From the IMG/VR virus record IMGVR_UViG_3300044676_000159, positions 1 through 54,565 of that record: 54,565 nucleotides of DNA. One strand, 5' to 3'. Below the pieces are notes generated by a model that did no database searches, was not told the DNA's origin, and was given only the letters and a program-made list of their open reading frames with translations. Position numbers and translations under genes: made by a program. Below, piece after piece: positions 1-54,565 of the stretch (its first letter is position 1; each line of letters starts with the position of its first letter). This DNA comes from a virus. Lineage: Duplodnaviria > Caudoviricetes.

Positions 1-2
1 AC

Positions 3-1016
3 ACCATCCTCTACACTGCCGCTACAAGCAATGGCACTTACACGCATGGCGACTTGTCATTTCAGCCAGACTTTAGCTGGATTAAAAACCGCAACAACGT
101 AGAAGAACACTATTTTATTGACGTAGTTCGTGATAACACGTCAGTAACAAACACATTTTTGCGGTCTAACAATACCGCCGCTGAAGGTGCGGGTGGCGTT
201 AGCGGAACGACATTTAGTGTCACAAGCACAGGATATGAGTTCGTTGAAACCAGCATCAACTCTGGTGAACTATACTTTAACGGCAGAACTTACGCTGGTT
301 GGAACTGGAAGGCTGGCGGCACTGCGTCAAGCAACACCGATGGCAGTATCACATCGTCTGTGTCGGCAAGCCCAACTAGCGGTTTTAGCATCGTTGGATA
401 CACAGGGAATGGCACTAATAGTTCAACAGTAGGACACGGACTGTCATCTGCTCCTGAATTTGTAATTGTAAAGTCACGAAGCAACTCAAGGAATTGGGTT
501 GTTGAGCATAATCAAGGTTTAGGTATGTACCTAAACTTGACTAATGATGGCGCAAGTGCTGGTTCAAATACAATGACGCAGCAATCATCAACAATTAGAT
601 TTGATGATTCTAGTGACGGTAACAGGTCTGTTAATTTTAACAGTGAAACATATGTTGCTTACTGTTTCCATAGCGTTGACGGCTTCAGCAAGGTGGGGTC
701 GTATGTCGGAAATGGGTCCAGCGATGGTTCGTTTGTTTACACAGGCTTCCGTCCTGCGTGGGTTGTTATAAAACGATACGACAGTTCAAACAACTGGAAC
801 AGCCACGACAATAAACGTGGTCCGTACAACGTCAACGACTGGCGGCTTTATATGAATCTTGTCAGCGCAGAGGACAGCGGCGGGTCATACGGTGTGGATT
901 TCTTGTCAAACGGCTTTAAGGTTCGCACAAGTGAAGCTGGCTGGAACGCATCTGGCGGTAGCTATATCTATCTATGTTTCGCCGAACAACCATTTAAATA
1001 TGCCAACGCACGATAA
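3..1016 (+). CDS. Tail fibre / virion fibre protein, C-terminal part (5'-truncated)
   Basis: Frame is open from nt 3 (TILYTA...SFQPDFSWIK); GFSIVGYTGNG, GSYVGNG and YIYLCFAEQPFKY motifs typical of marine phage fibre proteins. Confidence 0.75.
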   Translation, partial: TILYTAATSNGTYTHGDLSFQPDFSWIKNRNNVEEHYFIDVVRDNTSVTNTFLRSNNTAAEGAGGVSGTTFSVTSTGYEFVETSINSGELYFNGRTYAGWNWKAGGTASSNTDGSITSSVSASPTSGFSIVGYTGNGTNSSTVGHGLSSAPEFVIVKSRSNSRNWVVEHNQGLGMYLNLTNDGASAGSNTMTQQSSTIRFDDSSDGNRSVNFNSETYVAYCFHSVDGFSKVGSYVGNGSSDGSFVYTGFRPAWVVIKRYDSSNNWNSHDNKRGPYNVNDWRLYMNLVSAEDSGGSYGVDFLSNGFKVRTSEAGWNASGGSYIYLCFAEQPFKYANAR

Positions 1017-1023
1017 GGAGTGA

Positions 1024-1578
1024 ATGATGGCTTGGAAATACAATGACACATACATCCGTGCTGGACGCAGTTGGCAGGACAGTGACGGTATCACACATCC
1101 ACGCAACTGGATGATTTGGTCTGATGAGGACAAAGCCGCTGCTGGTCTTGTGTGGGAAGATGACCCTGCATCGTTTGACAATCGCTTCTGGTGGGATGCT
1201 AACACTCCAAAAGAACTTGGTGACACGCTGTGGGTAGATGATAACGGCGATGCAATGATTGACCCAACGACAGGCGAACAAGGCGTAACGCTTGGCCTCA
1301 AGTCACAGTGGAAAGCTACCATCAAGGAACAGGCAGGTGGCAAACTTGCATCTACCGACTGGATGGTAATCAAAGCCAGCGAGGTTGCTGACTACACTGT
1401 ACCTGTTGATGTTACGACTTACCGTGCGGCTGTGCGTACAGCAAGCAACACGATTGAAGCAACGATTGACGGTGCGGCAGACCACACTGCATTTGTAGCA
1501 CTGTTTGATACACCGCTGGATGCGGACGGTAATCCAACTGGCAATGCACCCATTGCTGATTGGCCTGATGAACTTTAA
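1024..1578 (+). CDS. Putative tail fibre assembly protein
   Basis: STDWMVIKASE...YRAAVR motif; follows the fibre gene; GGAG RBS. Confidence 0.6.
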   Translation: MMAWKYNDTYIRAGRSWQDSDGITHPRNWMIWSDEDKAAAGLVWEDDPASFDNRFWWDANTPKELGDTLWVDDNGDAMIDPTTGEQGVTLGLKSQWKATIKEQAGGKLASTDWMVIKASEVADYTVPVDVTTYRAAVRTASNTIEATIDGAADHTAFVALFDTPLDADGNPTGNAPIADWPDEL

Positions 1579-1590
1579 GGAGTAAAGAAA

Positions 1591-1938
1591 ATGGCAAACA
1601 CATATACGTGGACATATCCACAACTGGACACTGCCCCCACCGAAGGTGCTTTGTCAGACGTAATCAAAACAATTCACTGGCGCATCAGTGCTGTCAGTGA
1701 CAGTGAACAAGACGCTGAAGGCAACTACCTGTCAACATCAATCTACGGCACAGCAAGTGCTGGTGAAGCTGATGCAGATAACTTTGTTGCATTTGACAGT
1801 GTGACACAAGACTGGTGCAAGGCAAAGGTGCTTGAGTCACTTGGTCAAACAGAAGCCGAACTACAGGCAAATCTGGACACAAAGATTAGTGAAATGGCAA
1901 ATCCACCTATCGTGGGTAAACTACCTGCAGGGTGGTAA
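1591..1938 (+). CDS. Hypothetical virion-associated protein
   Basis: 115 aa ORF with AAGGAG RBS in the tail module. Confidence 0.6.
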   Translation: MANTYTWTYPQLDTAPTEGALSDVIKTIHWRISAVSDSEQDAEGNYLSTSIYGTASAGEADADNFVAFDSVTQDWCKAKVLESLGQTEAELQANLDTKISEMANPPIVGKLPAGW

Positions 1939-1941
1939 GCG

Positions 1942-2166
1942 ATGGAAATGACCAGCCTTATTGACATGTTACTTGGCCTTGTTGTGGCAGGTGTTGCATG
2001 GTTTCTTGCAGAACAAAACAAAGAGCAGAAGCGGATAAACATCCTTGTGAACAAGACACGTGAGGAGTACGCAACCAAGTTTGAATTGCGTGATGACATG
2101 AGGCAGGTCATGGATGCGTTGCATCGTGTTGAAGATAAATTAGATAAAGTATTGAGTAGGGATTAA
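1942..2166 (+). CDS. Small membrane protein with C-terminal coiled coil
   Basis: N-terminal hydrophobic helix followed by a heptad-rich tail. Confidence 0.6.
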   Translation: MEMTSLIDMLLGLVVAGVAWFLAEQNKEQKRINILVNKTREEYATKFELRDDMRQVMDALHRVEDKLDKVLSRD

Positions 2167-2169
2167 GGT

Positions 2170-4746
2170 ATGGCAATGTTTAAAGCATTTAAGCCTAGCG
2201 GCATGGAGAAGATAGCACGTGCCATGGGCTATTCAGGCAACATGCAAGGCTTTCAAGACTACCTTGCTCAAGACCCTATGCGTCAACAGCAGATGCAAGG
2301 CTACCAACAGAAGGCCATGCAGATGGCAAAGGGTGGTGTGGTGAAGATGCAGACGGGCGGTATCATGCAAGCCCCCGGTGCTGTTCGGCAGACTGAACTT
2401 GGCGCACGTGGAGGTGGCCCTTACGACAGAGGGCCAGCAATAAACACTGGTACTGTAGCACAGGGTTATGACCCAACAACGATGGACAATTTAATTAAAC
2501 AAAGTGGTATGCCACCTATTCAACCCATCACAAAACCTGTAGAAAACACTGGTACTGTAGCACCGCATGCGCCTAATATAACGAGTGGCGAGTATCGTGG
2601 AATACCTTTTGACCCAAATGCTATGCGCATTCAAGAAGCATCAAAATCATTGGCACCAGAACAACTGGGACAACGCCAGCCAATAAGCATGGGTCAAATA
2701 GTTCCTGAATTTATTCCTGATACATCTAAAGTAAAGCCAGAAGACCAACTTCAGGCAGAATGGAAGCGTTTACAAGAGAGTGCGAGAAAAGCACGTGCTG
2801 AAGGATTTATGGGGCAAGTTGTTATGCCCGGTGAAGGAAGTTATGAAGATTGGAAACAACTAAATCAGTATGAACTGATGCGCAATCCAAATTTTACGCC
2901 ATCTACAGGTCAGTCACTAGTGTCTCCAGACTACAGCGGCATGACCTACGAACTAGCACTAGCAAGGCAACAACAACTTGATGTGAAATCACCAGCAGAG
3001 GCTGCAGCTATTCAGGCAGCACTTGCACGTGGTCCACAACAACAACAAGCAACCACACCCGCTGCACAGACACAACAAACTAATATTGGTGAGTCTACTG
3101 TACAACGAATGTATCAGCCGGGATTACCAGCGGGTGGTGTGACACAGGCTGCAGTTACTCCTAGTGAAGCAGGTCAGTACGTACAACCCGGTGCTGGCAC
3201 GGTTACAGGTGCAGTCGCAGTGCCTACCGCTATGGCTGCAACGCAACAGGCTGTTGCCCCACAGGAACAACAAGCAAATATAATGGAAGCTGCTACAGCC
3301 GCACCAGCCGTTGATGCGGCTATGAATGCTACCCAAGCTGCTCAAGGTACTGTAGACCCCCGCGCACAGGTTACAGCGGCCCAGCAAACAGCATCCAGTG
3401 TGGGGGACTTGACAGCAGCGCAAGGAAATGCTACACTAATAGACAATCCTGTACAGCGTCAAATACAACAGGGTGAACTTATCAGTGGTGCAGCAGCAGA
3501 TGCCGCTACCGCTGCACAGTTTACTGAACAGATTCAAGCAGCACAAGCTACACCATCTACACAAGCAACTGTACAAGGACAGCTTGCATCTCTTACTGCA
3601 AACTTTGATGCTGGCAATCCACCTGCATGGGCTGCTGGTGCTATGCGTAATGCTACAGCACAGATGGCTGCACGTGGACTTGGCGCAAGTAGCCTCGCTG
3701 GTCAGGCAATTGTTCAGGCTACGCTTGAGGCTGCTCTTCCTATTGCACAGGCTGACGCTGCTACAGTAGCACAGTTTGAGGCACAGAACCTTTCTAACAG
3801 ACAACAACGCGCCATGCTTGCCGCACAGCAACGTGCGCAGTTCATGGGGCAAGAGTTTGACCAAGCCTTCCAAGCACGTGTACAAAATGCAAGCCGTATT
3901 TCTGATATAGCTAATATGAACTTTACTGCAGAGCAGCAGGTGCAGTTAGAGAACTCTCGTGCTGCTAACACAATGAACCTCAACAATTTGTCTAATTCAC
4001 AGGCAATGGTTATGGCAGAGGCAAGTGCATTGGCACAGATGGATGCTGCTAATCTTAACAATCGTCAGCAAGCTGCAGTACAAAATGCACAGACATTCCT
4101 TCAAACTGACATGGCTAATTTGTCTAATCAGCAGCAAACAGAATTATTTAAAGCACAACAACGTACACAAGCTATGTTTACTGACCAAGCAGCTACTAAT
4201 GCTGCACGTCAGTTTAATGCTTCTAGTCAAAATCAAGTTGACCAGTTCTTTGCTAATTTAGCTACGCAAACTTCACAGTTTAACGCCACGCAGTCTAATG
4301 CACAGGCACAATTTAATGCAGGTCAGGCTAACACAGTCAACCGATTTAATGCTGAGATTAATAATCAGCGTGACCAGTTTAATGCACAGAACCAGCTTGT
4401 GATTGCGCAGAGCAATGCACAGTGGCGTCGTCAGATTGCTACTGCTGACACTGCTGCAGTTAACAGGGCAAACGAACTAAACGCTGCTGCAGTGCTTGAC
4501 ATTTCTAAGCAAGCATATGATAATCTGTGGAACTACTATGCTGACACAATGGAGTGGGCATGGACTTCGGCAGAGAACGATAAAGATAGACTAACACAAA
4601 TGGCGTTAGGCAAACTGTCAGCAGAAACAAATAAGTCAATCCAGCAGCTTAAGACAGATGCAGAAGAAAGTGGAGCAATTGGTGGTTTTTTTGCAGATAT
4701 TCTTACCAGCCAAGTTGGTGGAAGTCTGCTAGGAAAATTATTTTAA
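2170..4746 (+). CDS. Putative internal virion (ejection) protein, Gln/Ala-rich
   Basis: 858 aa, long Q/A/N-rich helical region, located after tail genes. Confidence 0.65.
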   Translation: MAMFKAFKPSGMEKIARAMGYSGNMQGFQDYLAQDPMRQQQMQGYQQKAMQMAKGGVVKMQTGGIMQAPGAVRQTELGARGGGPYDRGPAINTGTVAQGYDPTTMDNLIKQSGMPPIQPITKPVENTGTVAPHAPNITSGEYRGIPFDPNAMRIQEASKSLAPEQLGQRQPISMGQIVPEFIPDTSKVKPEDQLQAEWKRLQESARKARAEGFMGQVVMPGEGSYEDWKQLNQYELMRNPNFTPSTGQSLVSPDYSGMTYELALARQQQLDVKSPAEAAAIQAALARGPQQQQATTPAAQTQQTNIGESTVQRMYQPGLPAGGVTQAAVTPSEAGQYVQPGAGTVTGAVAVPTAMAATQQAVAPQEQQANIMEAATAAPAVDAAMNATQAAQGTVDPRAQVTAAQQTASSVGDLTAAQGNATLIDNPVQRQIQQGELISGAAADAATAAQFTEQIQAAQATPSTQATVQGQLASLTANFDAGNPPAWAAGAMRNATAQMAARGLGASSLAGQAIVQATLEAALPIAQADAATVAQFEAQNLSNRQQRAMLAAQQRAQFMGQEFDQAFQARVQNASRISDIANMNFTAEQQVQLENSRAANTMNLNNLSNSQAMVMAEASALAQMDAANLNNRQQAAVQNAQTFLQTDMANLSNQQQTELFKAQQRTQAMFTDQAATNAARQFNASSQNQVDQFFANLATQTSQFNATQSNAQAQFNAGQANTVNRFNAEINNQRDQFNAQNQLVIAQSNAQWRRQIATADTAAVNRANELNAAAVLDISKQAYDNLWNYYADTMEWAWTSAENDKDRLTQMALGKLSAETNKSIQQLKTDAEESGAIGGFFADILTSQVGGSLLGKLF

Positions 4747-4764
4747 GGGACAAGGTAAATAACA

Positions 4765-4980
4765 ATGAGCATTTATAGAGAACCTGCAAGATTGGCCATG
4801 ATTCAGTTGCGTAAAGCTGCTGAAGAACAACCGACTAAACAAGTAAGCGTAGTCAACAAAGGTTTACTTTCTCCTAAAAAGATGGTACAATCCACAGCTG
4901 GTGATACTAGAAAATCAGAATCAGCGCGTGTGTTAGATATTATGAATGCTGTACGAGAAGCAATGAGTGGAGAAGTCTAA
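4765..4980 (+). CDS. Hypothetical protein
   Basis: 71 aa ORF, stop overlaps next start. Confidence 0.55.
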   Translation: MSIYREPARLAMIQLRKAAEEQPTKQVSVVNKGLLSPKKMVQSTAGDTRKSESARVLDIMNAVREAMSGEV

Positions 4981-5468
4981 TGGCGTTTAGGGAAATTTCA
5001 AGTTTTGATGCTCCAATTCCGGGGATGTCGCTTACTCATGAACTTGGTGCGCGTCCTTGGCAAACTCCTGCAGAATTTAATAATCTAGAAGAAGCACTGG
5101 ATTATTACATTCCCCGTCTTACAGATAAAAATTACATGGGCAAGCTGATAGATATTATGGAAACAAAAATTCCTCTAACATCTATTGCAGACACACTTAC
5201 TCTAGGTGGTGTAATGCAAGGGTTACATAATATTGATGTGGCAGTTCTAGTAAATCCCATTCTTGTAGAATTGATGGAAGGCATTGCAAAGAATGCAGAA
5301 ATTGAATATGTTGTTGGCGACGATGAAGGCACGGAAGATACTCCCGATTTAATGATCGTTAAAAAAGCTATGAAAGATATTGATAAAATTGATATGCAAG
5401 AAGTAGCAGAAGTTGAAGAAGTCAATAAAAAATCGTCAGGTTTAATGTCGCGTAGAGGAGAAAACTAA
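4980..5468 (+). CDS. Conserved phage hypothetical protein (DAPIPGMSLT motif)
   Basis: 162 aa, coupled on both sides, ends GLMSRR. Confidence 0.6.
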   Translation: MAFREISSFDAPIPGMSLTHELGARPWQTPAEFNNLEEALDYYIPRLTDKNYMGKLIDIMETKIPLTSIADTLTLGGVMQGLHNIDVAVLVNPILVELMEGIAKNAEIEYVVGDDEGTEDTPDLMIVKKAMKDIDKIDMQEVAEVEEVNKKSSGLMSRRGEN

Positions 5469-7129
5469 TGGCATTTCGGTTACAGTCGGCAATTGCTGGC
5501 GCGGCAAAAAAAGCAACAGAAAATTTGAATGAACTAGATAAAGAGTATCGGCAGAGCATTAAAGATACTGCAGCAAATCTAGCTAAAGAAGCTGCTGCTG
5601 TACGGAAACAACGTATGGCTGCAGTTACCGACTATAACAGACGTGCTAGAAAACTCAGAAATAACTATGAGTTGAGTGACGCACAAATTCAGACCCTGCT
5701 GTCCGGTGGTATAGAAGAATATGATAACTTTGAAAAGGCTATTACAGCAGGTGAAACTGCTGCTAAATTGGCTGATCCAGAAGCAACTTTTGATCCAAAA
5801 ACTTTTGCACAAAAATTGTTTATTATGCCTGAAGCTGGTGTTACTGGTGACATTCTTTCTATCGCAGAACAAGCTGAGAGATATGCAGCACAAACTACTC
5901 CTGCTGCTTTGGACGTACAAACATTGGCATCTGGTATTGCGGCGGGTACTAAAACAGCTATCACTGGTATTGACACTGAGGATGTAACACAGCGTCTTAG
6001 AGAAGCTGCTGGCACGACATTGCCAACGGATTACACTGGTCCTGCTGCCGGTGATACGGGTATTCGTATGCAACGTCTTGGCGGTCTTAGTCCTACTGAG
6101 TTGATTGCCGCACAACAGGCTGCTGCTGAACTGAAACAAACAGTAAAAACTACAGAAAGTATTTCTGCAGATATAACCTTAAAAGGCGTTAAAGGCGATC
6201 TAATTAAAGCGCAAGCAAAACAACAAGAAATAATCAATGAGCAATTGCCTACTCAGCTAAGTGCAGAACTAGAGGGAACATATGCTTCGACAAAACTTAA
6301 AGAAGCGCAGACTCGTGAAGCGGGGGAGCGAAGTGAAAAAGCAATTCTTGAACAGACTAAACTTGCTGAAGAAATTGTGAATTACCAGACATATGGCGCA
6401 GAGAACGAACAGCTTGCTCTTGACTTGTTAGAAGCAAAGATTAACAAAGCAAATAGTCCTGCTGATCTGGAACAACTGCAAGCTACGTATCTTATGCAAG
6501 CATCTCAACTGGAACAAAAAGCAGCCGATCTATCAGAAGACGATCCTGATAAAGCAAGATTGATGGCGCAAGCAAAATCTACACGCGACCGCGCAAGCAA
6601 TATTCAAAACATGATAACTGCACAAGACACTACGGCAAGTGTAGATTGGTCGAAGGGTTCTCCAGAAAGTAGATTTGCTGGTTTGCTTAAGACGAGTGTA
6701 CAAGCTGCCAACATTTCCGGTTCTCTAAATTCAGCTGGTGAATGGCAGTGGGATTTTGCAAACAAACGTCCAGCATACTATACCGCTTTTGCTAACGCAG
6801 TAGATCAGTATGCAGAATTGTATTCTGGTAAGGGAAGTACGGGAGCAACTTCATCTGCTCAGAATTACGTACAACTAGATAATATTCTAACTCAGTGGTC
6901 TACTGAGGGAGAGTTTACCACAGATGTAGCAAATAGAAAAGCAGCTACTAAAACTACGCCAGCCGGAAATATTAATTTCGGAGAAAGAACACCAGCAGAA
7001 CTAGCTGACTTGCAATCAGCAAATAAATTAGTGCCGGGAGATATTGCTACGATAGAGGACGCAGAGGGTGTAAAGCGCATAGCTATGTACAGCACTCAGG
7101 GTGATTGGATTTCTGCAGGAGATTTCTAG
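5468..7129 (+). CDS. Putative internal virion protein
   Basis: 553 aa helical/coiled-coil protein in the ejection-protein block. Confidence 0.6.
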   Translation: MAFRLQSAIAGAAKKATENLNELDKEYRQSIKDTAANLAKEAAAVRKQRMAAVTDYNRRARKLRNNYELSDAQIQTLLSGGIEEYDNFEKAITAGETAAKLADPEATFDPKTFAQKLFIMPEAGVTGDILSIAEQAERYAAQTTPAALDVQTLASGIAAGTKTAITGIDTEDVTQRLREAAGTTLPTDYTGPAAGDTGIRMQRLGGLSPTELIAAQQAAAELKQTVKTTESISADITLKGVKGDLIKAQAKQQEIINEQLPTQLSAELEGTYASTKLKEAQTREAGERSEKAILEQTKLAEEIVNYQTYGAENEQLALDLLEAKINKANSPADLEQLQATYLMQASQLEQKAADLSEDDPDKARLMAQAKSTRDRASNIQNMITAQDTTASVDWSKGSPESRFAGLLKTSVQAANISGSLNSAGEWQWDFANKRPAYYTAFANAVDQYAELYSGKGSTGATSSAQNYVQLDNILTQWSTEGEFTTDVANRKAATKTTPAGNINFGERTPAELADLQSANKLVPGDIATIEDAEGVKRIAMYSTQGDWISAGDF

Positions 7130-10100
7130 TGAGATTACAGGACAGACTCAATCAAGTGATGGCAGATACACTTGATGCAGAAACAGATGACGAATCCGTT
7201 CAGCCTAAAAAGCGACGTAAATTGCAGGATGTTTTAAATGAAGTTGAAACAGTCCAGCAATCGAGTCCTCTTTCTGTAACAGAAGACTTTACTCCCAAGC
7301 CCCGTGATCCCAACGCTCTGCCTCTTCCCACTGAAGAACTAGACTTATTCAATTATGAAAGAACCGCTGCAGCAGCACAGGCTGTTGGTGCGCCTATCGA
7401 CGATGTATTATCGGACGAAGAGTTGCTGGTCGAATATGTGCCAGAATATCTTCGTCCTTTTGTGCGTGTGGTGGCAAAGGGTGCGGACGGAGCAATTGTC
7501 AAGCCTACTATTCGCAGCTTACGTTCTTTGAATGTCGGACTGACTGCAGCAGGTGAGACAACGACTGATGCTATGGCTGCATTTACACAGGCTGTGCATG
7601 ACGGTATTGTAGAAGGCAGTGCATTTGAAAGACTTACCGGCTTGACCGGAAAAGACATCATACCGTTTAGTCCTACTACATCTGGTCGTAGATTTACGGG
7701 TGATTTGGTCGATCTTGCAATGGTAGCGGATGCACCTGTAGTTGCCTCTGCTGGTGCAGCTAAGATGGCTATGCAAGCACAGATGAAAGCACTGACAAAG
7801 CGACCTGACCTGATTGTTCGTGGACTTGATGTGCCATTAAAAGAAGGCACAGCATTAGAGACAGCAATAGATAAGCTGCAACGAAAGGTTTTGCCTGATG
7901 TGCGGGTTATAAAAGATCAAGATATGATAACACCAGATATGATTGCTCGTGCTGAAAAGGCACGGCAAGCACGTGAAGAATCTGGTGAGATGACTATCGG
8001 TGAGATACGTTCTGTTACACAGAATGTCCAAGATCAGAAACGCGCTTTGGCTAGGGCTAAAGCAAAAGAAAATGATGACATTCGTGAGTCAGTTATTCGT
8101 CAGTTTGAAATTGAAAATGAATTAGAAGCAGGTGCCATATCTAAAACGGTAGCGGGTAAAACCTACATCGACTACGAAAAGATGCGCGAGTTGGGTCTTG
8201 AACGGATTGATAATCTTGATTTGGATGATGACATTGCTTGGGATTTAGGTGTAGGTCCAGCGGGGTACAGAAATCCTGTGATGAATCCAGATAAACTGGA
8301 TGCTGTTGTAGCCACCGTTGCTCGTGTAAGGGAGATGAAACCTGACGCCTTTAAGGGCAGCAAAAATGTAATGGAAACACTGTTCAGAGAAACAGTCAAT
8401 AACAATTTGATTGCCTCAGACGAACTGCTAGAGATACTGAATGAGTATGGACTATCTCTTGATGACTACATACTTATGACAGTTGGTTCTGCTACTAAGT
8501 ATGGTAAAGGACTACAGAAATTCTCCCAGATGGGTGAAGCAATGGGTAAGTATAAACTTGGTAGACCCGCAGGAAAAAGAGTTCAAGATGAATTAGACAG
8601 GGCCGAAACCCTGACTGACTGGCTACAGGGTAAGATACCGTTTTTCCCCGGAGTGAAGAAGACGGGACAAAATATTCGCAGAACAGAAAACGTAGTGCGA
8701 GGACTTATGGTGTCTGCTCTTGCTACGGCAGCCAGAAACCTAGAGTCTACTTTTATTCGTATGCCCCTTGAAGGAATGGTGAATCTTTTATCTGAAGGTA
8801 TTATACGTGGAGTACGTGCTGCAGAAAAAACTAAGGCGGGTGACTTGCAAGGTGCTAGAGATGCAGTAATGGATACTGTAAATGCTTTTAATCCTCTCTC
8901 TCGTAAGAGTGCTATTGGAGATAGCTTTGCCTACTGGAAGCATGTAAAAGACTCGTTGAAATCAGACGAGTTGACTAAGTTCATTCTTGAGCAACCGGAA
9001 AATGCCGCCCTATTAAGTAGGTACAGAGATCAGATTGTTGAAGCGCAGAAGGCAACAGGTAAGGGTGAAGGTGGCATATCTGATTTTGTGTTTAACCCCA
9101 TTGAAGATTTTGTTGACACTTTGAATGCTCCAAACCGTGCGCAGGAATTTCTCAGTCGTAATGCCTACTTCCTAACAGACTTGAACAGAGCATTGCGTAG
9201 GGAATGGGGTGTCAGTTTAGAGCAGGTAATAACAGAGGGTAAGATAAGAGAACTTATCAACGACTCGCCTACTCTGCGTCCTACACGGGGAAATAAACCT
9301 GCTCCTTCTTTTGCTGAACTAGCAACAGACGCCGTTGAAAGTGCGCTGGACAAAACATACGCTTCTCCGCCTAACTTCAAGCCTTTCAAAGAAGCACTTA
9401 AACTTTTAAATGCTATTCCGGGTAGTACCATAGCAATTGCATTCCCTCGTTTTATGTTTAAGGCTATGGAATATGTAGGTTCTGGTGTAGGTGGTGGTGT
9501 AGTACCTGCCCTACGCATTGCTGTTGGCGCAGGTAATACAGTAAAAGACGCTGACAAAGTAGCTAGAAACATAGTTGGTCTTAGCGCACTGTACGCAGCA
9601 TACGAGTATAGAACATCTGAGGATGCACCGGAAGAGTATAATAAAATTGCTAACCCGGATGGCACAACAACAACAAACATTGACCCTCAGTTTCCTCTGG
9701 GTCCGGCTCTGTATTTAGCTGAAGCTAAAAAGCAATTGGACAATGGTGGAGTTGACAACCTTTCAAACTGGCTTTTCATGAACAGGGGACGAAATTTCCA
9801 GAATGGGATAAAGACTCTGACGGGAACGAACTTCAGAAACAATCAAACATTTGGTGACATTCTTTCAGATTTCTCTAACATGTTTGCCGAAGACAATGAT
9901 GCTGCAAAATCCCAAGAAACGCAAAAGGCTTTTGGTAAGATGCTTGGCAACACTCTCACTCGTACCTTGCAACCATACAGTATGGTATTAGATGCTGAAC
10001 GTGCATTGGGTATGCGCGACATGCGTTACAAGACATTCGAAGGTGAGCCTAATCTGTCGGGTGGTGGAGCATTCGTAAAAGGATTCATGTTACCTTTTGC

Positions 10101-10698
10101 TTCACGAGGTTACTTGAGCATAAAAGAAGAGGCGGATGCCCCCGTACGTAACTTCCCAATGCTAGGTGAAAAACGTCGTCTTGGTCCTACGTGGAAACTT
10201 GCTTTGGGTATCAACATTGAACAGGGCGATAACGAGTGGCAGAAACATCTGAAATCTCTTCAGTATACTGACTACGATTTTGCCTCTAAGTCAGGGATAG
10301 ATATCATTGATAACACAATGAATGCTCTATACAATGAACTTCTTCCTGATATAGCTAAGATGTCTATGGAAGATGCGCCAGCACTGAAAGAGGAATTAAA
10401 AAAGGATGGCCGCTACAGTCCTAAAATTTTCCTTATGGAGCAGCGTAACCGAATCAATAACAATAAACGAGCAATCTTTGATTCCGTAAAAGCTGCTCAG
10501 TACAGCGGCTCATCTAATCCACCTTATGTTATGGCAGTAAATGAGTTCAGACGTATTACAAGAGATATACGGCTTCTTGCTATGAATGAATTATCTGCAA
10601 TGAAAGCTGCAAAGGGAGAACCGCCTGTCAACTTAGGTGACATCGGAGATTTGCAAAATATTATAAGCATAGCAAAACGAAAACGCAAAGAACGATAA
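7129..10698 (+). CDS. Large putative internal virion protein
   Basis: ~1190 aa, last gene of the virion arm; GTG start overlapping the previous stop is assumed. Confidence 0.6.
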   Translation: MRLQDRLNQVMADTLDAETDDESVQPKKRRKLQDVLNEVETVQQSSPLSVTEDFTPKPRDPNALPLPTEELDLFNYERTAAAAQAVGAPIDDVLSDEELLVEYVPEYLRPFVRVVAKGADGAIVKPTIRSLRSLNVGLTAAGETTTDAMAAFTQAVHDGIVEGSAFERLTGLTGKDIIPFSPTTSGRRFTGDLVDLAMVADAPVVASAGAAKMAMQAQMKALTKRPDLIVRGLDVPLKEGTALETAIDKLQRKVLPDVRVIKDQDMITPDMIARAEKARQAREESGEMTIGEIRSVTQNVQDQKRALARAKAKENDDIRESVIRQFEIENELEAGAISKTVAGKTYIDYEKMRELGLERIDNLDLDDDIAWDLGVGPAGYRNPVMNPDKLDAVVATVARVREMKPDAFKGSKNVMETLFRETVNNNLIASDELLEILNEYGLSLDDYILMTVGSATKYGKGLQKFSQMGEAMGKYKLGRPAGKRVQDELDRAETLTDWLQGKIPFFPGVKKTGQNIRRTENVVRGLMVSALATAARNLESTFIRMPLEGMVNLLSEGIIRGVRAAEKTKAGDLQGARDAVMDTVNAFNPLSRKSAIGDSFAYWKHVKDSLKSDELTKFILEQPENAALLSRYRDQIVEAQKATGKGEGGISDFVFNPIEDFVDTLNAPNRAQEFLSRNAYFLTDLNRALRREWGVSLEQVITEGKIRELINDSPTLRPTRGNKPAPSFAELATDAVESALDKTYASPPNFKPFKEALKLLNAIPGSTIAIAFPRFMFKAMEYVGSGVGGGVVPALRIAVGAGNTVKDADKVARNIVGLSALYAAYEYRTSEDAPEEYNKIANPDGTTTTNIDPQFPLGPALYLAEAKKQLDNGGVDNLSNWLFMNRGRNFQNGIKTLTGTNFRNNQTFGDILSDFSNMFAEDNDAAKSQETQKAFGKMLGNTLTRTLQPYSMVLDAERALGMRDMRYKTFEGEPNLSGGGAFVKGFMLPFASRGYLSIKEEADAPVRNFPMLGEKRRLGPTWKLALGINIEQGDNEWQKHLKSLQYTDYDFASKSGIDIIDNTMNALYNELLPDIAKMSMEDAPALKEELKKDGRYSPKIFLMEQRNRINNNKRAIFDSVKAAQYSGSSNPPYVMAVNEFRRITRDIRLLAMNELSAMKAAKGEPPVNLGDIGDLQNIISIAKRKRKER

Positions 10699-10699
10699 T

Positions 10700-10731
10700 A
10701 AAAAAGGGGGCAATTAAGCCCCCTCTCTTTT
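10700..10731. terminator. Bidirectional Rho-independent terminator
   Basis: A-tract, AGGGGGC-aattaa-GCCCCCT stem-loop, T-rich tract, between convergent arms. Confidence 0.85.
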
Positions 10732-10834
10732 AGCGCAAGCAGTCACACACTGTATGCACTAACCCTACTCCAATTATGTAGGCGATATACGTGACTACAA
10801 TAGCCAAGCACACTCGCATGAACCACTTGCTCAC
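10730..10834 (-). CDS. Small membrane peptide (34 aa, not in ORF track)
   Basis: GTG overlaps MazG stop; MSKWFMRVCLAIVVTYIAYIIGVGLVHTVCDCLR. Confidence 0.45.
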   Translation of the reverse strand: MSKWFMRVCLAIVVTYIAYIIGVGLVHTVCDCLR

Positions 10835-11214
10835 CTATTGTCACCACTGCCCGACAGTTTACCTCGTTTCTTTCTATCGTGCAGCTTCTCCAAGTTCTTT
10901 TCCATGACATGTCCTAAGTCCATGCCCATCTCCTCTGCAAGAACGGCACAGTACCACAGGACATCTCCTATCTCATAGCCAATCTGAATCTTTTTCTCAA
11001 GGAACTCTTCCTCCGTGGCTCCATCACGGATGAACTTCTTAACCTTGTTGGCAATCTCCCCAGCCTCACCTGTAAGACCTAGAGCAAGATACTCCATAGC
11101 CTTGTGCTTCGGGAAGATTGCTGTCTCACACGCCTTGTCTTGGTAAAGCGTTGCTGTAATCGTACTCACTTGTTTCTCCTTCATCCACTGTTTAGCTTCT
11201 TGCTCTAGGCTCAT
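10831..11214 (-). CDS. mazG: MazG-like nucleotide pyrophosphohydrolase
   Basis: GLTGEAGEIANKVKK...EIGDVLWY...NLEKL motifs; start at MSLEQ chosen. Confidence 0.85.
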   Translation of the reverse strand: MSLEQEAKQWMKEKQVSTITATLYQDKACETAIFPKHKAMEYLALGLTGEAGEIANKVKKFIRDGATEEEFLEKKIQIGYEIGDVLWYCAVLAEEMGMDLGHVMEKNLEKLHDRKKRGKLSGSGDNR

Positions 11215-11389
11215 CCTGTTTCTCCAAATTCTCAAAGTAAGCAGTTTCCCATCCACGTTGCCACTCCCGATACGAAGTGGTGTTCTTGCGCAATGGATTG
11301 CTTACCTGATGGAAGCGTCCGTTACGACGCTCCACCATATTAAAAGCCCTGTGACCGTCTTCAAAGTTTTTAGCCAGACTTTTGTTCAC
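11192..11389 (-). CDS. Small protein with an RMF-like motif
   Basis: G..AF...NPL....YREWQRGWETAY. Confidence 0.5.
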   Translation of the reverse strand: MNKSLAKNFEDGHRAFNMVERRNGRFHQVSNPLRKNTTSYREWQRGWETAYFENLEKQDEPRARS

Positions 11390-11939
11390 TCTGTAACTCC
11401 TTACTAAGTTCGTTCATTGCATGTACGTTAAAAATATTGATTGCCTTTACCCTATCAATCTTGAACCATTCACCTCTACGCTCATCGGCAAAGTGGGTAA
11501 ATGCTTTGTGCATTTCCTTTTCTTTAGCATGACGATCTGTCGTTGTCAACGTAGCAATGATGGAGTAATCACGAAAGGGTGAAGAAGTTTGATATCCATT
11601 GAGGCGATCCTCTGCGATACTAGCCTTGCCCACCTTAACCCACTCAGGCCATGCGTCATTTATAATGACATAGACTTCGCCCTGAGTTGTGCTTTCAATC
11701 TTACTGTGCGACCATGCATCATCCAGTGACTTGAACCGTCCGGGTTTATGTAGGGGATGAGACTTTGGGATATACTTACCGTTGACAAACATACGAGTAG
11801 TATTTTTACGTGCGTGTGATTCTACACGGCGACGGTTGCCATCTCCGGGCTGAATATACCACCACTCTCCATCTTGAAACAATGCCTCTTGCTTTGTGTA
11901 ATTAGACATATCAGCCTTCTTAAACTTTTCCATCAACAT
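11370..11939 (-). CDS. T5orf172 / GIY-YIG-like nuclease domain protein
   Basis: VYVI...WVKVGKA...RLNGYQT...RGEWF motif. Confidence 0.75.
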   Translation of the reverse strand: MLMEKFKKADMSNYTKQEALFQDGEWWYIQPGDGNRRRVESHARKNTTRMFVNGKYIPKSHPLHKPGRFKSLDDAWSHSKIESTTQGEVYVIINDAWPEWVKVGKASIAEDRLNGYQTSSPFRDYSIIATLTTTDRHAKEKEMHKAFTHFADERRGEWFKIDRVKAINIFNVHAMNELSKELQSEQKSG

Positions 11940-12036
11940 TTTGCTTCTCCTTTTCTTTCAGTTTTTTCCACTCTTCGTAACTTTCGTGATGGCGAGGTGG
12001 GTTAAACTGGACCCAATCCTCACCTTGTTTCCACAC
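11920..12036 (-). CDS. Small hypothetical protein (38 aa, not in ORF track)
   Basis: GTG start fills the gap; MWKQGEDWVQFNPPRHHESYEEWKKL... Confidence 0.4.
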   Translation of the reverse strand: MWKQGEDWVQFNPPRHHESYEEWKKLKEKEKQNVDGKV

Positions 12037-12040
12037 TAAT

Positions 12041-12268
12041 TTACTCTGCTGCTTTTTCTTCTGGCTCATTAGACTTTACAGAATTAATTAGTGCAGCACT
12101 GAAGGCATCTTCTGCAGCCACCAACTGGTCAAGGTTAAACCTTGCTTCAGCAATACGTGCTTTCAAATTACGGACCTGATTCACAAAGTACTGCGACTGC
12201 TCACCAAGATCATCGAAGTCGTACTCCTCATCATTGATCATAATTTTATTTTGTTCTGCCATTTTCAT
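12041..12268 (-). CDS. Hypothetical protein
   Basis: AAGGAG RBS, coiled-coil C-terminus. Confidence 0.6.
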   Translation of the reverse strand: MKMAEQNKIMINDEEYDFDDLGEQSQYFVNQVRNLKARIAEARFNLDQLVAAEDAFSAALINSVKSNEPEEKAAE

Positions 12269-12277
12269 TCTCCTTTT

Positions 12278-12481
12278 CTAGTCGTTAAAATAATTTAATA
12301 GAAGGTCCAGTCTATCTTCATGGACAGCCATCTTGTCAAGTTCATCTTGAATAGCTTCCATGATATCAGAATGTTCTCCTATACCTGCAGGGTTCTTCAA
12401 GTACACTTCTATGTTAGCAGTGTGAAGTGCGACATTACCTTGTGCATGTTTGATTAATGCTTCTACGATTTGCTTTCTCAT
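12278..12481 (-). CDS. Conserved small phage protein
   Basis: NIEVYLKNPAGIGEHSDI motif. Confidence 0.6.
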   Translation of the reverse strand: MRKQIVEALIKHAQGNVALHTANIEVYLKNPAGIGEHSDIMEAIQDELDKMAVHEDRLDLLLNYFND

Positions 12482-12693
12482 AGTTTATCCGCATCTTCAT
12501 TAAACGTGCCATCTGGCAATGCACTCTCAAGTGCATTCATATTCATTGAGTCAATCTCACCGTAAATATTCAAGCACTCTTCACCCCAAGATGATTTATT
12601 CAGTGTCAAGTCTTTGCAGTAAGAATACAATGTACTGAATGCAGCAGCCGCAGCCGCTACATCCTTTGTGTGTGTGTCAAATTTAATCTTCAT
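12478..12693 (-). CDS. Hypothetical protein
   Basis: Coupled ORF in the operon. Confidence 0.5.
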   Translation of the reverse strand: MKIKFDTHTKDVAAAAAAFSTLYSYCKDLTLNKSSWGEECLNIYGEIDSMNMNALESALPDGTFNEDADKL

Positions 12694-12880
12694 TTTCTAC
12701 TTCTCCTTTCATCCAGTTATACTCATCGTTATGTTTGTTAATGGCTTTCTCAAGTAGTGCTATTAAGCCTTCGTTAATAAGTGCTTTCTTAGCTTCATCA
12801 TCACACTCAAATACTACAGTCGCTGAACCATCTTCGTGTTCTGTTACTTCATGTATAGCAATCTTTCCTACCATTGTCAA
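12683..12880 (-). CDS. Hypothetical protein (EHEDGSAT motif)
   Basis: AAGGAG RBS. Confidence 0.55.
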   Translation of the reverse strand: MTMVGKIAIHEVTEHEDGSATVVFECDDEAKKALINEGLIALLEKAINKHNDEYNWMKGEVENED

Positions 12881-12888
12881 CTCCTTTC

Positions 12889-14832
12889 TTATGCTGCGTC
12901 CAAGTCTACTACCTCACACACACCAGCAGTACAAGCCAACTCACGCCCACCTGATGTAGTGTCCTCCTTCTCAAACTCTTGCAGCTTTGACCAGTCAATT
13001 GACTTAGGCATTTTCTTTAGCATAGCACCATACTCTTCAACTGTACAGTCTTGATAGGGGGGTTGCTTATACACATGGTCATCGTGGGGCAAGAAGCTAA
13101 TACCAGATACGTCATCAAAGTTTTCATAGACCCAAGCACCTACCTCAAACCACTCATGTTCTTTCACAGTAATGGTAACACTAGGCTTATGCTCACACCA
13201 ATAACGCTGATACGTAAGCCACAACTCAAGCTGTTCAATAGCTGTCATGTCTGTGCGTGTCACTGCTCCTTCTGGTGACTTCATAGGGAAGCTAAACACT
13301 GTAGTGCTTTCATGCTTTCCATATGCATCAGGCTCATTAGGAACACCCTGCGCAATCATGAACTGTGTCAGTGGGTCTTTGTTATCACCGCGAACAGTAC
13401 GAATGTAGTAAGGATTGTGTCGTGCATGAATGCCACTGGCACTGTCTACAAGCTGTGATACTGTACCACTAGGCTTAACACAAGTAATGGCTGCTGACTG
13501 TGGAATACCAAGCTGTTCAGCAATTGCTGCATTTGTTTCTACAGCAACGTCACGTAGACGCTCAAGTGTCTGCCCAATGTTAACACCAAGATGTGCTGAC
13601 TTACCTGACAGCAATTGATTGTCCATAATACCTGTCAGGGATACACCCAGCAAACGCTCTTCTTCTGTGTTCTTCTTCCAGATGTTCCGAAGATACTTGA
13701 AGTTAGTTAGCGTTGCTTGGAATGTACCCAAGATAGTGGCAAGACGAACCTTCTCAGACAGTGACTGCTGAGTATCTGATGCACGTGCTACTACCTCTGA
13801 CAGATTACAGAACTGGTATGGACGTAGGATAATTTCTGAACAAGGATTACATCCAAATTCATGGTCAGCATCACGGCGTCCATTCTTAGCTGCCTGTTTC
13901 TTAGCTGACTGGCGATTGAAGATACCACGCTCACCTGACTTAGATTCGTACAGTGACAGCCACTCACGCATGAATGTACCCATCTGTGGCTTCTCTTTAT
14001 ACGCAACACTGTTGTTTGCAAGTGTACGTTGCCCTTCATACTTCCACCAATCACCTGACTTAGCATGTGCCATTTGATCATCGTTCAGATTAGACAGGCT
14101 GATGAGTGCGCTTCGTCTGACACCACCAACGACAACAACCTCACCAATCTTACACATGATGTCATGACATTCAATTGGATATAGTCTACGTCCTGCAGCA
14201 CCTTTAAACTTTTGAATGACAAACTCAAACAGTTCTTCCAGTGGGGCTGGGCCACTTGCACGACCACCAAATGTTTTCAACCGTGCGCCAGCAGGACGAA
14301 CCTCACTGACATCCCATTGTGGCACTTGCCCAGCATACAGCATGGCAATCAACTCACGCAGTGCCTTTGCCCAGCCGGGGCGACTATCACCTACCTTGAT
14401 TACTGTATCGCTTGCCTCAAAGTGTTCGTTCACGATAGGCAGTTTGTCCACTGCATTACGCTCAACGGAGAAGCCTACGCCAGTGCCACACATAAGAATA
14501 TACATAGTCTCATCGAAGGCACGTGGGCTGTCTACTGGAACATAGGAACAGTTGTAGCCACCCACATGGCAGCGGTCAAGTGCAGGGCCAGCAGTCATCA
14601 ATGCTCTCATGCTTGGCATAATATCTTGGTTAAGTACAGCTTCCTCAAGTTCAGCACGTAGTTCATCGGACAGTGCATAGTTATGCTTTTCAGCAAGATG
14701 ATTCTCCATATAATCAAAGTATCTCTGTACTGTTTCTGCCCATGTTTCTCTACGCTGCTCATCTTCAATCCAACGTGCGTACCGTGAAGTAGCGATAAAT
14801 GTTTGGTAGTCTGTAGGTAAATAATTATTCAT
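12889..14832 (-). CDS. nrdJ: Class II (adenosylcobalamin-dependent) ribonucleotide reductase
   Basis: NPCSEI, CNLSE, TCVKPSGT, C-terminal CTAGVC; no beta-subunit gene in the window. Confidence 0.9.
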   Translation of the reverse strand: MNNYLPTDYQTFIATSRYARWIEDEQRRETWAETVQRYFDYMENHLAEKHNYALSDELRAELEEAVLNQDIMPSMRALMTAGPALDRCHVGGYNCSYVPVDSPRAFDETMYILMCGTGVGFSVERNAVDKLPIVNEHFEASDTVIKVGDSRPGWAKALRELIAMLYAGQVPQWDVSEVRPAGARLKTFGGRASGPAPLEELFEFVIQKFKGAAGRRLYPIECHDIMCKIGEVVVVGGVRRSALISLSNLNDDQMAHAKSGDWWKYEGQRTLANNSVAYKEKPQMGTFMREWLSLYESKSGERGIFNRQSAKKQAAKNGRRDADHEFGCNPCSEIILRPYQFCNLSEVVARASDTQQSLSEKVRLATILGTFQATLTNFKYLRNIWKKNTEEERLLGVSLTGIMDNQLLSGKSAHLGVNIGQTLERLRDVAVETNAAIAEQLGIPQSAAITCVKPSGTVSQLVDSASGIHARHNPYYIRTVRGDNKDPLTQFMIAQGVPNEPDAYGKHESTTVFSFPMKSPEGAVTRTDMTAIEQLELWLTYQRYWCEHKPSVTITVKEHEWFEVGAWVYENFDDVSGISFLPHDDHVYKQPPYQDCTVEEYGAMLKKMPKSIDWSKLQEFEKEDTTSGGRELACTAGVCEVVDLDAA

Positions 14833-14836
14833 GTCA

Positions 14837-14995
14837 TCACTCCGTTATTGTTTTTATAGTGCGTATATCTGCACCTTCTATATCATAGAAATACTCATGT
14901 ATTCCATCCTCAATTTCCTCCCCAACTTGTCCATCGGCAGGTATTGGATATTCTTCTGGGTCAATGTCGATTGTGATATATACTTTAACTCGCAT
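14837..14995 (-). CDS. Small acidic hypothetical protein (52 aa, not in ORF track)
   Basis: MRVKVYITIDIDPEEYPIPADG... fills the gap upstream of nrdJ. Confidence 0.55.
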   Translation of the reverse strand: MRVKVYITIDIDPEEYPIPADGQVGEEIEDGIHEYFYDIEGADIRTIKTITE

Positions 14996-15302
14996 TGGCC
15001 ATTACTTCCTCGATCAACTTGTCCAGATACCACTTGGCTTTTTCCAAGTCCTCAAGTGGCTTGTCTTTATAACGATAACGCCACACATATTTCATGATAT
15101 TACCTTGAAGGTAGTATTCAAACCCATCATCTGTAGCTGCGCAAATAGCTTGAATACATTCAATGCCTGTAGCATTGTAGTGAGGCGGGTTGTTTACCAT
15201 ATCAGATTGACCAGATACTTGCTGATCCTTATCCCAGACCACATCTTTCCATTGCTGTTTCATCTCAATCTCTTTCATTATCCTGTTATAGTCTGTCATC
15301 AA
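14985..15302 (-). CDS. DUF3310 / T7 gp1.7-like nucleotide kinase family protein
   Basis: VNNPPHY...IECI...GNIMKYVWRY..K...DLEKAKWYL. Confidence 0.8.
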   Translation of the reverse strand: MMTDYNRIMKEIEMKQQWKDVVWDKDQQVSGQSDMVNNPPHYNATGIECIQAICAATDDGFEYYLQGNIMKYVWRYRYKDKPLEDLEKAKWYLDKLIEEVMANAS

Positions 15303-15649
15303 GCACTCCCCTTTGTCTTGCTACCAAAACTCAGATGCACCACGTTTCCATCTTCCTTAGTGACAATCACAGTATCATCTTCTTCTAACATATACTCACT
15401 GTCTTTGTCAACAACTTCCATAACATATGTATGTACAAGATTACGAATACTTTCATCCTGTTCCATAATTGGGACAGTGGCGCACATCATCTTACAGAAG
15501 TGCATAACCTGACTGTATCCCTCATCATCAAGAGGGTTGCCAGCGGATGATATAATAGCAATGTCAATCTCTCCTGTCCACTCTGAGTTATTTACAGTCG
15601 GACGAATCCTGATTACAAAGTCTTCATCTTCTATGTTATCAATGTCCAT
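15299..15649 (-). CDS. Hypothetical protein
   Basis: 116 aa coupled ORF. Confidence 0.6.
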   Translation of the reverse strand: MDIDNIEDEDFVIRIRPTVNNSEWTGEIDIAIISSAGNPLDDEGYSQVMHFCKMMCATVPIMEQDESIRNLVHTYVMEVVDKDSEYMLEEDDTVIVTKEDGNVVHLSFGSKTKGSA

Positions 15650-15652
15650 GCT

Positions 15653-16108
15653 CTATCTCCTTTTCACTTTGGTTCCGTTAAACTTGATAAACTTAGGGTG
15701 CTTGTTCTTTCCCTTTTCTTTAAGCCAATCTTCTGGAATGATACGGTCATAGTACCTAAACCCATATTTAATACACCACTCGCCGTAGGTTGACTTAGCA
15801 CCCTTGCGCAGCTTTCTCCTACTATTTTCAAACACAAAGCGAATGTCAAGTGTCGGATGCTGCTTCTTGATAGCAAGATGTTTGCGTCTGTCGGCAGCAG
15901 TGAACATGCCCTTCGTCTCAATGATGATGCCGTTGTGCAGCACGAAGTCTGGAGTATATGTGCGGTAGGCTAGGTCTTCCCACTCAATCTTAACTTGCTC
16001 GTATAGATAGTCAATAGAGAGTTCATCAAGATATATAGATACCTTATACTCTAGTCCACTCCTATATCCATATTTCCGTGCTGCACGGAATTGTTTTGCG
16101 TTAGGCAT
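15653..16108 (-). CDS. T7 gp3-like endonuclease I (Holliday junction resolvase)
   Basis: YRSGLE...YTPDF...IETKG...DRRKH...DIRFVF. Confidence 0.9.
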   Translation of the reverse strand: MPNAKQFRAARKYGYRSGLEYKVSIYLDELSIDYLYEQVKIEWEDLAYRTYTPDFVLHNGIIIETKGMFTAADRRKHLAIKKQHPTLDIRFVFENSRRKLRKGAKSTYGEWCIKYGFRYYDRIIPEDWLKEKGKNKHPKFIKFNGTKVKRR

Positions 16109-16964
16109 ATTCTTCCGCCAATGATACATAGGCTACAGTCTTAGGCTGCTTTGCCTGTGATGCTACTGCAGGACGTTCAGTCAGTCCGGGCCAGCAAGCG
16201 AAACGATAGCGACAGAAGACACAGTTCTGATCAAGTACCCTGTTGCCTGTCTCCTTGCCTCTGAACTTCTCAGGCACAGAATCGAAGCAACGCTTGAACT
16301 CGTTTGTCTCCAGTGTCTTGGCTGTTTCCTTGATGCGTTCAACTTGCTTCTCAACATCAAGTCCTGTAGCTGGCACGTACTTGAACTCACCATTAGCTTT
16401 GTTCACAACCCACCATCCACCGGCACGTTTGCCAGATGCCTTCGCATACCCAGCAAGCTGGGACACGTAGCCAAATGGATCACCTATCCTTAGAGTGTCA
16501 AATGATTCAAACTTGTTATTGTAAGACCAATTAGACGCTGACTTAATATCATCAACAGCACCATCAATAACAATATCGTAGGTGCCAGAGAGGGATGTAT
16601 CGTCATCAAGGTCAAGCGTAACTTTCTCATCATCTTCATATTCCACTCCTGCTTCTTTGAGTAGTCCCTTGAAGACAGCTTCAACGATGTCTCCAAGCAT
16701 CATGTTCATCACGAATGTTGTCGGTAGAGGCAGTGCTTTCTCTGGTTCATTCTTGTCAAACCAAAGCTGACAAGTCGGTCTACCTACGTTAGACATACGC
16801 AGACCAAACTCATCACGCTTATTGCCCCCACCGAACTGGCGTCCAAGCGCATCCATAACATCAAGACCTACTTGTTTGATAGTCTCTTGTGACATAGTAG
16901 ACTTACCATTAGCAGCATTCTCCATGTATTGATGTAACGCCAGTTCAGCAGGGTGGTTCATCAT
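16101..16964 (-). CDS. PD-(D/E)XK exonuclease (Cas4-like)
   Basis: RMSNVGRPTCQLW, GTYD...DIKS, QLAGY, C-terminal CVFC...C. Confidence 0.75.
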   Translation of the reverse strand: MMNHPAELALHQYMENAANGKSTMSQETIKQVGLDVMDALGRQFGGGNKRDEFGLRMSNVGRPTCQLWFDKNEPEKALPLPTTFVMNMMLGDIVEAVFKGLLKEAGVEYEDDEKVTLDLDDDTSLSGTYDIVIDGAVDDIKSASNWSYNNKFESFDTLRIGDPFGYVSQLAGYAKASGKRAGGWWVVNKANGEFKYVPATGLDVEKQVERIKETAKTLETNEFKRCFDSVPEKFRGKETGNRVLDQNCVFCRYRFACWPGLTERPAVASQAKQPKTVAYVSLAEEYA

Positions 16965-17857
16965 GCTACCTCATCTTCCTCAAGATCAATCACACCTTCA
17001 GTGATTGAGATGTCGTCATCATCGTCATGCGGATTAGCTTTCTCTGCATATGTACTGATGATGTACTCATTGTAGTTCTGTACCCATGCCATGAAGTCGG
17101 TGAACAGTTCTTGATCAGACTGCTCAATTTCAACAATGTTAGTAAGGTTGACCGTAGTCACAGGCAAAAAGAAGCTACTTCCATTAGGCAGCTTACGTTC
17201 CTCAGTTGCTGCACTGACTACATGCTGGATGGGCAGACGCTTTTGCTTTGCAAAGGTAGCGAACACTTCGCCCCAGCCCTTGAAGGCATCACGGTTATCT
17301 ACTTCCCAAATGAATGGGGTAACATCCACATCCACTGGATTACCCTGATCATCAGTAGGGTCAACCAGTTCAACGGTGCCAAAGATTACACGTACTCGTT
17401 TGATCTGCTTAATCAAGTCCTGTGTCTTCTCAGGCAAAGCCTTAAAGTCTTGGATGTAGCCAGCAGGTTTACCGCAGTTGAACCCACCATCATTATCCTT
17501 GAGGTCGATGTTCAAGTTATCAGCCATGACAGTCTTGATGTAACGATTAGGTGTGCTACCTGAAGCCATCACGAACCGCTTGTACATAAAGCGTTGCATG
17601 TATGGGCGGATGTGTGCCGCAGAAGCGTAGTAGGTTGGCCCATCTGGAATCTCCAGCTTGTATTGTCCACCTTCTACAACCTCCACGTTTGCCTTCTTGC
17701 CATTGACTTCGGCAATACCCATGATGGGTGTGTGATGGATACGCAGACGGGCAAGTGTACTAGACTTCTTACTGCTACTCGTACCCTCATTGGCAATGCC
17801 CATAGCTTTAGCCATTGCTGCATAGTTGTTAGTATCAATTGTAGTGATCTCGTTCAT
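16961..17857 (-). CDS. Putative single-stranded DNA-binding protein
   Basis: Directly downstream of PolA; acidic C-terminal tail. Confidence 0.55.
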   Translation of the reverse strand: MNEITTIDTNNYAAMAKAMGIANEGTSSSKKSSTLARLRIHHTPIMGIAEVNGKKANVEVVEGGQYKLEIPDGPTYYASAAHIRPYMQRFMYKRFVMASGSTPNRYIKTVMADNLNIDLKDNDGGFNCGKPAGYIQDFKALPEKTQDLIKQIKRVRVIFGTVELVDPTDDQGNPVDVDVTPFIWEVDNRDAFKGWGEVFATFAKQKRLPIQHVVSAATEERKLPNGSSFFLPVTTVNLTNIVEIEQSDQELFTDFMAWVQNYNEYIISTYAEKANPHDDDDDISITEGVIDLEEDEVA

Positions 17858-17893
17858 GTAATTTATACTCCTTCTTTCGAGTCAGAAACCATA

Positions 17894-17922
17894 GTTATAT
17901 CACGACACGTCTTTCGTGTCAA
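17894..17922 (-). promoter_or_regulatory. Sigma70-type promoter TTGACA-N17-TATAAC
   Basis: Overlaps the 3' end of polA, upstream of the SSB-like gene. Confidence 0.65.
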
Positions 17923-19942
17923 GCCAGTTGGGGCCAATTTTTGCCTCAAGTTCTAGTGGAACATTGAACGCCAACCCCCAACGTATAGCGATCAAGTCAG
18001 GCAATGCATTGTTAGTCTCCTGAATTAGTTGGATAACCCTTTCTTCTTCATCAGGATGAATATCAATTACAATACTATCGTGAACAGTATTTACCACACA
18101 AGACTGCATACTGTCAAGTAGTTTATCAATGTGCAGAAGAGCAATCGGTACGATATCTGCTGTAGCAAACGACTGCACAGGGTAGTTCTTGATCTGTGTG
18201 AAGTTAGTCACACGGCCACTAGCCTTACGTACTACGTCAGGAAAAGCGAACTGCCTACCAGACGGCGTGGTAATATACCCTGTGTTTATAGCCTCTTTAG
18301 CCAGTCTGGAATGCCAATCTGCGACCCCTTTGTATTTGTTCGTGAAGTGCGTGTAGTATTTTGCTTCCGCTGGTGTTCTACCAAAGCCTGTTGCGCCATA
18401 GAGTGGAGCAAACGTGTGCGCCTTCGCAGTCTGGCGATCCGTAGGTTGACCAGCATCGGTAATAACCTTCGCGGTGTATGCGTGTACATCAAATCCAGTA
18501 GAAACTTCCTCAATTGCAACTCCATCCTGTGATAAAAATGCGGCAGCACGAAACTCTAGCTGTGCAAAATCCGCTTCCATAATTTTGCCACCTTCAAAGC
18601 GAGACACAAACACCCTCTTGACAGGAAAGGTACCACCACGTGGCATGTTCTGCATGTTAGGGTCAGCACCAGACAGGCGTCCTGTAGCTGTGCGATGCTG
18701 TAACAAGCGGACGTGTAGTTTACCATCTTGCTTTGTAAACATTTTAATGCCCTCTACAAAGGAGGACAAGTATGTGTCTACAGCAGACAGTCGTCTGACT
18801 TTGGACAGGAAGTCAACTGCATCCTCCATACCCTTGGCACGTGCTGCACCTTCCAGTGTCTCAAGGTTCTGCTTGCTTGTGCTGAACCCATTGGCACTTG
18901 CCCACTTGGGTGACGGTGGCTTGAACTTGAGGCCAGCAGTCTGCTGTATAGGCTGGAACAGATAACCTTGTGCATCGCACACCTTGCAGCGACTAGGCTT
19001 GGCGAAGGGTGTCCCATCCTTCTTGACCTTACGTACATAACCTGTGCCGTTACACTCACGACACTGCACTGCACGTGTCTTGGAGAGGCGGGTGGTATGT
19101 GCGCCAACCAAACTGCGGAAGGAAGTGTCATCCATGTATGGATCAACCTGTGTTGCCCAGAACTGCTTGTCATTTACCTTGCGGCTGTAGATTACCCACG
19201 ACAATTGCTCCGGGCTGTTTAGATTGATAGGGGTATCCCCCATCAGCTTACGTACATGCGCTTGCAAGTCGGCAGTAAGCTGATCACGTTCCTTCTCAAA
19301 CTCAACCCGCACATTCTCTAGTGCGTTCTTGTCCACTGTAAATCCCCGCTGATAGATACGAGACAGACAGACAGCAACCTGATTGGTCAGGTCCACTGTA
19401 CCCATGAGACCGCTGTCCGCTGGTGTATTAAGACGATACATCAACCTGTCTGCCAGTTGCTGTGTAGCATGTAGGTCAGCAGACAGATACTCTGACAGTT
19501 CATCAATAGGAATTGTGCGTGTGCTATATCCCTTCCTGAAGTATTGCTTCAGTGTATCCTGCTTCTTGGTGTCAAGATCGTACCGTTCAGCACATGCTTC
19601 CAGAGACAACGGCTCCTTGACACCACGCTGTAGGACATACTCAGCCAGCATTGTGTCGAACACAGGGCCATCATACTTGAAGCCACTCTCCCACAGCCAC
19701 AGAAGATCATGTGCAGCATTGTGCATGATCAGAACAGTAGCATTGTCAAGCCACTTCTGGATAATAGAGAAGCCACCAATGGTAGGTTCACGATCCTCAT
19801 GGTCAAAGATGATCAAGTCTTCCTGTCCCTGATCAGTGAGTACACCTACCATAGTCAGACTATTGTCTGTCTCGAATGGATCAAGGTGCATCTTGCCGTC
19901 ACGATGGGTGACTGTATTTTCTACGTCTAATGTTATCTTCAT
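17900..19942 (-). CDS. polA: Family A DNA polymerase with 3'-5' exonuclease and DnaJ-like zinc-finger insert
   Basis: LDVE exonuclease motif, TGRLS, DFAQLE, AKAHTFAPLYG, VHDS; insert CRECNGTG...CKVCDAQG. Confidence 0.95.
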   Translation of the reverse strand: MKITLDVENTVTHRDGKMHLDPFETDNSLTMVGVLTDQGQEDLIIFDHEDREPTIGGFSIIQKWLDNATVLIMHNAAHDLLWLWESGFKYDGPVFDTMLAEYVLQRGVKEPLSLEACAERYDLDTKKQDTLKQYFRKGYSTRTIPIDELSEYLSADLHATQQLADRLMYRLNTPADSGLMGTVDLTNQVAVCLSRIYQRGFTVDKNALENVRVEFEKERDQLTADLQAHVRKLMGDTPINLNSPEQLSWVIYSRKVNDKQFWATQVDPYMDDTSFRSLVGAHTTRLSKTRAVQCRECNGTGYVRKVKKDGTPFAKPSRCKVCDAQGYLFQPIQQTAGLKFKPPSPKWASANGFSTSKQNLETLEGAARAKGMEDAVDFLSKVRRLSAVDTYLSSFVEGIKMFTKQDGKLHVRLLQHRTATGRLSGADPNMQNMPRGGTFPVKRVFVSRFEGGKIMEADFAQLEFRAAAFLSQDGVAIEEVSTGFDVHAYTAKVITDAGQPTDRQTAKAHTFAPLYGATGFGRTPAEAKYYTHFTNKYKGVADWHSRLAKEAINTGYITTPSGRQFAFPDVVRKASGRVTNFTQIKNYPVQSFATADIVPIALLHIDKLLDSMQSCVVNTVHDSIVIDIHPDEEERVIQLIQETNNALPDLIAIRWGLAFNVPLELEAKIGPNWLDTKDVS

Positions 19943-21162
19943 CCTTCATACCTCGCTGTCAAATAGTCTAGTTCACAGTTTACCATACCGTGCCAGCCAT
20001 TCAACTTGTTTTTTACAATGTTCATATGTCTCAGTGGACTATCCTCTTCCTGTCCCTCGACAGTCGGAGACTTACCAATTAGGATCATCAGGTCAGCCTC
20101 TGCTGCTTTACCTGTACGCGACCCTTCCATCATGCTCTGGTTTAACTGTGACCTACCCTCTGCCTCTGCAGAAAGCTGTGACATGTAGAACACAGCGCAG
20201 TCATACGCTTTGGCAATCTGCCGTGCATGAATAGCACACGCCTTAAGTGCCTCATCTTGTCGGGCGAAGCCGCCCTCTGCCTTAAACTTGTCACCCATGT
20301 CAAGCACGAGAACGTCAGGGCGATAGGTCTTGGCCACACTCTCTACCCAATTCATGTCACGACCAGATGCTTCCTTGATCTTAATGTTATTCATCACTGG
20401 TTCATACAGTGACTTGGCCTTGGTCATATTCTCCTTGACCTCACGTGCTGACATACCAGCGGCAGCCGTCAGGTATCGTGCGCCAACACGGTGTGTAGGT
20501 TCCTCGTTACAGAGGATGACACACTTGGCACCCTGATGCGCGAAGCCATTTGGAGCAGCGATCAGGCTGGCGTGGAACGATGTCTTGCCAGTGTTAGGAC
20601 GTGCGCCTACCTCAATAAGCTGACCAGCACTGACGCCCTCAACCTTACGTGCAACGCTAGGTATATTGAAGGACCAACGTGCTTCCAGTTCAGCCTTTGC
20701 CATCAGTGTCTCTATGCTGATGTCATCCCATTCGATGTTGAGGTTGGGTGTGAAGTCATCTCCATAACGCTCAAGCAGGTTACGTAGTGTCTCCATTGTA
20801 CCGCCTGTACCACTCACCATGTCGAAGCCAATGTTGGCAATATCCTCACCCACTACCTTCTGAAACAGCTTAGACAGAACCTCTTGTGCAATGTCACTGC
20901 CCATCGGGGCTTCGCGTTTGAGTTGGGCAAACAGACTGTCGAAGCCTGTCTTCTGTGCAGTGGTCATCGTGGGATGAGATGACAGGAACAGAGCCTGTAC
21001 TTCATCCGGGGTGACACTACGATTGTAGTGGTCCATCGCCTTGTCAATCGTCTGCTTTATCTTGCGATTGTCTGCGCTGAACAGTCTGTCAGGACACTTG
21101 GCACCACGATGGTCATCGTAGAACCCCTTGTCCATCAGACTTCTTAGCATTGATACTTCCAT
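19939..21162 (-). CDS. DnaB-like (SF4) replicative helicase
   Basis: GARPNTGKT Walker A, VLDM, MSQL, KNK. Confidence 0.9.
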   Translation of the reverse strand: MEVSMLRSLMDKGFYDDHRGAKCPDRLFSADNRKIKQTIDKAMDHYNRSVTPDEVQALFLSSHPTMTTAQKTGFDSLFAQLKREAPMGSDIAQEVLSKLFQKVVGEDIANIGFDMVSGTGGTMETLRNLLERYGDDFTPNLNIEWDDISIETLMAKAELEARWSFNIPSVARKVEGVSAGQLIEVGARPNTGKTSFHASLIAAPNGFAHQGAKCVILCNEEPTHRVGARYLTAAAGMSAREVKENMTKAKSLYEPVMNNIKIKEASGRDMNWVESVAKTYRPDVLVLDMGDKFKAEGGFARQDEALKACAIHARQIAKAYDCAVFYMSQLSAEAEGRSQLNQSMMEGSRTGKAAEADLMILIGKSPTVEGQEEDSPLRHMNIVKNKLNGWHGMVNCELDYLTARYEG

Positions 21163-21929
21163 TATCTATCTCCTATGTCGGCTAGGTTTTTCATATCTGT
21201 TGTATTACGATATTTCAAATCGTCTGTCAAGTAGAGGACACGAACATTATCCACGTGTCCTCTCAATTCTTTTGCCATAATCAATGTCTTGCGTACTGCG
21301 TCGGGGTCCAGTGCAATGACTGCTGTTGAGAACTGCGTGAGATACTTCTTGTGTGCATCTGACAAAGATGTCCCAAGCACAGCAACCCCGACAAAGTTAC
21401 CACCACCAACCACAGCGGCACTCACGCAGTCCTCAACAACTACGGCGACTTTACCACAACCATGAGCATATGGCAAGCCACTTTTTCCATACCTGCGCCA
21501 TTTAGGTAGACGCTTACCAAGCGCACGGCCTGTCGCATCTACAATCTTACCCTCATGCTTTATGGGAAAGACAGCGCGGTGTTCCCGAACATCATATAAC
21601 AAACCTAGTTCCTCTGCGTCAAGACCATACAGTTCTCTAGCCCACTCAGATACATCGTAATTGTATGGTACAAGGTAGGTAGGGACATCAAAGGCATAGT
21701 CGTCTGCGAATCTCTCAACATCGGATAGCTGTATACGAATATCATCCGCAGACATATGCACACGTGTACCACCCTTGAGATTGCAGGACATACGGAAACA
21801 ATTCCATACCAGTGATCCCATGTTGTTGGTCACTGTAAATGTACGTTGACCACAGTTAGGACACTTAGTTCTCACTGTAGTTCCTGCTGGTACATTCATA
21901 TCACTTACAATGTTATATATATTATCCAT
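21162..21929 (-). CDS. DNA primase (zinc ribbon + TOPRIM)
   Basis: CPNC...CFRMSC; VVEDCVSA; ALDPDA. Confidence 0.85.
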   Translation of the reverse strand: MDNIYNIVSDMNVPAGTTVRTKCPNCGQRTFTVTNNMGSLVWNCFRMSCNLKGGTRVHMSADDIRIQLSDVERFADDYAFDVPTYLVPYNYDVSEWARELYGLDAEELGLLYDVREHRAVFPIKHEGKIVDATGRALGKRLPKWRRYGKSGLPYAHGCGKVAVVVEDCVSAAVVGGGNFVGVAVLGTSLSDAHKKYLTQFSTAVIALDPDAVRKTLIMAKELRGHVDNVRVLYLTDDLKYRNTTDMKNLADIGDR

Positions 21930-21952
21930 ATATACTCTCTCCTGTGCGGCAG

Positions 21953-22849
21953 TTAAGTGCTTTTACCATGTATTTTACGTGCTGTCAATGCAGTATTTGC
22001 ACTTTCATATGTATTTTTCATGTATGGTTTTACTGACTGTGGATTAGCATGTCCTGTAACCGACATGATTTGTGCCATACCGACACCTGCCTCTACCATT
22101 TCAGTTGTGCCAGTACGACGTAGGTCAGATAGTCGCAGTTCATTTGACAATCCTGCCTCATCCATCAACTTACGTGCGTGTAAAGGCAACTTGTACTGGC
22201 TGTAAGGTATATAGCTACCACCAATAGGCTGTGGACGTGGTGCAATATATTGTTGGAACCCAAAGTCTTCATGCTGTTGACGTAACATATCAAGCAAGTC
22301 ATCATCAATAGGTAGGAACACTTCCGCCCTACGCTTTGACTGCTCAATATGCACACGCGCCTCATCAAAATCTATAGCATCCCATGTCAGTAGACGCATG
22401 TCACCTACACGTTGGCACCAAGCGTACGCCATGTGTGCAATCAGCCCAATGTTACGTGTGCTAAAATCGTCATAGGCTACGTCTAGCAGCTTTCTTATAT
22501 CATCCCTACCCCAAAGCACTTTACGTGGCGTGGACGAGCGTCTACGAACGATAGAGAAGGGGTTAAGGTTACAATGCTCCATCCTCACTGCGTAATTAAA
22601 CAGGATACGTATGGTAGACATTATATGATTAGCGAATGGAATACCTCTGTCACACCACAAATCATATAGTAGCTTGGCTTGTTTCGTGGTGATGCTTGCA
22701 TGGTCTAGAGAACCAAGGCTTGCACCATCTATCTTTGTCTCAAATGCGACACGAAGAAAGTATTGGTACGAAGCCTTAGTTTCGTCACGCAAGTTCTTGA
22801 AATCATGGGATAAATAATATTCATCCGCTATTTCCAGAACAGTCGTCAT
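21953..22849 (-). CDS. int: Tyrosine recombinase / integrase
   Basis: CQRVGD, QSK, DLRRT, TGH, PY catalytic pattern. Confidence 0.85.
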   Translation of the reverse strand: MTTVLEIADEYYLSHDFKNLRDETKASYQYFLRVAFETKIDGASLGSLDHASITTKQAKLLYDLWCDRGIPFANHIMSTIRILFNYAVRMEHCNLNPFSIVRRRSSTPRKVLWGRDDIRKLLDVAYDDFSTRNIGLIAHMAYAWCQRVGDMRLLTWDAIDFDEARVHIEQSKRRAEVFLPIDDDLLDMLRQQHEDFGFQQYIAPRPQPIGGSYIPYSQYKLPLHARKLMDEAGLSNELRLSDLRRTGTTEMVEAGVGMAQIMSVTGHANPQSVKPYMKNTYESANTALTARKIHGKST

Positions 22850-22850
22850 G

Positions 22851-23708
22851 CTATGCTGCCCTGACAAGTGACCGGAACTGAGCGGTGTTAATCCACTTGG
22901 TCACATCAAACTCACGTCCAAGCATTGTCTTTGCTTCTGTATCGTTGCCAGTCTCACGCAACTTGAACCCATTACGTTCATCAGCATAGGTTGCATAGTT
23001 GGTGAAGGCAGAGTAGAGGGACCATAGGTTCTGACCACGAGTCACCACTTCCTCACGATATAGGGCGAACATCTTTTCAGCTTGCTTGTCATTCTTCATG
23101 ATGCTTTCAAGCAGAGCCTTGACATCCACATGGACCAATGGACTTTCTGCCCACCTTTGTAGCTGTTCTGTCCTAGCATAGAAGTTATTCTTAGATGCAC
23201 TAAGTTTAAGGATGAATGATTCTATATCAAAGCCACTGGTGTTCTTACGTTTAACCTTGTCATGCTCACCGATAATCATCCCATTGAGGCAGAAGAAATC
23301 AATCGCCCCAAAGATAGCTACGTTTGAGCATGTACCGTTCACCCCATGCAAGGCGATGATACGCTGTTGTACCTCAGTCTCATGGCGAGTGGTAGTGATC
23401 TTGGCAGATACGTTAGGCAGACGAACATCCATGATGGCCATGCCATTGTTGTAGGCATCCTTCCATGTCACTACAGCACCCTCTGTTTCATGAGGCTGAA
23501 GATGCTCAGTCATGGTAGCAGCTACCTTGCGGAAGAAGTCACCGTGGTTCTCGCATTTGAAGCCATCACCGACGATGCCAATGTACTCATCAGTGTTTCC
23601 ATTGATGACATACTTCTGTCCATTCATTTTGGTGTCCTCGTATTTCACAGGGAAATCAAGGTGTTGTGGTACGTCCACAATCGACGGGTTTATATAATCA
23701 AAAGGCAT
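22851..23708 (-). CDS. DUF932-family protein
   Basis: FCLNG motif; NLWSLYSAFTNYAT. Confidence 0.7.
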   Translation of the reverse strand: MPFDYINPSIVDVPQHLDFPVKYEDTKMNGQKYVINGNTDEYIGIVGDGFKCENHGDFFRKVAATMTEHLQPHETEGAVVTWKDAYNNGMAIMDVRLPNVSAKITTTRHETEVQQRIIALHGVNGTCSNVAIFGAIDFFCLNGMIIGEHDKVKRKNTSGFDIESFILKLSASKNNFYARTEQLQRWAESPLVHVDVKALLESIMKNDKQAEKMFALYREEVVTRGQNLWSLYSAFTNYATYADERNGFKLRETGNDTEAKTMLGREFDVTKWINTAQFRSLVRAA

Positions 23709-23740
23709 ATTTCTCTCCTCTATTCGTTAAGTGATAGTGT

Positions 23741-23769
23741 GTTATACTACATATGTAATATAAAGTCAA
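23741..23769 (-). promoter_or_regulatory. Sigma70-type promoter TTGACT-N17-TATAAC
   Basis: Upstream of the DUF932-integrase-primase operon. Confidence 0.7.
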
Positions 23770-23770
23770 G

Positions 23771-24190
23771 TCAATCCCACCGATAAAATATATGATCTCC
23801 AATTTGAACAATCGGTGTTTTAGTTTCTGCCCATTCAGGCAGGACATACGTTGCATGATAATGCGTGGCACCTTCAACAAAGTCATCTAGGTTGCCATAG
23901 TACACGCCATGTGCAATACGCATGGCTGTTTGCCAAGCCTTATCATCTTTAACCTTATCTGATTTGCCATCACAGTACCAGCTAAACTGGCAACGATGAC
24001 GCACAGGGAAGTCAGGCTTCCATGAGTAGGTTGGACCTTGTGTAACTACATCACATACATTGTCAGGATACCTATTGTCTTTCACTCTATTCATTACCAC
24101 TTGGGCAACCGCAACCTGCCCAATGAAGGGCTGGTCACGTGCCTCGTGATACACGTTGAGTGCTAGGCACACAAGTGCTTCAACAAACAT
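23771..24190 (-). CDS. Cell wall hydrolase (SleB / Hydrolase_2 family)
   Basis: CLALNVYHEAR, VAQVVMNRV, CQFSW, GATHYHA, IGDHIFY. Confidence 0.9.
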   Translation of the reverse strand: MFVEALVCLALNVYHEARDQPFIGQVAVAQVVMNRVKDNRYPDNVCDVVTQGPTYSWKPDFPVRHRCQFSWYCDGKSDKVKDDKAWQTAMRIAHGVYYGNLDDFVEGATHYHATYVLPEWAETKTPIVQIGDHIFYRWD

Positions 24191-24196
24191 TAGTCA

Positions 24197-24373
24197 TCAT
24201 CCTCTTTCCATCTCCTTTAACAGTTGTGAAATGTGGTCATTCAATACACTAATTGCAGTGTGTATGTGTCCAGTGTCTTGTGGTTTGATAAGTGTACGCA
24301 GGTACTCTATCTCATCAAACAGTGCAGACACATGATTTGCTGTTGCTAAAGGATTCATATTTTTCCATTTCAT
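24197..24373 (-). CDS. Hypothetical protein
   Basis: PQDTGHIHTAISVL motif; coupled ORF. Confidence 0.55.
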   Translation of the reverse strand: MKWKNMNPLATANHVSALFDEIEYLRTLIKPQDTGHIHTAISVLNDHISQLLKEMERG

Positions 24374-24891
24374 ATTTCGCTCTCCTGTTTGACTAACCAT
24401 CTTGGTATCTCCCTCAGTTTGTATTTACCGCACCACTCAGTCGTGTTGTACTTCCACCGATAATAGTTTCGATATGCTTCAATCGGCCACAACTCATCTG
24501 TTTTAAGATGGTCATTGCCTTCACCAAAACACTGCGGATGTTTAGTAATTTTTCCATCTGGAATATGTATAGCAAGTTCTCTGAGCCGTGGCAAGAGCAA
24601 AGAACATTTGTGTACTTTGCCATAACGCCGTGTGTATTCACGCGACATCTCATCTAGCATCATCCAGCTATACACGTAGTTGCCACGTGTGTCACCTGCC
24701 CACAAAGTGCAGGGATGCTTGGCGTGTGCCTTTGGGCCACCTTGCAAGCCTTCAATGTCAGGTACATAACGCTTGACAGCGAAGGATAGCATCTGCGCTT
24801 CTTCCAATGGCATCTTGACAATGTGCTTGTCACACAACGACTTAGCAATGCCAGCAGGGTGGTGGTCAATCAAAAATCTGTTCATCATCAT
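24370..24891 (-). CDS. Pyrimidine-dimer DNA glycosylase-like protein (DenV/Pyr_excise-like)
   Basis: DKHIVKMPLEEAQMLS, HPCTLW, EYTRRYGKVH, AYRNYY. Confidence 0.65.
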   Translation of the reverse strand: MMMNRFLIDHHPAGIAKSLCDKHIVKMPLEEAQMLSFAVKRYVPDIEGLQGGPKAHAKHPCTLWAGDTRGNYVYSWMMLDEMSREYTRRYGKVHKCSLLLPRLRELAIHIPDGKITKHPQCFGEGNDHLKTDELWPIEAYRNYYRWKYNTTEWCGKYKLREIPRWLVKQESEI

Positions 24892-25033
24892 TCTCCTTTG
24901 GATACCATACCTCTACATCACACTTACAATTAGGGCAGTGCAGGGCAGTCATCATTGAATAATATTCGTTTTCGTGGTCAATGTCAAAGTCACTGCCCCA
25001 GATAAGTTCTGTGTTACAGTTCCAGCAGTTCAT
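24866..25033 (-). CDS. Small zinc-ribbon protein (55 aa, not in ORF track)
   Basis: MNCWNCNTELIWG...CPNC; ATGA overlap with upstream gene. Confidence 0.6.
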   Translation of the reverse strand: MNCWNCNTELIWGSDFDIDHENEYYSMMTALHCPNCKCDVEVWYPKENDDEQIFD

Positions 25034-25296
25034 GTGTCAGTATCCTCTGTCAACACCCACCCATTCTGGGCAGAATTTGTCTGCCAATTATCATTCACCC
25101 ATATGCAGTCATAAACTACACAGACAAACTTTCCTGTGTCTTCATCTGCCCATGCGTTCAGGTCAAACATCCTGTCACCAATCTGCACACCAAACCAGTC
25201 CTCGTCACAGCTATCTGCCATAGCATCAAATACAACTGTGTCGTAGTAGGCAGTTAGATAGCCACGTTCATAGTCAGATAATACAAGGTCACTCAT
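25030..25296 (-). CDS. Hypothetical protein
   Basis: Coupled early ORF. Confidence 0.55.
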   Translation of the reverse strand: MSDLVLSDYERGYLTAYYDTVVFDAMADSCDEDWFGVQIGDRMFDLNAWADEDTGKFVCVVYDCIWVNDNWQTNSAQNGWVLTEDTDT

Positions 25297-25490
25297 CGTA
25301 TCACTCCCAGTACCCAATTCTCTGCACAGTCTTCTGCGTATTGCTCACTGTGTCCAGTTATCTTACGCTCCTCAATGATAGCCTTGTCAGCAATCATCAA
25401 CACACTATACCCATCATCTTCCTTGAACACAACAGCCTTTCGTTCAGGATATTTGTCGGGTGTTCCATAAAACTCATGCAGTATTGTCAT
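25293..25490 (-). CDS. Hypothetical protein (HSEQYAEDCAENWV motif)
   Basis: Coupled early ORF. Confidence 0.55.
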   Translation of the reverse strand: MTILHEFYGTPDKYPERKAVVFKEDDGYSVLMIADKAIIEERKITGHSEQYAEDCAENWVLGVIR

Positions 25491-25984
25491 GCTACTTCCT
25501 CCTCGTACTCAGCTATACGTTCACTGATACCAAAATACTCGTCTAGTTCGGGGTGGTGTTCAGCAACACTCTCAACATCATCAATGCACCAGTCATCTCC
25601 ATCAATGTATTCACCGATATACATCCAGCCTTCGTCAAGGTAACGTGCGTTGACCTCAAAGCCCATGTCTACCAGCTTGTCATAGATAGGAATAGGTGGC
25701 GACCATGCAGTGTAGAAATCCAGTGACAATGTGTTAGCGTCAAAGCGATTGCAGTATGTTTCGTACACATCCCACTTGGTACCCCAATTCTCCAGACGCC
25801 ATTCATACCAGCCTTGTGGTTTATAGTCATCTGAAAAGCCAGATATCTCTAGCAACTTCTCATCCATAGGGATAAGTGTCTGGCATAGAGGTGTGTCCTT
25901 TGTGTTCATGATGTTGTAAATCATGTCAATCTGCTGACTGTCTTTGTGGTACAGTATTACACTGTTGTCTGTATGATTAGGCAT
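25487..25984 (-). CDS. DUF1281 / YubB ferredoxin-like domain protein
   Basis: MPNH, WYEWRLENWGTKWD, FYTAWSPP. Confidence 0.7.
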   Translation of the reverse strand: MPNHTDNSVILYHKDSQQIDMIYNIMNTKDTPLCQTLIPMDEKLLEISGFSDDYKPQGWYEWRLENWGTKWDVYETYCNRFDANTLSLDFYTAWSPPIPIYDKLVDMGFEVNARYLDEGWMYIGEYIDGDDWCIDDVESVAEHHPELDEYFGISERIAEYEEEVA

Positions 25985-26016
25985 TGTTCACTTTCTCCTC
26001 TATTGTTGTGTATTAA

Positions 26017-26196
26017 TTATGGATATCTTCTGTTCATATGGTGTGCGACACTCTGCTGGTCAGGTTCGTCGCGGTCAAACCAATAGTCCAGCAGAGTGTA
26101 CTTCACACGTTTAGCATTGGCGCGGATCACTTGTGTCTCAGTCATCCGCCTCTTGTTTATCCGCTTGGTGCGGAATTTGTCTGTCTTCACTCGCAT
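26017..26196 (-). CDS. Basic hypothetical protein
   Basis: MRVKTDKFRTKRINKRR...; purine-rich RBS. Confidence 0.45.
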   Translation of the reverse strand: MRVKTDKFRTKRINKRRMTETQVIRANAKRVKYTLLDYWFDRDEPDQQSVAHHMNRRYP

Positions 26197-26308
26197 TCTT
26201 ATCCCTCTTTCTATTGTATTTCTTTTTGTTTGGCACAACCTGTGCGCGTCTGCGGCTCTGCATCATAGCTTTTGCCACAGGATTTACTCTAGTGATGCGG
26301 TCACTCAT
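26138..26308 (-). CDS. Small basic protein with ArfA-like motif (56 aa, not in ORF track)
   Basis: MSDRITRVNPVAKAMMQSRRRAQVVPNKKKYNRKRDK... Confidence 0.55.
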   Translation of the reverse strand: MSDRITRVNPVAKAMMQSRRRAQVVPNKKKYNRKRDKNASEDRQIPHQADKQEADD

Positions 26309-26310
26309 TG

Positions 26311-26490
26311 TCAACCCCTAAGTTCGTAGATCATCATCCTCAATTCGTCTTGGTATTCCTGTACCCTTGACCAGTCATCATCAGACAGACGGTCTATCTG
26401 TTTTTCTGTCAACAGGTGATGGATATTATACAGGTCAACGATGTCACCATTGGGATAGCGTTCCAGCCTAGCAAAGTCTTGTCGTTTCAT
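26311..26490 (-). CDS. Hypothetical protein (59 aa, not in ORF track)
   Basis: GAGGTGA RBS; MKRQDFARLERYPNGDIVDLY... Confidence 0.6.
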   Translation of the reverse strand: MKRQDFARLERYPNGDIVDLYNIHHLLTEKQIDRLSDDDWSRVQEYQDELRMMIYELRG

Positions 26491-26494
26491 ATCA

Positions 26495-26890
26495 TCACCT
26501 CTTTTGTTTTAATGTACTAATATATAAGCGCAGGGCGGGGAAGTCGCATCTCAAAACGTGCAACAATCACCCGCCCCACTTCGACAGGCTTTCGTTCTTC
26601 TTCAGACCTACTAACCTGTCGCAACATCCAAGGCTGTCCACGAACGCGCGAACTACACCAAGGAATACAAACCGGTGGGCAGTTTAACGACACTTGCCCA
26701 AGGTCGGACGACCGGATGCCATTCAGACCGGTAACAGACTAACACTGTTTCTAGTGAAGGCTTACAGTGAACGCCCACCTGTGTCTTATTTACAGTCGTT
26801 ACAGGCTTAACCGTGTTTATACTCACTCGACTATTAGGTGGGGCAGTGATCGTATCACACGCCCCTGCCATCCCACTACAATCTGGGTTG
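26495..26890 (-). ncRNA. Putative structured non-coding RNA (~400 nt)
   Basis: Intergenic and GC-rich; stems GGGCGGG/CCCGCCC, CGACAGG/CCTGTCG, CCCACCT/AGGTGGG and a pseudoknot. Confidence 0.55.
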
Positions 26891-26892
26891 GC

Positions 26893-27141
26893 CTATTCAT
26901 ATCTACTGGAATCAATCGGGCCACTAAGCGTCTGCGTAGTGTCAAGATATCTCAGATATTCTATCACTTCTGACAGGTCAAGATAACCCTTTACATCAGG
27001 TTCACCCTCTACAGACACCTCACACATATGCTGGTCAACATGTCCATACGCTCCGCCTTCACGTCCTTTGCTATTCTGAATGATGCTCACTTCCCTGCCA
27101 TCGGGAAGCTGTAGCTTGATAATGTTATGTGGTATAGTCAT
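26893..27141 (-). CDS. Hypothetical protein
   Basis: GAGGT RBS; 82 aa. Confidence 0.55.
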   Translation of the reverse strand: MTIPHNIIKLQLPDGREVSIIQNSKGREGGAYGHVDQHMCEVSVEGEPDVKGYLDLSEVIEYLRYLDTTQTLSGPIDSSRYE

Positions 27142-27149
27142 ACCTCACC

Positions 27150-27749
27150 TCACTTGATGTTGTGAATGCGACGCCATGTCACCCATGTAATCGCTTGCAA
27201 TTCAAACGCTTTCAGCGCACGGCCATTGACACGTGTGCGCTTGGCGGCGGCTACATATTCCGCCTGTAATGTCCTGTATTCCTTGACACCGATATTGGTC
27301 TTGTCATCTGTCAAGCCTATACGCTCACCATATGCGATGTTTCGCGCATGTCCATCAATGGTGCAAGTGTCATCACCAATGATGTTGCGATAGAAAGAGA
27401 CAATCTTCTGGCCATTGAGTATATCAATGACGCCATCATGGTCAGGCATTGCCTTGAGTATAGACCATGCTTTTTGTTTCATCTTGTGGTATGTGGACAC
27501 TTTGACACTATCTATTCCATCACCATTGACACGAGCCGTACATAGATCGCGCGTATTGACAATGTTTCTGTCCCATTTATTGTTGGGCGATAATGCCGCA
27601 CAGACACCTGTCACAATATGGACAGGCAGGTCTAAGTCAATGGCAATGCGGGTGCAATCACGAAATGCGTCAGCATACCAGACAATTCCATCACGTTTTT
27701 CTTCTGGCGTAGCCAGCTTGTAGATGGCAAGGATGTTTTCTGTAGACAT
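27150..27749 (-). CDS. Conserved early protein with a possible DNA glycosylase-like fold
   Basis: WY...AALSP...W..N...KIVSFY.NI...TIDGH...LQAITW pattern. Confidence 0.55.
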   Translation of the reverse strand: MSTENILAIYKLATPEEKRDGIVWYADAFRDCTRIAIDLDLPVHIVTGVCAALSPNNKWDRNIVNTRDLCTARVNGDGIDSVKVSTYHKMKQKAWSILKAMPDHDGVIDILNGQKIVSFYRNIIGDDTCTIDGHARNIAYGERIGLTDDKTNIGVKEYRTLQAEYVAAAKRTRVNGRALKAFELQAITWVTWRRIHNIK

Positions 27750-27750
27750 G

Positions 27751-27939
27751 TTACACCTCCGAATTTACAAATTCAATGGCAAGGGAAACCCAGCCACCAA
27801 TAAATGATGCAACCCCACCGATTACAGACACAATCCAAATCCAGTGTCCTGTTTCTAATGCAGCGATTGCGGCAAACACTGTTGCAATGGGAGCCAAGGT
27901 CAGCATAAAGACCAAGCCCATAAATTCCATCTTGCTCAT
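27751..27939 (-). CDS. Small two-helix membrane protein
   Basis: Two hydrophobic segments; GAGGTGA RBS. Confidence 0.55.
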   Translation of the reverse strand: MSKMEFMGLVFMLTLAPIATVFAAIAALETGHWIWIVSVIGGVASFIGGWVSLAIEFVNSEV

Positions 27940-28009
27940 GATAGTCACCTCTTGTGTGGTATGGTTAGGGGGAGCAATGCCCTACGAATAGAGCATTACC
28001 CCCACGAAG

Positions 28010-28390
28010 TCAAGCGGATTTGCGATGCGCGGCCGCACCTGTCGGCGCACACGCAAGTTCAGCAATGTCATCAATCTTGAATGCGCCAAGATCAATCGTG
28101 TGGTTTTTGCGATCCAGCGTCTTGTCAATACCGGTCAGCAACATCTCGAATGTTGTGATCGAATTAGACAAAATGCGGGTGCCAAACTCGTCTTTAATCT
28201 GACGTGCCGCATTACGGCTGGCCCTGTAGCAACGCATCTTGGACAGCTTTTGTCCCGTCTTGCGCTTGTACTTGGTAGCAACGCGAGTGAATTTGTTCTG
28301 GTTGTGTTCAGACAAATTCTGACCGGTCAGACCGGTGCCTTGGAACCAGTAGCCAACATTGACATTGATATTGATAGCTTGCTTAGACAT
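28010..28390 (-). CDS. First early gene, basic hypothetical protein
   Basis: GAGGTGA RBS; K/R-rich; GC-rich third codon positions. Confidence 0.65.
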   Translation of the reverse strand: MSKQAININVNVGYWFQGTGLTGQNLSEHNQNKFTRVATKYKRKTGQKLSKMRCYRASRNAARQIKDEFGTRILSNSITTFEMLLTGIDKTLDRKNHTIDLGAFKIDDIAELACAPTGAAAHRKSA

Positions 28391-28399
28391 GATATTCAC

Positions 28400-28980
28400 C
28401 TCGTGGTTGGTTAGGTTATGGGTGTGACATTACACCCCCTAACAACACCTGTCAAGAGTGTACCGGCGACCATGCTTAACTGCCCCGAAGGACTAGCGCA
28501 CTGTCGCCGGTATCTTGTCATAATCCCGATTTTCACCTGACTTGCTATCGTCAGTTTTTCACACCTCTTGCGTCAGCGGCATGTCCAAGGACAGCTAGGG
28601 CATCTGCGGTCGGTATAGATACTTGTCGGGTTTTCGTATAGTTAGAGTGCTTGTTTCAGCCACACCCTGCCAAAGTTTATAGTTCGCCTTGGCCTACAGT
28701 ACCCGCTACGCCAGCCTGTAGTTCATGCTTTACGCCCTCTTCACATTGACCACCCCGGAGATTTTAACTGGGCCTTGTCTTGTCATACACCTGCCGCCTT
28801 GGTAGCATGTGCTGTGTCAGGATAGTTTCCCAGCCTTGACAGACTCCGGTAGCCTACGCCCTGTCCACGTTACAGTGTGAGTTCGTTTCTTTATAGACGG
28901 CTGGCCATTTATCGCCACCACTTTAGCCGTCTTTAGTCTTGGCCACTTTATAGTCGGATCAATTCGCCTTCCCGACTGTT
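28400..28980 (-). ncRNA. Putative large structured non-coding RNA or 5' leader (~580 nt)
   Basis: No ORF of 60 aa or more in any frame from 28415 to 29136; starts just below a consensus promoter; many nested inverted repeats. Confidence 0.6.
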
Positions 28981-28985
28981 CTTTT

Positions 28986-29014
28986 AGTCTATTCTAATCG
29001 TATTCGATAGTCAA
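28986..29014 (-). promoter_or_regulatory. Early sigma70-type promoter TTGACT-N17-TAGACT with A-rich UP element
   Basis: -35 at 29014-29009, -10 at 28991-28986, A-tracts upstream. Confidence 0.65.
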
Positions 29015-29029
29015 GGGGTTTTTTATTTT

Positions 29030-29195
29030 CGCTTGCTATGTGGGCAACCCCTAGCCTTACAAGCTACACCGAATTTTATTGGCCTATCGGTTTACCTTAG
29101 TCTGTATCACATAGACCCGCTGGCCACGTTTGCAAGCTAAAACCTTGTTATCTCACCCCTAGGGCTTTGTAGCTGGTTTGTCGCTGTTTGTTCTG
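29030..29195 (-). ncRNA. Putative small structured RNA (~170 nt)
   Basis: GC-rich island with AGCTACA/TGTAGCT, GCTTGC/GCAAGC and CTATGTG/CACATAG pairings. Confidence 0.35.
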
Positions 29196-29781
29196 CGATG
29201 ATTTGATTAGACACGAAACTGATTTGAAACACAACAAAAAAGATTCTTAATGTTTTCAATGGCTTACTGATTAACCTATTGAATTTATTGATAAATAAAA
29301 ATGCAGACTGATTGCACTTTTTTTGAATATGTAATGTTTTCAAGGGGATAGGATATTTTTCTTTTATATATATAAAGTGTCATGTGTTTGTTCTGTGTTT
29401 GTTCTTGTTGTTTTGGTGCATCGTCCTTTCATCTGTTGCAGAAATGTCACATCGTTGCTTTTTTGCCACATATTATATCGTCAAATGATAGTCAATCAGT
29501 TATCTATTGACAGAATGTCTAGCCATTTCAAGGTGTTAGCATTGCTTTGAGACATTTTGCTGGCAAATCGGGTGAAATGGCGGCAAGACAAAGGAAAATC
29601 AAGAGGGTAGGCAGGGGCCACCGCCGGGTATAGCGTATATGTATACATAGAAATACACAGATCAGTAAAATTGAGTGTTAACCACAATGACAACTGACAC
29701 TCATATATGCACAAGTACTGCACAATCTGCCTATTTTTTAGGCAATTGTACATTAATTTGGGTGGATTTGCATTTTATGTA

Positions 29782-29810
29782 TTGACACGGTACCCGTAAT
29801 CTGGTATAAT
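29782..29810 (+). promoter_or_regulatory. Consensus sigma70 promoter TTGACA-N17-TATAAT with extended -10
   Basis: Perfect hexamers upstream of the rightward arm. Confidence 0.8.
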
Positions 29811-29831
29811 TATATAAACTAAACGAACATA

Positions 29832-29920
29832 CACTATAAGTGATCACTTAAATGTTATTTAGTAAAATTATAAATACACTTAAATGGACACTTAAGTGAT
29901 GCGAACTATCACTTAAAGTG
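29832..29920. repeat. Five copies of a near-palindromic CACT(T/A)...TG repeat (core CACTTAA)
   Basis: cactataagtg 29832, cacttaaatg 29845, cacttaaatg 29877, cacttaagtg 29889, cacttaaagtg 29910. Confidence 0.75.
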
Positions 29921-29946
29921 ACAATAATGAAAGTTTTTTCTTGACA

Positions 29947-30162
29947 ATGGCAAAGAAATCTGTAAAACTATACACAGACAATGTACTTGATGCATTTTAT
30001 CATGCTATCCGTACCAACTCCCTAGATAAACTTCATATCCCACATAGTGATGTGTTCTTTGTGCGTAAGGCAGTTGAGGCTCACTATGGTCGTTCATTCT
30101 CTTTGAAGCATGTAGAGGACGCAATGAGAGCAGAGGGATGGAAAGAACCTAGTGAGGAATAA
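29947..30162 (+). CDS. Hypothetical protein
   Basis: First ORF of the rightward arm. Confidence 0.55.
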   Translation: MAKKSVKLYTDNVLDAFYHAIRTNSLDKLHIPHSDVFFVRKAVEAHYGRSFSLKHVEDAMRAEGWKEPSEE

Positions 30163-30165
30163 AAA

Positions 30166-30363
30166 ATGTTTGAAGCATGGGTACTGGTTTGTATAGCGGG
30201 GCAGTTAAACCAATGCATATCCGCTAGAGACACTAGAGGTCCGTATGAGACTATAGAGCAGTGTCAAGACCGTACAGTTGAAATGTCCGCATCCATACTA
30301 AACACAATTCCAAATCATATTCCTGTAGATTCTAAATGCATTAAATTGGGAACAGCAACGTAA
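30166..30363 (+). CDS. Small exported or membrane-anchored Cys protein
   Basis: Hydrophobic N-terminus, four Cys. Confidence 0.55.
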   Translation: MFEAWVLVCIAGQLNQCISARDTRGPYETIEQCQDRTVEMSASILNTIPNHIPVDSKCIKLGTAT

Positions 30364-30656
30364 TGGCTATACCTGAAAGAGTAAAAAACAAGATGAAGGA
30401 GGAAGGGCTGTCCGGTGTGAACAAGCCTAAGAGAACTCCTAATCATCCAACGAAGTCTCATTGTGTAATGGCATCAGAGGGTGGTAAATATAAATTTATA
30501 CGCTTCGGTCAGCAAGGCGTTAAAGGTGCTGGCAAGAGTCCTAAGACAGCGAAGGATAAAGCACGTAAGCGTAGCTATTACGCACGTCATGATGCACAAG
30601 GTAAGCCGACCACTAAGCTATCAGCAAAATATTGGTCGCATAAAGTAAAATGGTAG
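30363..30656 (+). CDS. Basic conserved viral protein (IRFG...SYYARH...YWS family)
   Basis: Motif recognised from small basic viral proteins. Confidence 0.65.
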   Translation: MAIPERVKNKMKEEGLSGVNKPKRTPNHPTKSHCVMASEGGKYKFIRFGQQGVKGAGKSPKTAKDKARKRSYYARHDAQGKPTTKLSAKYWSHKVKW

Positions 30657-30665
30657 GAGATTAAG

Positions 30666-30944
30666 ATGTCTGACATGAGACCTTCAGAAGCAATGCGGAT
30701 TATGGAAAATCCAGAAGACTATACCGTACAGGAGCGTAAGGACGCTAAACGTGTACTTATGGAGTATGGACCTAAAACATCTAAGGACAAGACAGGTGGA
30801 CTTCGTGTAGATATTACACTGCCTACGCCAAAGCCAAAGCGTAAAGCTAAAGGTGGTTATGCAAAGAAGTACAATAAAGGTGGCTATGCTAACTGTGGGG
30901 CATCTATGAAGCCTACACAGAAATCTACACAGAAAATGGGATAA
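30666..30944 (+). CDS. Basic hypothetical protein with two xxKGG motifs
   Basis: AGGAG RBS; KAKGG and YNKGG. Confidence 0.6.
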   Translation: MSDMRPSEAMRIMENPEDYTVQERKDAKRVLMEYGPKTSKDKTGGLRVDITLPTPKPKRKAKGGYAKKYNKGGYANCGASMKPTQKSTQKMG

Positions 30945-30949
30945 GTAAG

Positions 30950-31066
30950 ATGGCTACACTTAAAAAAGCACCCGCTGGTAACAAAGGTTTGAAGAAGCTG
31001 CCTACTCCTGTGCGCAATAAAATGGGCTACATGAAAAAGGGCGGTATGGCGAAAAAGAAGAAGTAA
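30950..31066 (+). CDS. Lys-rich peptide (38 aa, not in ORF track)
   Basis: MATLKKAPAGNKGLKKLPTPVRNKMGYMKKGGMAKKKK. Confidence 0.6.
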   Translation: MATLKKAPAGNKGLKKLPTPVRNKMGYMKKGGMAKKKK

Positions 31067-31177
31067 ATGGCAAAGCAATATGCCAACAGCTTCATGAAGA
31101 AGAAGCGTATTCGCCGTCCGGGTGTTCACAAAAAGAATGTGAATAAGCGGAATAAAACTAAAACTTATTTTGGATAA
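31067..31177 (+). CDS. Lys/Arg-rich peptide (36 aa, not in ORF track)
   Basis: MAKQYANSFMKKKRIRRPGVHKKNVNKRNKTKTYFG; abuts both neighbours. Confidence 0.5.
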   Translation: MAKQYANSFMKKKRIRRPGVHKKNVNKRNKTKTYFG

Positions 31178-31180
31178 ACG

Positions 31181-32440
31181 ATGAGCATTACAAGCTACCC
31201 AGATTATACACGCCTGACTAGCACTGGCGGTGGTAACATTGTTAAGTTTGATAACTCTACATTGGATGCCTTTGGCAGACTGCGGGTAAGTTCTCCATTT
31301 ACGCTGTTTGACAGTCAGAATAGATTTGAATCAGATAACCAGTTTGATACTGGTCTGACAGGCAGTGCAACTTTTAGCCACCTCCCGAACGAAAGTAGCT
31401 GTGCGCTTTCTGTGACTACAGCATCCGGTGATGAAGTCATACGTGAAACAAAACGTGTGTTTCCTTACCAGCCGGGTAAGTCTTTGCTGACACTATGCAC
31501 TTTTGTGATGGCTCCAACGCAAACTAACTTGCGCCAGCGTGTTGGATACTTCGGTGTTAATGATGGTGTATTCTTTGAGTTGAACGGTACAGACAAACGG
31601 TTTGTGCTGCGTACATCAACAAGTGGTAGTTCCAGTGACGCACGATACGTTACACAGGCTGATTGGAATGTAGATAAGTTGGACGGCACTGGACCAAGTG
31701 GAACAACCTTAGACATAACCAAGTCACAAATTTTTATTGCAGATTACGAGTGGCTAGGTGTTGGACGAGTCAGAGTTGGTTTTGTAATTGATGGTGAAAT
31801 CGTAGTTGCTCACGAGTTTTACAACGCTAATAATTTAGATGTTGTCTACATGAAGACTGCCATCTTGCCAATCCGATACGAGATTACAGCTACTGGTACT
31901 CTTTCTACTGCCGCTACTATGAAGCAAATTTGTAGCACTGTTATCAGTGAAGGGGGCTACCAGCAAGACGTAAATGAACTTACGGCACAGCGTGTATCAC
32001 CCCTTACCACAATTGGACTAACGCCTAAACCCCTTGTGTCTGTGCGTTTAAATTCAGGCTCTCTGGATGCGGTCGTACTTCCACAAATTATCAAGGTATT
32101 GCCGACTACTGGACAGGACTATATCATCCGGCTTGTTCGCAATGGTACATTAACGGGTGCTTCGTGGAATACCGGCACATTTACCAACGTGGACTATGAC
32201 GTTACTGCCACCGCTATTACGGGTGGTACAGTATTGCAAGTTGATTACATCACCAACACGGTACAGGCTGGTAGCGGTATTGACAATCCAACAGGCTATA
32301 AGTGGTCCCTTCAACTAGGTAGAACACTTGCTGGTGTAAGTGACATTGTGACCCTTACAATACAGACAGCGGTAAGTGCTACACCTTCAGGGGATGCAAT
32401 AGGCGCACTTGTATTTTACGATTTAACCAACGGAGCATAA
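31181..32440 (+). CDS. Beta-rich putative virion protein (DAFGRLRVS family)
   Basis: DAFGRLRVSSPFTLFDS, YQPGKS, EWLGVGRVR motifs. Confidence 0.6.
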   Translation: MSITSYPDYTRLTSTGGGNIVKFDNSTLDAFGRLRVSSPFTLFDSQNRFESDNQFDTGLTGSATFSHLPNESSCALSVTTASGDEVIRETKRVFPYQPGKSLLTLCTFVMAPTQTNLRQRVGYFGVNDGVFFELNGTDKRFVLRTSTSGSSSDARYVTQADWNVDKLDGTGPSGTTLDITKSQIFIADYEWLGVGRVRVGFVIDGEIVVAHEFYNANNLDVVYMKTAILPIRYEITATGTLSTAATMKQICSTVISEGGYQQDVNELTAQRVSPLTTIGLTPKPLVSVRLNSGSLDAVVLPQIIKVLPTTGQDYIIRLVRNGTLTGASWNTGTFTNVDYDVTATAITGGTVLQVDYITNTVQAGSGIDNPTGYKWSLQLGRTLAGVSDIVTLTIQTAVSATPSGDAIGALVFYDLTNGA

Positions 32441-32441
32441 C

Positions 32442-32780
32442 ATGGAAACAAAAAACCGCACCGTTGGATTAGAACTGACAACAAGCAATCAAGACATCTA
32501 CACTGTACCATCAAACTATGAAGCAGAGGTGGACAGTATTTTTATCAGCAATGCCAGTGCTTCAAAAGTTACATTTAGCCTAGACTGGTATGACAGCCAA
32601 ACTACCACATACTACACTATTGCAGAAACTGTAGACATTGAAGCTAATTCAATGGTTCATATTAACGATGACCCATTCTGGCTTTTTAAGAATGATAAAC
32701 TGCGTGGCCTTGCGAGTGCCAATAGCGCAGTAACTGTCATTGTTAAACTTCGTGAATCATACATGCCCCAGAGGAGTTAA
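32442..32780 (+). CDS. Hypothetical beta-sandwich protein
   Basis: IYTVP motif, 112 aa. Confidence 0.55.
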   Translation: METKNRTVGLELTTSNQDIYTVPSNYEAEVDSIFISNASASKVTFSLDWYDSQTTTYYTIAETVDIEANSMVHINDDPFWLFKNDKLRGLASANSAVTVIVKLRESYMPQRS

Positions 32781-32786
32781 GGAGAG

Positions 32787-33149
32787 ATGCCACTCACACC
32801 TAAAGGAAAGAAGATTAAATCTGCTATGACCAAGCAATATGGGGAGAAGAAAGGTGAGCGAGTTTTCTACGGAGCAGCACAAAGCGGCAAGATTAGCGGC
32901 GTGGAGAAGGAACAAAAAGAATACAAGAAAGGTGGCAGCGTTGGAAAAACTAGCAAGAAGAAAGTCGTTAAGAAAAAGAGCAAGAGTAGAGTTAATGAAG
33001 CTGGCAACTACACTAAGCCAGCATTAAGAAAAAGATTATTTGAAAAGATTAAAGCTGGCAGCAAAGGTGGTAAACCGGGTCAGTGGTCAGCACGTAAGGC
33101 ACAGATGCTTGCACGTGAATATAAGGCAGCAGGAGGCGGTTATAAGTAA
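32787..33149 (+). CDS. Basic protein, N-terminal half of a DUF5872-like domain
   Basis: YTKPALR...GGKPGQWSARKAQMLAREYKAAGGGY. Confidence 0.65.
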   Translation: MPLTPKGKKIKSAMTKQYGEKKGERVFYGAAQSGKISGVEKEQKEYKKGGSVGKTSKKKVVKKKSKSRVNEAGNYTKPALRKRLFEKIKAGSKGGKPGQWSARKAQMLAREYKAAGGGYK

Positions 33150-33346
33150 TGGAAAAGCAAATTGTTGGCGCTTTGATGGCACTGCTTATGGCTCTTGCTG
33201 CGTGGAATATGAAAACAGTAAATGACCTGCAGCTTGAGATGCGGGAAGTTATGGTAGGACATGCCACTGCAAAAGATATAGAAGAGTTACGGCAGGATGT
33301 TTTACGGTTACAATGGGTCTTACATGACAGGGCTGTAGATAAATGA
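33149..33346 (+). CDS. Small membrane-anchored protein
   Basis: N-terminal hydrophobic helix plus coiled coil. Confidence 0.55.
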   Translation: MEKQIVGALMALLMALAAWNMKTVNDLQLEMREVMVGHATAKDIEELRQDVLRLQWVLHDRAVDK

Positions 33347-33347
33347 G

Positions 33348-33539
33348 ATGGAACATGTATTCCTGCTATTTGTATTTGTAGGCATTGGTGAAGAAAAAAG
33401 ATTAGAGAGCAGAGATTTATATTTTAAGGATTTAAAAGAATGCGTCTGGTACGCACAAACATTACATAAACAAGGGAGTGAGATTACAGCATATTGTCTT
33501 CCCAAATACGTTAACCCCGGCAACGTAAGGATATACTAA
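33348..33539 (+). CDS. Small exported Cys protein
   Basis: Hydrophobic N-terminus; YF....C...YCLP. Confidence 0.55.
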   Translation: MEHVFLLFVFVGIGEEKRLESRDLYFKDLKECVWYAQTLHKQGSEITAYCLPKYVNPGNVRIY

Positions 33540-34019
33540 ATGGACCCCATTAGTGCGATGGCAACCGCTTCGGCGGCTTTTAATACTATAAAAAAAGGTT
33601 TTGCTGTAGGCCGTGACATAGAACAGATGGCGTCTGATTTAGGTCGCTGGATGGGCGCATTGTCTGACCTAGAGCAAGCAGAAAAAGAAGCAAAGAACCC
33701 ACCCATCTTTAAAAAGCTGTTCGCTGGCACATCAGTTGAACAAGAGGCTATGGAAGCCTTTGCTGCTAAATCAAAAGCAGAAAAGCAAAGAGAAGAATTA
33801 AAGACGTGGATACAGTATACAATGGGGCAGTCCAAATGGGATGAACTCATTCGTATGGAAGCTGATATCCGCAAACAACGGCAGCAGACTTTATACCGCC
33901 AACGAGAACGTAGGCAGAAGTTTATGGAGATTGTAGCAATAATACTAGCAGGTTTGATTGCTACAGGATTACTAGGCGGCTTAGTTTATTGGGGTATGGC
34001 ACGTAGAGGAATAGTTTAA
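33540..34019 (+). CDS. Conserved phage protein with C-terminal transmembrane helix
   Basis: MDPISAMA...GRDIEQM; hydrophobic C-terminus. Confidence 0.6.
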   Translation: MDPISAMATASAAFNTIKKGFAVGRDIEQMASDLGRWMGALSDLEQAEKEAKNPPIFKKLFAGTSVEQEAMEAFAAKSKAEKQREELKTWIQYTMGQSKWDELIRMEADIRKQRQQTLYRQRERRQKFMEIVAIILAGLIATGLLGGLVYWGMARRGIV

Positions 34020-34267
34020 TGGCACTCAAAAGCCCACAAAAAAGTTTAAAAGCATGGACAAAACAAAAGTGGCGCACTAAATCAGGACAGCCTTCTGCAA
34101 AGACTGGAGAAAGATATTTACCTGAAAAAGCAATAAAGTCCTTGACAAGTGCTGAGTATTCTGCTACAACTAAAGCTAAAAGAGAAGGTACGGCAAAAGG
34201 ACAGCAGTTTGTACGCCAGCCTAAATCTATTGCAAATAAGACTGCCAAATTTAGAAGAGGCATGTAA
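34019..34267 (+). CDS. Basic protein, C-terminal half of a DUF5872-like domain
   Basis: QKSLKAWTKQKWRTKSG...RYLP...KREG..KGQQFV. Confidence 0.65.
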   Translation: MALKSPQKSLKAWTKQKWRTKSGQPSAKTGERYLPEKAIKSLTSAEYSATTKAKREGTAKGQQFVRQPKSIANKTAKFRRGM

Positions 34268-34650
34268 TGTTAAATTTATTGATTGGACCAGTCACTGAAC
34301 TGGCGGGAACTTGGTTAAATGGAAAAGTTGAAAGCACTAAAGCGCAGGCTGCAACCAAAGTGGCGAAAGCTAAAGCGGAAGCTGTCATCATGGAGAAAAA
34401 GGCAACAGGCGAGATTGATTGGGATTTGGAAATGGCTAAAGGGTCGGCTAACTCGTGGAAAGACGAGTGGCTAACCATACTGTTTAGCATTCCTTTGATC
34501 CTTGCATTCATTCCCGGCATGGAGGAAGTAGTTGCAAACGGATTCGCACAACTGCAAGCAATGCCTGAATGGTATCAATATTCCTTGGGAGTTATCGTTG
34601 CGGCTTCTTTTGGGGTACGTAGTGCTACAAAATTCTTTGGTAAAAAATAA
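34267..34650 (+). CDS. Putative holin (3-TM type)
   Basis: SWKDEW, multiple transmembrane segments, basic C-terminus, near endolysin. Confidence 0.6.
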   Translation: MLNLLIGPVTELAGTWLNGKVESTKAQAATKVAKAKAEAVIMEKKATGEIDWDLEMAKGSANSWKDEWLTILFSIPLILAFIPGMEEVVANGFAQLQAMPEWYQYSLGVIVAASFGVRSATKFFGKK

Positions 34651-34707
34651 TGTATCCTATGTGGCAAGCACACAATCGCACAACGGAAGAACAGGCGAGG
34701 AAAAATC

Positions 34708-34908
34708 GTGACAATAGTAATGGAAAGAGTTCTAGCGTGGAAACTGCTCCCCCGCTTGATGATGATTATGATGTCAATATCCGCTTGGCGGGTAGTGGAG
34801 TGGTTTATGACGTTACCAGACCCTACAACACAACAGTCCGCTTTAGTTAGTGTTGTTACTGGTGCAATGACAGGTGCATTTGCAGTCTGGATGGGGCATG
34901 AAAAATGA
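34708..34908 (+). CDS. Two-TM membrane protein of the lysis cassette
   Basis: LPRLMM...WFM.L..PT..Q; GTG start, ATG at 34720 also possible. Confidence 0.55.
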   Translation: MTIVMERVLAWKLLPRLMMIMMSISAWRVVEWFMTLPDPTTQQSALVSVVTGAMTGAFAVWMGHEK

Positions 34909-35390
34909 AATACAGTAGAGCCAATTTTATTGATAAACTAATAGCGCATGAAGGGTTGGTTCTAACTGTGTACCAAGATAGCCTTGGTATTGACACTATT
35001 GGAATTGGTAGGAACCTAGAAGACCGTGGCATTAGTAAAGAAGAGTTAGACTACATGGACATACCAAGTATGGATGTAGTTTATGAACATGGTATTACAG
35101 AAGCTGATGCACGGTATCTTGCAGAGAATGACGTACAGATTGTCGAAGAGGAACTTGTAAGATCGCACCCTTGCGTAGACAAGCTAGACTCTGTGCGTCA
35201 ACTTGTACTGATGGACATGGCTTTTAACATGGGTGTGCCACGTCTACTGAAGTTTAAAAATATGTGGAACGCTATCCATAATGAAGATTTTCCTAATGCA
35301 GCAAAAGAAATGCTTGACAGCAGGTGGGCAAATCAGGTAAAATCACGTGCAGTGAAGTTAGCTAATGCAATGCACAATGGAGCATTTTAA
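34905..35390 (+). CDS. Endolysin, GH24 (T4-lysozyme-like)
   Basis: HEG...YQDSLG..TIGIG, MAFNMG, DSRWANQVKSRA. Confidence 0.9.
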   Translation: MKYSRANFIDKLIAHEGLVLTVYQDSLGIDTIGIGRNLEDRGISKEELDYMDIPSMDVVYEHGITEADARYLAENDVQIVEEELVRSHPCVDKLDSVRQLVLMDMAFNMGVPRLLKFKNMWNAIHNEDFPNAAKEMLDSRWANQVKSRAVKLANAMHNGAF

Positions 35391-35418
35391 TGTGGCCCTA
35401 CACAGAGGATGAGAATAA

Positions 35419-35793
35419 ATGGCTAGGCAACTAACAGAGAAGCAGCAGAAATTTCTTGCTGTACTATTTGATGAAGCTGGCGGTGATATGGTTACTGCCA
35501 AGAAAATGGCAGGATATGCTGACACTTCTAGCACTGGCGAAATTGTTAAAGGTCTTAAAGAAGAAATACTTGAGGCGACTCAAATGTATATGGCACGTAA
35601 TGCGCCGAAGGCTGCAATGGCTATGACAGGTGCGCTGTACAATCCAACTGAACTTGGTATTCGTGACAAGATGTCTGCAGCCAAGGAACTGCTTGACCGT
35701 GTAGGTCTAGTAAAGACAGAGAAAATGCAGGTAGAGGCATCAGGTGGTGTTATGCTGATGCCCCCGAAAACACCTGTGGAGGAGGAAGACTAA
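35419..35793 (+). CDS. Putative terminase small subunit
   Basis: LTEKQQKF...A...AGY HTH-like start, AAKELLDRVG, upstream of TerL. Confidence 0.7.
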   Translation: MARQLTEKQQKFLAVLFDEAGGDMVTAKKMAGYADTSSTGEIVKGLKEEILEATQMYMARNAPKAAMAMTGALYNPTELGIRDKMSAAKELLDRVGLVKTEKMQVEASGGVMLMPPKTPVEEED

Positions 35794-36281
35794 TGTCTCA
35801 GCGAAATCGTGATAAAATCAAAAGCCTGTTCTTTCGTGATGACGGAACCAGCAAACTTAAAATGCCGAAGGAGACGTTTTCGGTAGCAGCAGGAAAGTTT
35901 GGCAAAGGTAGTAACACACTTAGTGGTATTGCCGATACTTTGGGTGTTACCTTGAAGTCCCTGCAAAAAGAAAATCCGCAGATTAAAGACGCTAATAAAA
36001 TTTCTGCAGGTCAAAAGATTAATGTTCCTCTTCGTAAACAGACATTTGTAGAAAAGTATGTTCTAGGTAAGAAGAATAAACCGTCCACACGCCGTGTCGT
36101 GCGAGGTGATGGTAAAGAGGATACTATGGCCGTAAAGAAGGGTGCAGAGGGACGAGTCTACGAAGGTATGTCAAAATCGGACATGGCTAAGATTACGCTA
36201 GAGAGAAGTCGTGGTGGTTCTATCGACTATCGTGAAGGCGGCATGGTTTTGTCTAGCAAGGACAATCGTAAAAAGAAATGA
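35793..36281 (+). CDS. LysM-domain basic protein with C-terminal GGMVLSSxDNRKK tag
   Basis: TLSGIADTLGVTLKSLQKENPQIKDANKISAGQKINVP is a LysM motif. Confidence 0.75.
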   Translation: MSQRNRDKIKSLFFRDDGTSKLKMPKETFSVAAGKFGKGSNTLSGIADTLGVTLKSLQKENPQIKDANKISAGQKINVPLRKQTFVEKYVLGKKNKPSTRRVVRGDGKEDTMAVKKGAEGRVYEGMSKSDMAKITLERSRGGSIDYREGGMVLSSKDNRKKK

Positions 36282-36363
36282 CTAGAAGCGTAGGCAAGTG
36301 GAAGCAAGCGGCGGCGTTATGCTTATGCCACCTAAAGCAATTGTAGAAGAGGATGATGACTGA
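36278..36363 (+). pseudogene. Chimeric recombination scar: start of the 36686-type gene fused to a diverged TerS 3' end
   Basis: MTRSVGKWK (cf. MNRSAGRWK at 36686) overlaps QVEASGGVMLMPPKAIVEEDDD* (cf. TerS QVEASGGVMLMPPKTPVEEED*). Confidence 0.8.
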
Positions 36364-36689
36364 TGACAGATGTTGTTGAAGAAGCTATTTCAGATAGAAA
36401 AAAAGAGTATAAAGAAAAACAAGGAGAAGTTGTAACTAAAGAAGATTATAATTCTTATAAAGAAAAGTTTTCTTCTGAAAGTATGTCAAAACCTCTATCC
36501 TTTAGTGACTACAAAGATATTGCTAGTTTTTATGGTAAAAGATTAGCTAACGATGCAGACCTATCTATTATTGCAAAAGCTGGAATTGACGCAGATAAAT
36601 ACCGTAAACAAAAAACAGCAAGTGGAAAACAAGATTTTCGTAAAGGTGGCATGGTTCTGTCATCCGTGGACAACCGTAAGAAACGATGA
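36363..36689 (+). CDS. Hypothetical protein with C-terminal GGMVLSSxDNRKK tag
   Basis: Ends DFRKGGMVLSSVDNRKKR. Confidence 0.7.
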   Translation: MTDVVEEAISDRKKEYKEKQGEVVTKEDYNSYKEKFSSESMSKPLSFSDYKDIASFYGKRLANDADLSIIAKAGIDADKYRKQKTASGKQDFRKGGMVLSSVDNRKKR

Positions 36690-37087
36690 ATAGAAGCGCA
36701 GGGCGGTGGAAGTTACCACAGCCAACAGACATTAAAGAAGAAAACGAATGGGTGCAGATACCTCGTATTGCAAGGACTGTCCCATTTGGATATAAACAAA
36801 ACGAAGAAGACCCCGACATTCTTGACCCAATAAAAATTGAATTAGATTTGCTTGAAAAAGCTAGACAACACGTAAATCAATATTCGTATCGTGAAGTAGC
36901 AAATTGGCTTAGTGCAAATACAAATAGATATATATCTCATGTGGGATTAAGGAAACGGTTAGCAAATGAGCGACAGCGTAAGGACCAAGCTAGAAGCCTC
37001 CGCAAGTGGGCAGAATATGCGGAAACGGCAATCGCCAAAGCGAAAGAAATCGAAGAAGCAAGAACCGGCGCAAAAGCCAGCGGTTGA
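36686..37087 (+). CDS. Putative DNA-binding protein next to terminase
   Basis: VPFGY...SYREVANWL helix-turn-helix-like pattern. Confidence 0.55.
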   Translation: MNRSAGRWKLPQPTDIKEENEWVQIPRIARTVPFGYKQNEEDPDILDPIKIELDLLEKARQHVNQYSYREVANWLSANTNRYISHVGLRKRLANERQRKDQARSLRKWAEYAETAIAKAKEIEEARTGAKASG

Positions 37088-38534
37088 GATACAGGAAACT
37101 GCAGCACCTGAATATGAAACTAGCAGCATAGAAGAACATGCTAACGTACTGTTTAAACCTAATCCGGGTCCACAGACAGAGTTTCTTGCAGCAAGTGAAC
37201 GTGAAGTTTTATATGGTGGTTCAGCAGGTGGCGGCAAGTCTTACGCTATGTTGGCTGACCCTCTTAGGTATATGGGGCATCCCGATTTCAGTGGATTGTT
37301 ACTTCGTCATACCACAGAAGAATTGCGAGAACTTATTTTTAAGTCGCAGGAATTGTACCCAAAAATCTGGCCCGGAATTAAATGGTCAGAAAGAAAGATG
37401 CAGTGGACTGCACCATCTGGCGCAAGGTTGTGGATGTCGTACCTCGACAGAGATGATGATGTGTTGCGTTATCAGGGTCTAGCATTTAGCTGGATAGGGT
37501 TTGACGAGTTAACTCAATGGTCCACACCCTACGCATGGAATTATATGCGTTCTCGTCTACGGTCCACTGCGCCTGATTTGCCTATCTTTATGAGGGCTAC
37601 AACTAACCCCGGTGGTAGAGGGCATCACTGGGTAAAGAAAATGTTCATTGATCCCTCGCCATACAATAAAGCGTTTGAGGCTACGGACAGTGAAACAGGA
37701 GAGGTGTTACGGTACCCAGCAGGACATCAGAAGGCTGGAAGACCTCTTTTTAAGCGAAGGTTTATACCCGCACGACTTTCTGATAATCCATACCTTGCGG
37801 AAGCAGGAGATTACGAAGCAATGCTTCTCTCCTTGCCAGAGCAACAAAGAAGACAACTTCTTGAGGGTGATTGGGATATCAAGGAAGGTGCAGCGTTTAC
37901 TGAGTTTGATCGCCGTATACATGTTATTGAGCCTTATGACATTCCTAATAATTGGGTTAAGTTTAGGGCTTGCGACTATGGTTACGGTAGCAAGTCTGGC
38001 GTTGTATGGTTTGCTGTCGCACCTGATGAGCAGCTTATCGTATATAGAGAATTATACGTGTCAAAAGTTTTGGCGACAGACTTGGCAGATATGATACTGG
38101 AAGCTGAAGCAGGAGACGGCAATATTAAGTATGGTGTTCTTGATAGTTCTCTTTGGCATAAGCGTGGCGATACTGGTCCTAGCCTTGCTGAGCAAATGAT
38201 TAGTCGTGGGTGCCGCTGGCGTCCATCAGACAGAAGTAGAGGTAGTCGTGTTGCTGGTAAAAATGAAATACATAGACGCTTACAGATAGATGAATTTACA
38301 GAGGAACCTAGACTTGTTTTCTTTAATACTTGCACAAACATCACGGCCCAACTTCCCGCCATACCGCTGGACAAGAAAAACCCAGAAGATATCGACACTA
38401 ATTCAGAAGATCACTTGTATGATGCGTTGAGGTATGGTATAATGTCACGACCAAGGTTTAGTATATTCGACTACGACCCAACAGGGCGACCAGCAGGTGG
38501 TATGAGAATGGCTGACGCTACGTTTGGTTACTAA
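36966..38534 (+). CDS. terL: Terminase large subunit
   Basis: GGSAGGGKS Walker A, FDE Walker B, TTNPGG, DYGY, DHLYDALRY; true start uncertain. Confidence 0.95.
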   Translation: MSDSVRTKLEASASGQNMRKRQSPKRKKSKKQEPAQKPAVEIQETAAPEYETSSIEEHANVLFKPNPGPQTEFLAASEREVLYGGSAGGGKSYAMLADPLRYMGHPDFSGLLLRHTTEELRELIFKSQELYPKIWPGIKWSERKMQWTAPSGARLWMSYLDRDDDVLRYQGLAFSWIGFDELTQWSTPYAWNYMRSRLRSTAPDLPIFMRATTNPGGRGHHWVKKMFIDPSPYNKAFEATDSETGEVLRYPAGHQKAGRPLFKRRFIPARLSDNPYLAEAGDYEAMLLSLPEQQRRQLLEGDWDIKEGAAFTEFDRRIHVIEPYDIPNNWVKFRACDYGYGSKSGVVWFAVAPDEQLIVYRELYVSKVLATDLADMILEAEAGDGNIKYGVLDSSLWHKRGDTGPSLAEQMISRGCRWRPSDRSRGSRVAGKNEIHRRLQIDEFTEEPRLVFFNTCTNITAQLPAIPLDKKNPEDIDTNSEDHLYDALRYGIMSRPRFSIFDYDPTGRPAGGMRMADATFGY

Positions 38535-38545
38535 AGGAAAAGAGC

Positions 38546-40693
38546 ATGGATGAAGATGAAATCATGATTGAAGACGACGCTATTGCGTTGGAGGATACAG
38601 ACGATTCTGTCGAGTATGATGCAGATGTGTCTAACATTATTCCTGTTATCATGGAAAAATATAAACGGGCAGAAGACTACCGCTATCAAGATGAAGAGCG
38701 TTGGCTAAAAGCCTATCGTAATTATCGCGGTCTATATGGACCAGATGTTCAGTTTACTGAAGCAGAAAAGTCTCGTGTGTTTATTAAGGTAACAAAGACC
38801 AAGACTCTGGCAGCTTATGGCCAGATTGTAGACGTATTGTTTGCTAATAACAAGTTTCCTCTTTCTATTGAGCCTACTGAGTTGCCAGAAGGAGTAGTAG
38901 CTGACGTACACTTTGATCCACAAGAGCCGGAGCAACTTCGTGGTGAAACGGCATTGTCTAGTCCCTACGGTTTTGCGGGTGATGGACAGGATTTGCCACC
39001 GGGTGCTACGGCTAAATCTTTAATGGACCAGCTTGGACCTTTAGCTGGTAAACTTGAAGGTGTAGAAGATAAACTAAAAGAAGGTCCGGGTAAAACACCA
39101 ACTGCAATTGAATTTAGCCCAGCTATGGTTGCAGCTAAAAAGATGCAAAAGAAAATACACGACCAGCTTGAAGAGTCTGGTGCTAACAAAAATTTGCGTA
39201 GCAGTGCATTTGAAATGGCCCTGTTTGGTACGGGCATCATGAAAGGTCCGTTTGCTACAGATAAAGAATATCCTAACTGGAATGAAGACGGAGAGTATGA
39301 CCCGTTGTTTAAAACTGTGCCACAGGTAAATCACGTATCCGTCTGGAATTTTTATCCAGACCCTGACGCTAATAACATGGATGAGGCACAGTTTATTATT
39401 GAACGACACAAAATGTCACGGTCTCAAATGAGGCAGCTTAAAAAGCGTCCTTATTTTCGTAGTCAAGTTATTGATGAAGCCATTCAAATGGGAGAAAACT
39501 ATAACAAAAAGTATTGGGAAGACGATTTGTCTGACTATGCACCAGAACATGGCATTGATCGTTTTGAAGTTCTGGAGTATTGGGGTACTGTAGATACAGA
39601 ACTACTTGAAGAAAACAACGTAGATGTTCCAAGCGAATTAAAAGATTTTGATGAACTGCAAGCTAACGTCTGGCTTTGTAATGGGAAACTTCTTCGCATG
39701 GTCCTTAACCCATTTAAGCCAGCACGTATTCCTTATGTAGCTGCACCATATGAACTGAATCCTTATAGTTTTTTTGGTGTAGGCATTGCAGAGAACATGG
39801 ACGATACACAAACGCTAATGAATGGTTTTATGCGTATGGCAGTAGATAATGCGGTATTATCGGGTAATCTTATCGTTGAAGTTGATGAGACTAACTTGGT
39901 ACCGGGACAAGACTTGTCACTTTATCCGGGTAAGGTGTTCCGTCGTCAGGGTGGCGCGCCGGGTCAAGCTATCTTTGGGACAAAGTTTCCCAATGTGTCT
40001 AGCGAAAACATGATGCTGTTTGATAAAGCGCGTGTCCTTGCAGATGAAAGCACAGGCTTCCCGTCTTTTGCTCATGGGCAAACTGGCGTATCTGGTATTG
40101 GCCGTACAGCTAGTGGCATTTCAATGCTGATGGGTGCGGCTGCTGGCAGTATTAAAACCGTTATCAAAAATGTAGACGATTATTTGCTTCGTCCTCTTGG
40201 CGAAGGCTTCTTCCGTTTCAACATGCAGTTTGACTTTGACCCAGAAATTAAAGGCGACCTTGAAGTTAAAGCACGTGGTACAGAGAGCCTAATGGCTAAT
40301 GAAGTGCGCAGCCAACGCTTGATGCAGTTCTTGCAAGTAGCAAGTAGTCCTGCTTTGGCACCGTTTGCAAAGTTCCAATATGTAATCCGTGAGATTGCAA
40401 AATCTATGGACCTTGATCCCGACAAAGTAACCAACAATATGAATGAAGCCGCCTTGCAAGCAGAACTGATGAAACAGTTCCAAGCACCATTGCCAGAACA
40501 ACCACAGCAAGGACAGCCAGCACCTGCTGGTGCAGACGCTATGGATACTTCTGGTGCAGGTGGCGGCACAATTGGTGTAGGACAGGCTCCTATACCGGGT
40601 GAACAAGGATTTAGTGGAAATGAACAACCAACAAATATTGAGCAAACTCAAACCGTGGGTCAACAACAACCGCCAGTGGGAAGCGTTCAGTAG
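38546..40693 (+). CDS. Portal protein
   Basis: 715 aa after TerL; FGTGIMKG, YPDP, RTASGISML motifs. Confidence 0.85.
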   Translation: MDEDEIMIEDDAIALEDTDDSVEYDADVSNIIPVIMEKYKRAEDYRYQDEERWLKAYRNYRGLYGPDVQFTEAEKSRVFIKVTKTKTLAAYGQIVDVLFANNKFPLSIEPTELPEGVVADVHFDPQEPEQLRGETALSSPYGFAGDGQDLPPGATAKSLMDQLGPLAGKLEGVEDKLKEGPGKTPTAIEFSPAMVAAKKMQKKIHDQLEESGANKNLRSSAFEMALFGTGIMKGPFATDKEYPNWNEDGEYDPLFKTVPQVNHVSVWNFYPDPDANNMDEAQFIIERHKMSRSQMRQLKKRPYFRSQVIDEAIQMGENYNKKYWEDDLSDYAPEHGIDRFEVLEYWGTVDTELLEENNVDVPSELKDFDELQANVWLCNGKLLRMVLNPFKPARIPYVAAPYELNPYSFFGVGIAENMDDTQTLMNGFMRMAVDNAVLSGNLIVEVDETNLVPGQDLSLYPGKVFRRQGGAPGQAIFGTKFPNVSSENMMLFDKARVLADESTGFPSFAHGQTGVSGIGRTASGISMLMGAAAGSIKTVIKNVDDYLLRPLGEGFFRFNMQFDFDPEIKGDLEVKARGTESLMANEVRSQRLMQFLQVASSPALAPFAKFQYVIREIAKSMDLDPDKVTNNMNEAALQAELMKQFQAPLPEQPQQGQPAPAGADAMDTSGAGGGTIGVGQAPIPGEQGFSGNEQPTNIEQTQTVGQQQPPVGSVQ

Positions 40694-40832
40694 TTATATA
40701 GATACGTTGATAGAGCAGCAGCACAAGGCTCTAGAACAATCAGACAATAACATCCTCATGCACAGATCACAGGGTGCTATTTCTACATTGCGTAAACTTA
40801 AAACTCTTAGGGACGAAGTAAATAGTGCGTAA
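40620..40832 (+). CDS. Small conserved protein after portal
   Basis: HRSQGAI..LRKL..LRDEV motif. Confidence 0.6.
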   Translation: MNNQQILSKLKPWVNNNRQWEAFSSYIDTLIEQQHKALEQSDNNILMHRSQGAISTLRKLKTLRDEVNSA

Positions 40833-43800
40833 CCTAGACGAACAAATGGATTTGTTTAACTCTCGCTCAAGTAACTTTGAGCCGATTGAACCTTTGCCTA
40901 AAAACCCTATTACGGGTGAGCCAGAATTTACAGAGCCTTTTGATCCAGAGTTATTGGCAGAAGCTAAACGTGACGTACAGAAAGCCCCTATTGATATTGC
41001 TGAAGGTGCTATTACTGCGCCAATAACTGCAGCAGGAGACATTGTTGATCTAGGGGCTATGCTTCCTGATACAACACCAGAACAAGCCCTAATATCTCCT
41101 ACATATGCTGCTATTGAAGAAACATTTGATATACTAGCAAGAGCCGGTATTAGTCGTGATAATGCGGTAAAACTTATCAATGAAAATACTCCTATAAATC
41201 TTGAAGATAATGTTGGCGAGTTTGTAGGTGAAGCAGTGGGTGTTACAGCTACAGGTGTTGCGAAAGCTGCCACTGGTCTTGCTAAGATTGCATCCAAGTA
41301 CGGAGATGAAGCAGGTAAATATCTAAGTGAAATTGGGAATGAACTTGGCGACATGTTCCGTGCAGCTACTCCCGGTGGCGATGACTTTGATGGCATGGCC
41401 CCTGCAACGGTTAATGCAGGAACGACCATTAAAACCAGCACGGACTTTGAACGCCCTAGTATATTTAGAATTTTTGGCGGAACACAGGGACGCACTGCCG
41501 ATACCCGAATTAAAAAAGCAGAAGAAGCTGAAAAGGTAAACTCTGACCCTGAGTACGTATTTAAGGAGTCTAGCGTTTTCCGTGGTGAAGATAAGAAAGT
41601 TCGCTACGAAATAGCCACAAAAGATGTAGAACTTTTGCCTTATTTTAAAAAGCAGGGTAAAGTAGACGATCATCCTGAAATTAAAGACGACAAAGGCAAC
41701 GTGGTACAAGAACAAATGTATCAGGTCTTTGAAGACCCGTCTATGAAAAGAAAAATTGTTCTTGCAGATATTATCAAGTTTGATGAACTGTTCAAAGAAT
41801 ACCCCCATCTTAAAGGTACGCAGGTTCGTCGTTTAGGAGATGCGGCTGCAGAAGACGGCACACGTGCTATGTATGATTCTTTTGATGATGTTATCTATGT
41901 AGCAGACTTAGAAGAAGAAGAGTTTATATCTATTCTTTTGCACGAAATACAACATGCCGTAGACCATTTTGAGGGTCGTCAGTATGGTGCAAGTCCTACA
42001 ATGTTTAGCACAGAAGCAATGCGAGAAGCAACTTCTAAGTTGGAACAATTAAAGGGTGAACGAAACAACTTTTTTCATTTTATAACAAATAAAGAGACAT
42101 CTGAAAACTTTGAAAAGTATACTCCAGATGAATTAGATAAGCTGCGATCTAATGAGTTTCAGTTACTTATGTCTTCAGTATATTCTGATAAATATGTAAA
42201 TGATGAAGCATTTGACGTCTACAGAAAAAAATTTGATCCTATTATTGCAAAGTTTGCAGATTGGGAACAAGCAGATTTTCAAAAGCTAATAAAGCTACGT
42301 AACGAATATGACATATTAGAAAAACAAGCCAAGATTGATGAGAAAGAAGCGTTTCGTAAATACCGTAGCGCAGGTGGCGAAGTAGACGCACGTAATGTAC
42401 AGATACGTAGATCAAAACCAGAGACACAGTTGAATGTGTTACCAAGTAAAACGGCAGACATGCCTAAAGACTTGGACTTAATAGATAAGTTTGGTAAGCC
42501 GGTTAGCCTATCAGAAAAATCTCCGCTTCGTGTGCTATTTGACGAACTGCCTGAGACGGAACGTGCAATGCTTCCACCACAGCCAGATGCAAATAGACTA
42601 TATGGATATCATGGTACAGCCAGTGCGCGAGGGGCGGACGAACCTTTTTTTGATATTAACTTTGCACGTACCAACGACCAGTTTCTTGGCGAAGGATTTT
42701 ACTTTACGCTTGATCCTGAAGTAGCATCTGAGTATGCAAGCCTACGCTCTATTGGCAGAAACTTTGAAAAAACCATCAAGGGTGATGCTGCACGTAAAAT
42801 TTTGACAACACCAAATGTGCAAAAAGAGTTTGTTGGTGGTTTAGGTAAAGATGTATCTGTTCACGTAACGCCCGGTGGCGATTATGTTACTGTCGGCAGC
42901 ATTATGAAGGGCAAAAATATTTATGGCGAAGACATTGCGCAGGGGCAGTATGTTGGTCGCTTCGATCTGTCTAATCTCAAGAAACCATACGTAGTCCGCA
43001 CAGAAAAGCAGCGCACAGAACTTAAAGACAAAATACCAGAATTAAAAGAACAAGGATACGACTCTGTTCTATTTGCTGATTTTAAAGACCGGTCTAAACA
43101 AATCATGGTCTTTCCAGAGCATATGGATAAGATTGATACGTCTGCCATTGCAGGACGCAGTGCTAGTGTTGTTACAGAAACACCTAAAGAAATGATTTCT
43201 GTATTTCCTAAACCAGAGCGTATGTTTCCTGAAGGAGATAGACCAAAAGGCGGCGATTATTTGAATCCACAAACAGGTGAAGTGCTTAGTGGTAGAAATG
43301 TTTCTTCAGCTAATATAAAAATTAATCCCGATGGAAAGCCTTCTTTTAAAGTATCTAATGACGATGTGGAAACAATAGGTTCTACAGGCAAAGGTAAATC
43401 TAATATTAAGGTAAACTTGTTTAAGAAAAAGGCAGGTTGGAAATGGGATTCTGCGCCAACAAACTATGCAAATGTGGAAACTCTTGTTTCAGTAGAACAC
43501 AAAGGTAAACATTATTATACAGTAGAAACTGATTTTACTTCTGGCGTAAATCTTAAAAAATATCCAGACTCAAAAACGGAACCTCGACTACGGCCTACTC
43601 TGATAGGTAGTATAGAACTTGGTGAGCCGGTAGGAACAATATCAGTACGTGGAAAACAACATCCTGTTTATTCACAAATTAAAACATTTAACAAAGGTGG
43701 AGTAGTATCTATGGATAGACAAATGAGTATGTTTGAAGACGGTGGTCTTATGGATGAAGGTGGTACAATAGACCCTGTGTCTGGTAATGACGTACCACCC

Positions 43801-45264
43801 GGCTCTACTCAAGAAGAAGTGCGAGATGACATTCCAGCACAGCTTAGTGAAGGCGAGTTTGTATTTCCAGCAGATGTAGTTCGATATTGGGGATTGGATA
43901 CTCTTATGCGTATGCGCCAGCAAGCTAAGATGGGTCTACGCATGATGGAAGAAATGGGTCAGATGGGCAACAGCGAAGAAGCTACTATTCCTGACGACAT
44001 TCCTTTTGACATTAATGATCTTGACATGGAAGACGAACCAGAGTATAATGTAGGTGGTTTTGTTCCTGCTAATCAACAACAGCAGGAAATGGGAATATCG
44101 GGATATCAAGCAGCACCAATGCCTACTACCTCATATGCGACACAACCTATTCAGGCTGCGTCACAACAGTTTGTGCAGCCTGTAACTCGTCCAGCACAGG
44201 CATACGTACCTACACAGCAAGTGCCTACACCTATGCCTACCTTTGGTGAAATTACCGGGCCGGGTGTTCCAGAGGTAGACTTTGAGTTTGCTACCTTCCG
44301 TAATGAAGCAGGTCAGGAAATTCAACTGCGAATTAAAAAAGGCAGTCGTGGTGAACTTCTTCCGGGCGAAGTATTGCCCGAAGGTTATAGCTGGGTTGAT
44401 CCTACAGCAACGAAGACAGAAGAAGTAACCACTGCTCCTACTACATACCAGACAACACAAGTTACTAAACCAGAAGGTGATGGTGATGCAGAACGTCAAC
44501 GCCGTGAAGAAGAAAGATTTGGACCGGGTGGTGGAAGACTTGCGGTAGACGGTGTTGTTTATGGTGTTTCATTTGATATGCCCGAAGGATTTATTCCGGG
44601 AATAGGCACTGGATTATCAACAGCTTTTGGTTTAGCAGCAGGAAAACCTTTGCCTGAAGATGTAACAGTAAACTTTAAACGTGATGATACTACATTTAGA
44701 CTTACAGGCACAGAATATAATCTACTAAAAGATAATCTAACTAATCAAACAGGTCAAAATTTGATTAATAAAGCTATTGATAGAACTGATACACAAGATA
44801 GAATACGTGCTGTTACAGACAAATATGCTGAAGCATTATCTTCTGATGACAAAGATACTTCTCAAAATGCTCAGAAAGTAGTAAATGCGTATATCAAGCA
44901 AGCAGTAAAGAAAAACATTGACAAAAAAACAGGTCAAGTTATCAATCCGTTTGAAGCTAATAGAGGCCCTTCTCCATCACAAGCACCTACTTTGTCTCAA
45001 ATGCGACAAAAAGAAAGTGATGGAAGCGGTGCTTCGTCTAGCGGCACTACTAAATCTTCCGGTGCAGATTGGAGTGCGGGTTCATCTTCTAGTGGCACAG
45101 GAAGTGGCACAGGAAGTGGCACTGGATATGATAGAGATACAGACAGAGGTGGTGGTGGTATAGGCGGGGGTTTTGATGATTTTCGCGCCAAAGGCGGTTT
45201 AATTGAAAAACCCAAGCCAAAAACTAAAAAGATGAAGCGAGGTGGACTAGCTTCTAAAAAATAG
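40825..45264 (+). CDS. Large polyvalent protein (zincin-like peptidase, ADP-ribosyltransferase-like domain, unknown domains)
   Basis: LLHEIQH at 41935-41955; YHGT...GEGFYFT...YA...GYDSV...IMVF at ~42600-43115; LSEGEFV domain. Confidence 0.75.
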   Translation: MRNLDEQMDLFNSRSSNFEPIEPLPKNPITGEPEFTEPFDPELLAEAKRDVQKAPIDIAEGAITAPITAAGDIVDLGAMLPDTTPEQALISPTYAAIEETFDILARAGISRDNAVKLINENTPINLEDNVGEFVGEAVGVTATGVAKAATGLAKIASKYGDEAGKYLSEIGNELGDMFRAATPGGDDFDGMAPATVNAGTTIKTSTDFERPSIFRIFGGTQGRTADTRIKKAEEAEKVNSDPEYVFKESSVFRGEDKKVRYEIATKDVELLPYFKKQGKVDDHPEIKDDKGNVVQEQMYQVFEDPSMKRKIVLADIIKFDELFKEYPHLKGTQVRRLGDAAAEDGTRAMYDSFDDVIYVADLEEEEFISILLHEIQHAVDHFEGRQYGASPTMFSTEAMREATSKLEQLKGERNNFFHFITNKETSENFEKYTPDELDKLRSNEFQLLMSSVYSDKYVNDEAFDVYRKKFDPIIAKFADWEQADFQKLIKLRNEYDILEKQAKIDEKEAFRKYRSAGGEVDARNVQIRRSKPETQLNVLPSKTADMPKDLDLIDKFGKPVSLSEKSPLRVLFDELPETERAMLPPQPDANRLYGYHGTASARGADEPFFDINFARTNDQFLGEGFYFTLDPEVASEYASLRSIGRNFEKTIKGDAARKILTTPNVQKEFVGGLGKDVSVHVTPGGDYVTVGSIMKGKNIYGEDIAQGQYVGRFDLSNLKKPYVVRTEKQRTELKDKIPELKEQGYDSVLFADFKDRSKQIMVFPEHMDKIDTSAIAGRSASVVTETPKEMISVFPKPERMFPEGDRPKGGDYLNPQTGEVLSGRNVSSANIKINPDGKPSFKVSNDDVETIGSTGKGKSNIKVNLFKKKAGWKWDSAPTNYANVETLVSVEHKGKHYYTVETDFTSGVNLKKYPDSKTEPRLRPTLIGSIELGEPVGTISVRGKQHPVYSQIKTFNKGGVVSMDRQMSMFEDGGLMDEGGTIDPVSGNDVPPGSTQEEVRDDIPAQLSEGEFVFPADVVRYWGLDTLMRMRQQAKMGLRMMEEMGQMGNSEEATIPDDIPFDINDLDMEDEPEYNVGGFVPANQQQQEMGISGYQAAPMPTTSYATQPIQAASQQFVQPVTRPAQAYVPTQQVPTPMPTFGEITGPGVPEVDFEFATFRNEAGQEIQLRIKKGSRGELLPGEVLPEGYSWVDPTATKTEEVTTAPTTYQTTQVTKPEGDGDAERQRREEERFGPGGGRLAVDGVVYGVSFDMPEGFIPGIGTGLSTAFGLAAGKPLPEDVTVNFKRDDTTFRLTGTEYNLLKDNLTNQTGQNLINKAIDRTDTQDRIRAVTDKYAEALSSDDKDTSQNAQKVVNAYIKQAVKKNIDKKTGQVINPFEANRGPSPSQAPTLSQMRQKESDGSGASSSGTTKSSGADWSAGSSSSGTGSGTGSGTGYDRDTDRGGGGIGGGFDDFRAKGGLIEKPKPKTKKMKRGGLASKK
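45091..45126 (+). repeat. 12-nt tandem repeat x3 (SGTG)
   Basis: agtggcacagga agtggcacagga agtggcactgga. Confidence 0.8.
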
Positions 45265-45337
45265 TTCACATATATGTTGGCTACCTGATCCCCCACCCGA
45301 CGTGGCTACGGTTGGCCCCAACTTGGAGAATAGAAAA

Positions 45338-46213
45338 ATGGCAGAGTCTGCTACAATTATGGCTGAAGAAATGCAGCCAGAAAAGAAAGTCGCTTTTGCA
45401 AATCGTAAGTACACTAACGAAGAAAAGCGTAGAATAGAAGAAGAAGAACTTGAGCAACTAATCAAGGAACAAAAAAACGAAGTAGGACAAGAAGCTGCTG
45501 AACCAGAAGAAGAACCTGTAAACGCAGAAGAAAAAACTTTTAAGAAACGTTACTCAGATTTGCGTAGGCATCAGCAGCAACAAGCAGAAGAGTTTAAAAA
45601 AGAAATTGCAGAACTCCGCAATCAACTCGACAGTGCTACAAAAAAAGAAATGAAGTTGCCTAAGTCCGATGAGGACATTGAACAGTGGGCAAAAGATTAT
45701 CCTGACGTAGCAGCCATTGTTGAAACAATTGCAATGAAGAAGGCACGTGAGCAATCTACTGCTCTGGAAGAACGCCTCAAAGCAATTGACGAAATGCAAC
45801 TGTCTGCTACAAAAGAAAAAGCTGAAGCAGAACTTATGCGTTTGCATCCTGACTTTGACGAAATTCGTGACGATGACGCATTTCATGAGTGGGCAGAAGA
45901 CCAGCCAAAGTGGGTACAAGATGCATTGTACGATAATGACAATGACGCACGTTCTGCTGCACGAGCAATTGACTTGTATAAAGCTGACATGGGAATTGAT
46001 AAGAAAAAACCTAAGTCAGATAAAGATGCTGCAAAGTCTGTGTCTACAAAGAACAGTCGCAGCAAACCTCAAGAGAATGAAGCATCTACATATTTGAAAG
46101 AGTCGCAAGTACAAAAAATGTCGCCTCAAGAGTATGAGAAGCGTTCAGACGAAATCATGGAAGCTATCCGTAGTGGTAAGTTTATCTATGATGTATCTGG
46201 TTCAGCCAGATAA
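45338..46213 (+). CDS. Capsid scaffolding protein
   Basis: Acidic coiled coil, FKKRYSDLRRH, immediately upstream of MCP; GGAG RBS before ATG 45338. Confidence 0.75.
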   Translation: MAESATIMAEEMQPEKKVAFANRKYTNEEKRRIEEEELEQLIKEQKNEVGQEAAEPEEEPVNAEEKTFKKRYSDLRRHQQQQAEEFKKEIAELRNQLDSATKKEMKLPKSDEDIEQWAKDYPDVAAIVETIAMKKAREQSTALEERLKAIDEMQLSATKEKAEAELMRLHPDFDEIRDDDAFHEWAEDQPKWVQDALYDNDNDARSAARAIDLYKADMGIDKKKPKSDKDAAKSVSTKNSRSKPQENEASTYLKESQVQKMSPQEYEKRSDEIMEAIRSGKFIYDVSGSAR

Positions 46214-46220
46214 AAAAGTG

Positions 46221-46248
46221 TTGACAAATAGTTAAAAGTAAGTATAAC
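46221..46248 (+). promoter_or_regulatory. Promoter TTGACA-N16-TATAAC upstream of the capsid gene
   Basis: Near-consensus hexamers followed by a ~200-nt leader. Confidence 0.6.
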
Positions 46249-46452
46249 TATAGTCATCAAGGGTGTAAGTAGGTTAGCTACCCGCTTACACCAATCAGCA
46301 AACACAACCTATGTCTTACGGATTACCTGACGAACATGGCCCGTTGACTATCTGGTAGGCCAACTAGATAAGATACGCACCCATAGTGAATCAGCCTCTG
46401 ATTAGTCTGGTGAGTTTGTATCTGTTTAAATGCCAATAATAGGAGAAATATC

Positions 46453-47523
46453 ATGGCTTTTACATCCGCAGCTGGGTATGGTAATCTTCCTAACGGTAAT
46501 TTTTCACCAGTCATTTACTCCAAACAGGTGCAACTTGCTTTCCGCAAGGCCGCTGTTTGTGAGGCAATCACCAACTCCGATTACTTCGGTGAGATTGCTG
46601 CAATGGGTGATTCCGTTAAGATTATCAAGGAACCCGAAATCACAGTTAAGGCTTACGCACGTGGTACAACCATCACGCCGCAAGACCTTGACGATGAAGA
46701 CTTCAGCCTGACCATTGACAAAGCTAACTACTTTGCATTTAAGGTTGACGACATTGAAGAGGCACACAGCCACGTTAACTTCCAGAGCCTCGCCTCTGAC
46801 CGTGCTGCTTACCGCCTCGCTGACCAGTTCGACCAAGACGTTCTTGGCTACCTGTCTGGTTACACTCAGTCGGCTATCCACGGTACGCCGGATACTGTCA
46901 ACACTACCACTAACGGTACTGTTGCTGTATCTACTGCTGGTTCTGACGAACTGCTTTCTAGCATGAAGCTGGAAGGTACTAACTTCAACGATGGTGGTGG
47001 TTCGCTGTCATCTAACGAAGCAATTGCTATCCTGCCACGTGCAGGTGGCTCAACACCTCCAACTAATGCTGGTGATGCAAACCCATTGCAAGTTATTGCT
47101 CGTATGGCTCGTTTGCTTGACCAACAGAATGTTGACACGCAGGGACGCTGGCTCGTACTTGACCCGGTATTCATTGAGGTGCTGAAAGACGAAGACTCTC
47201 GTCTTTTTGATGCAGACTTTGGTGGTTCGGGTCTTCAGAATGGTATTGTTAGCAATAACATTCTTGGCTTCACTGTCTACCAATCTAACAACCTTCCTGC
47301 CGTTGGTACTGGTCCGTCATTTGCTGGCGCAAACAGTGCAGTTAACTACGGCGTGGTTGTTGCCGGTCATTCTTCTGCTGTTGCAACTGCAGAGCAGATT
47401 AATAAGACCGAAACCTACCGTGACCCTGACAGCTTCGCTGACATCGTTCGTGGTATGCACCTGTATGGCCGCAAGATTCTTCGTCCTGAAGCACTTGTTA
47501 ACGCCAAATACCATCTGGCTTAA
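46453..47523 (+). CDS. Major capsid protein
   Basis: FSPVIYSK, GDSVKI, FADIVRGMHLYGRKILRPEA; biased codon usage. Confidence 0.9.
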   Translation: MAFTSAAGYGNLPNGNFSPVIYSKQVQLAFRKAAVCEAITNSDYFGEIAAMGDSVKIIKEPEITVKAYARGTTITPQDLDDEDFSLTIDKANYFAFKVDDIEEAHSHVNFQSLASDRAAYRLADQFDQDVLGYLSGYTQSAIHGTPDTVNTTTNGTVAVSTAGSDELLSSMKLEGTNFNDGGGSLSSNEAIAILPRAGGSTPPTNAGDANPLQVIARMARLLDQQNVDTQGRWLVLDPVFIEVLKDEDSRLFDADFGGSGLQNGIVSNNILGFTVYQSNNLPAVGTGPSFAGANSAVNYGVVVAGHSSAVATAEQINKTETYRDPDSFADIVRGMHLYGRKILRPEALVNAKYHLA

Positions 47524-47537
47524 GGGAGGATTAGATT

Positions 47538-48023
47538 ATGCCTACAGTAACTACACTTTCTTCTGCCGCACGTGGTGCTGGCGCACGAGGCCGTCAGCCG
47601 TACATGGTACAGCATGAAATTGATATTGCTGCTGCAGCTACCGCTAAAGGTTCTGCGCTGGCTGCTGGCGACATTGTTGAAGCCATTTCAGTTCCTGCTG
47701 AAACCATGATTATGGCTGCTGGTATTGAAATCATGACTGCCGCTACAGCTACTGCTGCTACCGTACACCTTGGTGTAACTGGTGGTGACGTAGATAACTG
47801 GGCAGTTGATTTTGACATCACTGGTGCTGCTGGTACTTACAGCACTGTGCCTGAAGGCGATGCTAACCCTGTAATGGTTACTTCTGCTGATACTCTTGAC
47901 GTTGAACTGAACGCTGTCACTTCGCTGACTGCTGGTAAGATTCGCGTTTGGGCGTTGATGCTTAACGTATCCGACATGGGAAGCATGGGTGCTGACGAAG
48001 TAGACCGCGACACACTCGCCTAA
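47538..48023 (+). CDS. Putative capsid decoration / minor capsid protein
   Basis: Ala-rich beta protein co-transcribed with MCP before a terminator. Confidence 0.6.
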   Translation: MPTVTTLSSAARGAGARGRQPYMVQHEIDIAAAATAKGSALAAGDIVEAISVPAETMIMAAGIEIMTAATATAATVHLGVTGGDVDNWAVDFDITGAAGTYSTVPEGDANPVMVTSADTLDVELNAVTSLTAGKIRVWALMLNVSDMGSMGADEVDRDTLA

Positions 48024-48033
48024 CTAACGTATT

Positions 48034-48069
48034 GGGGCAGCTTTCGGGTTGCCCCTTTACATCTTTTGA
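48034..48069 (+). terminator. Rho-independent terminator after the capsid operon
   Basis: GGGGCAGCT-TTCG-GGTTGCCCC followed by a T-rich tract. Confidence 0.8.
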
Positions 48070-48087
48070 TTTTCTTGGAGAGAAACT

Positions 48088-48525
48088 ATGGCAATTACAA
48101 CTGCTATGTGTACCAGTTTTAAATCTGAACTGATGGGCGGCACTCACGACCTTGATACGGATGTGCTTAAACTGGCACTTATTAAAGATACCCCTACTGG
48201 CACATATGATGCCACAACTACGAATTACTCTGATGTAACTGGTAACTCTGATGAGGCTACTGGTACTAACTACACTGCTGGTGGTCAGAACCTTGATGGC
48301 GCAGTTATTGCGACAAGTGGCACGACTGCTTATCTTGACTTTACTGATGAAGTGTTTGCTGATGTAACTGTATCAGCAGATGGTTGTATCATTTACAATT
48401 CATCAAAAGCCAATCGTGCAATCGCTGTCATTGACTTTGGTGGCACTGTTGCTGCTACGGCTGGTGACTTGACTATTGAATTTCCTACTGCTGACGCATC
48501 CAACGCAATCATTCGTATTGCATAA
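48088..48525 (+). CDS. Virion structural protein
   Basis: AMCTSFKSEL...YTAGG...IIYN...DFGG motif family. Confidence 0.6.
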   Translation: MAITTAMCTSFKSELMGGTHDLDTDVLKLALIKDTPTGTYDATTTNYSDVTGNSDEATGTNYTAGGQNLDGAVIATSGTTAYLDFTDEVFADVTVSADGCIIYNSSKANRAIAVIDFGGTVAATAGDLTIEFPTADASNAIIRIA

Positions 48526-48535
48526 GGAGTAGAAC

Positions 48536-49258
48536 ATGGCGTTCTACGATTCCTCTGATGCACTTTATGGAACTGGTGTTTATGGCTCCCCACTATACGG
48601 AGTTGTAACACCTAATGTTGCATTAACAGGAGTCAGCGCGACAGTAACAGTAGCATCAGTTGCGGTTACTGGTTTTGAGATTGACATCTCTGAAGTTCTT
48701 GACAGCGTATCTGCTACTACTTCTGTAGGCACACTACAAGTAAATATTACTGAAATACTTTCAGGTGTAAGTGCTACTGTTTCCATCGGTACACTGGAAG
48801 CAAAAACTACAGAAGCAATTGATAGCGTATCTGCTACAGCTTCACTTGGTTCAATACAAGTAAATGTTACCGAAATTATTAGTGGCGTACAAGGTACATT
48901 TGCAGTCAACGATAATTGGAACATTCGGTCTGTTAAGACTGTTCCTGTGTCTGGTGTCGTTGGAACAACTGCAGTAAACGATACATTTAACTTTGTAGTC
49001 ACAATCGGGCCTATCGCAAGTGTAAGTGCTACAGCAGTGCTTGGGTCACTGCAAGAGGTCACAACCAGCGAACCACTTGACAGTGTATCGGCTACGGTAT
49101 CCATCGGAACGATTACAGCCACAGGTGTACAGTTTGACTTTGAGGCAGTCAAGACATTGTACGACAGACGCAGAACTGCATATGTTGAAAAACAACTGCC
49201 TCGTATTGTATATGTTGCAAAACAATCTACTGCCGCTGAAAGACGTGCGGCTGCGTAG
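48536..49258 (+). CDS. Virion fibre-like protein with VSAT repeats
   Basis: Repeated (D/G)(S)VSAT.S.G units; YGTGVYG. Confidence 0.6.
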   Translation: MAFYDSSDALYGTGVYGSPLYGVVTPNVALTGVSATVTVASVAVTGFEIDISEVLDSVSATTSVGTLQVNITEILSGVSATVSIGTLEAKTTEAIDSVSATASLGSIQVNVTEIISGVQGTFAVNDNWNIRSVKTVPVSGVVGTTAVNDTFNFVVTIGPIASVSATAVLGSLQEVTTSEPLDSVSATVSIGTITATGVQFDFEAVKTLYDRRRTAYVEKQLPRIVYVAKQSTAAERRAAA

Positions 49259-49267
49259 GAGAACAAA

Positions 49268-49612
49268 ATGTCATTTCGCTGGCCTGTAAAAGACCCTGAT
49301 GAATCACTAGACTATAGCATGGACTGGTCACGTTTTCTTGACACAGCTACTATTTCATCTGTAACATGGTTTGTTAAGACGCCAGAGATTGGAAAGACGC
49401 AGATTGATGCTGGCGAAACTTTGACTACGGCTTCTGGCAGCACAGTCACTGATAGCATTCAGAATATCTCACAGACTAATACAAACACTGTAGCTACAAT
49501 CAATCTTGGTGGCGGTGTATTAAATAGAGATTACTCATTTATTTGTCAGATTGTAGACAGCACAGGTAGTACTGCTGAACGCACTGTTAAACTTAACATA
49601 AGGCAGAAGTAA
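49268..49612 (+). CDS. Putative fibre adaptor protein
   Basis: KDPDESLDYSMDW motif. Confidence 0.55.
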   Translation: MSFRWPVKDPDESLDYSMDWSRFLDTATISSVTWFVKTPEIGKTQIDAGETLTTASGSTVTDSIQNISQTNTNTVATINLGGGVLNRDYSFICQIVDSTGSTAERTVKLNIRQK

Positions 49613-50343
49613 TGGCATATAATTATCTTGGACTTGTAAACGAAGTAAATAGACGACTGAATGAAACAGAACTTACGTCATCTAACTTTGCCAGTGCTTC
49701 AGGGTTTTATGCACACGCAAAAGATGCTATCAATGCTTCACTCCGTGATATTAACCAGACAGAATTTAACTGGCCTTTCAATCACGTTGAGCAAGAGGAT
49801 GTCCTATCCGCTAACGTAACACGCTATGCTTTCCCACACGATGCTAAACTATTGGATTTTGACAGTTTCCGTATCAAGGAAGATAGCACACTTGGTAATG
49901 CTACCACGCGACTTGGTATCATTACATACGAAGAGTATCTTGATAAGTATGTAGACCAAGAATATAATAACACAGGACGGCAAGGTGTACCACAGTTGGT
50001 GGCACACGGTCCTGCACTTGAGTATATTGTAACACCAGAACCTAATGCAGCATATACTGTAGTTTACGAGTATTATCGTGTACCTGTAGACTTGGAACTG
50101 TATGATGACGTTCCTGCTGTGCCAGAAAGATTTAAGCATGTGGTTGTAGATGGTGCTATGCACTACGCATACTTGTTCCGTGGCAACTCGCAGGACGCTT
50201 TGATTGCTAAAGAGAAATATCAAGAAGGCATTAAGAATATGCGTTCTATGCTGATTAACCGCACTTACTATGTACGTTCATACATGATTCCACAGAACAC
50301 TGGTGGTGGTGGACGAATGGGCTATGCGAGGTTGCCCATCTAA
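49612..50343 (+). CDS. Head-tail adaptor / tail tubular protein A-like
   Basis: YLGLVNEV..RLNE, WPF, PEPNAAY; position in tail module. Confidence 0.65.
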   Translation: MAYNYLGLVNEVNRRLNETELTSSNFASASGFYAHAKDAINASLRDINQTEFNWPFNHVEQEDVLSANVTRYAFPHDAKLLDFDSFRIKEDSTLGNATTRLGIITYEEYLDKYVDQEYNNTGRQGVPQLVAHGPALEYIVTPEPNAAYTVVYEYYRVPVDLELYDDVPAVPERFKHVVVDGAMHYAYLFRGNSQDALIAKEKYQEGIKNMRSMLINRTYYVRSYMIPQNTGGGGRMGYARLPI

Positions 50344-51866
50344 TGGCTGATGCATGGCAGACCCATTCATTTGAATTTAAGGGTGGCTTGATTACAAACC
50401 TTTCTCCATATCAGCAAGGTTTTCAAGCACCGGGTTCTGCACGTATTCTGCGTAACTTTGAACCTTCAATCTTCGGTGGTTACACACGTATTGAAGGGTT
50501 TGATAAGTTTGATACGAATGCCCTGTCTAATACAGGTGTTGTTCGTGGAATACACCGCTACGATGATAAAGTGTTTGCTTGCCGTGGCAATGACTTGTTC
50601 TTCTCAACTGGTTCTGGTTGGACACAAGTAAGTGACAATGCTACATACAGTAGCGCAGGTGTTACCATCGGTGGTTCTGGCAAAGTACGTTTTTTGAAAT
50701 ACGACTTTGATGGTACAGAAAAACTGATGCTGGTTGATAGTACAGGTAAGCCATACAGATTTGACGGTACAACATTTGAACAACTAACATCACTGTCTGC
50801 AGATACATCTGGTTCAAGTTTTATTGTCAACTTTAAAAACCACATCGTACTTGGCAATGGAAAAAAGATAATTTTTTCTGCTCCATATGAAGATGATGAC
50901 TTTACAATTGCTAACGGTGGTGGTATAATTAATGTTGCAGATACGATTACAGGACTGATTGTTTTCCGTGAGCAACTGATTATCTTCAGTGAAAGCAGCA
51001 TTAATGTAATCAATGGTAATAGTGTAGCAGACTTTACAATGCAACCTGTTTCTCGTGACTTGGGTTGTGTGGCTGCAGATACCATTCAGGAAATTGGCGG
51101 TGACATTATATTCCTTGGTCCTGATGGACTGCGCCTCTTTTCTGCGACAGACCGCATCGGTGACTTTAGCCTTGCTGCTGTATCAAAGACTATTCAGGTT
51201 GAGATACTTGACCTAATCACAAGTAGCCCTAATGGTTTTGCAAGCACAGTCATTCGTGAGAAAAGTCAGTATCGTTTGTTTGGTTACAATACCAGTTACA
51301 CTAATGACTCTGGAAAAGGTATTGGTGCTACACAGTTGCAAGAAGGTATAGCCTTCAACGATATGCGAGGCATCAACGCATTTGTAACATACAGTGAGTA
51401 TGATGGATTTGCAGAACGTATCTACTTTGCTAATGCAGATGGATATGTATATCAGATGGAGCAGGGCAATACATTTGATGGAACAGATATTCCAGCAACA
51501 TTTGCCACACCGTTTGTTCCTTTGGGCGACCCCAATGTCCGTAAGACAATCTACAAAGGAACAACTTATCTGGACGTGAATGGTGACTTTGACCTTGAGT
51601 TCTCACTCAAGTTTGACTTTGATCAGCCGGGTTCAGTTCAACCAGACTCTGTGTTGTCAAGTGATGCAGCCGCATCTATTACATACGGTTCTGGTATTTA
51701 TGGTACATCATTGTTTGGTGTTAAACAAAAAGCCATATATGATGTACAGACAATAGGTTCAGGATTTACAGTGTCAATTTTATACGAAACAACAGGAACC
51801 AACACAGATGCTGTATTTACGATTGACGCTGCCACGTTGCAGTTCACTACCAACGCTAGGAGATAA
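50343..51866 (+). CDS. Tail nozzle / tubular protein B-like
   Basis: 507 aa beta-propeller-like; GC....TIQE.GGD..FL..DG. Confidence 0.65.
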   Translation: MADAWQTHSFEFKGGLITNLSPYQQGFQAPGSARILRNFEPSIFGGYTRIEGFDKFDTNALSNTGVVRGIHRYDDKVFACRGNDLFFSTGSGWTQVSDNATYSSAGVTIGGSGKVRFLKYDFDGTEKLMLVDSTGKPYRFDGTTFEQLTSLSADTSGSSFIVNFKNHIVLGNGKKIIFSAPYEDDDFTIANGGGIINVADTITGLIVFREQLIIFSESSINVINGNSVADFTMQPVSRDLGCVAADTIQEIGGDIIFLGPDGLRLFSATDRIGDFSLAAVSKTIQVEILDLITSSPNGFASTVIREKSQYRLFGYNTSYTNDSGKGIGATQLQEGIAFNDMRGINAFVTYSEYDGFAERIYFANADGYVYQMEQGNTFDGTDIPATFATPFVPLGDPNVRKTIYKGTTYLDVNGDFDLEFSLKFDFDQPGSVQPDSVLSSDAAASITYGSGIYGTSLFGVKQKAIYDVQTIGSGFTVSILYETTGTNTDAVFTIDAATLQFTTNARR

Positions 51867-51868
51867 TA

Positions 51869-54364
51869 ATGGGTACAGGTTACACTCGTAATGATACCGC
51901 CAACAACATTGCAGACGGGAACGTAATCAACGCCTCTGACCTTGACGGAGAGTTTGATGCAATTCAGGCAGCGTTCAACGCAACAACTGGTCACAGTCAC
52001 GATGGTACGACAGGTGAAGGTCCACAAATCGGCACAGGCGGTATTGCTGATTTAGCGGTAACAACTGGTAAGATTGCCAATGACGCTGTGACACTTGGTA
52101 CTAAAACATCAGGTAACTATGTTGCTACTGGTGCAGTAAGCGGTGTAGGTCTATCTGGTTCAGCCAGTGCTGAAGGCGCAACATTTACAGTCACATCTAA
52201 TGCTACAGACGCAAATACAGCAAGTACAATCGTTGCTCGTGATGCAAGTGGTAATTTTTCTGCTGGTACAATTACTGCTAATTTGTCAGGTAATGCTACT
52301 ACGGCTACAACTGCGACAACGGCTAATTCTGTTGCAGCAGATTCAGTTGCATTAGGTACTGATACAACAGGCAACTACGTTGCTGCTGGCGCAGTTAGCG
52401 GTGTAGGTCTTTCAGGGTCTGCTTCTAGCGAAGGCGCAACATTTACAGTTACATCCAATGCCACCTCTGCAAACACGGCAAGCACCATTGTAGCCCGTGA
52501 TGCAAGTGGCAATTTTTCTGCCGGAACCATCACGGCTAACCTTACAGGAACAGCATCTAATGCTACCAACGCCGCCGATGCAGCCCTGCTTGACAGCCTT
52601 GACAGCACACAGTTTCTTCGTAGCGATGCAGCAGATACCAAGACAGCAGGTGACTTGTCTTTCGCAGATAACGTGAAGGCCGTGTTTGGTGCTGGCGGCG
52701 ATTTTGAGATTGTTCACACTGGCACCAATACAAACTTGAGAGAAAACGGAACTGGTAATCTTAATGTCTGGGGCGATGACATTTATTTTTATAATTCTGC
52801 CGGAACCGAAACCAAAGCATCTTATCTGTCAAACGGTGCAGTAACGCTTTACTACGACAACTCACCCAAACTCGCCACCACCTCTGGCGGCATTGACGTA
52901 ACTGGCACGGTCACGGCTGATGGGCTGACTGTAAGCACAGACAGTTATAGACAGTTATTGCTAACATATCCTGATGCTTTCACATCAAAGCTACAGGTGG
53001 GCTTTTCTAACTTTTATGTGCAGGGGTCGTCTACGACAGATGAATTAACAATAGCAAATAACTCAAGCGGTCAGACTAAGTTTATAAATCAAAGCAAGGC
53101 CTCTTTGCTTATTGATAACTCAAACGATATCAGCTTCTACGACTCAACGGGGTCAAGCCAATCGTTCTACTGGGATGCCAGTGAAGTACGATTAGGGCTA
53201 GGAACTACAAGTCCTGCCAGAAACCTTCATCTGTATGCAGAAAATTCGGACGCTTCTGTCCGGTTTGAAAATACTGCAAATAGTAAGGTGTTTGAAATTA
53301 ACCCCTCAATACCGGGGGTTGCTAACACCGGATTAAGCATAGTCAACGTCACTGACAACACCGTCCCACTACACGTTGATAACAGCGGCAACGTGGGCAT
53401 CGGAGTGTCAACAGTATCCGGTAAACTGCATTTGAGTGAAAGCGGTGCTACCAATGCCGCCGCCACGATTTTTTCTCTTGATGGTTATCACAGCACGTTC
53501 GGCGCAAACCTAGCTAAAAGTTCAGGCACATATACCACACCAGCTACAAGCCTTTCTGGTGGTGCGTGGGAATATCAGCCAGTCAATAGTTTGAATGGAC
53601 ACGGCCAGATGATTTATTTGTCTGCGCCCGACACAAACAGTTCGGCTGCAACACCTCTGGAGAGACTTCGAATAGATAACAGTGGCAATTTTTTATTGGG
53701 CAAAAGCACAGCGTCTGGCGCAAACACTGAAGGCGTTGAACTCAGGCCAACTTTGTCTACGTTCACAAGCGATGGTGGAACAGCGGTTTATGTTTCTAGG
53801 CTGACTAATAATGGTGATTTAATTAGCTTTGAAAAAGACAGCACCGCTGTGGGGTCTATCGGTGTTGACGGTGGTGACAACCTCTACCTGACAGGAGAAT
53901 CAGGCAACACAGGCGGCATCTACATGAACGATGCTGCTGTCAGCCCTGCATATCAAGGCGCAGAAAGAGATGCGTACTACGACTTGGGTAAAGGGGCGGC
54001 ACGGTGGAAAAACCTTCACCTCTCAGGCCAAGCCAACGTAGGCACAGCGGTTGCCGCTACGCAATCTGCCAGCGTGACAGGTTCAACCACACTTGATTTC
54101 AGCACCTATCAAAACTTTATCTTGACGATGACAGGCAACATCACTCTGGCGCAACCGTCAACGGAGCAAGCTGGGCAATCTGGTTTCATCATTTTTATCC
54201 ACAGCGGTGCGGCACGAACTGTATCACTTGGCGCAGATTACGAAACTGCTGGTGCCTCTGGTCTTACTTTGTCGGGTGCAAGCGGTGCGGTTGACCTTGT
54301 GCCGTATGTCGTGCAGTCAAGCGGCAACATCCTGCTTGGCGCACCGCAACTGGCATTCGCGTAG
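51869..54364 (+). CDS. Tail fibre protein
   Basis: N-terminal GHSHDG anchor, G/T/A-rich repeats, GNVGIG and LGLGT motifs. Confidence 0.8.
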   Translation: MGTGYTRNDTANNIADGNVINASDLDGEFDAIQAAFNATTGHSHDGTTGEGPQIGTGGIADLAVTTGKIANDAVTLGTKTSGNYVATGAVSGVGLSGSASAEGATFTVTSNATDANTASTIVARDASGNFSAGTITANLSGNATTATTATTANSVAADSVALGTDTTGNYVAAGAVSGVGLSGSASSEGATFTVTSNATSANTASTIVARDASGNFSAGTITANLTGTASNATNAADAALLDSLDSTQFLRSDAADTKTAGDLSFADNVKAVFGAGGDFEIVHTGTNTNLRENGTGNLNVWGDDIYFYNSAGTETKASYLSNGAVTLYYDNSPKLATTSGGIDVTGTVTADGLTVSTDSYRQLLLTYPDAFTSKLQVGFSNFYVQGSSTTDELTIANNSSGQTKFINQSKASLLIDNSNDISFYDSTGSSQSFYWDASEVRLGLGTTSPARNLHLYAENSDASVRFENTANSKVFEINPSIPGVANTGLSIVNVTDNTVPLHVDNSGNVGIGVSTVSGKLHLSESGATNAAATIFSLDGYHSTFGANLAKSSGTYTTPATSLSGGAWEYQPVNSLNGHGQMIYLSAPDTNSSAATPLERLRIDNSGNFLLGKSTASGANTEGVELRPTLSTFTSDGGTAVYVSRLTNNGDLISFEKDSTAVGSIGVDGGDNLYLTGESGNTGGIYMNDAAVSPAYQGAERDAYYDLGKGAARWKNLHLSGQANVGTAVAATQSASVTGSTTLDFSTYQNFILTMTGNITLAQPSTEQAGQSGFIIFIHSGAARTVSLGADYETAGASGLTLSGASGAVDLVPYVVQSSGNILLGAPQLAFA
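52088..52558 (+). repeat. Internal tandem duplication in the tail fibre (258-nt period)
   Basis: GNYVA.GAVSGVGLSGSAS.EGATFTVTSNAT.ANTASTIVARDASGNFSAGTITANL occurs twice. Confidence 0.85.
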
Positions 54365-54373
54365 GGAGTAACT

Positions 54374-54565
54374 ATGTCTGGTCCTTTTGGTTCAAGTCAA
54401 TGGATGTACGCATCAGGCGGGTTTTACGGCACTGAGATTGATAACTCGTTGCGGTTCAATGACAATGACAGTGCATATCTATCTCGCACACCATCATCTG
54501 CTGGCAACCAACAGATTTGGACTTGGTCTGGCTGGGTGAAGCGGGGGAATATTACGCTTGGTTCA
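54374..54565 (+). CDS. Tail fibre / lectin-like protein, N-terminal part (runs off the window)
   Basis: MSGPFGSSQWMY...IDNSLRFNDNDSAYLSRTP...WTWSGWVKRG; GGAG RBS. Confidence 0.7.
   Translation, partial: MSGPFGSSQWMYASGGFYGTEIDNSLRFNDNDSAYLSRTPSSAGNQQIWTWSGWVKRGNITLGS

What the first reader, a model, noticed from the sequence alone, without database searches (positions are those of the whole stretch)
26495..26890. Second ~400-nt structured non-coding block inside the early operon
Seen: a 400-nt gap between genes 26893-27141 and 26311-26490 consists almost entirely of paired elements on the minus strand. These are a GGGGC..GCCCC hairpin, a multibranch domain closed by CCCACCT/AGGTGGG (inner ATAGTCG/CGACTGT and GGTTAAGCC), an ACCGGT/ACCGGT-flanked domain, CGACAGG/CCTGTCG and GGGCGGG/CCCGCCC. 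The only minus-strand ORF (26653-26871) does not look like a real protein. Inference: a second RNA gene or processing hub. With the 28.4-29.2 kb blocks, more than 1 kb of the early arm would be RNA-coding.
Basis: partly seen in the sequence, partly recalled or inferred. Interest (0 to 1): 0.75.

Follow-up and report, generated by a model that had tools for sequence, protein, structure and literature searches.

The report
Phage small-RNA cluster with new motif
The 400-base gap does not encode a protein: it holds four separately inherited folded RNA pieces, and the central one is an apparently undescribed double-pseudoknot RNA found in over a hundred marine phage sequences, often among their tRNA genes.

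Summary
Window 26491-26892 is a 402-nt non-coding gap whose minus strand folds far better than shuffles (z -4.33; plus strand -1.85). The 72-aa ORF is not conserved as coding.

The gap is not one RNA. It is a mosaic of four modules that occur in different combinations in related phages:
- A: two hairpins.
- B: a ~95-nt double pseudoknot.
- C: a hairpin plus an H-type pseudoknot.
- D: a hairpin with an invariant 26-nt loop, plus a long GC hairpin.

Module B (26735-26837, minus strand) matches no Rfam family. I found 119 unique copies in viral and metagenome contigs. Covariation is strong: 93% of cells are paired in 114 sequences, 11 of 18 pairs change on both sides, and 0 of 500 shuffles reach this.

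B is tied to phage tRNA genes:
- 55 of 114 unique copies share a locus with tRNAs, and all 117 tRNAs are co-oriented with B.
- 11 copies start 3-4 nt after a tRNA's 3' end.
- 12 copies are followed closely by a tRNA.
- The nearest relative of this window has a tRNA-Trp gene where the window has an 82-aa ORF.

The block is best read as the tail of a tRNA/small-RNA island. B is probably released as a discrete RNA, or acts as a processing point. Its function is untested, and a new self-cleaving ribozyme is the boldest reading still open.

The parts
26893..27141 (-). Upstream flanking 82-aa ORF. In the nearest relative (L001) and in L002, L003 and L014, a tRNA-Trp(cca) gene lies at this position instead.
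   Evidence: (homologues only in L019, L045, L044)
26836..26892 (-). Module A: two hairpins (A1 26867-26892, A2 26840-26865), starting right at the upstream stop codon. In L001 it sits between the tRNA-Trp 3' end and module B, bounded by a repeated ATAG.
   Evidence: z -4.54; found only in L001, L008, L019; no covariation available
26735..26837 (-). Module B, a ~95-nt double-pseudoknot motif.
- P1: 26828-26832 with 26794-26798.
- P2 hairpin: 26824-26826 with 26813-26815.
- Near-invariant CGGUUAAGC: around 26805-26812.
- PK1: 26801-26805 with 26778-26782.
- PK2: 26773-26776 with 26758-26761.
- P4: 26764-26769 with 26743-26748, enclosing the conserved loop that ends in AGAAA.
   Evidence: CM R1 gives 98 bits, E 9e-26, and a single copy in the window. 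Covariation. P4. Coordinates.
26672..26732 (-). Module C: hairpin C1 (26728-26732 with 26711-26715), followed by an H-type pseudoknot (S1 26703-26706 with 26688-26691; S2 26695-26699 with 26677-26681).
   Evidence: 8 contigs; 100% paired; 2 of 9 pairs changed on both sides; 6 distinct sequences
26623..26671 (-). Linker between C and D. It is shared only with L001 and, in part, L019.
26530..26622 (-). Module D. D1 is a hairpin (26615-26622 with 26582-26588) around an invariant 26-nt loop (26589-26614). D2 is a long GC-rich hairpin (26530-26579) followed by a conserved GCGCUUAU.
   Evidence: 8 contigs; z -4.93
26495..26503 (-). Shine-Dalgarno-like sequence of the downstream 59-aa gene (start codon at 26490).
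26311..26490 (-). Downstream flanking 59-aa gene, conserved in 13 related loci.
26653..26871 (-). 72-aa ORF spanning modules A to C. It is not a gene.

Best explanation
The gap is the tail of a phage tRNA/small-RNA island. It is carried inside the leftward early operon and transcribed from the minus strand.

It consists of four RNA modules, each inherited on its own. The central one, B, is a new family. Its layout is a short helix P1 enclosing a small hairpin and the near-invariant CGGUUAAGC. A first pseudoknot runs from inside P1 to a strand downstream of it. A second pseudoknot (GGG with CCC) pairs into the conserved loop of a variable helix P4.

Shown:
- the fold, by covariation;
- its strand specificity (many G-U pairs);
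- its spread (119 unique copies);
- its placement in or beside phage tRNA arrays, always co-oriented and at tRNA-like spacing;
- a tRNA-Trp gene directly upstream of the same block in sister phages.

Inferred:
- B, and probably C and D, is cut out of the polycistronic transcript as a discrete, stable ~100-nt RNA.
- Its 5' end would be made at the edge of P1, 2-3 nt after the upstream tRNA's CCA.
- Its 3' end would be made by RNase P cutting at the next tRNA.
- This would resemble the two stable RNAs that follow tRNA-Arg in phage T4.
- In this window the tRNA has been replaced by a small protein gene, so B rides in the mRNA between two early genes.

What B does once made is not shown. About 20 invariant unpaired positions suggest that it binds a conserved host or phage partner, or is catalytic.
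For: Mosaic inheritance:
- BLAST and nhmmer hit different parts of the gap in different loci.
- L014 has tRNA-Trp only. L001 has tRNA-Trp plus A-B-C-D. L002 and L003 have tRNA-Trp plus B. L008 has A plus the first ~28 nt of B.

Fold of B:
- 45 sequences: 93.3% of cells paired, 9 pairs changed on both sides, 0 of 500 shuffles.
- 114 sequences: 93.0% paired against 82.8% shuffled; 11 of 18 pairs and 214 cells changed on both sides; 0 of 500 shuffles; slid controls give 27-58% paired.
- RNAalifold, run without my structure, recovers P2, PK1 and PK2; 8 of its 12 pairs change on both sides.
- PK1 has 26 variants.
- P4 forms in 45 of 45 sequences. Own strands give -3.84 kcal/mol against -0.92 for swapped strands; 0 of 300 permutations reach the observed value.

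Not coding.

Orientation: same-strand ORFs dominate around the motif.

tRNA link (unless stated):
- 55 of 114 unique copies have at least one tRNA in the fetched locus.
- 117 of 117 tRNAs are on the motif's strand.
- 13 copies have a tRNA 3' end within 10 nt before GUCG (11 of them at 3-4 nt).
- 12 copies have a tRNA 5' end within 30 nt after the AGAA loop.
- 44 copies have a tRNA within 300 nt.
- In L305 the motif fills a slot between tRNA-Arg and tRNA-Gly.
- Infernal confirms the tRNAs independently.

Control: in 60 loci chosen by a protein rather than by the motif, 3 of 8 motif-positive loci carry a tRNA against 2 of 52 motif-negative loci (hand-computed hypergeometric P = 0.014).

Precedents: the T4 record annotates tRNA-Arg, rnaD and rnaC as contiguous, with 1- and 6-nt spacers. 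ROOL and GOLLD are described as 'often near tRNA islands' (passages).
Against: - The window itself has no tRNA.
- 59 of 114 unique copies have no tRNA in the fetched locus, and 70 of 114 have none within 300 nt. Many copies sit between protein genes.
- No RNA ends were seen for any copy, so excision is inference only.
- The background rate of tRNA proximity within the same loci could not be computed, because the script machine was lost.
- B's nested MFE is ordinary (z +0.48).
- Module A has no covariation data: 4 near-identical sequences.
- C and D rest on only 6 distinct sequences each.
- The copies come from related marine phage lineages, so invariance may partly reflect recent spread.
Confidence: 0.55

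Rival explanations
1. Module B is a new class of self-cleaving ribozyme that cuts at its own 5' edge. It would free the upstream tRNA or mRNA and leave a structured 5' end on what follows, as HDV-like theta ribozymes are proposed to do next to tRNAs in gut phages.
For: - 11 of 114 unique copies begin 3-4 nt after a tRNA's 3' end. A tRNA in that position needs a cut there to mature, and no RNase P site exists at that junction (inference).
- Nothing upstream of P1 is conserved.
- The fold is a compact double pseudoknot with 22 invariant and 21 nearly invariant columns in 114 sequences.
- Its context does not depend on the neighbouring gene.
- Precedent: 58% of theta ribozymes have their cleavage site within 5 nt of a tRNA 3' end (passages of PMC10879173).
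Against: - No Rfam ribozyme model matches, even at E up to 10.
- The strand order of the helices differs from the HDV fold, as read from the alignment.
- Only about one copy in ten abuts a tRNA 3' end, and about as many abut a tRNA 5' end.
- Cleavage cannot be tested with these tools.
Confidence: 0.22
2. Module B is a cis-regulatory leader (a riboswitch or protein-binding operator) that controls translation of the gene just downstream. One possible mechanism is release or hiding of the CCCUC loop, which resembles an anti-Shine-Dalgarno sequence.
For: - 33 of 105 copies with a downstream ORF have its start within 45 nt of the AGAA loop end.
- One group has a -10-like box about 8 nt upstream and a 375-383-aa phrog_11903 gene right after.
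- Many unpaired positions are invariant.
Against: - Downstream genes are diverse: phrog_11903, PPK2, Nlig-Ia domain, Fe-S biogenesis, DUF932 and several unknowns.
- In 12 copies the next gene is a tRNA.
- In the window the next start codon is about 250 nt away, beyond C and D.
- The ribosome-binding sites lie outside the fold, and no terminator or sequestering helix is conserved.
Confidence: 0.1
3. The block is only ordinary operon punctuation, meaning terminator or attenuator hairpins and RNase sites, with no specific RNA product. Alternatively it is a DNA-level element such as an origin or recombination site.
For: - A and D are the thermodynamically strong parts (z -4.5 and -4.9).
- D2 is a long GC hairpin followed by a U-rich stretch.
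- The region is a recombination mosaic.
Against: - The terminator scan calls no minus-strand terminator in the gap.
- In L115 and L234, D is followed within about 20 nt by a ribosome-binding site and a start codon, so it cannot stop all transcription.
- B's pseudoknots and invariant loops are not terminator features.
- Frequent G-U pairs (for example 61 of 114 at one PK1 pair) would be A-C mismatches on the other strand. That points to RNA, and to this strand.
Confidence: 0.08
4. The 72-aa ORF 26653-26871 is a real small protein gene.
For: It is the only minus-strand ORF of that size in the gap and it starts with ATG. tblastn finds partial matches in L019, L008 and L004.
Against: - Those matches follow the RNA modules, not the reading frame.
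- Relatives carry indels of 44, 1, 5, 1, 35 and 65 nt, and at least 3 stops in every frame in L019 and L008.
- The ORF's frame is open in only 8 of 45 copies of B.
- It has no Pfam family.
Confidence: 0.02

Closest known systems
Phage T4 stable RNAs rnaC and rnaD (species 1 and 2 RNAs)
   Same: Both are small stable RNAs encoded head-to-tail after a tRNA inside a phage tRNA cluster, with spacers of a few nucleotides. The T4 record shows tRNA-Arg, rnaD and rnaC 1 and 6 nt apart. That their function is unknown is my recollection.
   Different: There is no sequence or structure similarity: CM R1 gives nothing over 8.3 bits anywhere in the T4 tRNA region, and 3.7 bits on rnaC/rnaD. Module B also occurs away from tRNAs, between protein genes.
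Theta (minimal HDV-like) ribozymes next to phage tRNAs (PMC10879173; abstract and passages seen)
   Same: Both are compact double-pseudoknot RNAs in phages that directly follow tRNA 3' ends and need no conserved sequence upstream.
   Different: - The order of helix strands differs.
- No HDV-family Rfam hit.
- About 10% of B copies abut a tRNA 3' end, against 58% for theta ribozymes.
- The B-linked tRNA-Trp genes end in CCA, whereas only 4.5% of theta-linked tRNAs encode CCA.
- B comes from marine and estuarine sequences rather than gut.
GOLLD and ROOL RNAs
   Same: They are phage or prophage non-coding RNAs of unknown function, with many pseudoknots, 'often near tRNA islands' (passages of bioRxiv 10.1101/2024.12.08.627333).
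   Different: Per that preprint, many GOLLD members exceed 800 nt and both RNAs form multimeric cages. B is about 95 nt. Neither Rfam model matches the window or 18 motif loci.
Hammerhead ribozyme (for the loop of module D only)
   Same: The invariant D1 loop contains CUGAAGA and GAAA in type-III order. The D1 stem sits where stem III would be, and a U-A step sits where the cleavage site would be (read, with the block scheme of PMC10085705 section 13).
   Different: Only 6 and 5 nt lie where stems I and II should be, so neither stem can form. No Rfam hammerhead hit. I do not file it as a hammerhead.

Membership tests
Any Rfam 15 family (4227 models) | Match to a covariance model at or above the gathering score, or at least E <= 10 | tested here: not met
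   No match in the whole window at gathering score. In 26200-29600 at E <= 10 there are only two chance-level hits: RT-18 at 18.4 bits against a cut-off of 41.3, and sau-6072.
HDV-like / theta ribozymes | Nested double pseudoknot with strand order P1, P2, P3, P3', P1', P4, P4', P2' | tested here: not met
   B's order is P1, hairpin, PK1, P1', PK1', PK2, P4, PK2', P4'. The pseudoknot strand follows the inner hairpin instead of preceding it.
HDV-like / theta ribozymes | Cleavage site within +/-5 nt of a tRNA 3' end in most members | tested here: inconclusive
   11 of 114 unique copies start 3-4 nt after a tRNA end, and 13 of 114 within 10 nt. The cleavage site itself is unknown.
HDV-like / theta ribozymes | Self-scission in vitro | not testable with these tools
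   Needs transcription and cleavage assays.
tRNA | Cloverleaf recognised by ARAGORN or Rfam RF00005 | tested here: not met
   ARAGORN finds 0 tRNAs in the window. No tRNA hit at E <= 10 in 26200-29600. In the loci scanned, none of the listed tRNA calls coincides with a B copy; a few overlap only the flank positions at the edge of the profile match.
T4 rnaC/rnaD-type tRNA-cluster RNAs | Encoded within a phage tRNA array at tRNA-like spacing | tested here: met
   Seen for part of the family only: 13 copies follow a tRNA within 10 nt and 12 precede one within 30 nt of the loop end. L305 shows both. Not met in this window.
T4 rnaC/rnaD-type tRNA-cluster RNAs | Sequence or structure homology to rnaC or rnaD | tested here: not met
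   CM R1 over the T4 tRNA region gives a best hit of 8.3 bits, located elsewhere, and 3.7 bits on rnaC/rnaD.
Riboswitch | Consistent association with one gene class, plus an expression platform | tested here: not met
   Downstream genes are diverse and sometimes tRNAs. No conserved terminator or ribosome-binding-site-sequestering helix.
Hammerhead ribozyme (D1 loop) | Core CUGANGA and GAAA joined by stems I, II and III | tested here: not met
   The core strings and a stem-III equivalent are present, but stems I and II are impossible with 6 and 5 nt. No Rfam hit.
Intrinsic terminator (D2) | GC-rich hairpin directly followed by a U tract | tested here: inconclusive
   The consensus scan does not call it. 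The hairpin is followed by a conserved GCGCUUAU and a broken U-rich run.
Protein-coding gene (ORF 26653-26871) | Frame kept open, with indels in multiples of three in relatives | tested here: not met

The most novel reading that the evidence does not exclude
Module B is a new class of self-cleaving RNA, or more broadly a nuclease-independent 'punctuation mark'. Marine phages would drop it between tRNAs and early genes to cut polycistronic transcripts at its own 5' edge. That would make it a marine counterpart of the gut-phage theta ribozymes, with an unrelated double-pseudoknot fold.
Probability: 0.22. Interest if true: 0.9.

Novelty: new variant of a known kind. Interest (0 to 1): 0.72.

Why it matters
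Phage tRNA islands are known to carry enigmatic structured RNAs. T4 rnaC and rnaD are annotated there, and GOLLD and ROOL are described near tRNA islands with no known function. That the T4 RNAs also still lack a known role is my recollection.

Module B adds a small, very well-defined member to this group. It is about 95 nt, has two pseudoknots, and offers more than 100 natural variants with rich covariation. That size suits biochemistry and structure work, and it is common in marine and estuarine phages that probably infect Alphaproteobacteria.

If it self-cleaves, it is a new ribozyme class. If it is a stable trans-acting RNA, it is a compact handle on what phage tRNA-island RNAs do.

For annotation, the result shows that long 'gaps' in early operons of these phages can be arrays of exchangeable RNA cassettes rather than missed genes.

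Tried and rejected
- Expression data. No RNA holder is listed for window 25500-29600. All 24 runs are DNA or undetermined, so I did not use read laying.
- Cultured phages. blastn of the 1051-nt region and of a B copy against 50,697 phage records found nothing.
- Relatives by genome search. I used the search for related loci instead.
- Earlier findings.
- 16S rRNA mimicry. I suspected that the 5' half of B mimics a 16S rRNA three-way junction. CM R1 against E. coli rrsH gave nothing (best 3.6 bits), and no 16S was found in the genome behind L209. Dropped.
- Homology to T4 rnaC/rnaD. None.
- Bacterial genomes. Only 2 of 31 pattern hits in genome contigs are real copies: L202 and L209, both in metagenome-assembled genomes.
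- The phrog_11903 protein that follows B in some loci. No Pfam, NCBIfam or PDB relative. Only distant tblastn hits in large phages.
- Partner gene. Clustering of neighbouring ORFs found none shared by all copies.
- Literature. Four searches found no description of this motif. The catalogue of more than 10,000 candidate structured RNAs from IMG/VR (PMC10690425, passages only) may list it in supplements that I could not open.
- Background rate of tRNA proximity within the motif loci. Not computed, because the script machine was lost. It was replaced by the control on 60 protein-chosen loci.

Full report
**What is there.** The window is a 54.6-kb phage genome, held as a virus record. It encodes an integrase, a DnaB-like helicase, a family-A DNA polymerase, ribonucleotide reductase, terminase and portal. 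Genes from about 10.8 to 28.4 kb lie on the minus strand. The finding sits between the minus-strand ORFs 26893-27141 (82 aa) and 26311-26490 (59 aa), which leave a 402-nt gap at 26491-26892. The minus strand of the gap folds to -147.7 kcal/mol, z -4.33 against 100 dinucleotide shuffles. The plus strand reaches only z -1.85. Rfam has no match at gathering score in the window, and only two chance-level hits at E <= 10 in 26200-29600. ARAGORN finds no tRNA in the window.

**The gap is a mosaic.** I fetched 80 viral contigs that encode a relative of the neighbouring 199-aa gene (DUF7178). BLAST and nhmmer then hit different parts of the gap in different contigs. This divides the gap into four modules:
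- A: 26836-26892, two hairpins.
- B: 26735-26837.
- C: 26672-26732.
- D: 26530-26622.

The combinations differ between relatives. L001 is 98.5% identical across the gap and has all four. L019 has all four with insertions. L008 has A and only the first ~28 nt of B, then a promoter-like site and another small gene. L002 and L003 have B without A. L007 has B upstream and D downstream of other genes. L014 has none of them. Only 8 of the 80 loci carry B.

**Module B is a real, widespread, pseudoknotted RNA.** A degenerate pattern taken from the first 7-sequence alignment was scanned over viral contigs. A stricter pattern was scanned over genome contigs and metagenome contigs. Only 2 of 31 hits in bacterial genome contigs were real, both in metagenome-assembled genomes. 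No cultured phage matched by blastn.

The alignments show five structural features:
- P1 (GUCG with CGAC, plus a covarying flanking pair).
- A small hairpin P2.
- The near-invariant CGGUUAAGC.
- PK1, which joins a strand inside P1 to a strand downstream of P1.
- PK2 (GGG with CCC), which pairs into the conserved loop of a variable helix P4.

On 114 sequences, 93.0% of cells are paired against 82.8% in shuffles. Eleven of 18 pairs and 214 cells change on both sides, 0 of 500 shuffles reach this, and partners slid by 1-3 columns give 27-58% paired. The 45-sequence set gave the same picture. PK1 is 99.5% paired and has 26 sequence variants. RNAalifold, run without my structure, returns P2, PK1 and PK2. 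P4 is too variable in length for a column count. Folding each sequence gave a P4 in 45 of 45, with own strands at -3.84 kcal/mol against -0.92 for swapped strands, and 0 of 300 permutations as good. G-U pairs are frequent (for example 61 of 114 at one PK1 pair), which fixes the functional strand and argues for RNA. B's nested MFE is unremarkable (z +0.48).

**Not coding.** The 72-aa ORF spans A to C. Across 45 B copies its frame is open in 8, and no frame on either strand is open in more than 14. L019 and L008 differ from the window by indels of 44, 1, 5, 1, 35 and 65 nt and have at least 3 stops in each frame. The ORF has no Pfam family.

**Modules C and D.**
- C is a hairpin followed by a compact H-type pseudoknot. 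Both pseudoknot stems keep pairing through compensatory changes: 100% paired, with 2 of 9 pairs changed on both sides, in 6 distinct sequences. An exact-pattern scan found 8 contigs.
- D has a 7-bp stem, 100% paired, with 4 of 7 pairs changed on both sides in 6 distinct sequences. The stem closes an invariant 26-nt loop and is followed by a 10-12-bp GC hairpin with a variable tip and a conserved GCGCUUAU. An exact-pattern scan also found 8 contigs.
- The D loop contains the hammerhead core strings in type-III order, but there is no room for stems I and II. I do not call it a hammerhead.
- A has two strong hairpins (z -4.54), but only four near-identical copies are known, so comparison says nothing about it.

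**The tRNA connection.** ARAGORN on all motif loci showed that B often lies in or beside phage tRNA arrays. Among the 114 unique copies that could be parsed:
- 55 have at least one tRNA in the fetched locus.
- All 117 tRNAs are on B's strand.
- 13 copies follow a tRNA 3' end within 10 nt (11 at 3-4 nt; mostly tRNA-Trp, also Arg, Glu, Leu and Pro).
- 12 copies are followed by a tRNA 5' end within 30 nt of the loop end (mostly tRNA-Arg(tct), at 15-18 nt).
- 44 copies have a tRNA within 300 nt.

In L305, B fills a slot between tRNA-Arg and tRNA-Gly. Infernal confirms the tRNAs and finds nothing else known in 18 such loci except alphaproteobacterial permuted tmRNA.

In the window's own lineage, L001, L002, L003 and L014 have a tRNA-Trp(cca) gene between the 199-aa gene and the block. 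In L002 the tRNA's CCA is followed by three bases and then GUCG. The window and L019 have an 82-aa ORF there instead.

As a control, I looked at 60 loci chosen through the protein rather than the motif. Three of 8 motif-positive loci carry a tRNA, against 2 of 52 motif-negative loci (hand-computed hypergeometric P = 0.014). A fuller background computation failed when the script machine was lost.

**How it most likely works.**

Shown: a conserved, strand-specific double-pseudoknot RNA; co-orientation with the flanking genes; a single copy in the window; and association with tRNA arrays at tRNA-like spacing.

Inferred: B is made as part of the early or tRNA polycistronic transcript and is released as a discrete ~100-nt RNA. 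A tRNA that ends 2-3 nt before P1 needs a cut at that junction to mature. In arrays, RNase P cutting at the next tRNA would set the 3' end. The roles of these RNases in tRNA maturation are as summarised in PMC10879173 (passages). Phage T4 offers a direct precedent, with tRNA-Arg, rnaD and rnaC contiguous. ROOL and GOLLD show that phage tRNA islands often hold structured RNAs of unknown role.

The cut at the 5' edge could be made by a host nuclease or by B itself. I put about 0.55 on 'tRNA-island-type discrete RNA modules', about 0.22 on 'new self-cleaving ribozyme', and about 0.10 on a cis-regulatory leader.

The leader idea has some support. A third of copies (33 of 105) have a start codon within 45 nt, and one group has a -10-like box just upstream. 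However, the downstream genes are too diverse and are sometimes tRNAs.

**Comparison with known systems, and novelty.** B is not a member of any Rfam family. It is not HDV-like by strand order, and it is not homologous to T4 rnaC/rnaD. It works in the same setting as those RNAs and as GOLLD and ROOL. I therefore rate it a new variant of a known kind (phage tRNA-island structured RNAs), with a real chance of being a new ribozyme class. Four literature searches found no description.

**Host.** This is an inference only. The best cultured relatives of the 199-aa protein are roseobacter phages, at about 55% identity. L209 lies in a Marinovum assembly. Several motif-bearing contigs encode alphaproteobacterial-type permuted tmRNA. 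The runs that hold the window's DNA are labelled estuary, seawater and aquatic metagenomes.

Noticed in passing
window 28400-29350 (minus strand): About 950 nt with no convincing ORF upstream of the 129-aa gene. It is conserved at nucleotide level in more than 20 related loci (nhmmer E down to 1e-231) and contains repeated CUAUAAA-type strings. CM R1 gives only a weak 7-bit hit at 28873-28965.
   Followed up: partly
L136, L328, L145 (Rfam); also L183, L262, L209, L350 (ARAGORN): Contigs that carry module B also encode a permuted, alphaproteobacterial-type tmRNA with tags beginning ANDNFAPV. These would be phage-borne tmRNA genes, and they hint at alphaproteobacterial hosts.
   Followed up: partly
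window 26589-26614 (minus strand): The invariant 26-nt loop of module D carries CUGAAGA and GAAA, the hammerhead core strings. The D1 stem is placed like stem III, but there is no room for stems I and II. This could be chance, a relic, or a core completed in trans.
   Followed up: partly
L001 4810-4875 and window 26833-26896: Module A looks like a 57-nt insertion between the tRNA-Trp 3' end and module B, bounded on both sides by ATAG. The second hairpin is followed by ACCU, faintly like a tRNA minihelix end.
   Followed up: no
L001, L002, L014, L155: about 60 nt upstream of tRNA-Trp: A conserved AT-rich stretch precedes the tRNA-Trp gene in several contigs. It may be the island's own promoter. 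It is absent from the window.
   Followed up: no
window 29782-29810 (plus strand): A perfect sigma-70-type promoter match (TTGACA, 17 nt, TATAAT, with TG) lies at the divergent region between the leftward early arm and the rightward genes.
   Followed up: no
L015 4717-5013, L004 3188-3451, L147 6445-6795: Stand-alone Nlig-Ia (NAD+-binding domain of DNA ligase) proteins of 88-117 aa are encoded right after module B in several loci (Pfam hits for L015 and L147, with L004 a close homologue by sequence).
   Followed up: no
L008 4090-4560: Where L008 breaks off inside module B, it has a TTGACA...TAGAAT promoter-like site and a small gene. This is a clear recombination junction inside the RNA motif.
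   Followed up: no
window 28010-28399 (minus) and 28025-28414 (plus): Two 129-aa ORFs overlap almost fully on opposite strands. The minus-strand one has homologues in 12 loci, so the plus-strand one is probably a shadow.
   Followed up: no

What the first reader, a model, noticed from the sequence alone, without database searches (positions are those of the whole stretch)
28400..28980. ~580-nt promoter-driven, highly structured non-coding RNA at the head of the early transcript
Seen: in an otherwise gene-dense genome, there is no ORF of 60 aa or more between a good minus-strand promoter (TTGACT-N17-TAGACT, 29014-28986) and the first early gene (28390). The block is visibly more GC-rich than its flanks. 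On the minus strand it reads as a chain of stems: AGTCGGGA/TCCGACT right at the predicted start, AGACGGCT/AGCCGTCT, nested CCGGAG..CTGGG..CCCAG..CTCCGG, CTACAG/CTGTAG, GCCAAGG/CTTTGGC, AGGGTGT/GCACTCT, CTGAC/GTCAG and a perfect 10-bp TACCGGCGAC/GTCGCCGGTA. Known: large phage-associated ncRNAs such as ROOL and GOLLD fall in this size range, but I cannot match this one to them by eye. Inference: an undescribed large phage RNA made first after infection, possibly a decoy or scaffold, or a partner of the basic protein at 28010-28390.
Basis: partly seen in the sequence, partly recalled or inferred. Interest (0 to 1): 0.85.

Follow-up and report, generated by a model that had tools for sequence, protein, structure and literature searches.

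The report
New large folded RNA in marine phages
An uncultured marine phage of the abundant HMO-2011 type carries, just after its early promoter, a roughly 520-base RNA gene that folds into an elaborate conserved shape, matches no described RNA family, and has no known function.

Summary
Window 28461-28985 (minus strand) has no conserved ORF. It lies behind a conserved sigma-70-type promoter and folds better than shuffles (z -3.15).

I found 41 distinct copies in uncultured HMO-2011-type contigs. On these, the 160-nt core model pairs 89.3% of cells against 72.3% in shuffles (0 of 500 reach it). 26 of 32 pairs show compensatory changes. The 3' domain passes the same controls.

Two pseudoknots and a 6-bp loop-loop contact also covary. 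G-U far outnumbers A-C in the helices, so the RNA sense is the minus strand.

Rfam 15 gives no match. Cultured HMO-2011, CRP-345 and CRP-1 lack the core. A second conserved promoter sits between the RNA and the first early gene.

This is a new family of large, complex-fold phage RNA. ROOL and GOLLD are its nearest analogues in kind, but it is not homologous to them.

Function is inferred only. My best guess is a trans-acting scaffold or decoy RNA, possibly self-associating (about 45%). The main rival is a cis-acting leader of the early operon (about 30%).

The parts
28986..29030 (-). Promoter P1: A-rich tract (29019-29029), -35 TTGACT (29009-29014), 17-nt spacer, -10 TAGACT (28986-28991). The start near 28979 is inferred.
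   Evidence: Promoter scan. The -35 box and A-tract are conserved in the alignment of relatives and in upstream stretches. Some relatives carry two or three such promoters in tandem.
28952..28977 (-). 5' hairpin H1: a 6-bp stem with a conserved 14-nt loop, right at the inferred 5' end, followed by an A-rich linker.
   Evidence: Sequence, coordinates. The stem differs while the loop is kept in relatives (GUCGG/CCGAC, CUCCC/GGGAG, CACCC/GGGUG, GUUGC/GCAAC), read.
28895..28932 (-). Hairpin H2 (8-bp stem). This is a variable module of the 5' domain, again followed by the A-rich linker.
   Evidence: Relatives have other stems and lengths at this place.
28732..28886 (-). Conserved core domain. It holds a closing helix with an AA/GG internal loop, hairpin P2c (28856-28870), a long helix P4c (28844-28854 with 28748-28760), a GAAA-loop hairpin (28819-28836), and hairpin P6c (28788-28811) whose loop carries CCAAGG (28797-28802).
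   Evidence: Covariance model R1. Pair counts on 24 and 41 distinct sequences: 88-89% of cells paired against 72% in shuffles; 24 and 26 of 32 pairs with changes on both sides.
28838..28865 (-). Pseudoknot PK1. The loop of P2c (28861-28865) pairs with 28838-28842, crossing both P2c and P4c.
   Evidence: at least 5 contiguous pairs in 11 of 14 distinct strand combinations, against 23% when strands from different sequences are combined. Seven different helix sequences keep the pairing.
28694..28721 (-). Hairpin H7. In most relatives its 13-nt loop pairs with a stretch about 50-60 nt downstream (pseudoknot PK2). The window has its own loop type, for which I saw at most 4-5 possible pairs.
   Evidence: in 20 sequences with the common loop, the variable dinucleotide is complementary in 7 of 8 distinct combinations, against 11% of cross combinations. 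helix 2: 100% of cells paired.
28644..28693 (-). Two short hairpins, H8a (28669-28693) and H8b (28644-28668). This is a variable module.
   Evidence: The region is not aligned with relatives, so there is no covariation evidence.
28525..28630 (-). 3' junction domain. It has a closing helix (28626-28630 with 28525-28529), a long irregular hairpin (28560-28618) with CCUUGG at its tip (28585-28590), and a hairpin at 28537-28554.
   Evidence: RNAalifold and pair counts on 13-14 window-type sequences: 94.2% paired against 82.7% in shuffles, and 17 of 37 pairs with compensatory change.
28585..28802 (-). Loop-loop contact. CCAAGG of the core loop (28797-28802) is complementary to CCUUGG of the 3' domain loop (28585-28590).
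   Evidence: Both loops are either CCAAGG:CCUUGG or CCAAGU:ACUUGG. 30 of 30 sequences are fully complementary. Of 11 further sequences read by eye, 10 are fully complementary. The switch occurs within a close clade (L101 against L030).
28461..28512 (-). Terminal hairpin: a 10-bp covarying lower stem, an invariant internal segment, and a short covarying upper stem with a tetraloop. It probably defines the 3' end (inferred).
   Evidence: In L018 and L044 it is followed by a T-run. One lineage carries a different internal segment.
28420..28455 (-). Second promoter P2 (TTGACA 28450-28455, N17, TAATGT 28427-28432), with a covarying hairpin around its -10 (28420-28437).
   Evidence: such a promoter follows the RNA in 35 of 41 sequences. 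The six misses are explained by the extraction window or by a C at the last -10 position. A divergent subfamily has TATAAT. The arms of the hairpin covary and include G-U pairs.
28010..28390 (-). First early gene: a 126-aa protein of no known family, linked to the RNA in nearly all loci.
   Evidence: no Pfam or PHROG family; linkage; three helices, no fold match.

Best explanation
The stretch is the gene of a stand-alone, complex-fold non-coding RNA of about 520 nt.

Proposed working: host RNA polymerase starts at P1. The transcript folds into a 5' hairpin domain, a pseudoknotted core, a second pseudoknotted domain, a 3' junction domain and a terminal hairpin. A 6-bp contact joins a core loop to a 3' domain loop. 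The terminal hairpin marks the 3' end, by processing or, in some relatives, by termination. The early genes have their own promoter, P2. The folded RNA then acts in trans as a scaffold or decoy for a host or phage macromolecule, or as a self-associating RNA, in the manner suspected for ROOL and GOLLD.

Shown here: the fold, its conservation, the RNA strand, the promoters' conservation, and the absence of coding potential.
Inferred only: transcription timing, the ends of the RNA, trans action, and the binding partner.
For: Fold:
- z -3.15 against shuffles.
- Core: 89.3% of cells paired against 72.3% in shuffles, 26 of 32 pairs compensatory, covariation 0.477 against 0.184, 0 of 500 shuffles as high, slid controls 32-43%.
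- 3' domain: 94% against 83-85%.
- Two pseudoknots and a loop-loop contact covary.

Strand: G-U/U-G 87 against A-C/C-A 14 cells in the core, and 45 against 5 in the 3' domain.

Not coding: the longest ORF per copy is 34-102 aa and differs in strand, place and start codon.

Independent gene rather than plain leader:
- A conserved promoter follows the RNA in 35 of 41 copies, with a perfect -10 in one subfamily.
- The terminal hairpin is followed by a T-run and then a new promoter in L018 and L044.
- In those two loci a different gene follows the RNA.

Accessory, fast-evolving element: modules are swapped between lineages, and the core is absent from HMO-2011, CRP-345 and CRP-1.

RNA libraries: contigs from four metatranscriptome libraries of four studies lie on 28525-28979 at 90-95% likeness.
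Against: - No terminator follows the terminal hairpin in the window or in most relatives. P1 transcripts probably run on into the early genes.
- A hairpin with G-U pairs spans the -10 of P2. This suggests an RNA-level role downstream of the 'end'.
- The metatranscriptome evidence is assembled contigs only. These show no ends or strand and may be DNA carry-over. One contig also reaches upstream of P1.
- No partner is identified. The neighbouring protein gave no RNA-binding signal.
- All copies share one synteny, so context cannot separate trans from cis action.
Confidence: 0.45

Rival explanations
1. It is a cis-acting leader of the leftward early operon. The nascent folded RNA stays with the transcribing polymerase or the mRNA. 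It would make transcription of the roughly 18-kb operon resistant to termination, or set the processing and stability of the early mRNA, with the terminal hairpin as a processing site. The comparisons with HK022 put RNA and with the RNase III sites of T7 are from my own recall.
For: - It lies directly behind the early promoter, or tandem promoters in relatives.
- No intrinsic terminator separates it from the genes in the window.
- My partial family scans named no phage RNA polymerase or antiterminator protein.
- A covarying hairpin with G-U pairs lies between the RNA and the first gene.
- The terminal hairpin is about two helical turns long with internal bulges (MFE).
Against: - A conserved promoter P2 downstream of the RNA would start transcripts that lack it.
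- L018 and L044 have a terminator-like T-run after the hairpin and a different first gene.
- Related phages with the same operon layout do without it.
- About 500 nt with two pseudoknots is far more than known cis antiterminator RNAs need (recalled).
Confidence: 0.3
2. It is a catalytic or mobile RNA, such as a degenerate self-splicing intron or a self-cleaving or ligating ribozyme, rather than a binding RNA.
For: The pseudoknotted core has many invariant unpaired nucleotides. Its size is in the range of group I introns.
Against: - No match to any Rfam intron, RNase P or small ribozyme model, even at E up to 10.
- No flanking exons; both sides are non-coding or promoters.
- No joints over it in the laid contigs apart from one replacement upstream of P1.
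Confidence: 0.05
3. The conservation reflects a DNA-level element, such as a replication origin, a packaging site or operators beside the AT-rich divergent region, and not an RNA.
For: It lies next to an AT-rich stretch (GC 0.27-0.42 at 29200-29900) between divergent gene blocks. It contains many inverted repeats.
Against: - Helices tolerate G-U but not A-C: 87 against 14 and 45 against 5 cells. That asymmetry exists only in one-strand RNA.
- Pseudoknots and long-range pairs covary.
- There is a conserved promoter in front.
Confidence: 0.03
4. Short ORFs tile the region and it is coding.
For: ORFs of 26-41 aa exist in the window.
Against: - No ORF is conserved in place, strand or start among 30 copies.
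- Indels of any length occur between relatives.
- Substitutions come in compensating pairs.
Confidence: 0.02

Closest known systems
ROOL and GOLLD (large 'ornate' RNAs of phages and prophages)
   Same: Phage-borne, several hundred nucleotides, multiple pseudoknots, covarying loop-loop contacts, no protein partner known, function unknown. In ROOL a kissing loop first read from covariation as intramolecular proved to be between molecules (passages of 10.1101/2024.12.08.627333).
   Different: - No match to their Rfam models, so it is not homologous.
- Here the RNA sits behind the early promoter of a marine HMO-2011-type podophage. ROOL and GOLLD are often near tRNA islands, but the window has no tRNA.
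- Whether it forms multimers has not been tested.
phi29-type packaging RNA (pRNA; recalled from my own knowledge)
   Same: A phage non-coding RNA made from an early promoter. Two of its loops are complementary and covary among relatives.
   Different: - About three times larger and with a different fold.
- No Rfam match.
- The phage group has an ordinary genome layout, and close relatives lack the RNA, so it cannot be an essential packaging part.
HK022 put antiterminator RNA (recalled)
   Same: A folded RNA encoded directly downstream of a phage early promoter, in a phage that uses the host polymerase.
   Different: - put is about 70 nt with two stem-loops. This RNA is about 520 nt with pseudoknots.
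- A promoter lies downstream of it.
- No functional test has been done.
T7 early region: tandem host promoters, untranslated leader, RNase III hairpin before the first early gene (recalled)
   Same: Strong host-type promoter(s), tandem in relatives. A long untranslated stretch. A hairpin of about two turns with an internal loop just before the first early gene.
   Different: The T7 leader is not known as a conserved complex fold. Here the fold is the conserved feature.
Candidate structured RNAs of IMG/VR viruses (Fremin, Bhatt, Kyrpides 2023, PMC10690425)
   Same: Same data source (IMG/VR). Single hairpins of this RNA could be among their 8,495 candidates.
   Different: Their candidates are 29-151 nt long (passages). 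Their lists are in supplements, which I could not open, so overlap is unknown.

Membership tests
Structured non-coding RNA (general criteria) | Base pairs kept through compensatory changes, beyond shuffled and slid controls | tested here: met
   core; 3' domain; pseudoknots, loop-loop contact.
Structured non-coding RNA (general criteria) | No conserved reading frame | tested here: met
Structured non-coding RNA (general criteria) | A transcript of defined ends exists | tested here: inconclusive
   Only assembled contigs from RNA libraries lie on it. They show no ends and no strand.
ROOL | Match to the Rfam covariance model at or above its gathering score | tested here: not met
   0 matches over the whole window. 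Only two chance-level hits to other families at E up to 10. None in 11 relatives' loci except tRNA.
GOLLD | Match to the Rfam covariance model at or above its gathering score | tested here: not met
ROOL / GOLLD | Often beside tRNA genes in phages or prophages | tested here: not met
   No tRNA in the window. In L002, L003, L007 and L008 a tRNA-Trp lies about 1.3-1.8 kb downstream of the RNA's terminal hairpin, not beside it.
ROOL / GOLLD | RNA-only homo-oligomer | not testable with these tools
   Needs native gels, SEC-MALS or cryo-EM. The covarying complementary loops are compatible with it.
Group I/II introns, RNase P RNA, tmRNA, 6S RNA, pRNA and other Rfam families | Match to the family model | tested here: not met
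   ARAGORN found no tmRNA or tRNA.
put-type cis antiterminator RNA | Makes the polymerase that transcribes it resistant to terminators | not testable with these tools
   Only its position behind the early promoter could be checked.
HMO-2011-type phages (context) | Core genes most similar to HMO-2011 and the CRP roseophages | tested here: met
   DNA polymerase 76.5% identical to HMO-2011, 69.5% to CRP-345 and 68.5% to CRP-1.

The most novel reading that the evidence does not exclude
A new class of 'ornate' phage RNA whose covarying complementary loops are contacts between molecules. On this reading it assembles into an RNA-only multimer, or into a large particle with a host machine such as RNA polymerase or the ribosome, at the onset of infection. 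The carrier is one of the most abundant phage groups in the sea. This would extend the ROOL/GOLLD phenomenon to marine alphaproteobacterial phages with an unrelated fold.
Probability: 0.2. Interest if true: 0.9.

Novelty: new variant of a known kind. Interest (0 to 1): 0.8.

Why it matters
Large RNAs with complex conserved folds are rare, and several known classes turned out to be ribozymes, sensors or giant assemblies.

This one has about 520 nt, two pseudoknots and a covarying loop-loop contact. It matches no Rfam family. It sits at the very start of the early region in uncultured relatives of HMO-2011, a phage type described as dominant and widespread in the ocean (abstract of PMC9038755).

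It offers a well-defined target for structure work: 41 natural variants and clear compensatory changes. It also raises a concrete question about how these phages take over their hosts. Close relatives lack it, so it is probably an accessory take-over or counter-defence device. That makes gain and loss experiments meaningful.

Tried and rejected
- Rfam: no matches at gathering score over the window. The E-value scan of the region gave only two chance-level hits, to a plant-virus pseudoknot and a herpesvirus snoRNA.
- blastn of the region against 50,697 phage records: no match.
- tblastn of the 126-aa protein against the same records: no match.
- mafft-qinsi structural alignment: failed because a helper program is missing. 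I used anchors, a covariance model and RNAalifold instead.
- RNAalifold on the whole MAFFT alignment of full-length copies gave almost nothing because the variable modules misalign.
- Core model against the genomes of HMO-2011, CRP-345 and CRP-1: nothing better than E 0.2. The long unannotated junction of the HMO-2011 record looks by eye like small unannotated ORFs, not an RNA.
- Genome contigs pattern scan: one stretch, not confirmed by the model. This gives no prophage or host lead. The pattern covers only the commonest core type.
- Idea that the core loop targets the three CCUUGG motifs in the second ORF-poor stretch in trans: that cluster exists only in the window and its closest relative, and does not follow the loop type in other lineages. 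CCTTGG is not enriched in the window overall (18 found, 20.6 expected).
- Search for further or antisense copies of two invariant segments in the window: chance level.
- Fold of the neighbouring protein: pLDDT 63.7, three helices. No Foldseek match at E <= 0.001.
- Laid metatranscriptome contigs: they cannot give ends, strand or level. Parts of the stretch without cover mean nothing.
- Supplements of PMC10690425 were closed, so overlap with its candidate list could not be checked.

Full report
**What is there**

The window is a whole virus record of 54,565 bases, estimated 99% complete. Genes run leftward from about 28.4 kb down to 10.8 kb and rightward from about 29.9 kb. The leftward block includes a family A DNA polymerase, a class II ribonucleotide reductase, a primase and an integrase. 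Between the two blocks lies an AT-rich stretch with GC 0.27-0.42.

The polymerase is 76.5% identical to that of Puniceispirillum phage HMO-2011. It is 69.5% identical to that of roseophage CRP-345 and 68.5% to that of CRP-1.

**The observation**

- *ORFs.* From 28400 to 28985 on the minus strand the longest ORF is 41 aa.
- *Promoter.* TTGACT-N17-TAGACT at 29014-28986 is found by the scan. A 9-of-12 match is not significant by itself, since 10 sites were found in 2.2 kb against 4.6 expected. However, the -35 box and an A-rich tract before it are conserved in relatives. Several relatives carry two or three such promoters in tandem.
- *Folding.* The 586-nt stretch folds at -196.5 kcal/mol against -176.7 +/- 6.3 for shuffles, z -3.15.
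- *GC content.* The block (0.48-0.525) is richer than the AT-rich upstream side. It is barely richer than the genes downstream.

**Relatives**

- The first gene (126 aa) found 11 IMG/VR loci. The stretch upstream of it aligns in 9 of these by blastn at 70-97% identity, in a mosaic of blocks.
- A pattern from the terminal hairpin found 36 stretches. By their context 19 are real.
- A core pattern found 43 stretches. 15 are real, 7 of them on loci not fetched before.
- One metagenome scan gave 25 stretches, of which the model confirmed 20.
- A profile of the 126-aa protein found 43 loci.
- Altogether the covariance model of the core matches 43 copies, 41 of them distinct. These include a divergent AT-richer subfamily scoring 45-62 bits and a reduced form lacking part of the core scoring 25-36 bits.
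- All copies lie in the same kind of place: behind promoter(s) and ahead of the early genes.

**The fold**

I derived helices by comparing subtypes, then tested them formally.

*Core, 160 model positions and 32 pairs.*

| Measure | 41 distinct sequences | 500 shuffles |
|---|---|---|
| Cells forming standard pairs | 89.3% | 72.3% (none as high) |
| Pairs with changes on both sides | 26 of 32 | 18.3 |
| Covariation score | 0.477 | 0.184 |

Partners slid by 1-3 columns give 32-43% pairing and scores of 0.04-0.10. The 24-sequence set gave the same picture. These alignments were fitted to the model, which favours it. The MAFFT alignment and RNAalifold independently recovered two of the helices with compensatory changes.

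*3' domain.* It was analysed in two subgroups with MAFFT plus RNAalifold.

| Subgroup | Cells paired | Shuffles | Pairs with compensatory change |
|---|---|---|---|
| 13 distinct window-type sequences | 94.2% | 82.7% | 17 of 37 |
| 10 sequences of the other type | 94.4% | 84.9% | 29 of 70 |

Here the structures came from the same alignments, which inflates the contrast with the slid controls.

*Three contacts that a nested model cannot hold.* These were tested by pairing strands within and across sequences.

1. A pseudoknot joins the loop of hairpin P2c to a strand beyond P4c. It has at least 5 contiguous pairs in 11 of 14 distinct combinations, against 23% of cross combinations. Seven different helix sequences keep the pairing.
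2. The 13-nt loop of hairpin H7 pairs with a stretch downstream. Its variable dinucleotide is complementary in 7 of 8 distinct combinations, against 11% of cross combinations. All cells are paired. The window itself has a different H7 loop, for which I saw at most 4-5 possible pairs.
3. A core hairpin loop and a 3' domain loop are complementary over 6 nt, in one of two forms.
   - All 30 sequences first collected are fully complementary: 21 of one form and 9 of the other.
   - Ten of 11 later ones are fully complementary; L148 has 5 of 6 (read by eye).
   - L101 differs from its close relatives of the L030 type in both loops at once.

**Which strand, and is it coding**

In the paired cells G-U/U-G outnumber A-C/C-A by 87 to 14 in the core and by 45 to 5 in the 3' domain. 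Only an RNA read from the window's minus strand explains that.

The longest ORF per copy is 34-102 aa. It differs in strand, position and start codon between copies.

**What follows the RNA**

After the terminal hairpin every lineage has a -35 box (TTGACA, TTGACT or TTTACA), 16-18 bases, and a -10-like hexamer. The regular expression found it in 35 of 41 copies. The six misses come from the extraction window or from a C in the last -10 position. The divergent subfamily has a perfect TATAAT. This is most simply a second promoter for the early genes.

In L018 and L044 the terminal hairpin is followed by a T-run, and a different gene comes first. In the window and most relatives there is no terminator.

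A hairpin that spans the -10 of this promoter covaries and uses G-U pairs. That speaks for a role in RNA that reads through from P1. I cannot decide between a discrete RNA and a leader from sequence alone.

**Expression**

One index search found 6 RNA libraries holding a small share of the stretch. I laid four of them, from four studies. Each has short contigs (167-474 nt) on 28525-28979 at 90-95% likeness, that is, from relatives.

These are assemblies. They show neither ends nor strand, and DNA can be present in such libraries. One contig continues upstream of P1.

**What it is not**

- No Rfam 15 family reaches its threshold in the window or in 11 relatives' loci, apart from tRNA. At E up to 10 only two chance-level hits appear.
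- ARAGORN finds no tRNA or tmRNA.
- The core model finds nothing in HMO-2011, CRP-345 or CRP-1.
- The pattern scan of 185,579 species genomes gave one false hit.
- In the literature I searched:
  - HMO-2011 with noncoding RNA: 0 papers.
  - Large phage RNAs: listing and abstracts.
  - 'HMO-2011-type': 19 papers. The main one, PMC9038755, has no occurrence of non-coding, intergenic or promoter.
  - ROOL and GOLLD papers from 2023 (listings).
- None of these describes this RNA.

**The neighbouring protein**

- All 20 RNA loci with enough downstream DNA encode it. In 18 of them it comes directly after the RNA.
- Of 43 loci encoding the protein or a relative, 35 have the core upstream.
- One more, L136, has a variant visible by eye. 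Two end too soon to tell. Five lack such an RNA; their proteins are 36-55% identical to the window's.
- The protein has no Pfam or PHROG family.
- Its model is three helices at pLDDT 63.7, without an informative fold match.
- The linkage is as expected for one phage lineage and does not show binding.

**How it most likely works**

What is shown is a conserved, intricate, independently evolving RNA fold behind the early promoter. The rest is inference.

I favour a trans-acting RNA, at about 45%. It would be a stable scaffold or decoy, perhaps self-associating through the complementary loops. The reasons are:
- A separate promoter serves the genes.
- Two lineages have a terminator-like end and another first gene.
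- The modules are swapped between lineages, as in accessory take-over functions.
- Close relatives lack it.

The main rival, at about 30%, is a cis-acting leader for antitermination, processing or stability. It is favoured by the missing terminator and by the covarying hairpin further downstream.

A ribozyme or intron-like element, a DNA-level element and small ORFs are each unlikely, for the reasons listed under rivals.

**Novelty**

This is a new RNA family. In kind it stands beside ROOL and GOLLD: large, pseudoknotted, phage-borne and of unknown function. In those RNAs, covarying loop contacts proved to be contacts between molecules. This RNA is not homologous to them and sits in a different genomic setting.

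I rate it a new variant of a known kind. If it proves to be a new assembly or a polymerase-directed device, it would be a new class.

Noticed in passing
window 26505-26895 (minus strand): A second ORF-poor stretch inside the early operon.
- It folds with z -4.29.
- It is conserved in a mosaic way in relatives.
- It has three CCUUGG motifs within 75 nt.
- It has no Rfam match.
- In the small metatranscriptome run X22 the only two contigs laid on 25000-32000 fall on this stretch and on the finding's RNA.
It may be a second structured RNA.
   Followed up: partly
L002 5285-5358, L003 5186-5259, L007 5406-5479, L008 5658-5731: A tRNA-Trp (anticodon CCA) lies in the early operon of four relatives. 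In L002 it sits directly before the counterpart of the second ORF-poor stretch. The window has no tRNA and has an 82-aa ORF there instead.
   Followed up: partly
window 28420-28437 and the same place in relatives: An inverted repeat or hairpin spans the -10 of the second promoter. Its arms covary between lineages and include G-U pairs. It could be an RNA hairpin in read-through transcripts or an operator.
   Followed up: partly
window 29782-29810 (+): A perfect consensus promoter (TTGACA, 17 nt, TATAAT with TG) faces the rightward genes. It lies in the AT-rich stretch between the divergent blocks.
   Followed up: no
L019, L022, L025, L042 upstream of the RNA: Two or three near-identical promoters stand in tandem ahead of the RNA. 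This recalls the tandem early promoters of T7 (recalled).
   Followed up: no
L011, L017, L042 (and L136 by eye): A reduced form of the RNA lacks hairpin P2c and the first pseudoknot. It keeps the loop-loop contact and the terminal hairpin.
   Followed up: partly
window 21953-22867 (-): A tyrosine-integrase-like gene (PHROG integrase, E 1e-35) suggests a temperate potential. No prophage copy of the RNA turned up in the genome scan.
   Followed up: no
L085 2786-3283 and L084 1-432 (HMO-2011 record junction): The roughly 930-base unannotated stretch across the start of the HMO-2011 record appears by eye to hold several small ORFs with ribosome-binding sites, rather than a counterpart of this RNA.
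   Followed up: no
L053, L062, L076, L125, L126, L129, L130, L157: In one lineage the invariant inner segment of the terminal hairpin is replaced by a different conserved segment, while the covarying outer stem is kept. This is a module swap.
   Followed up: no
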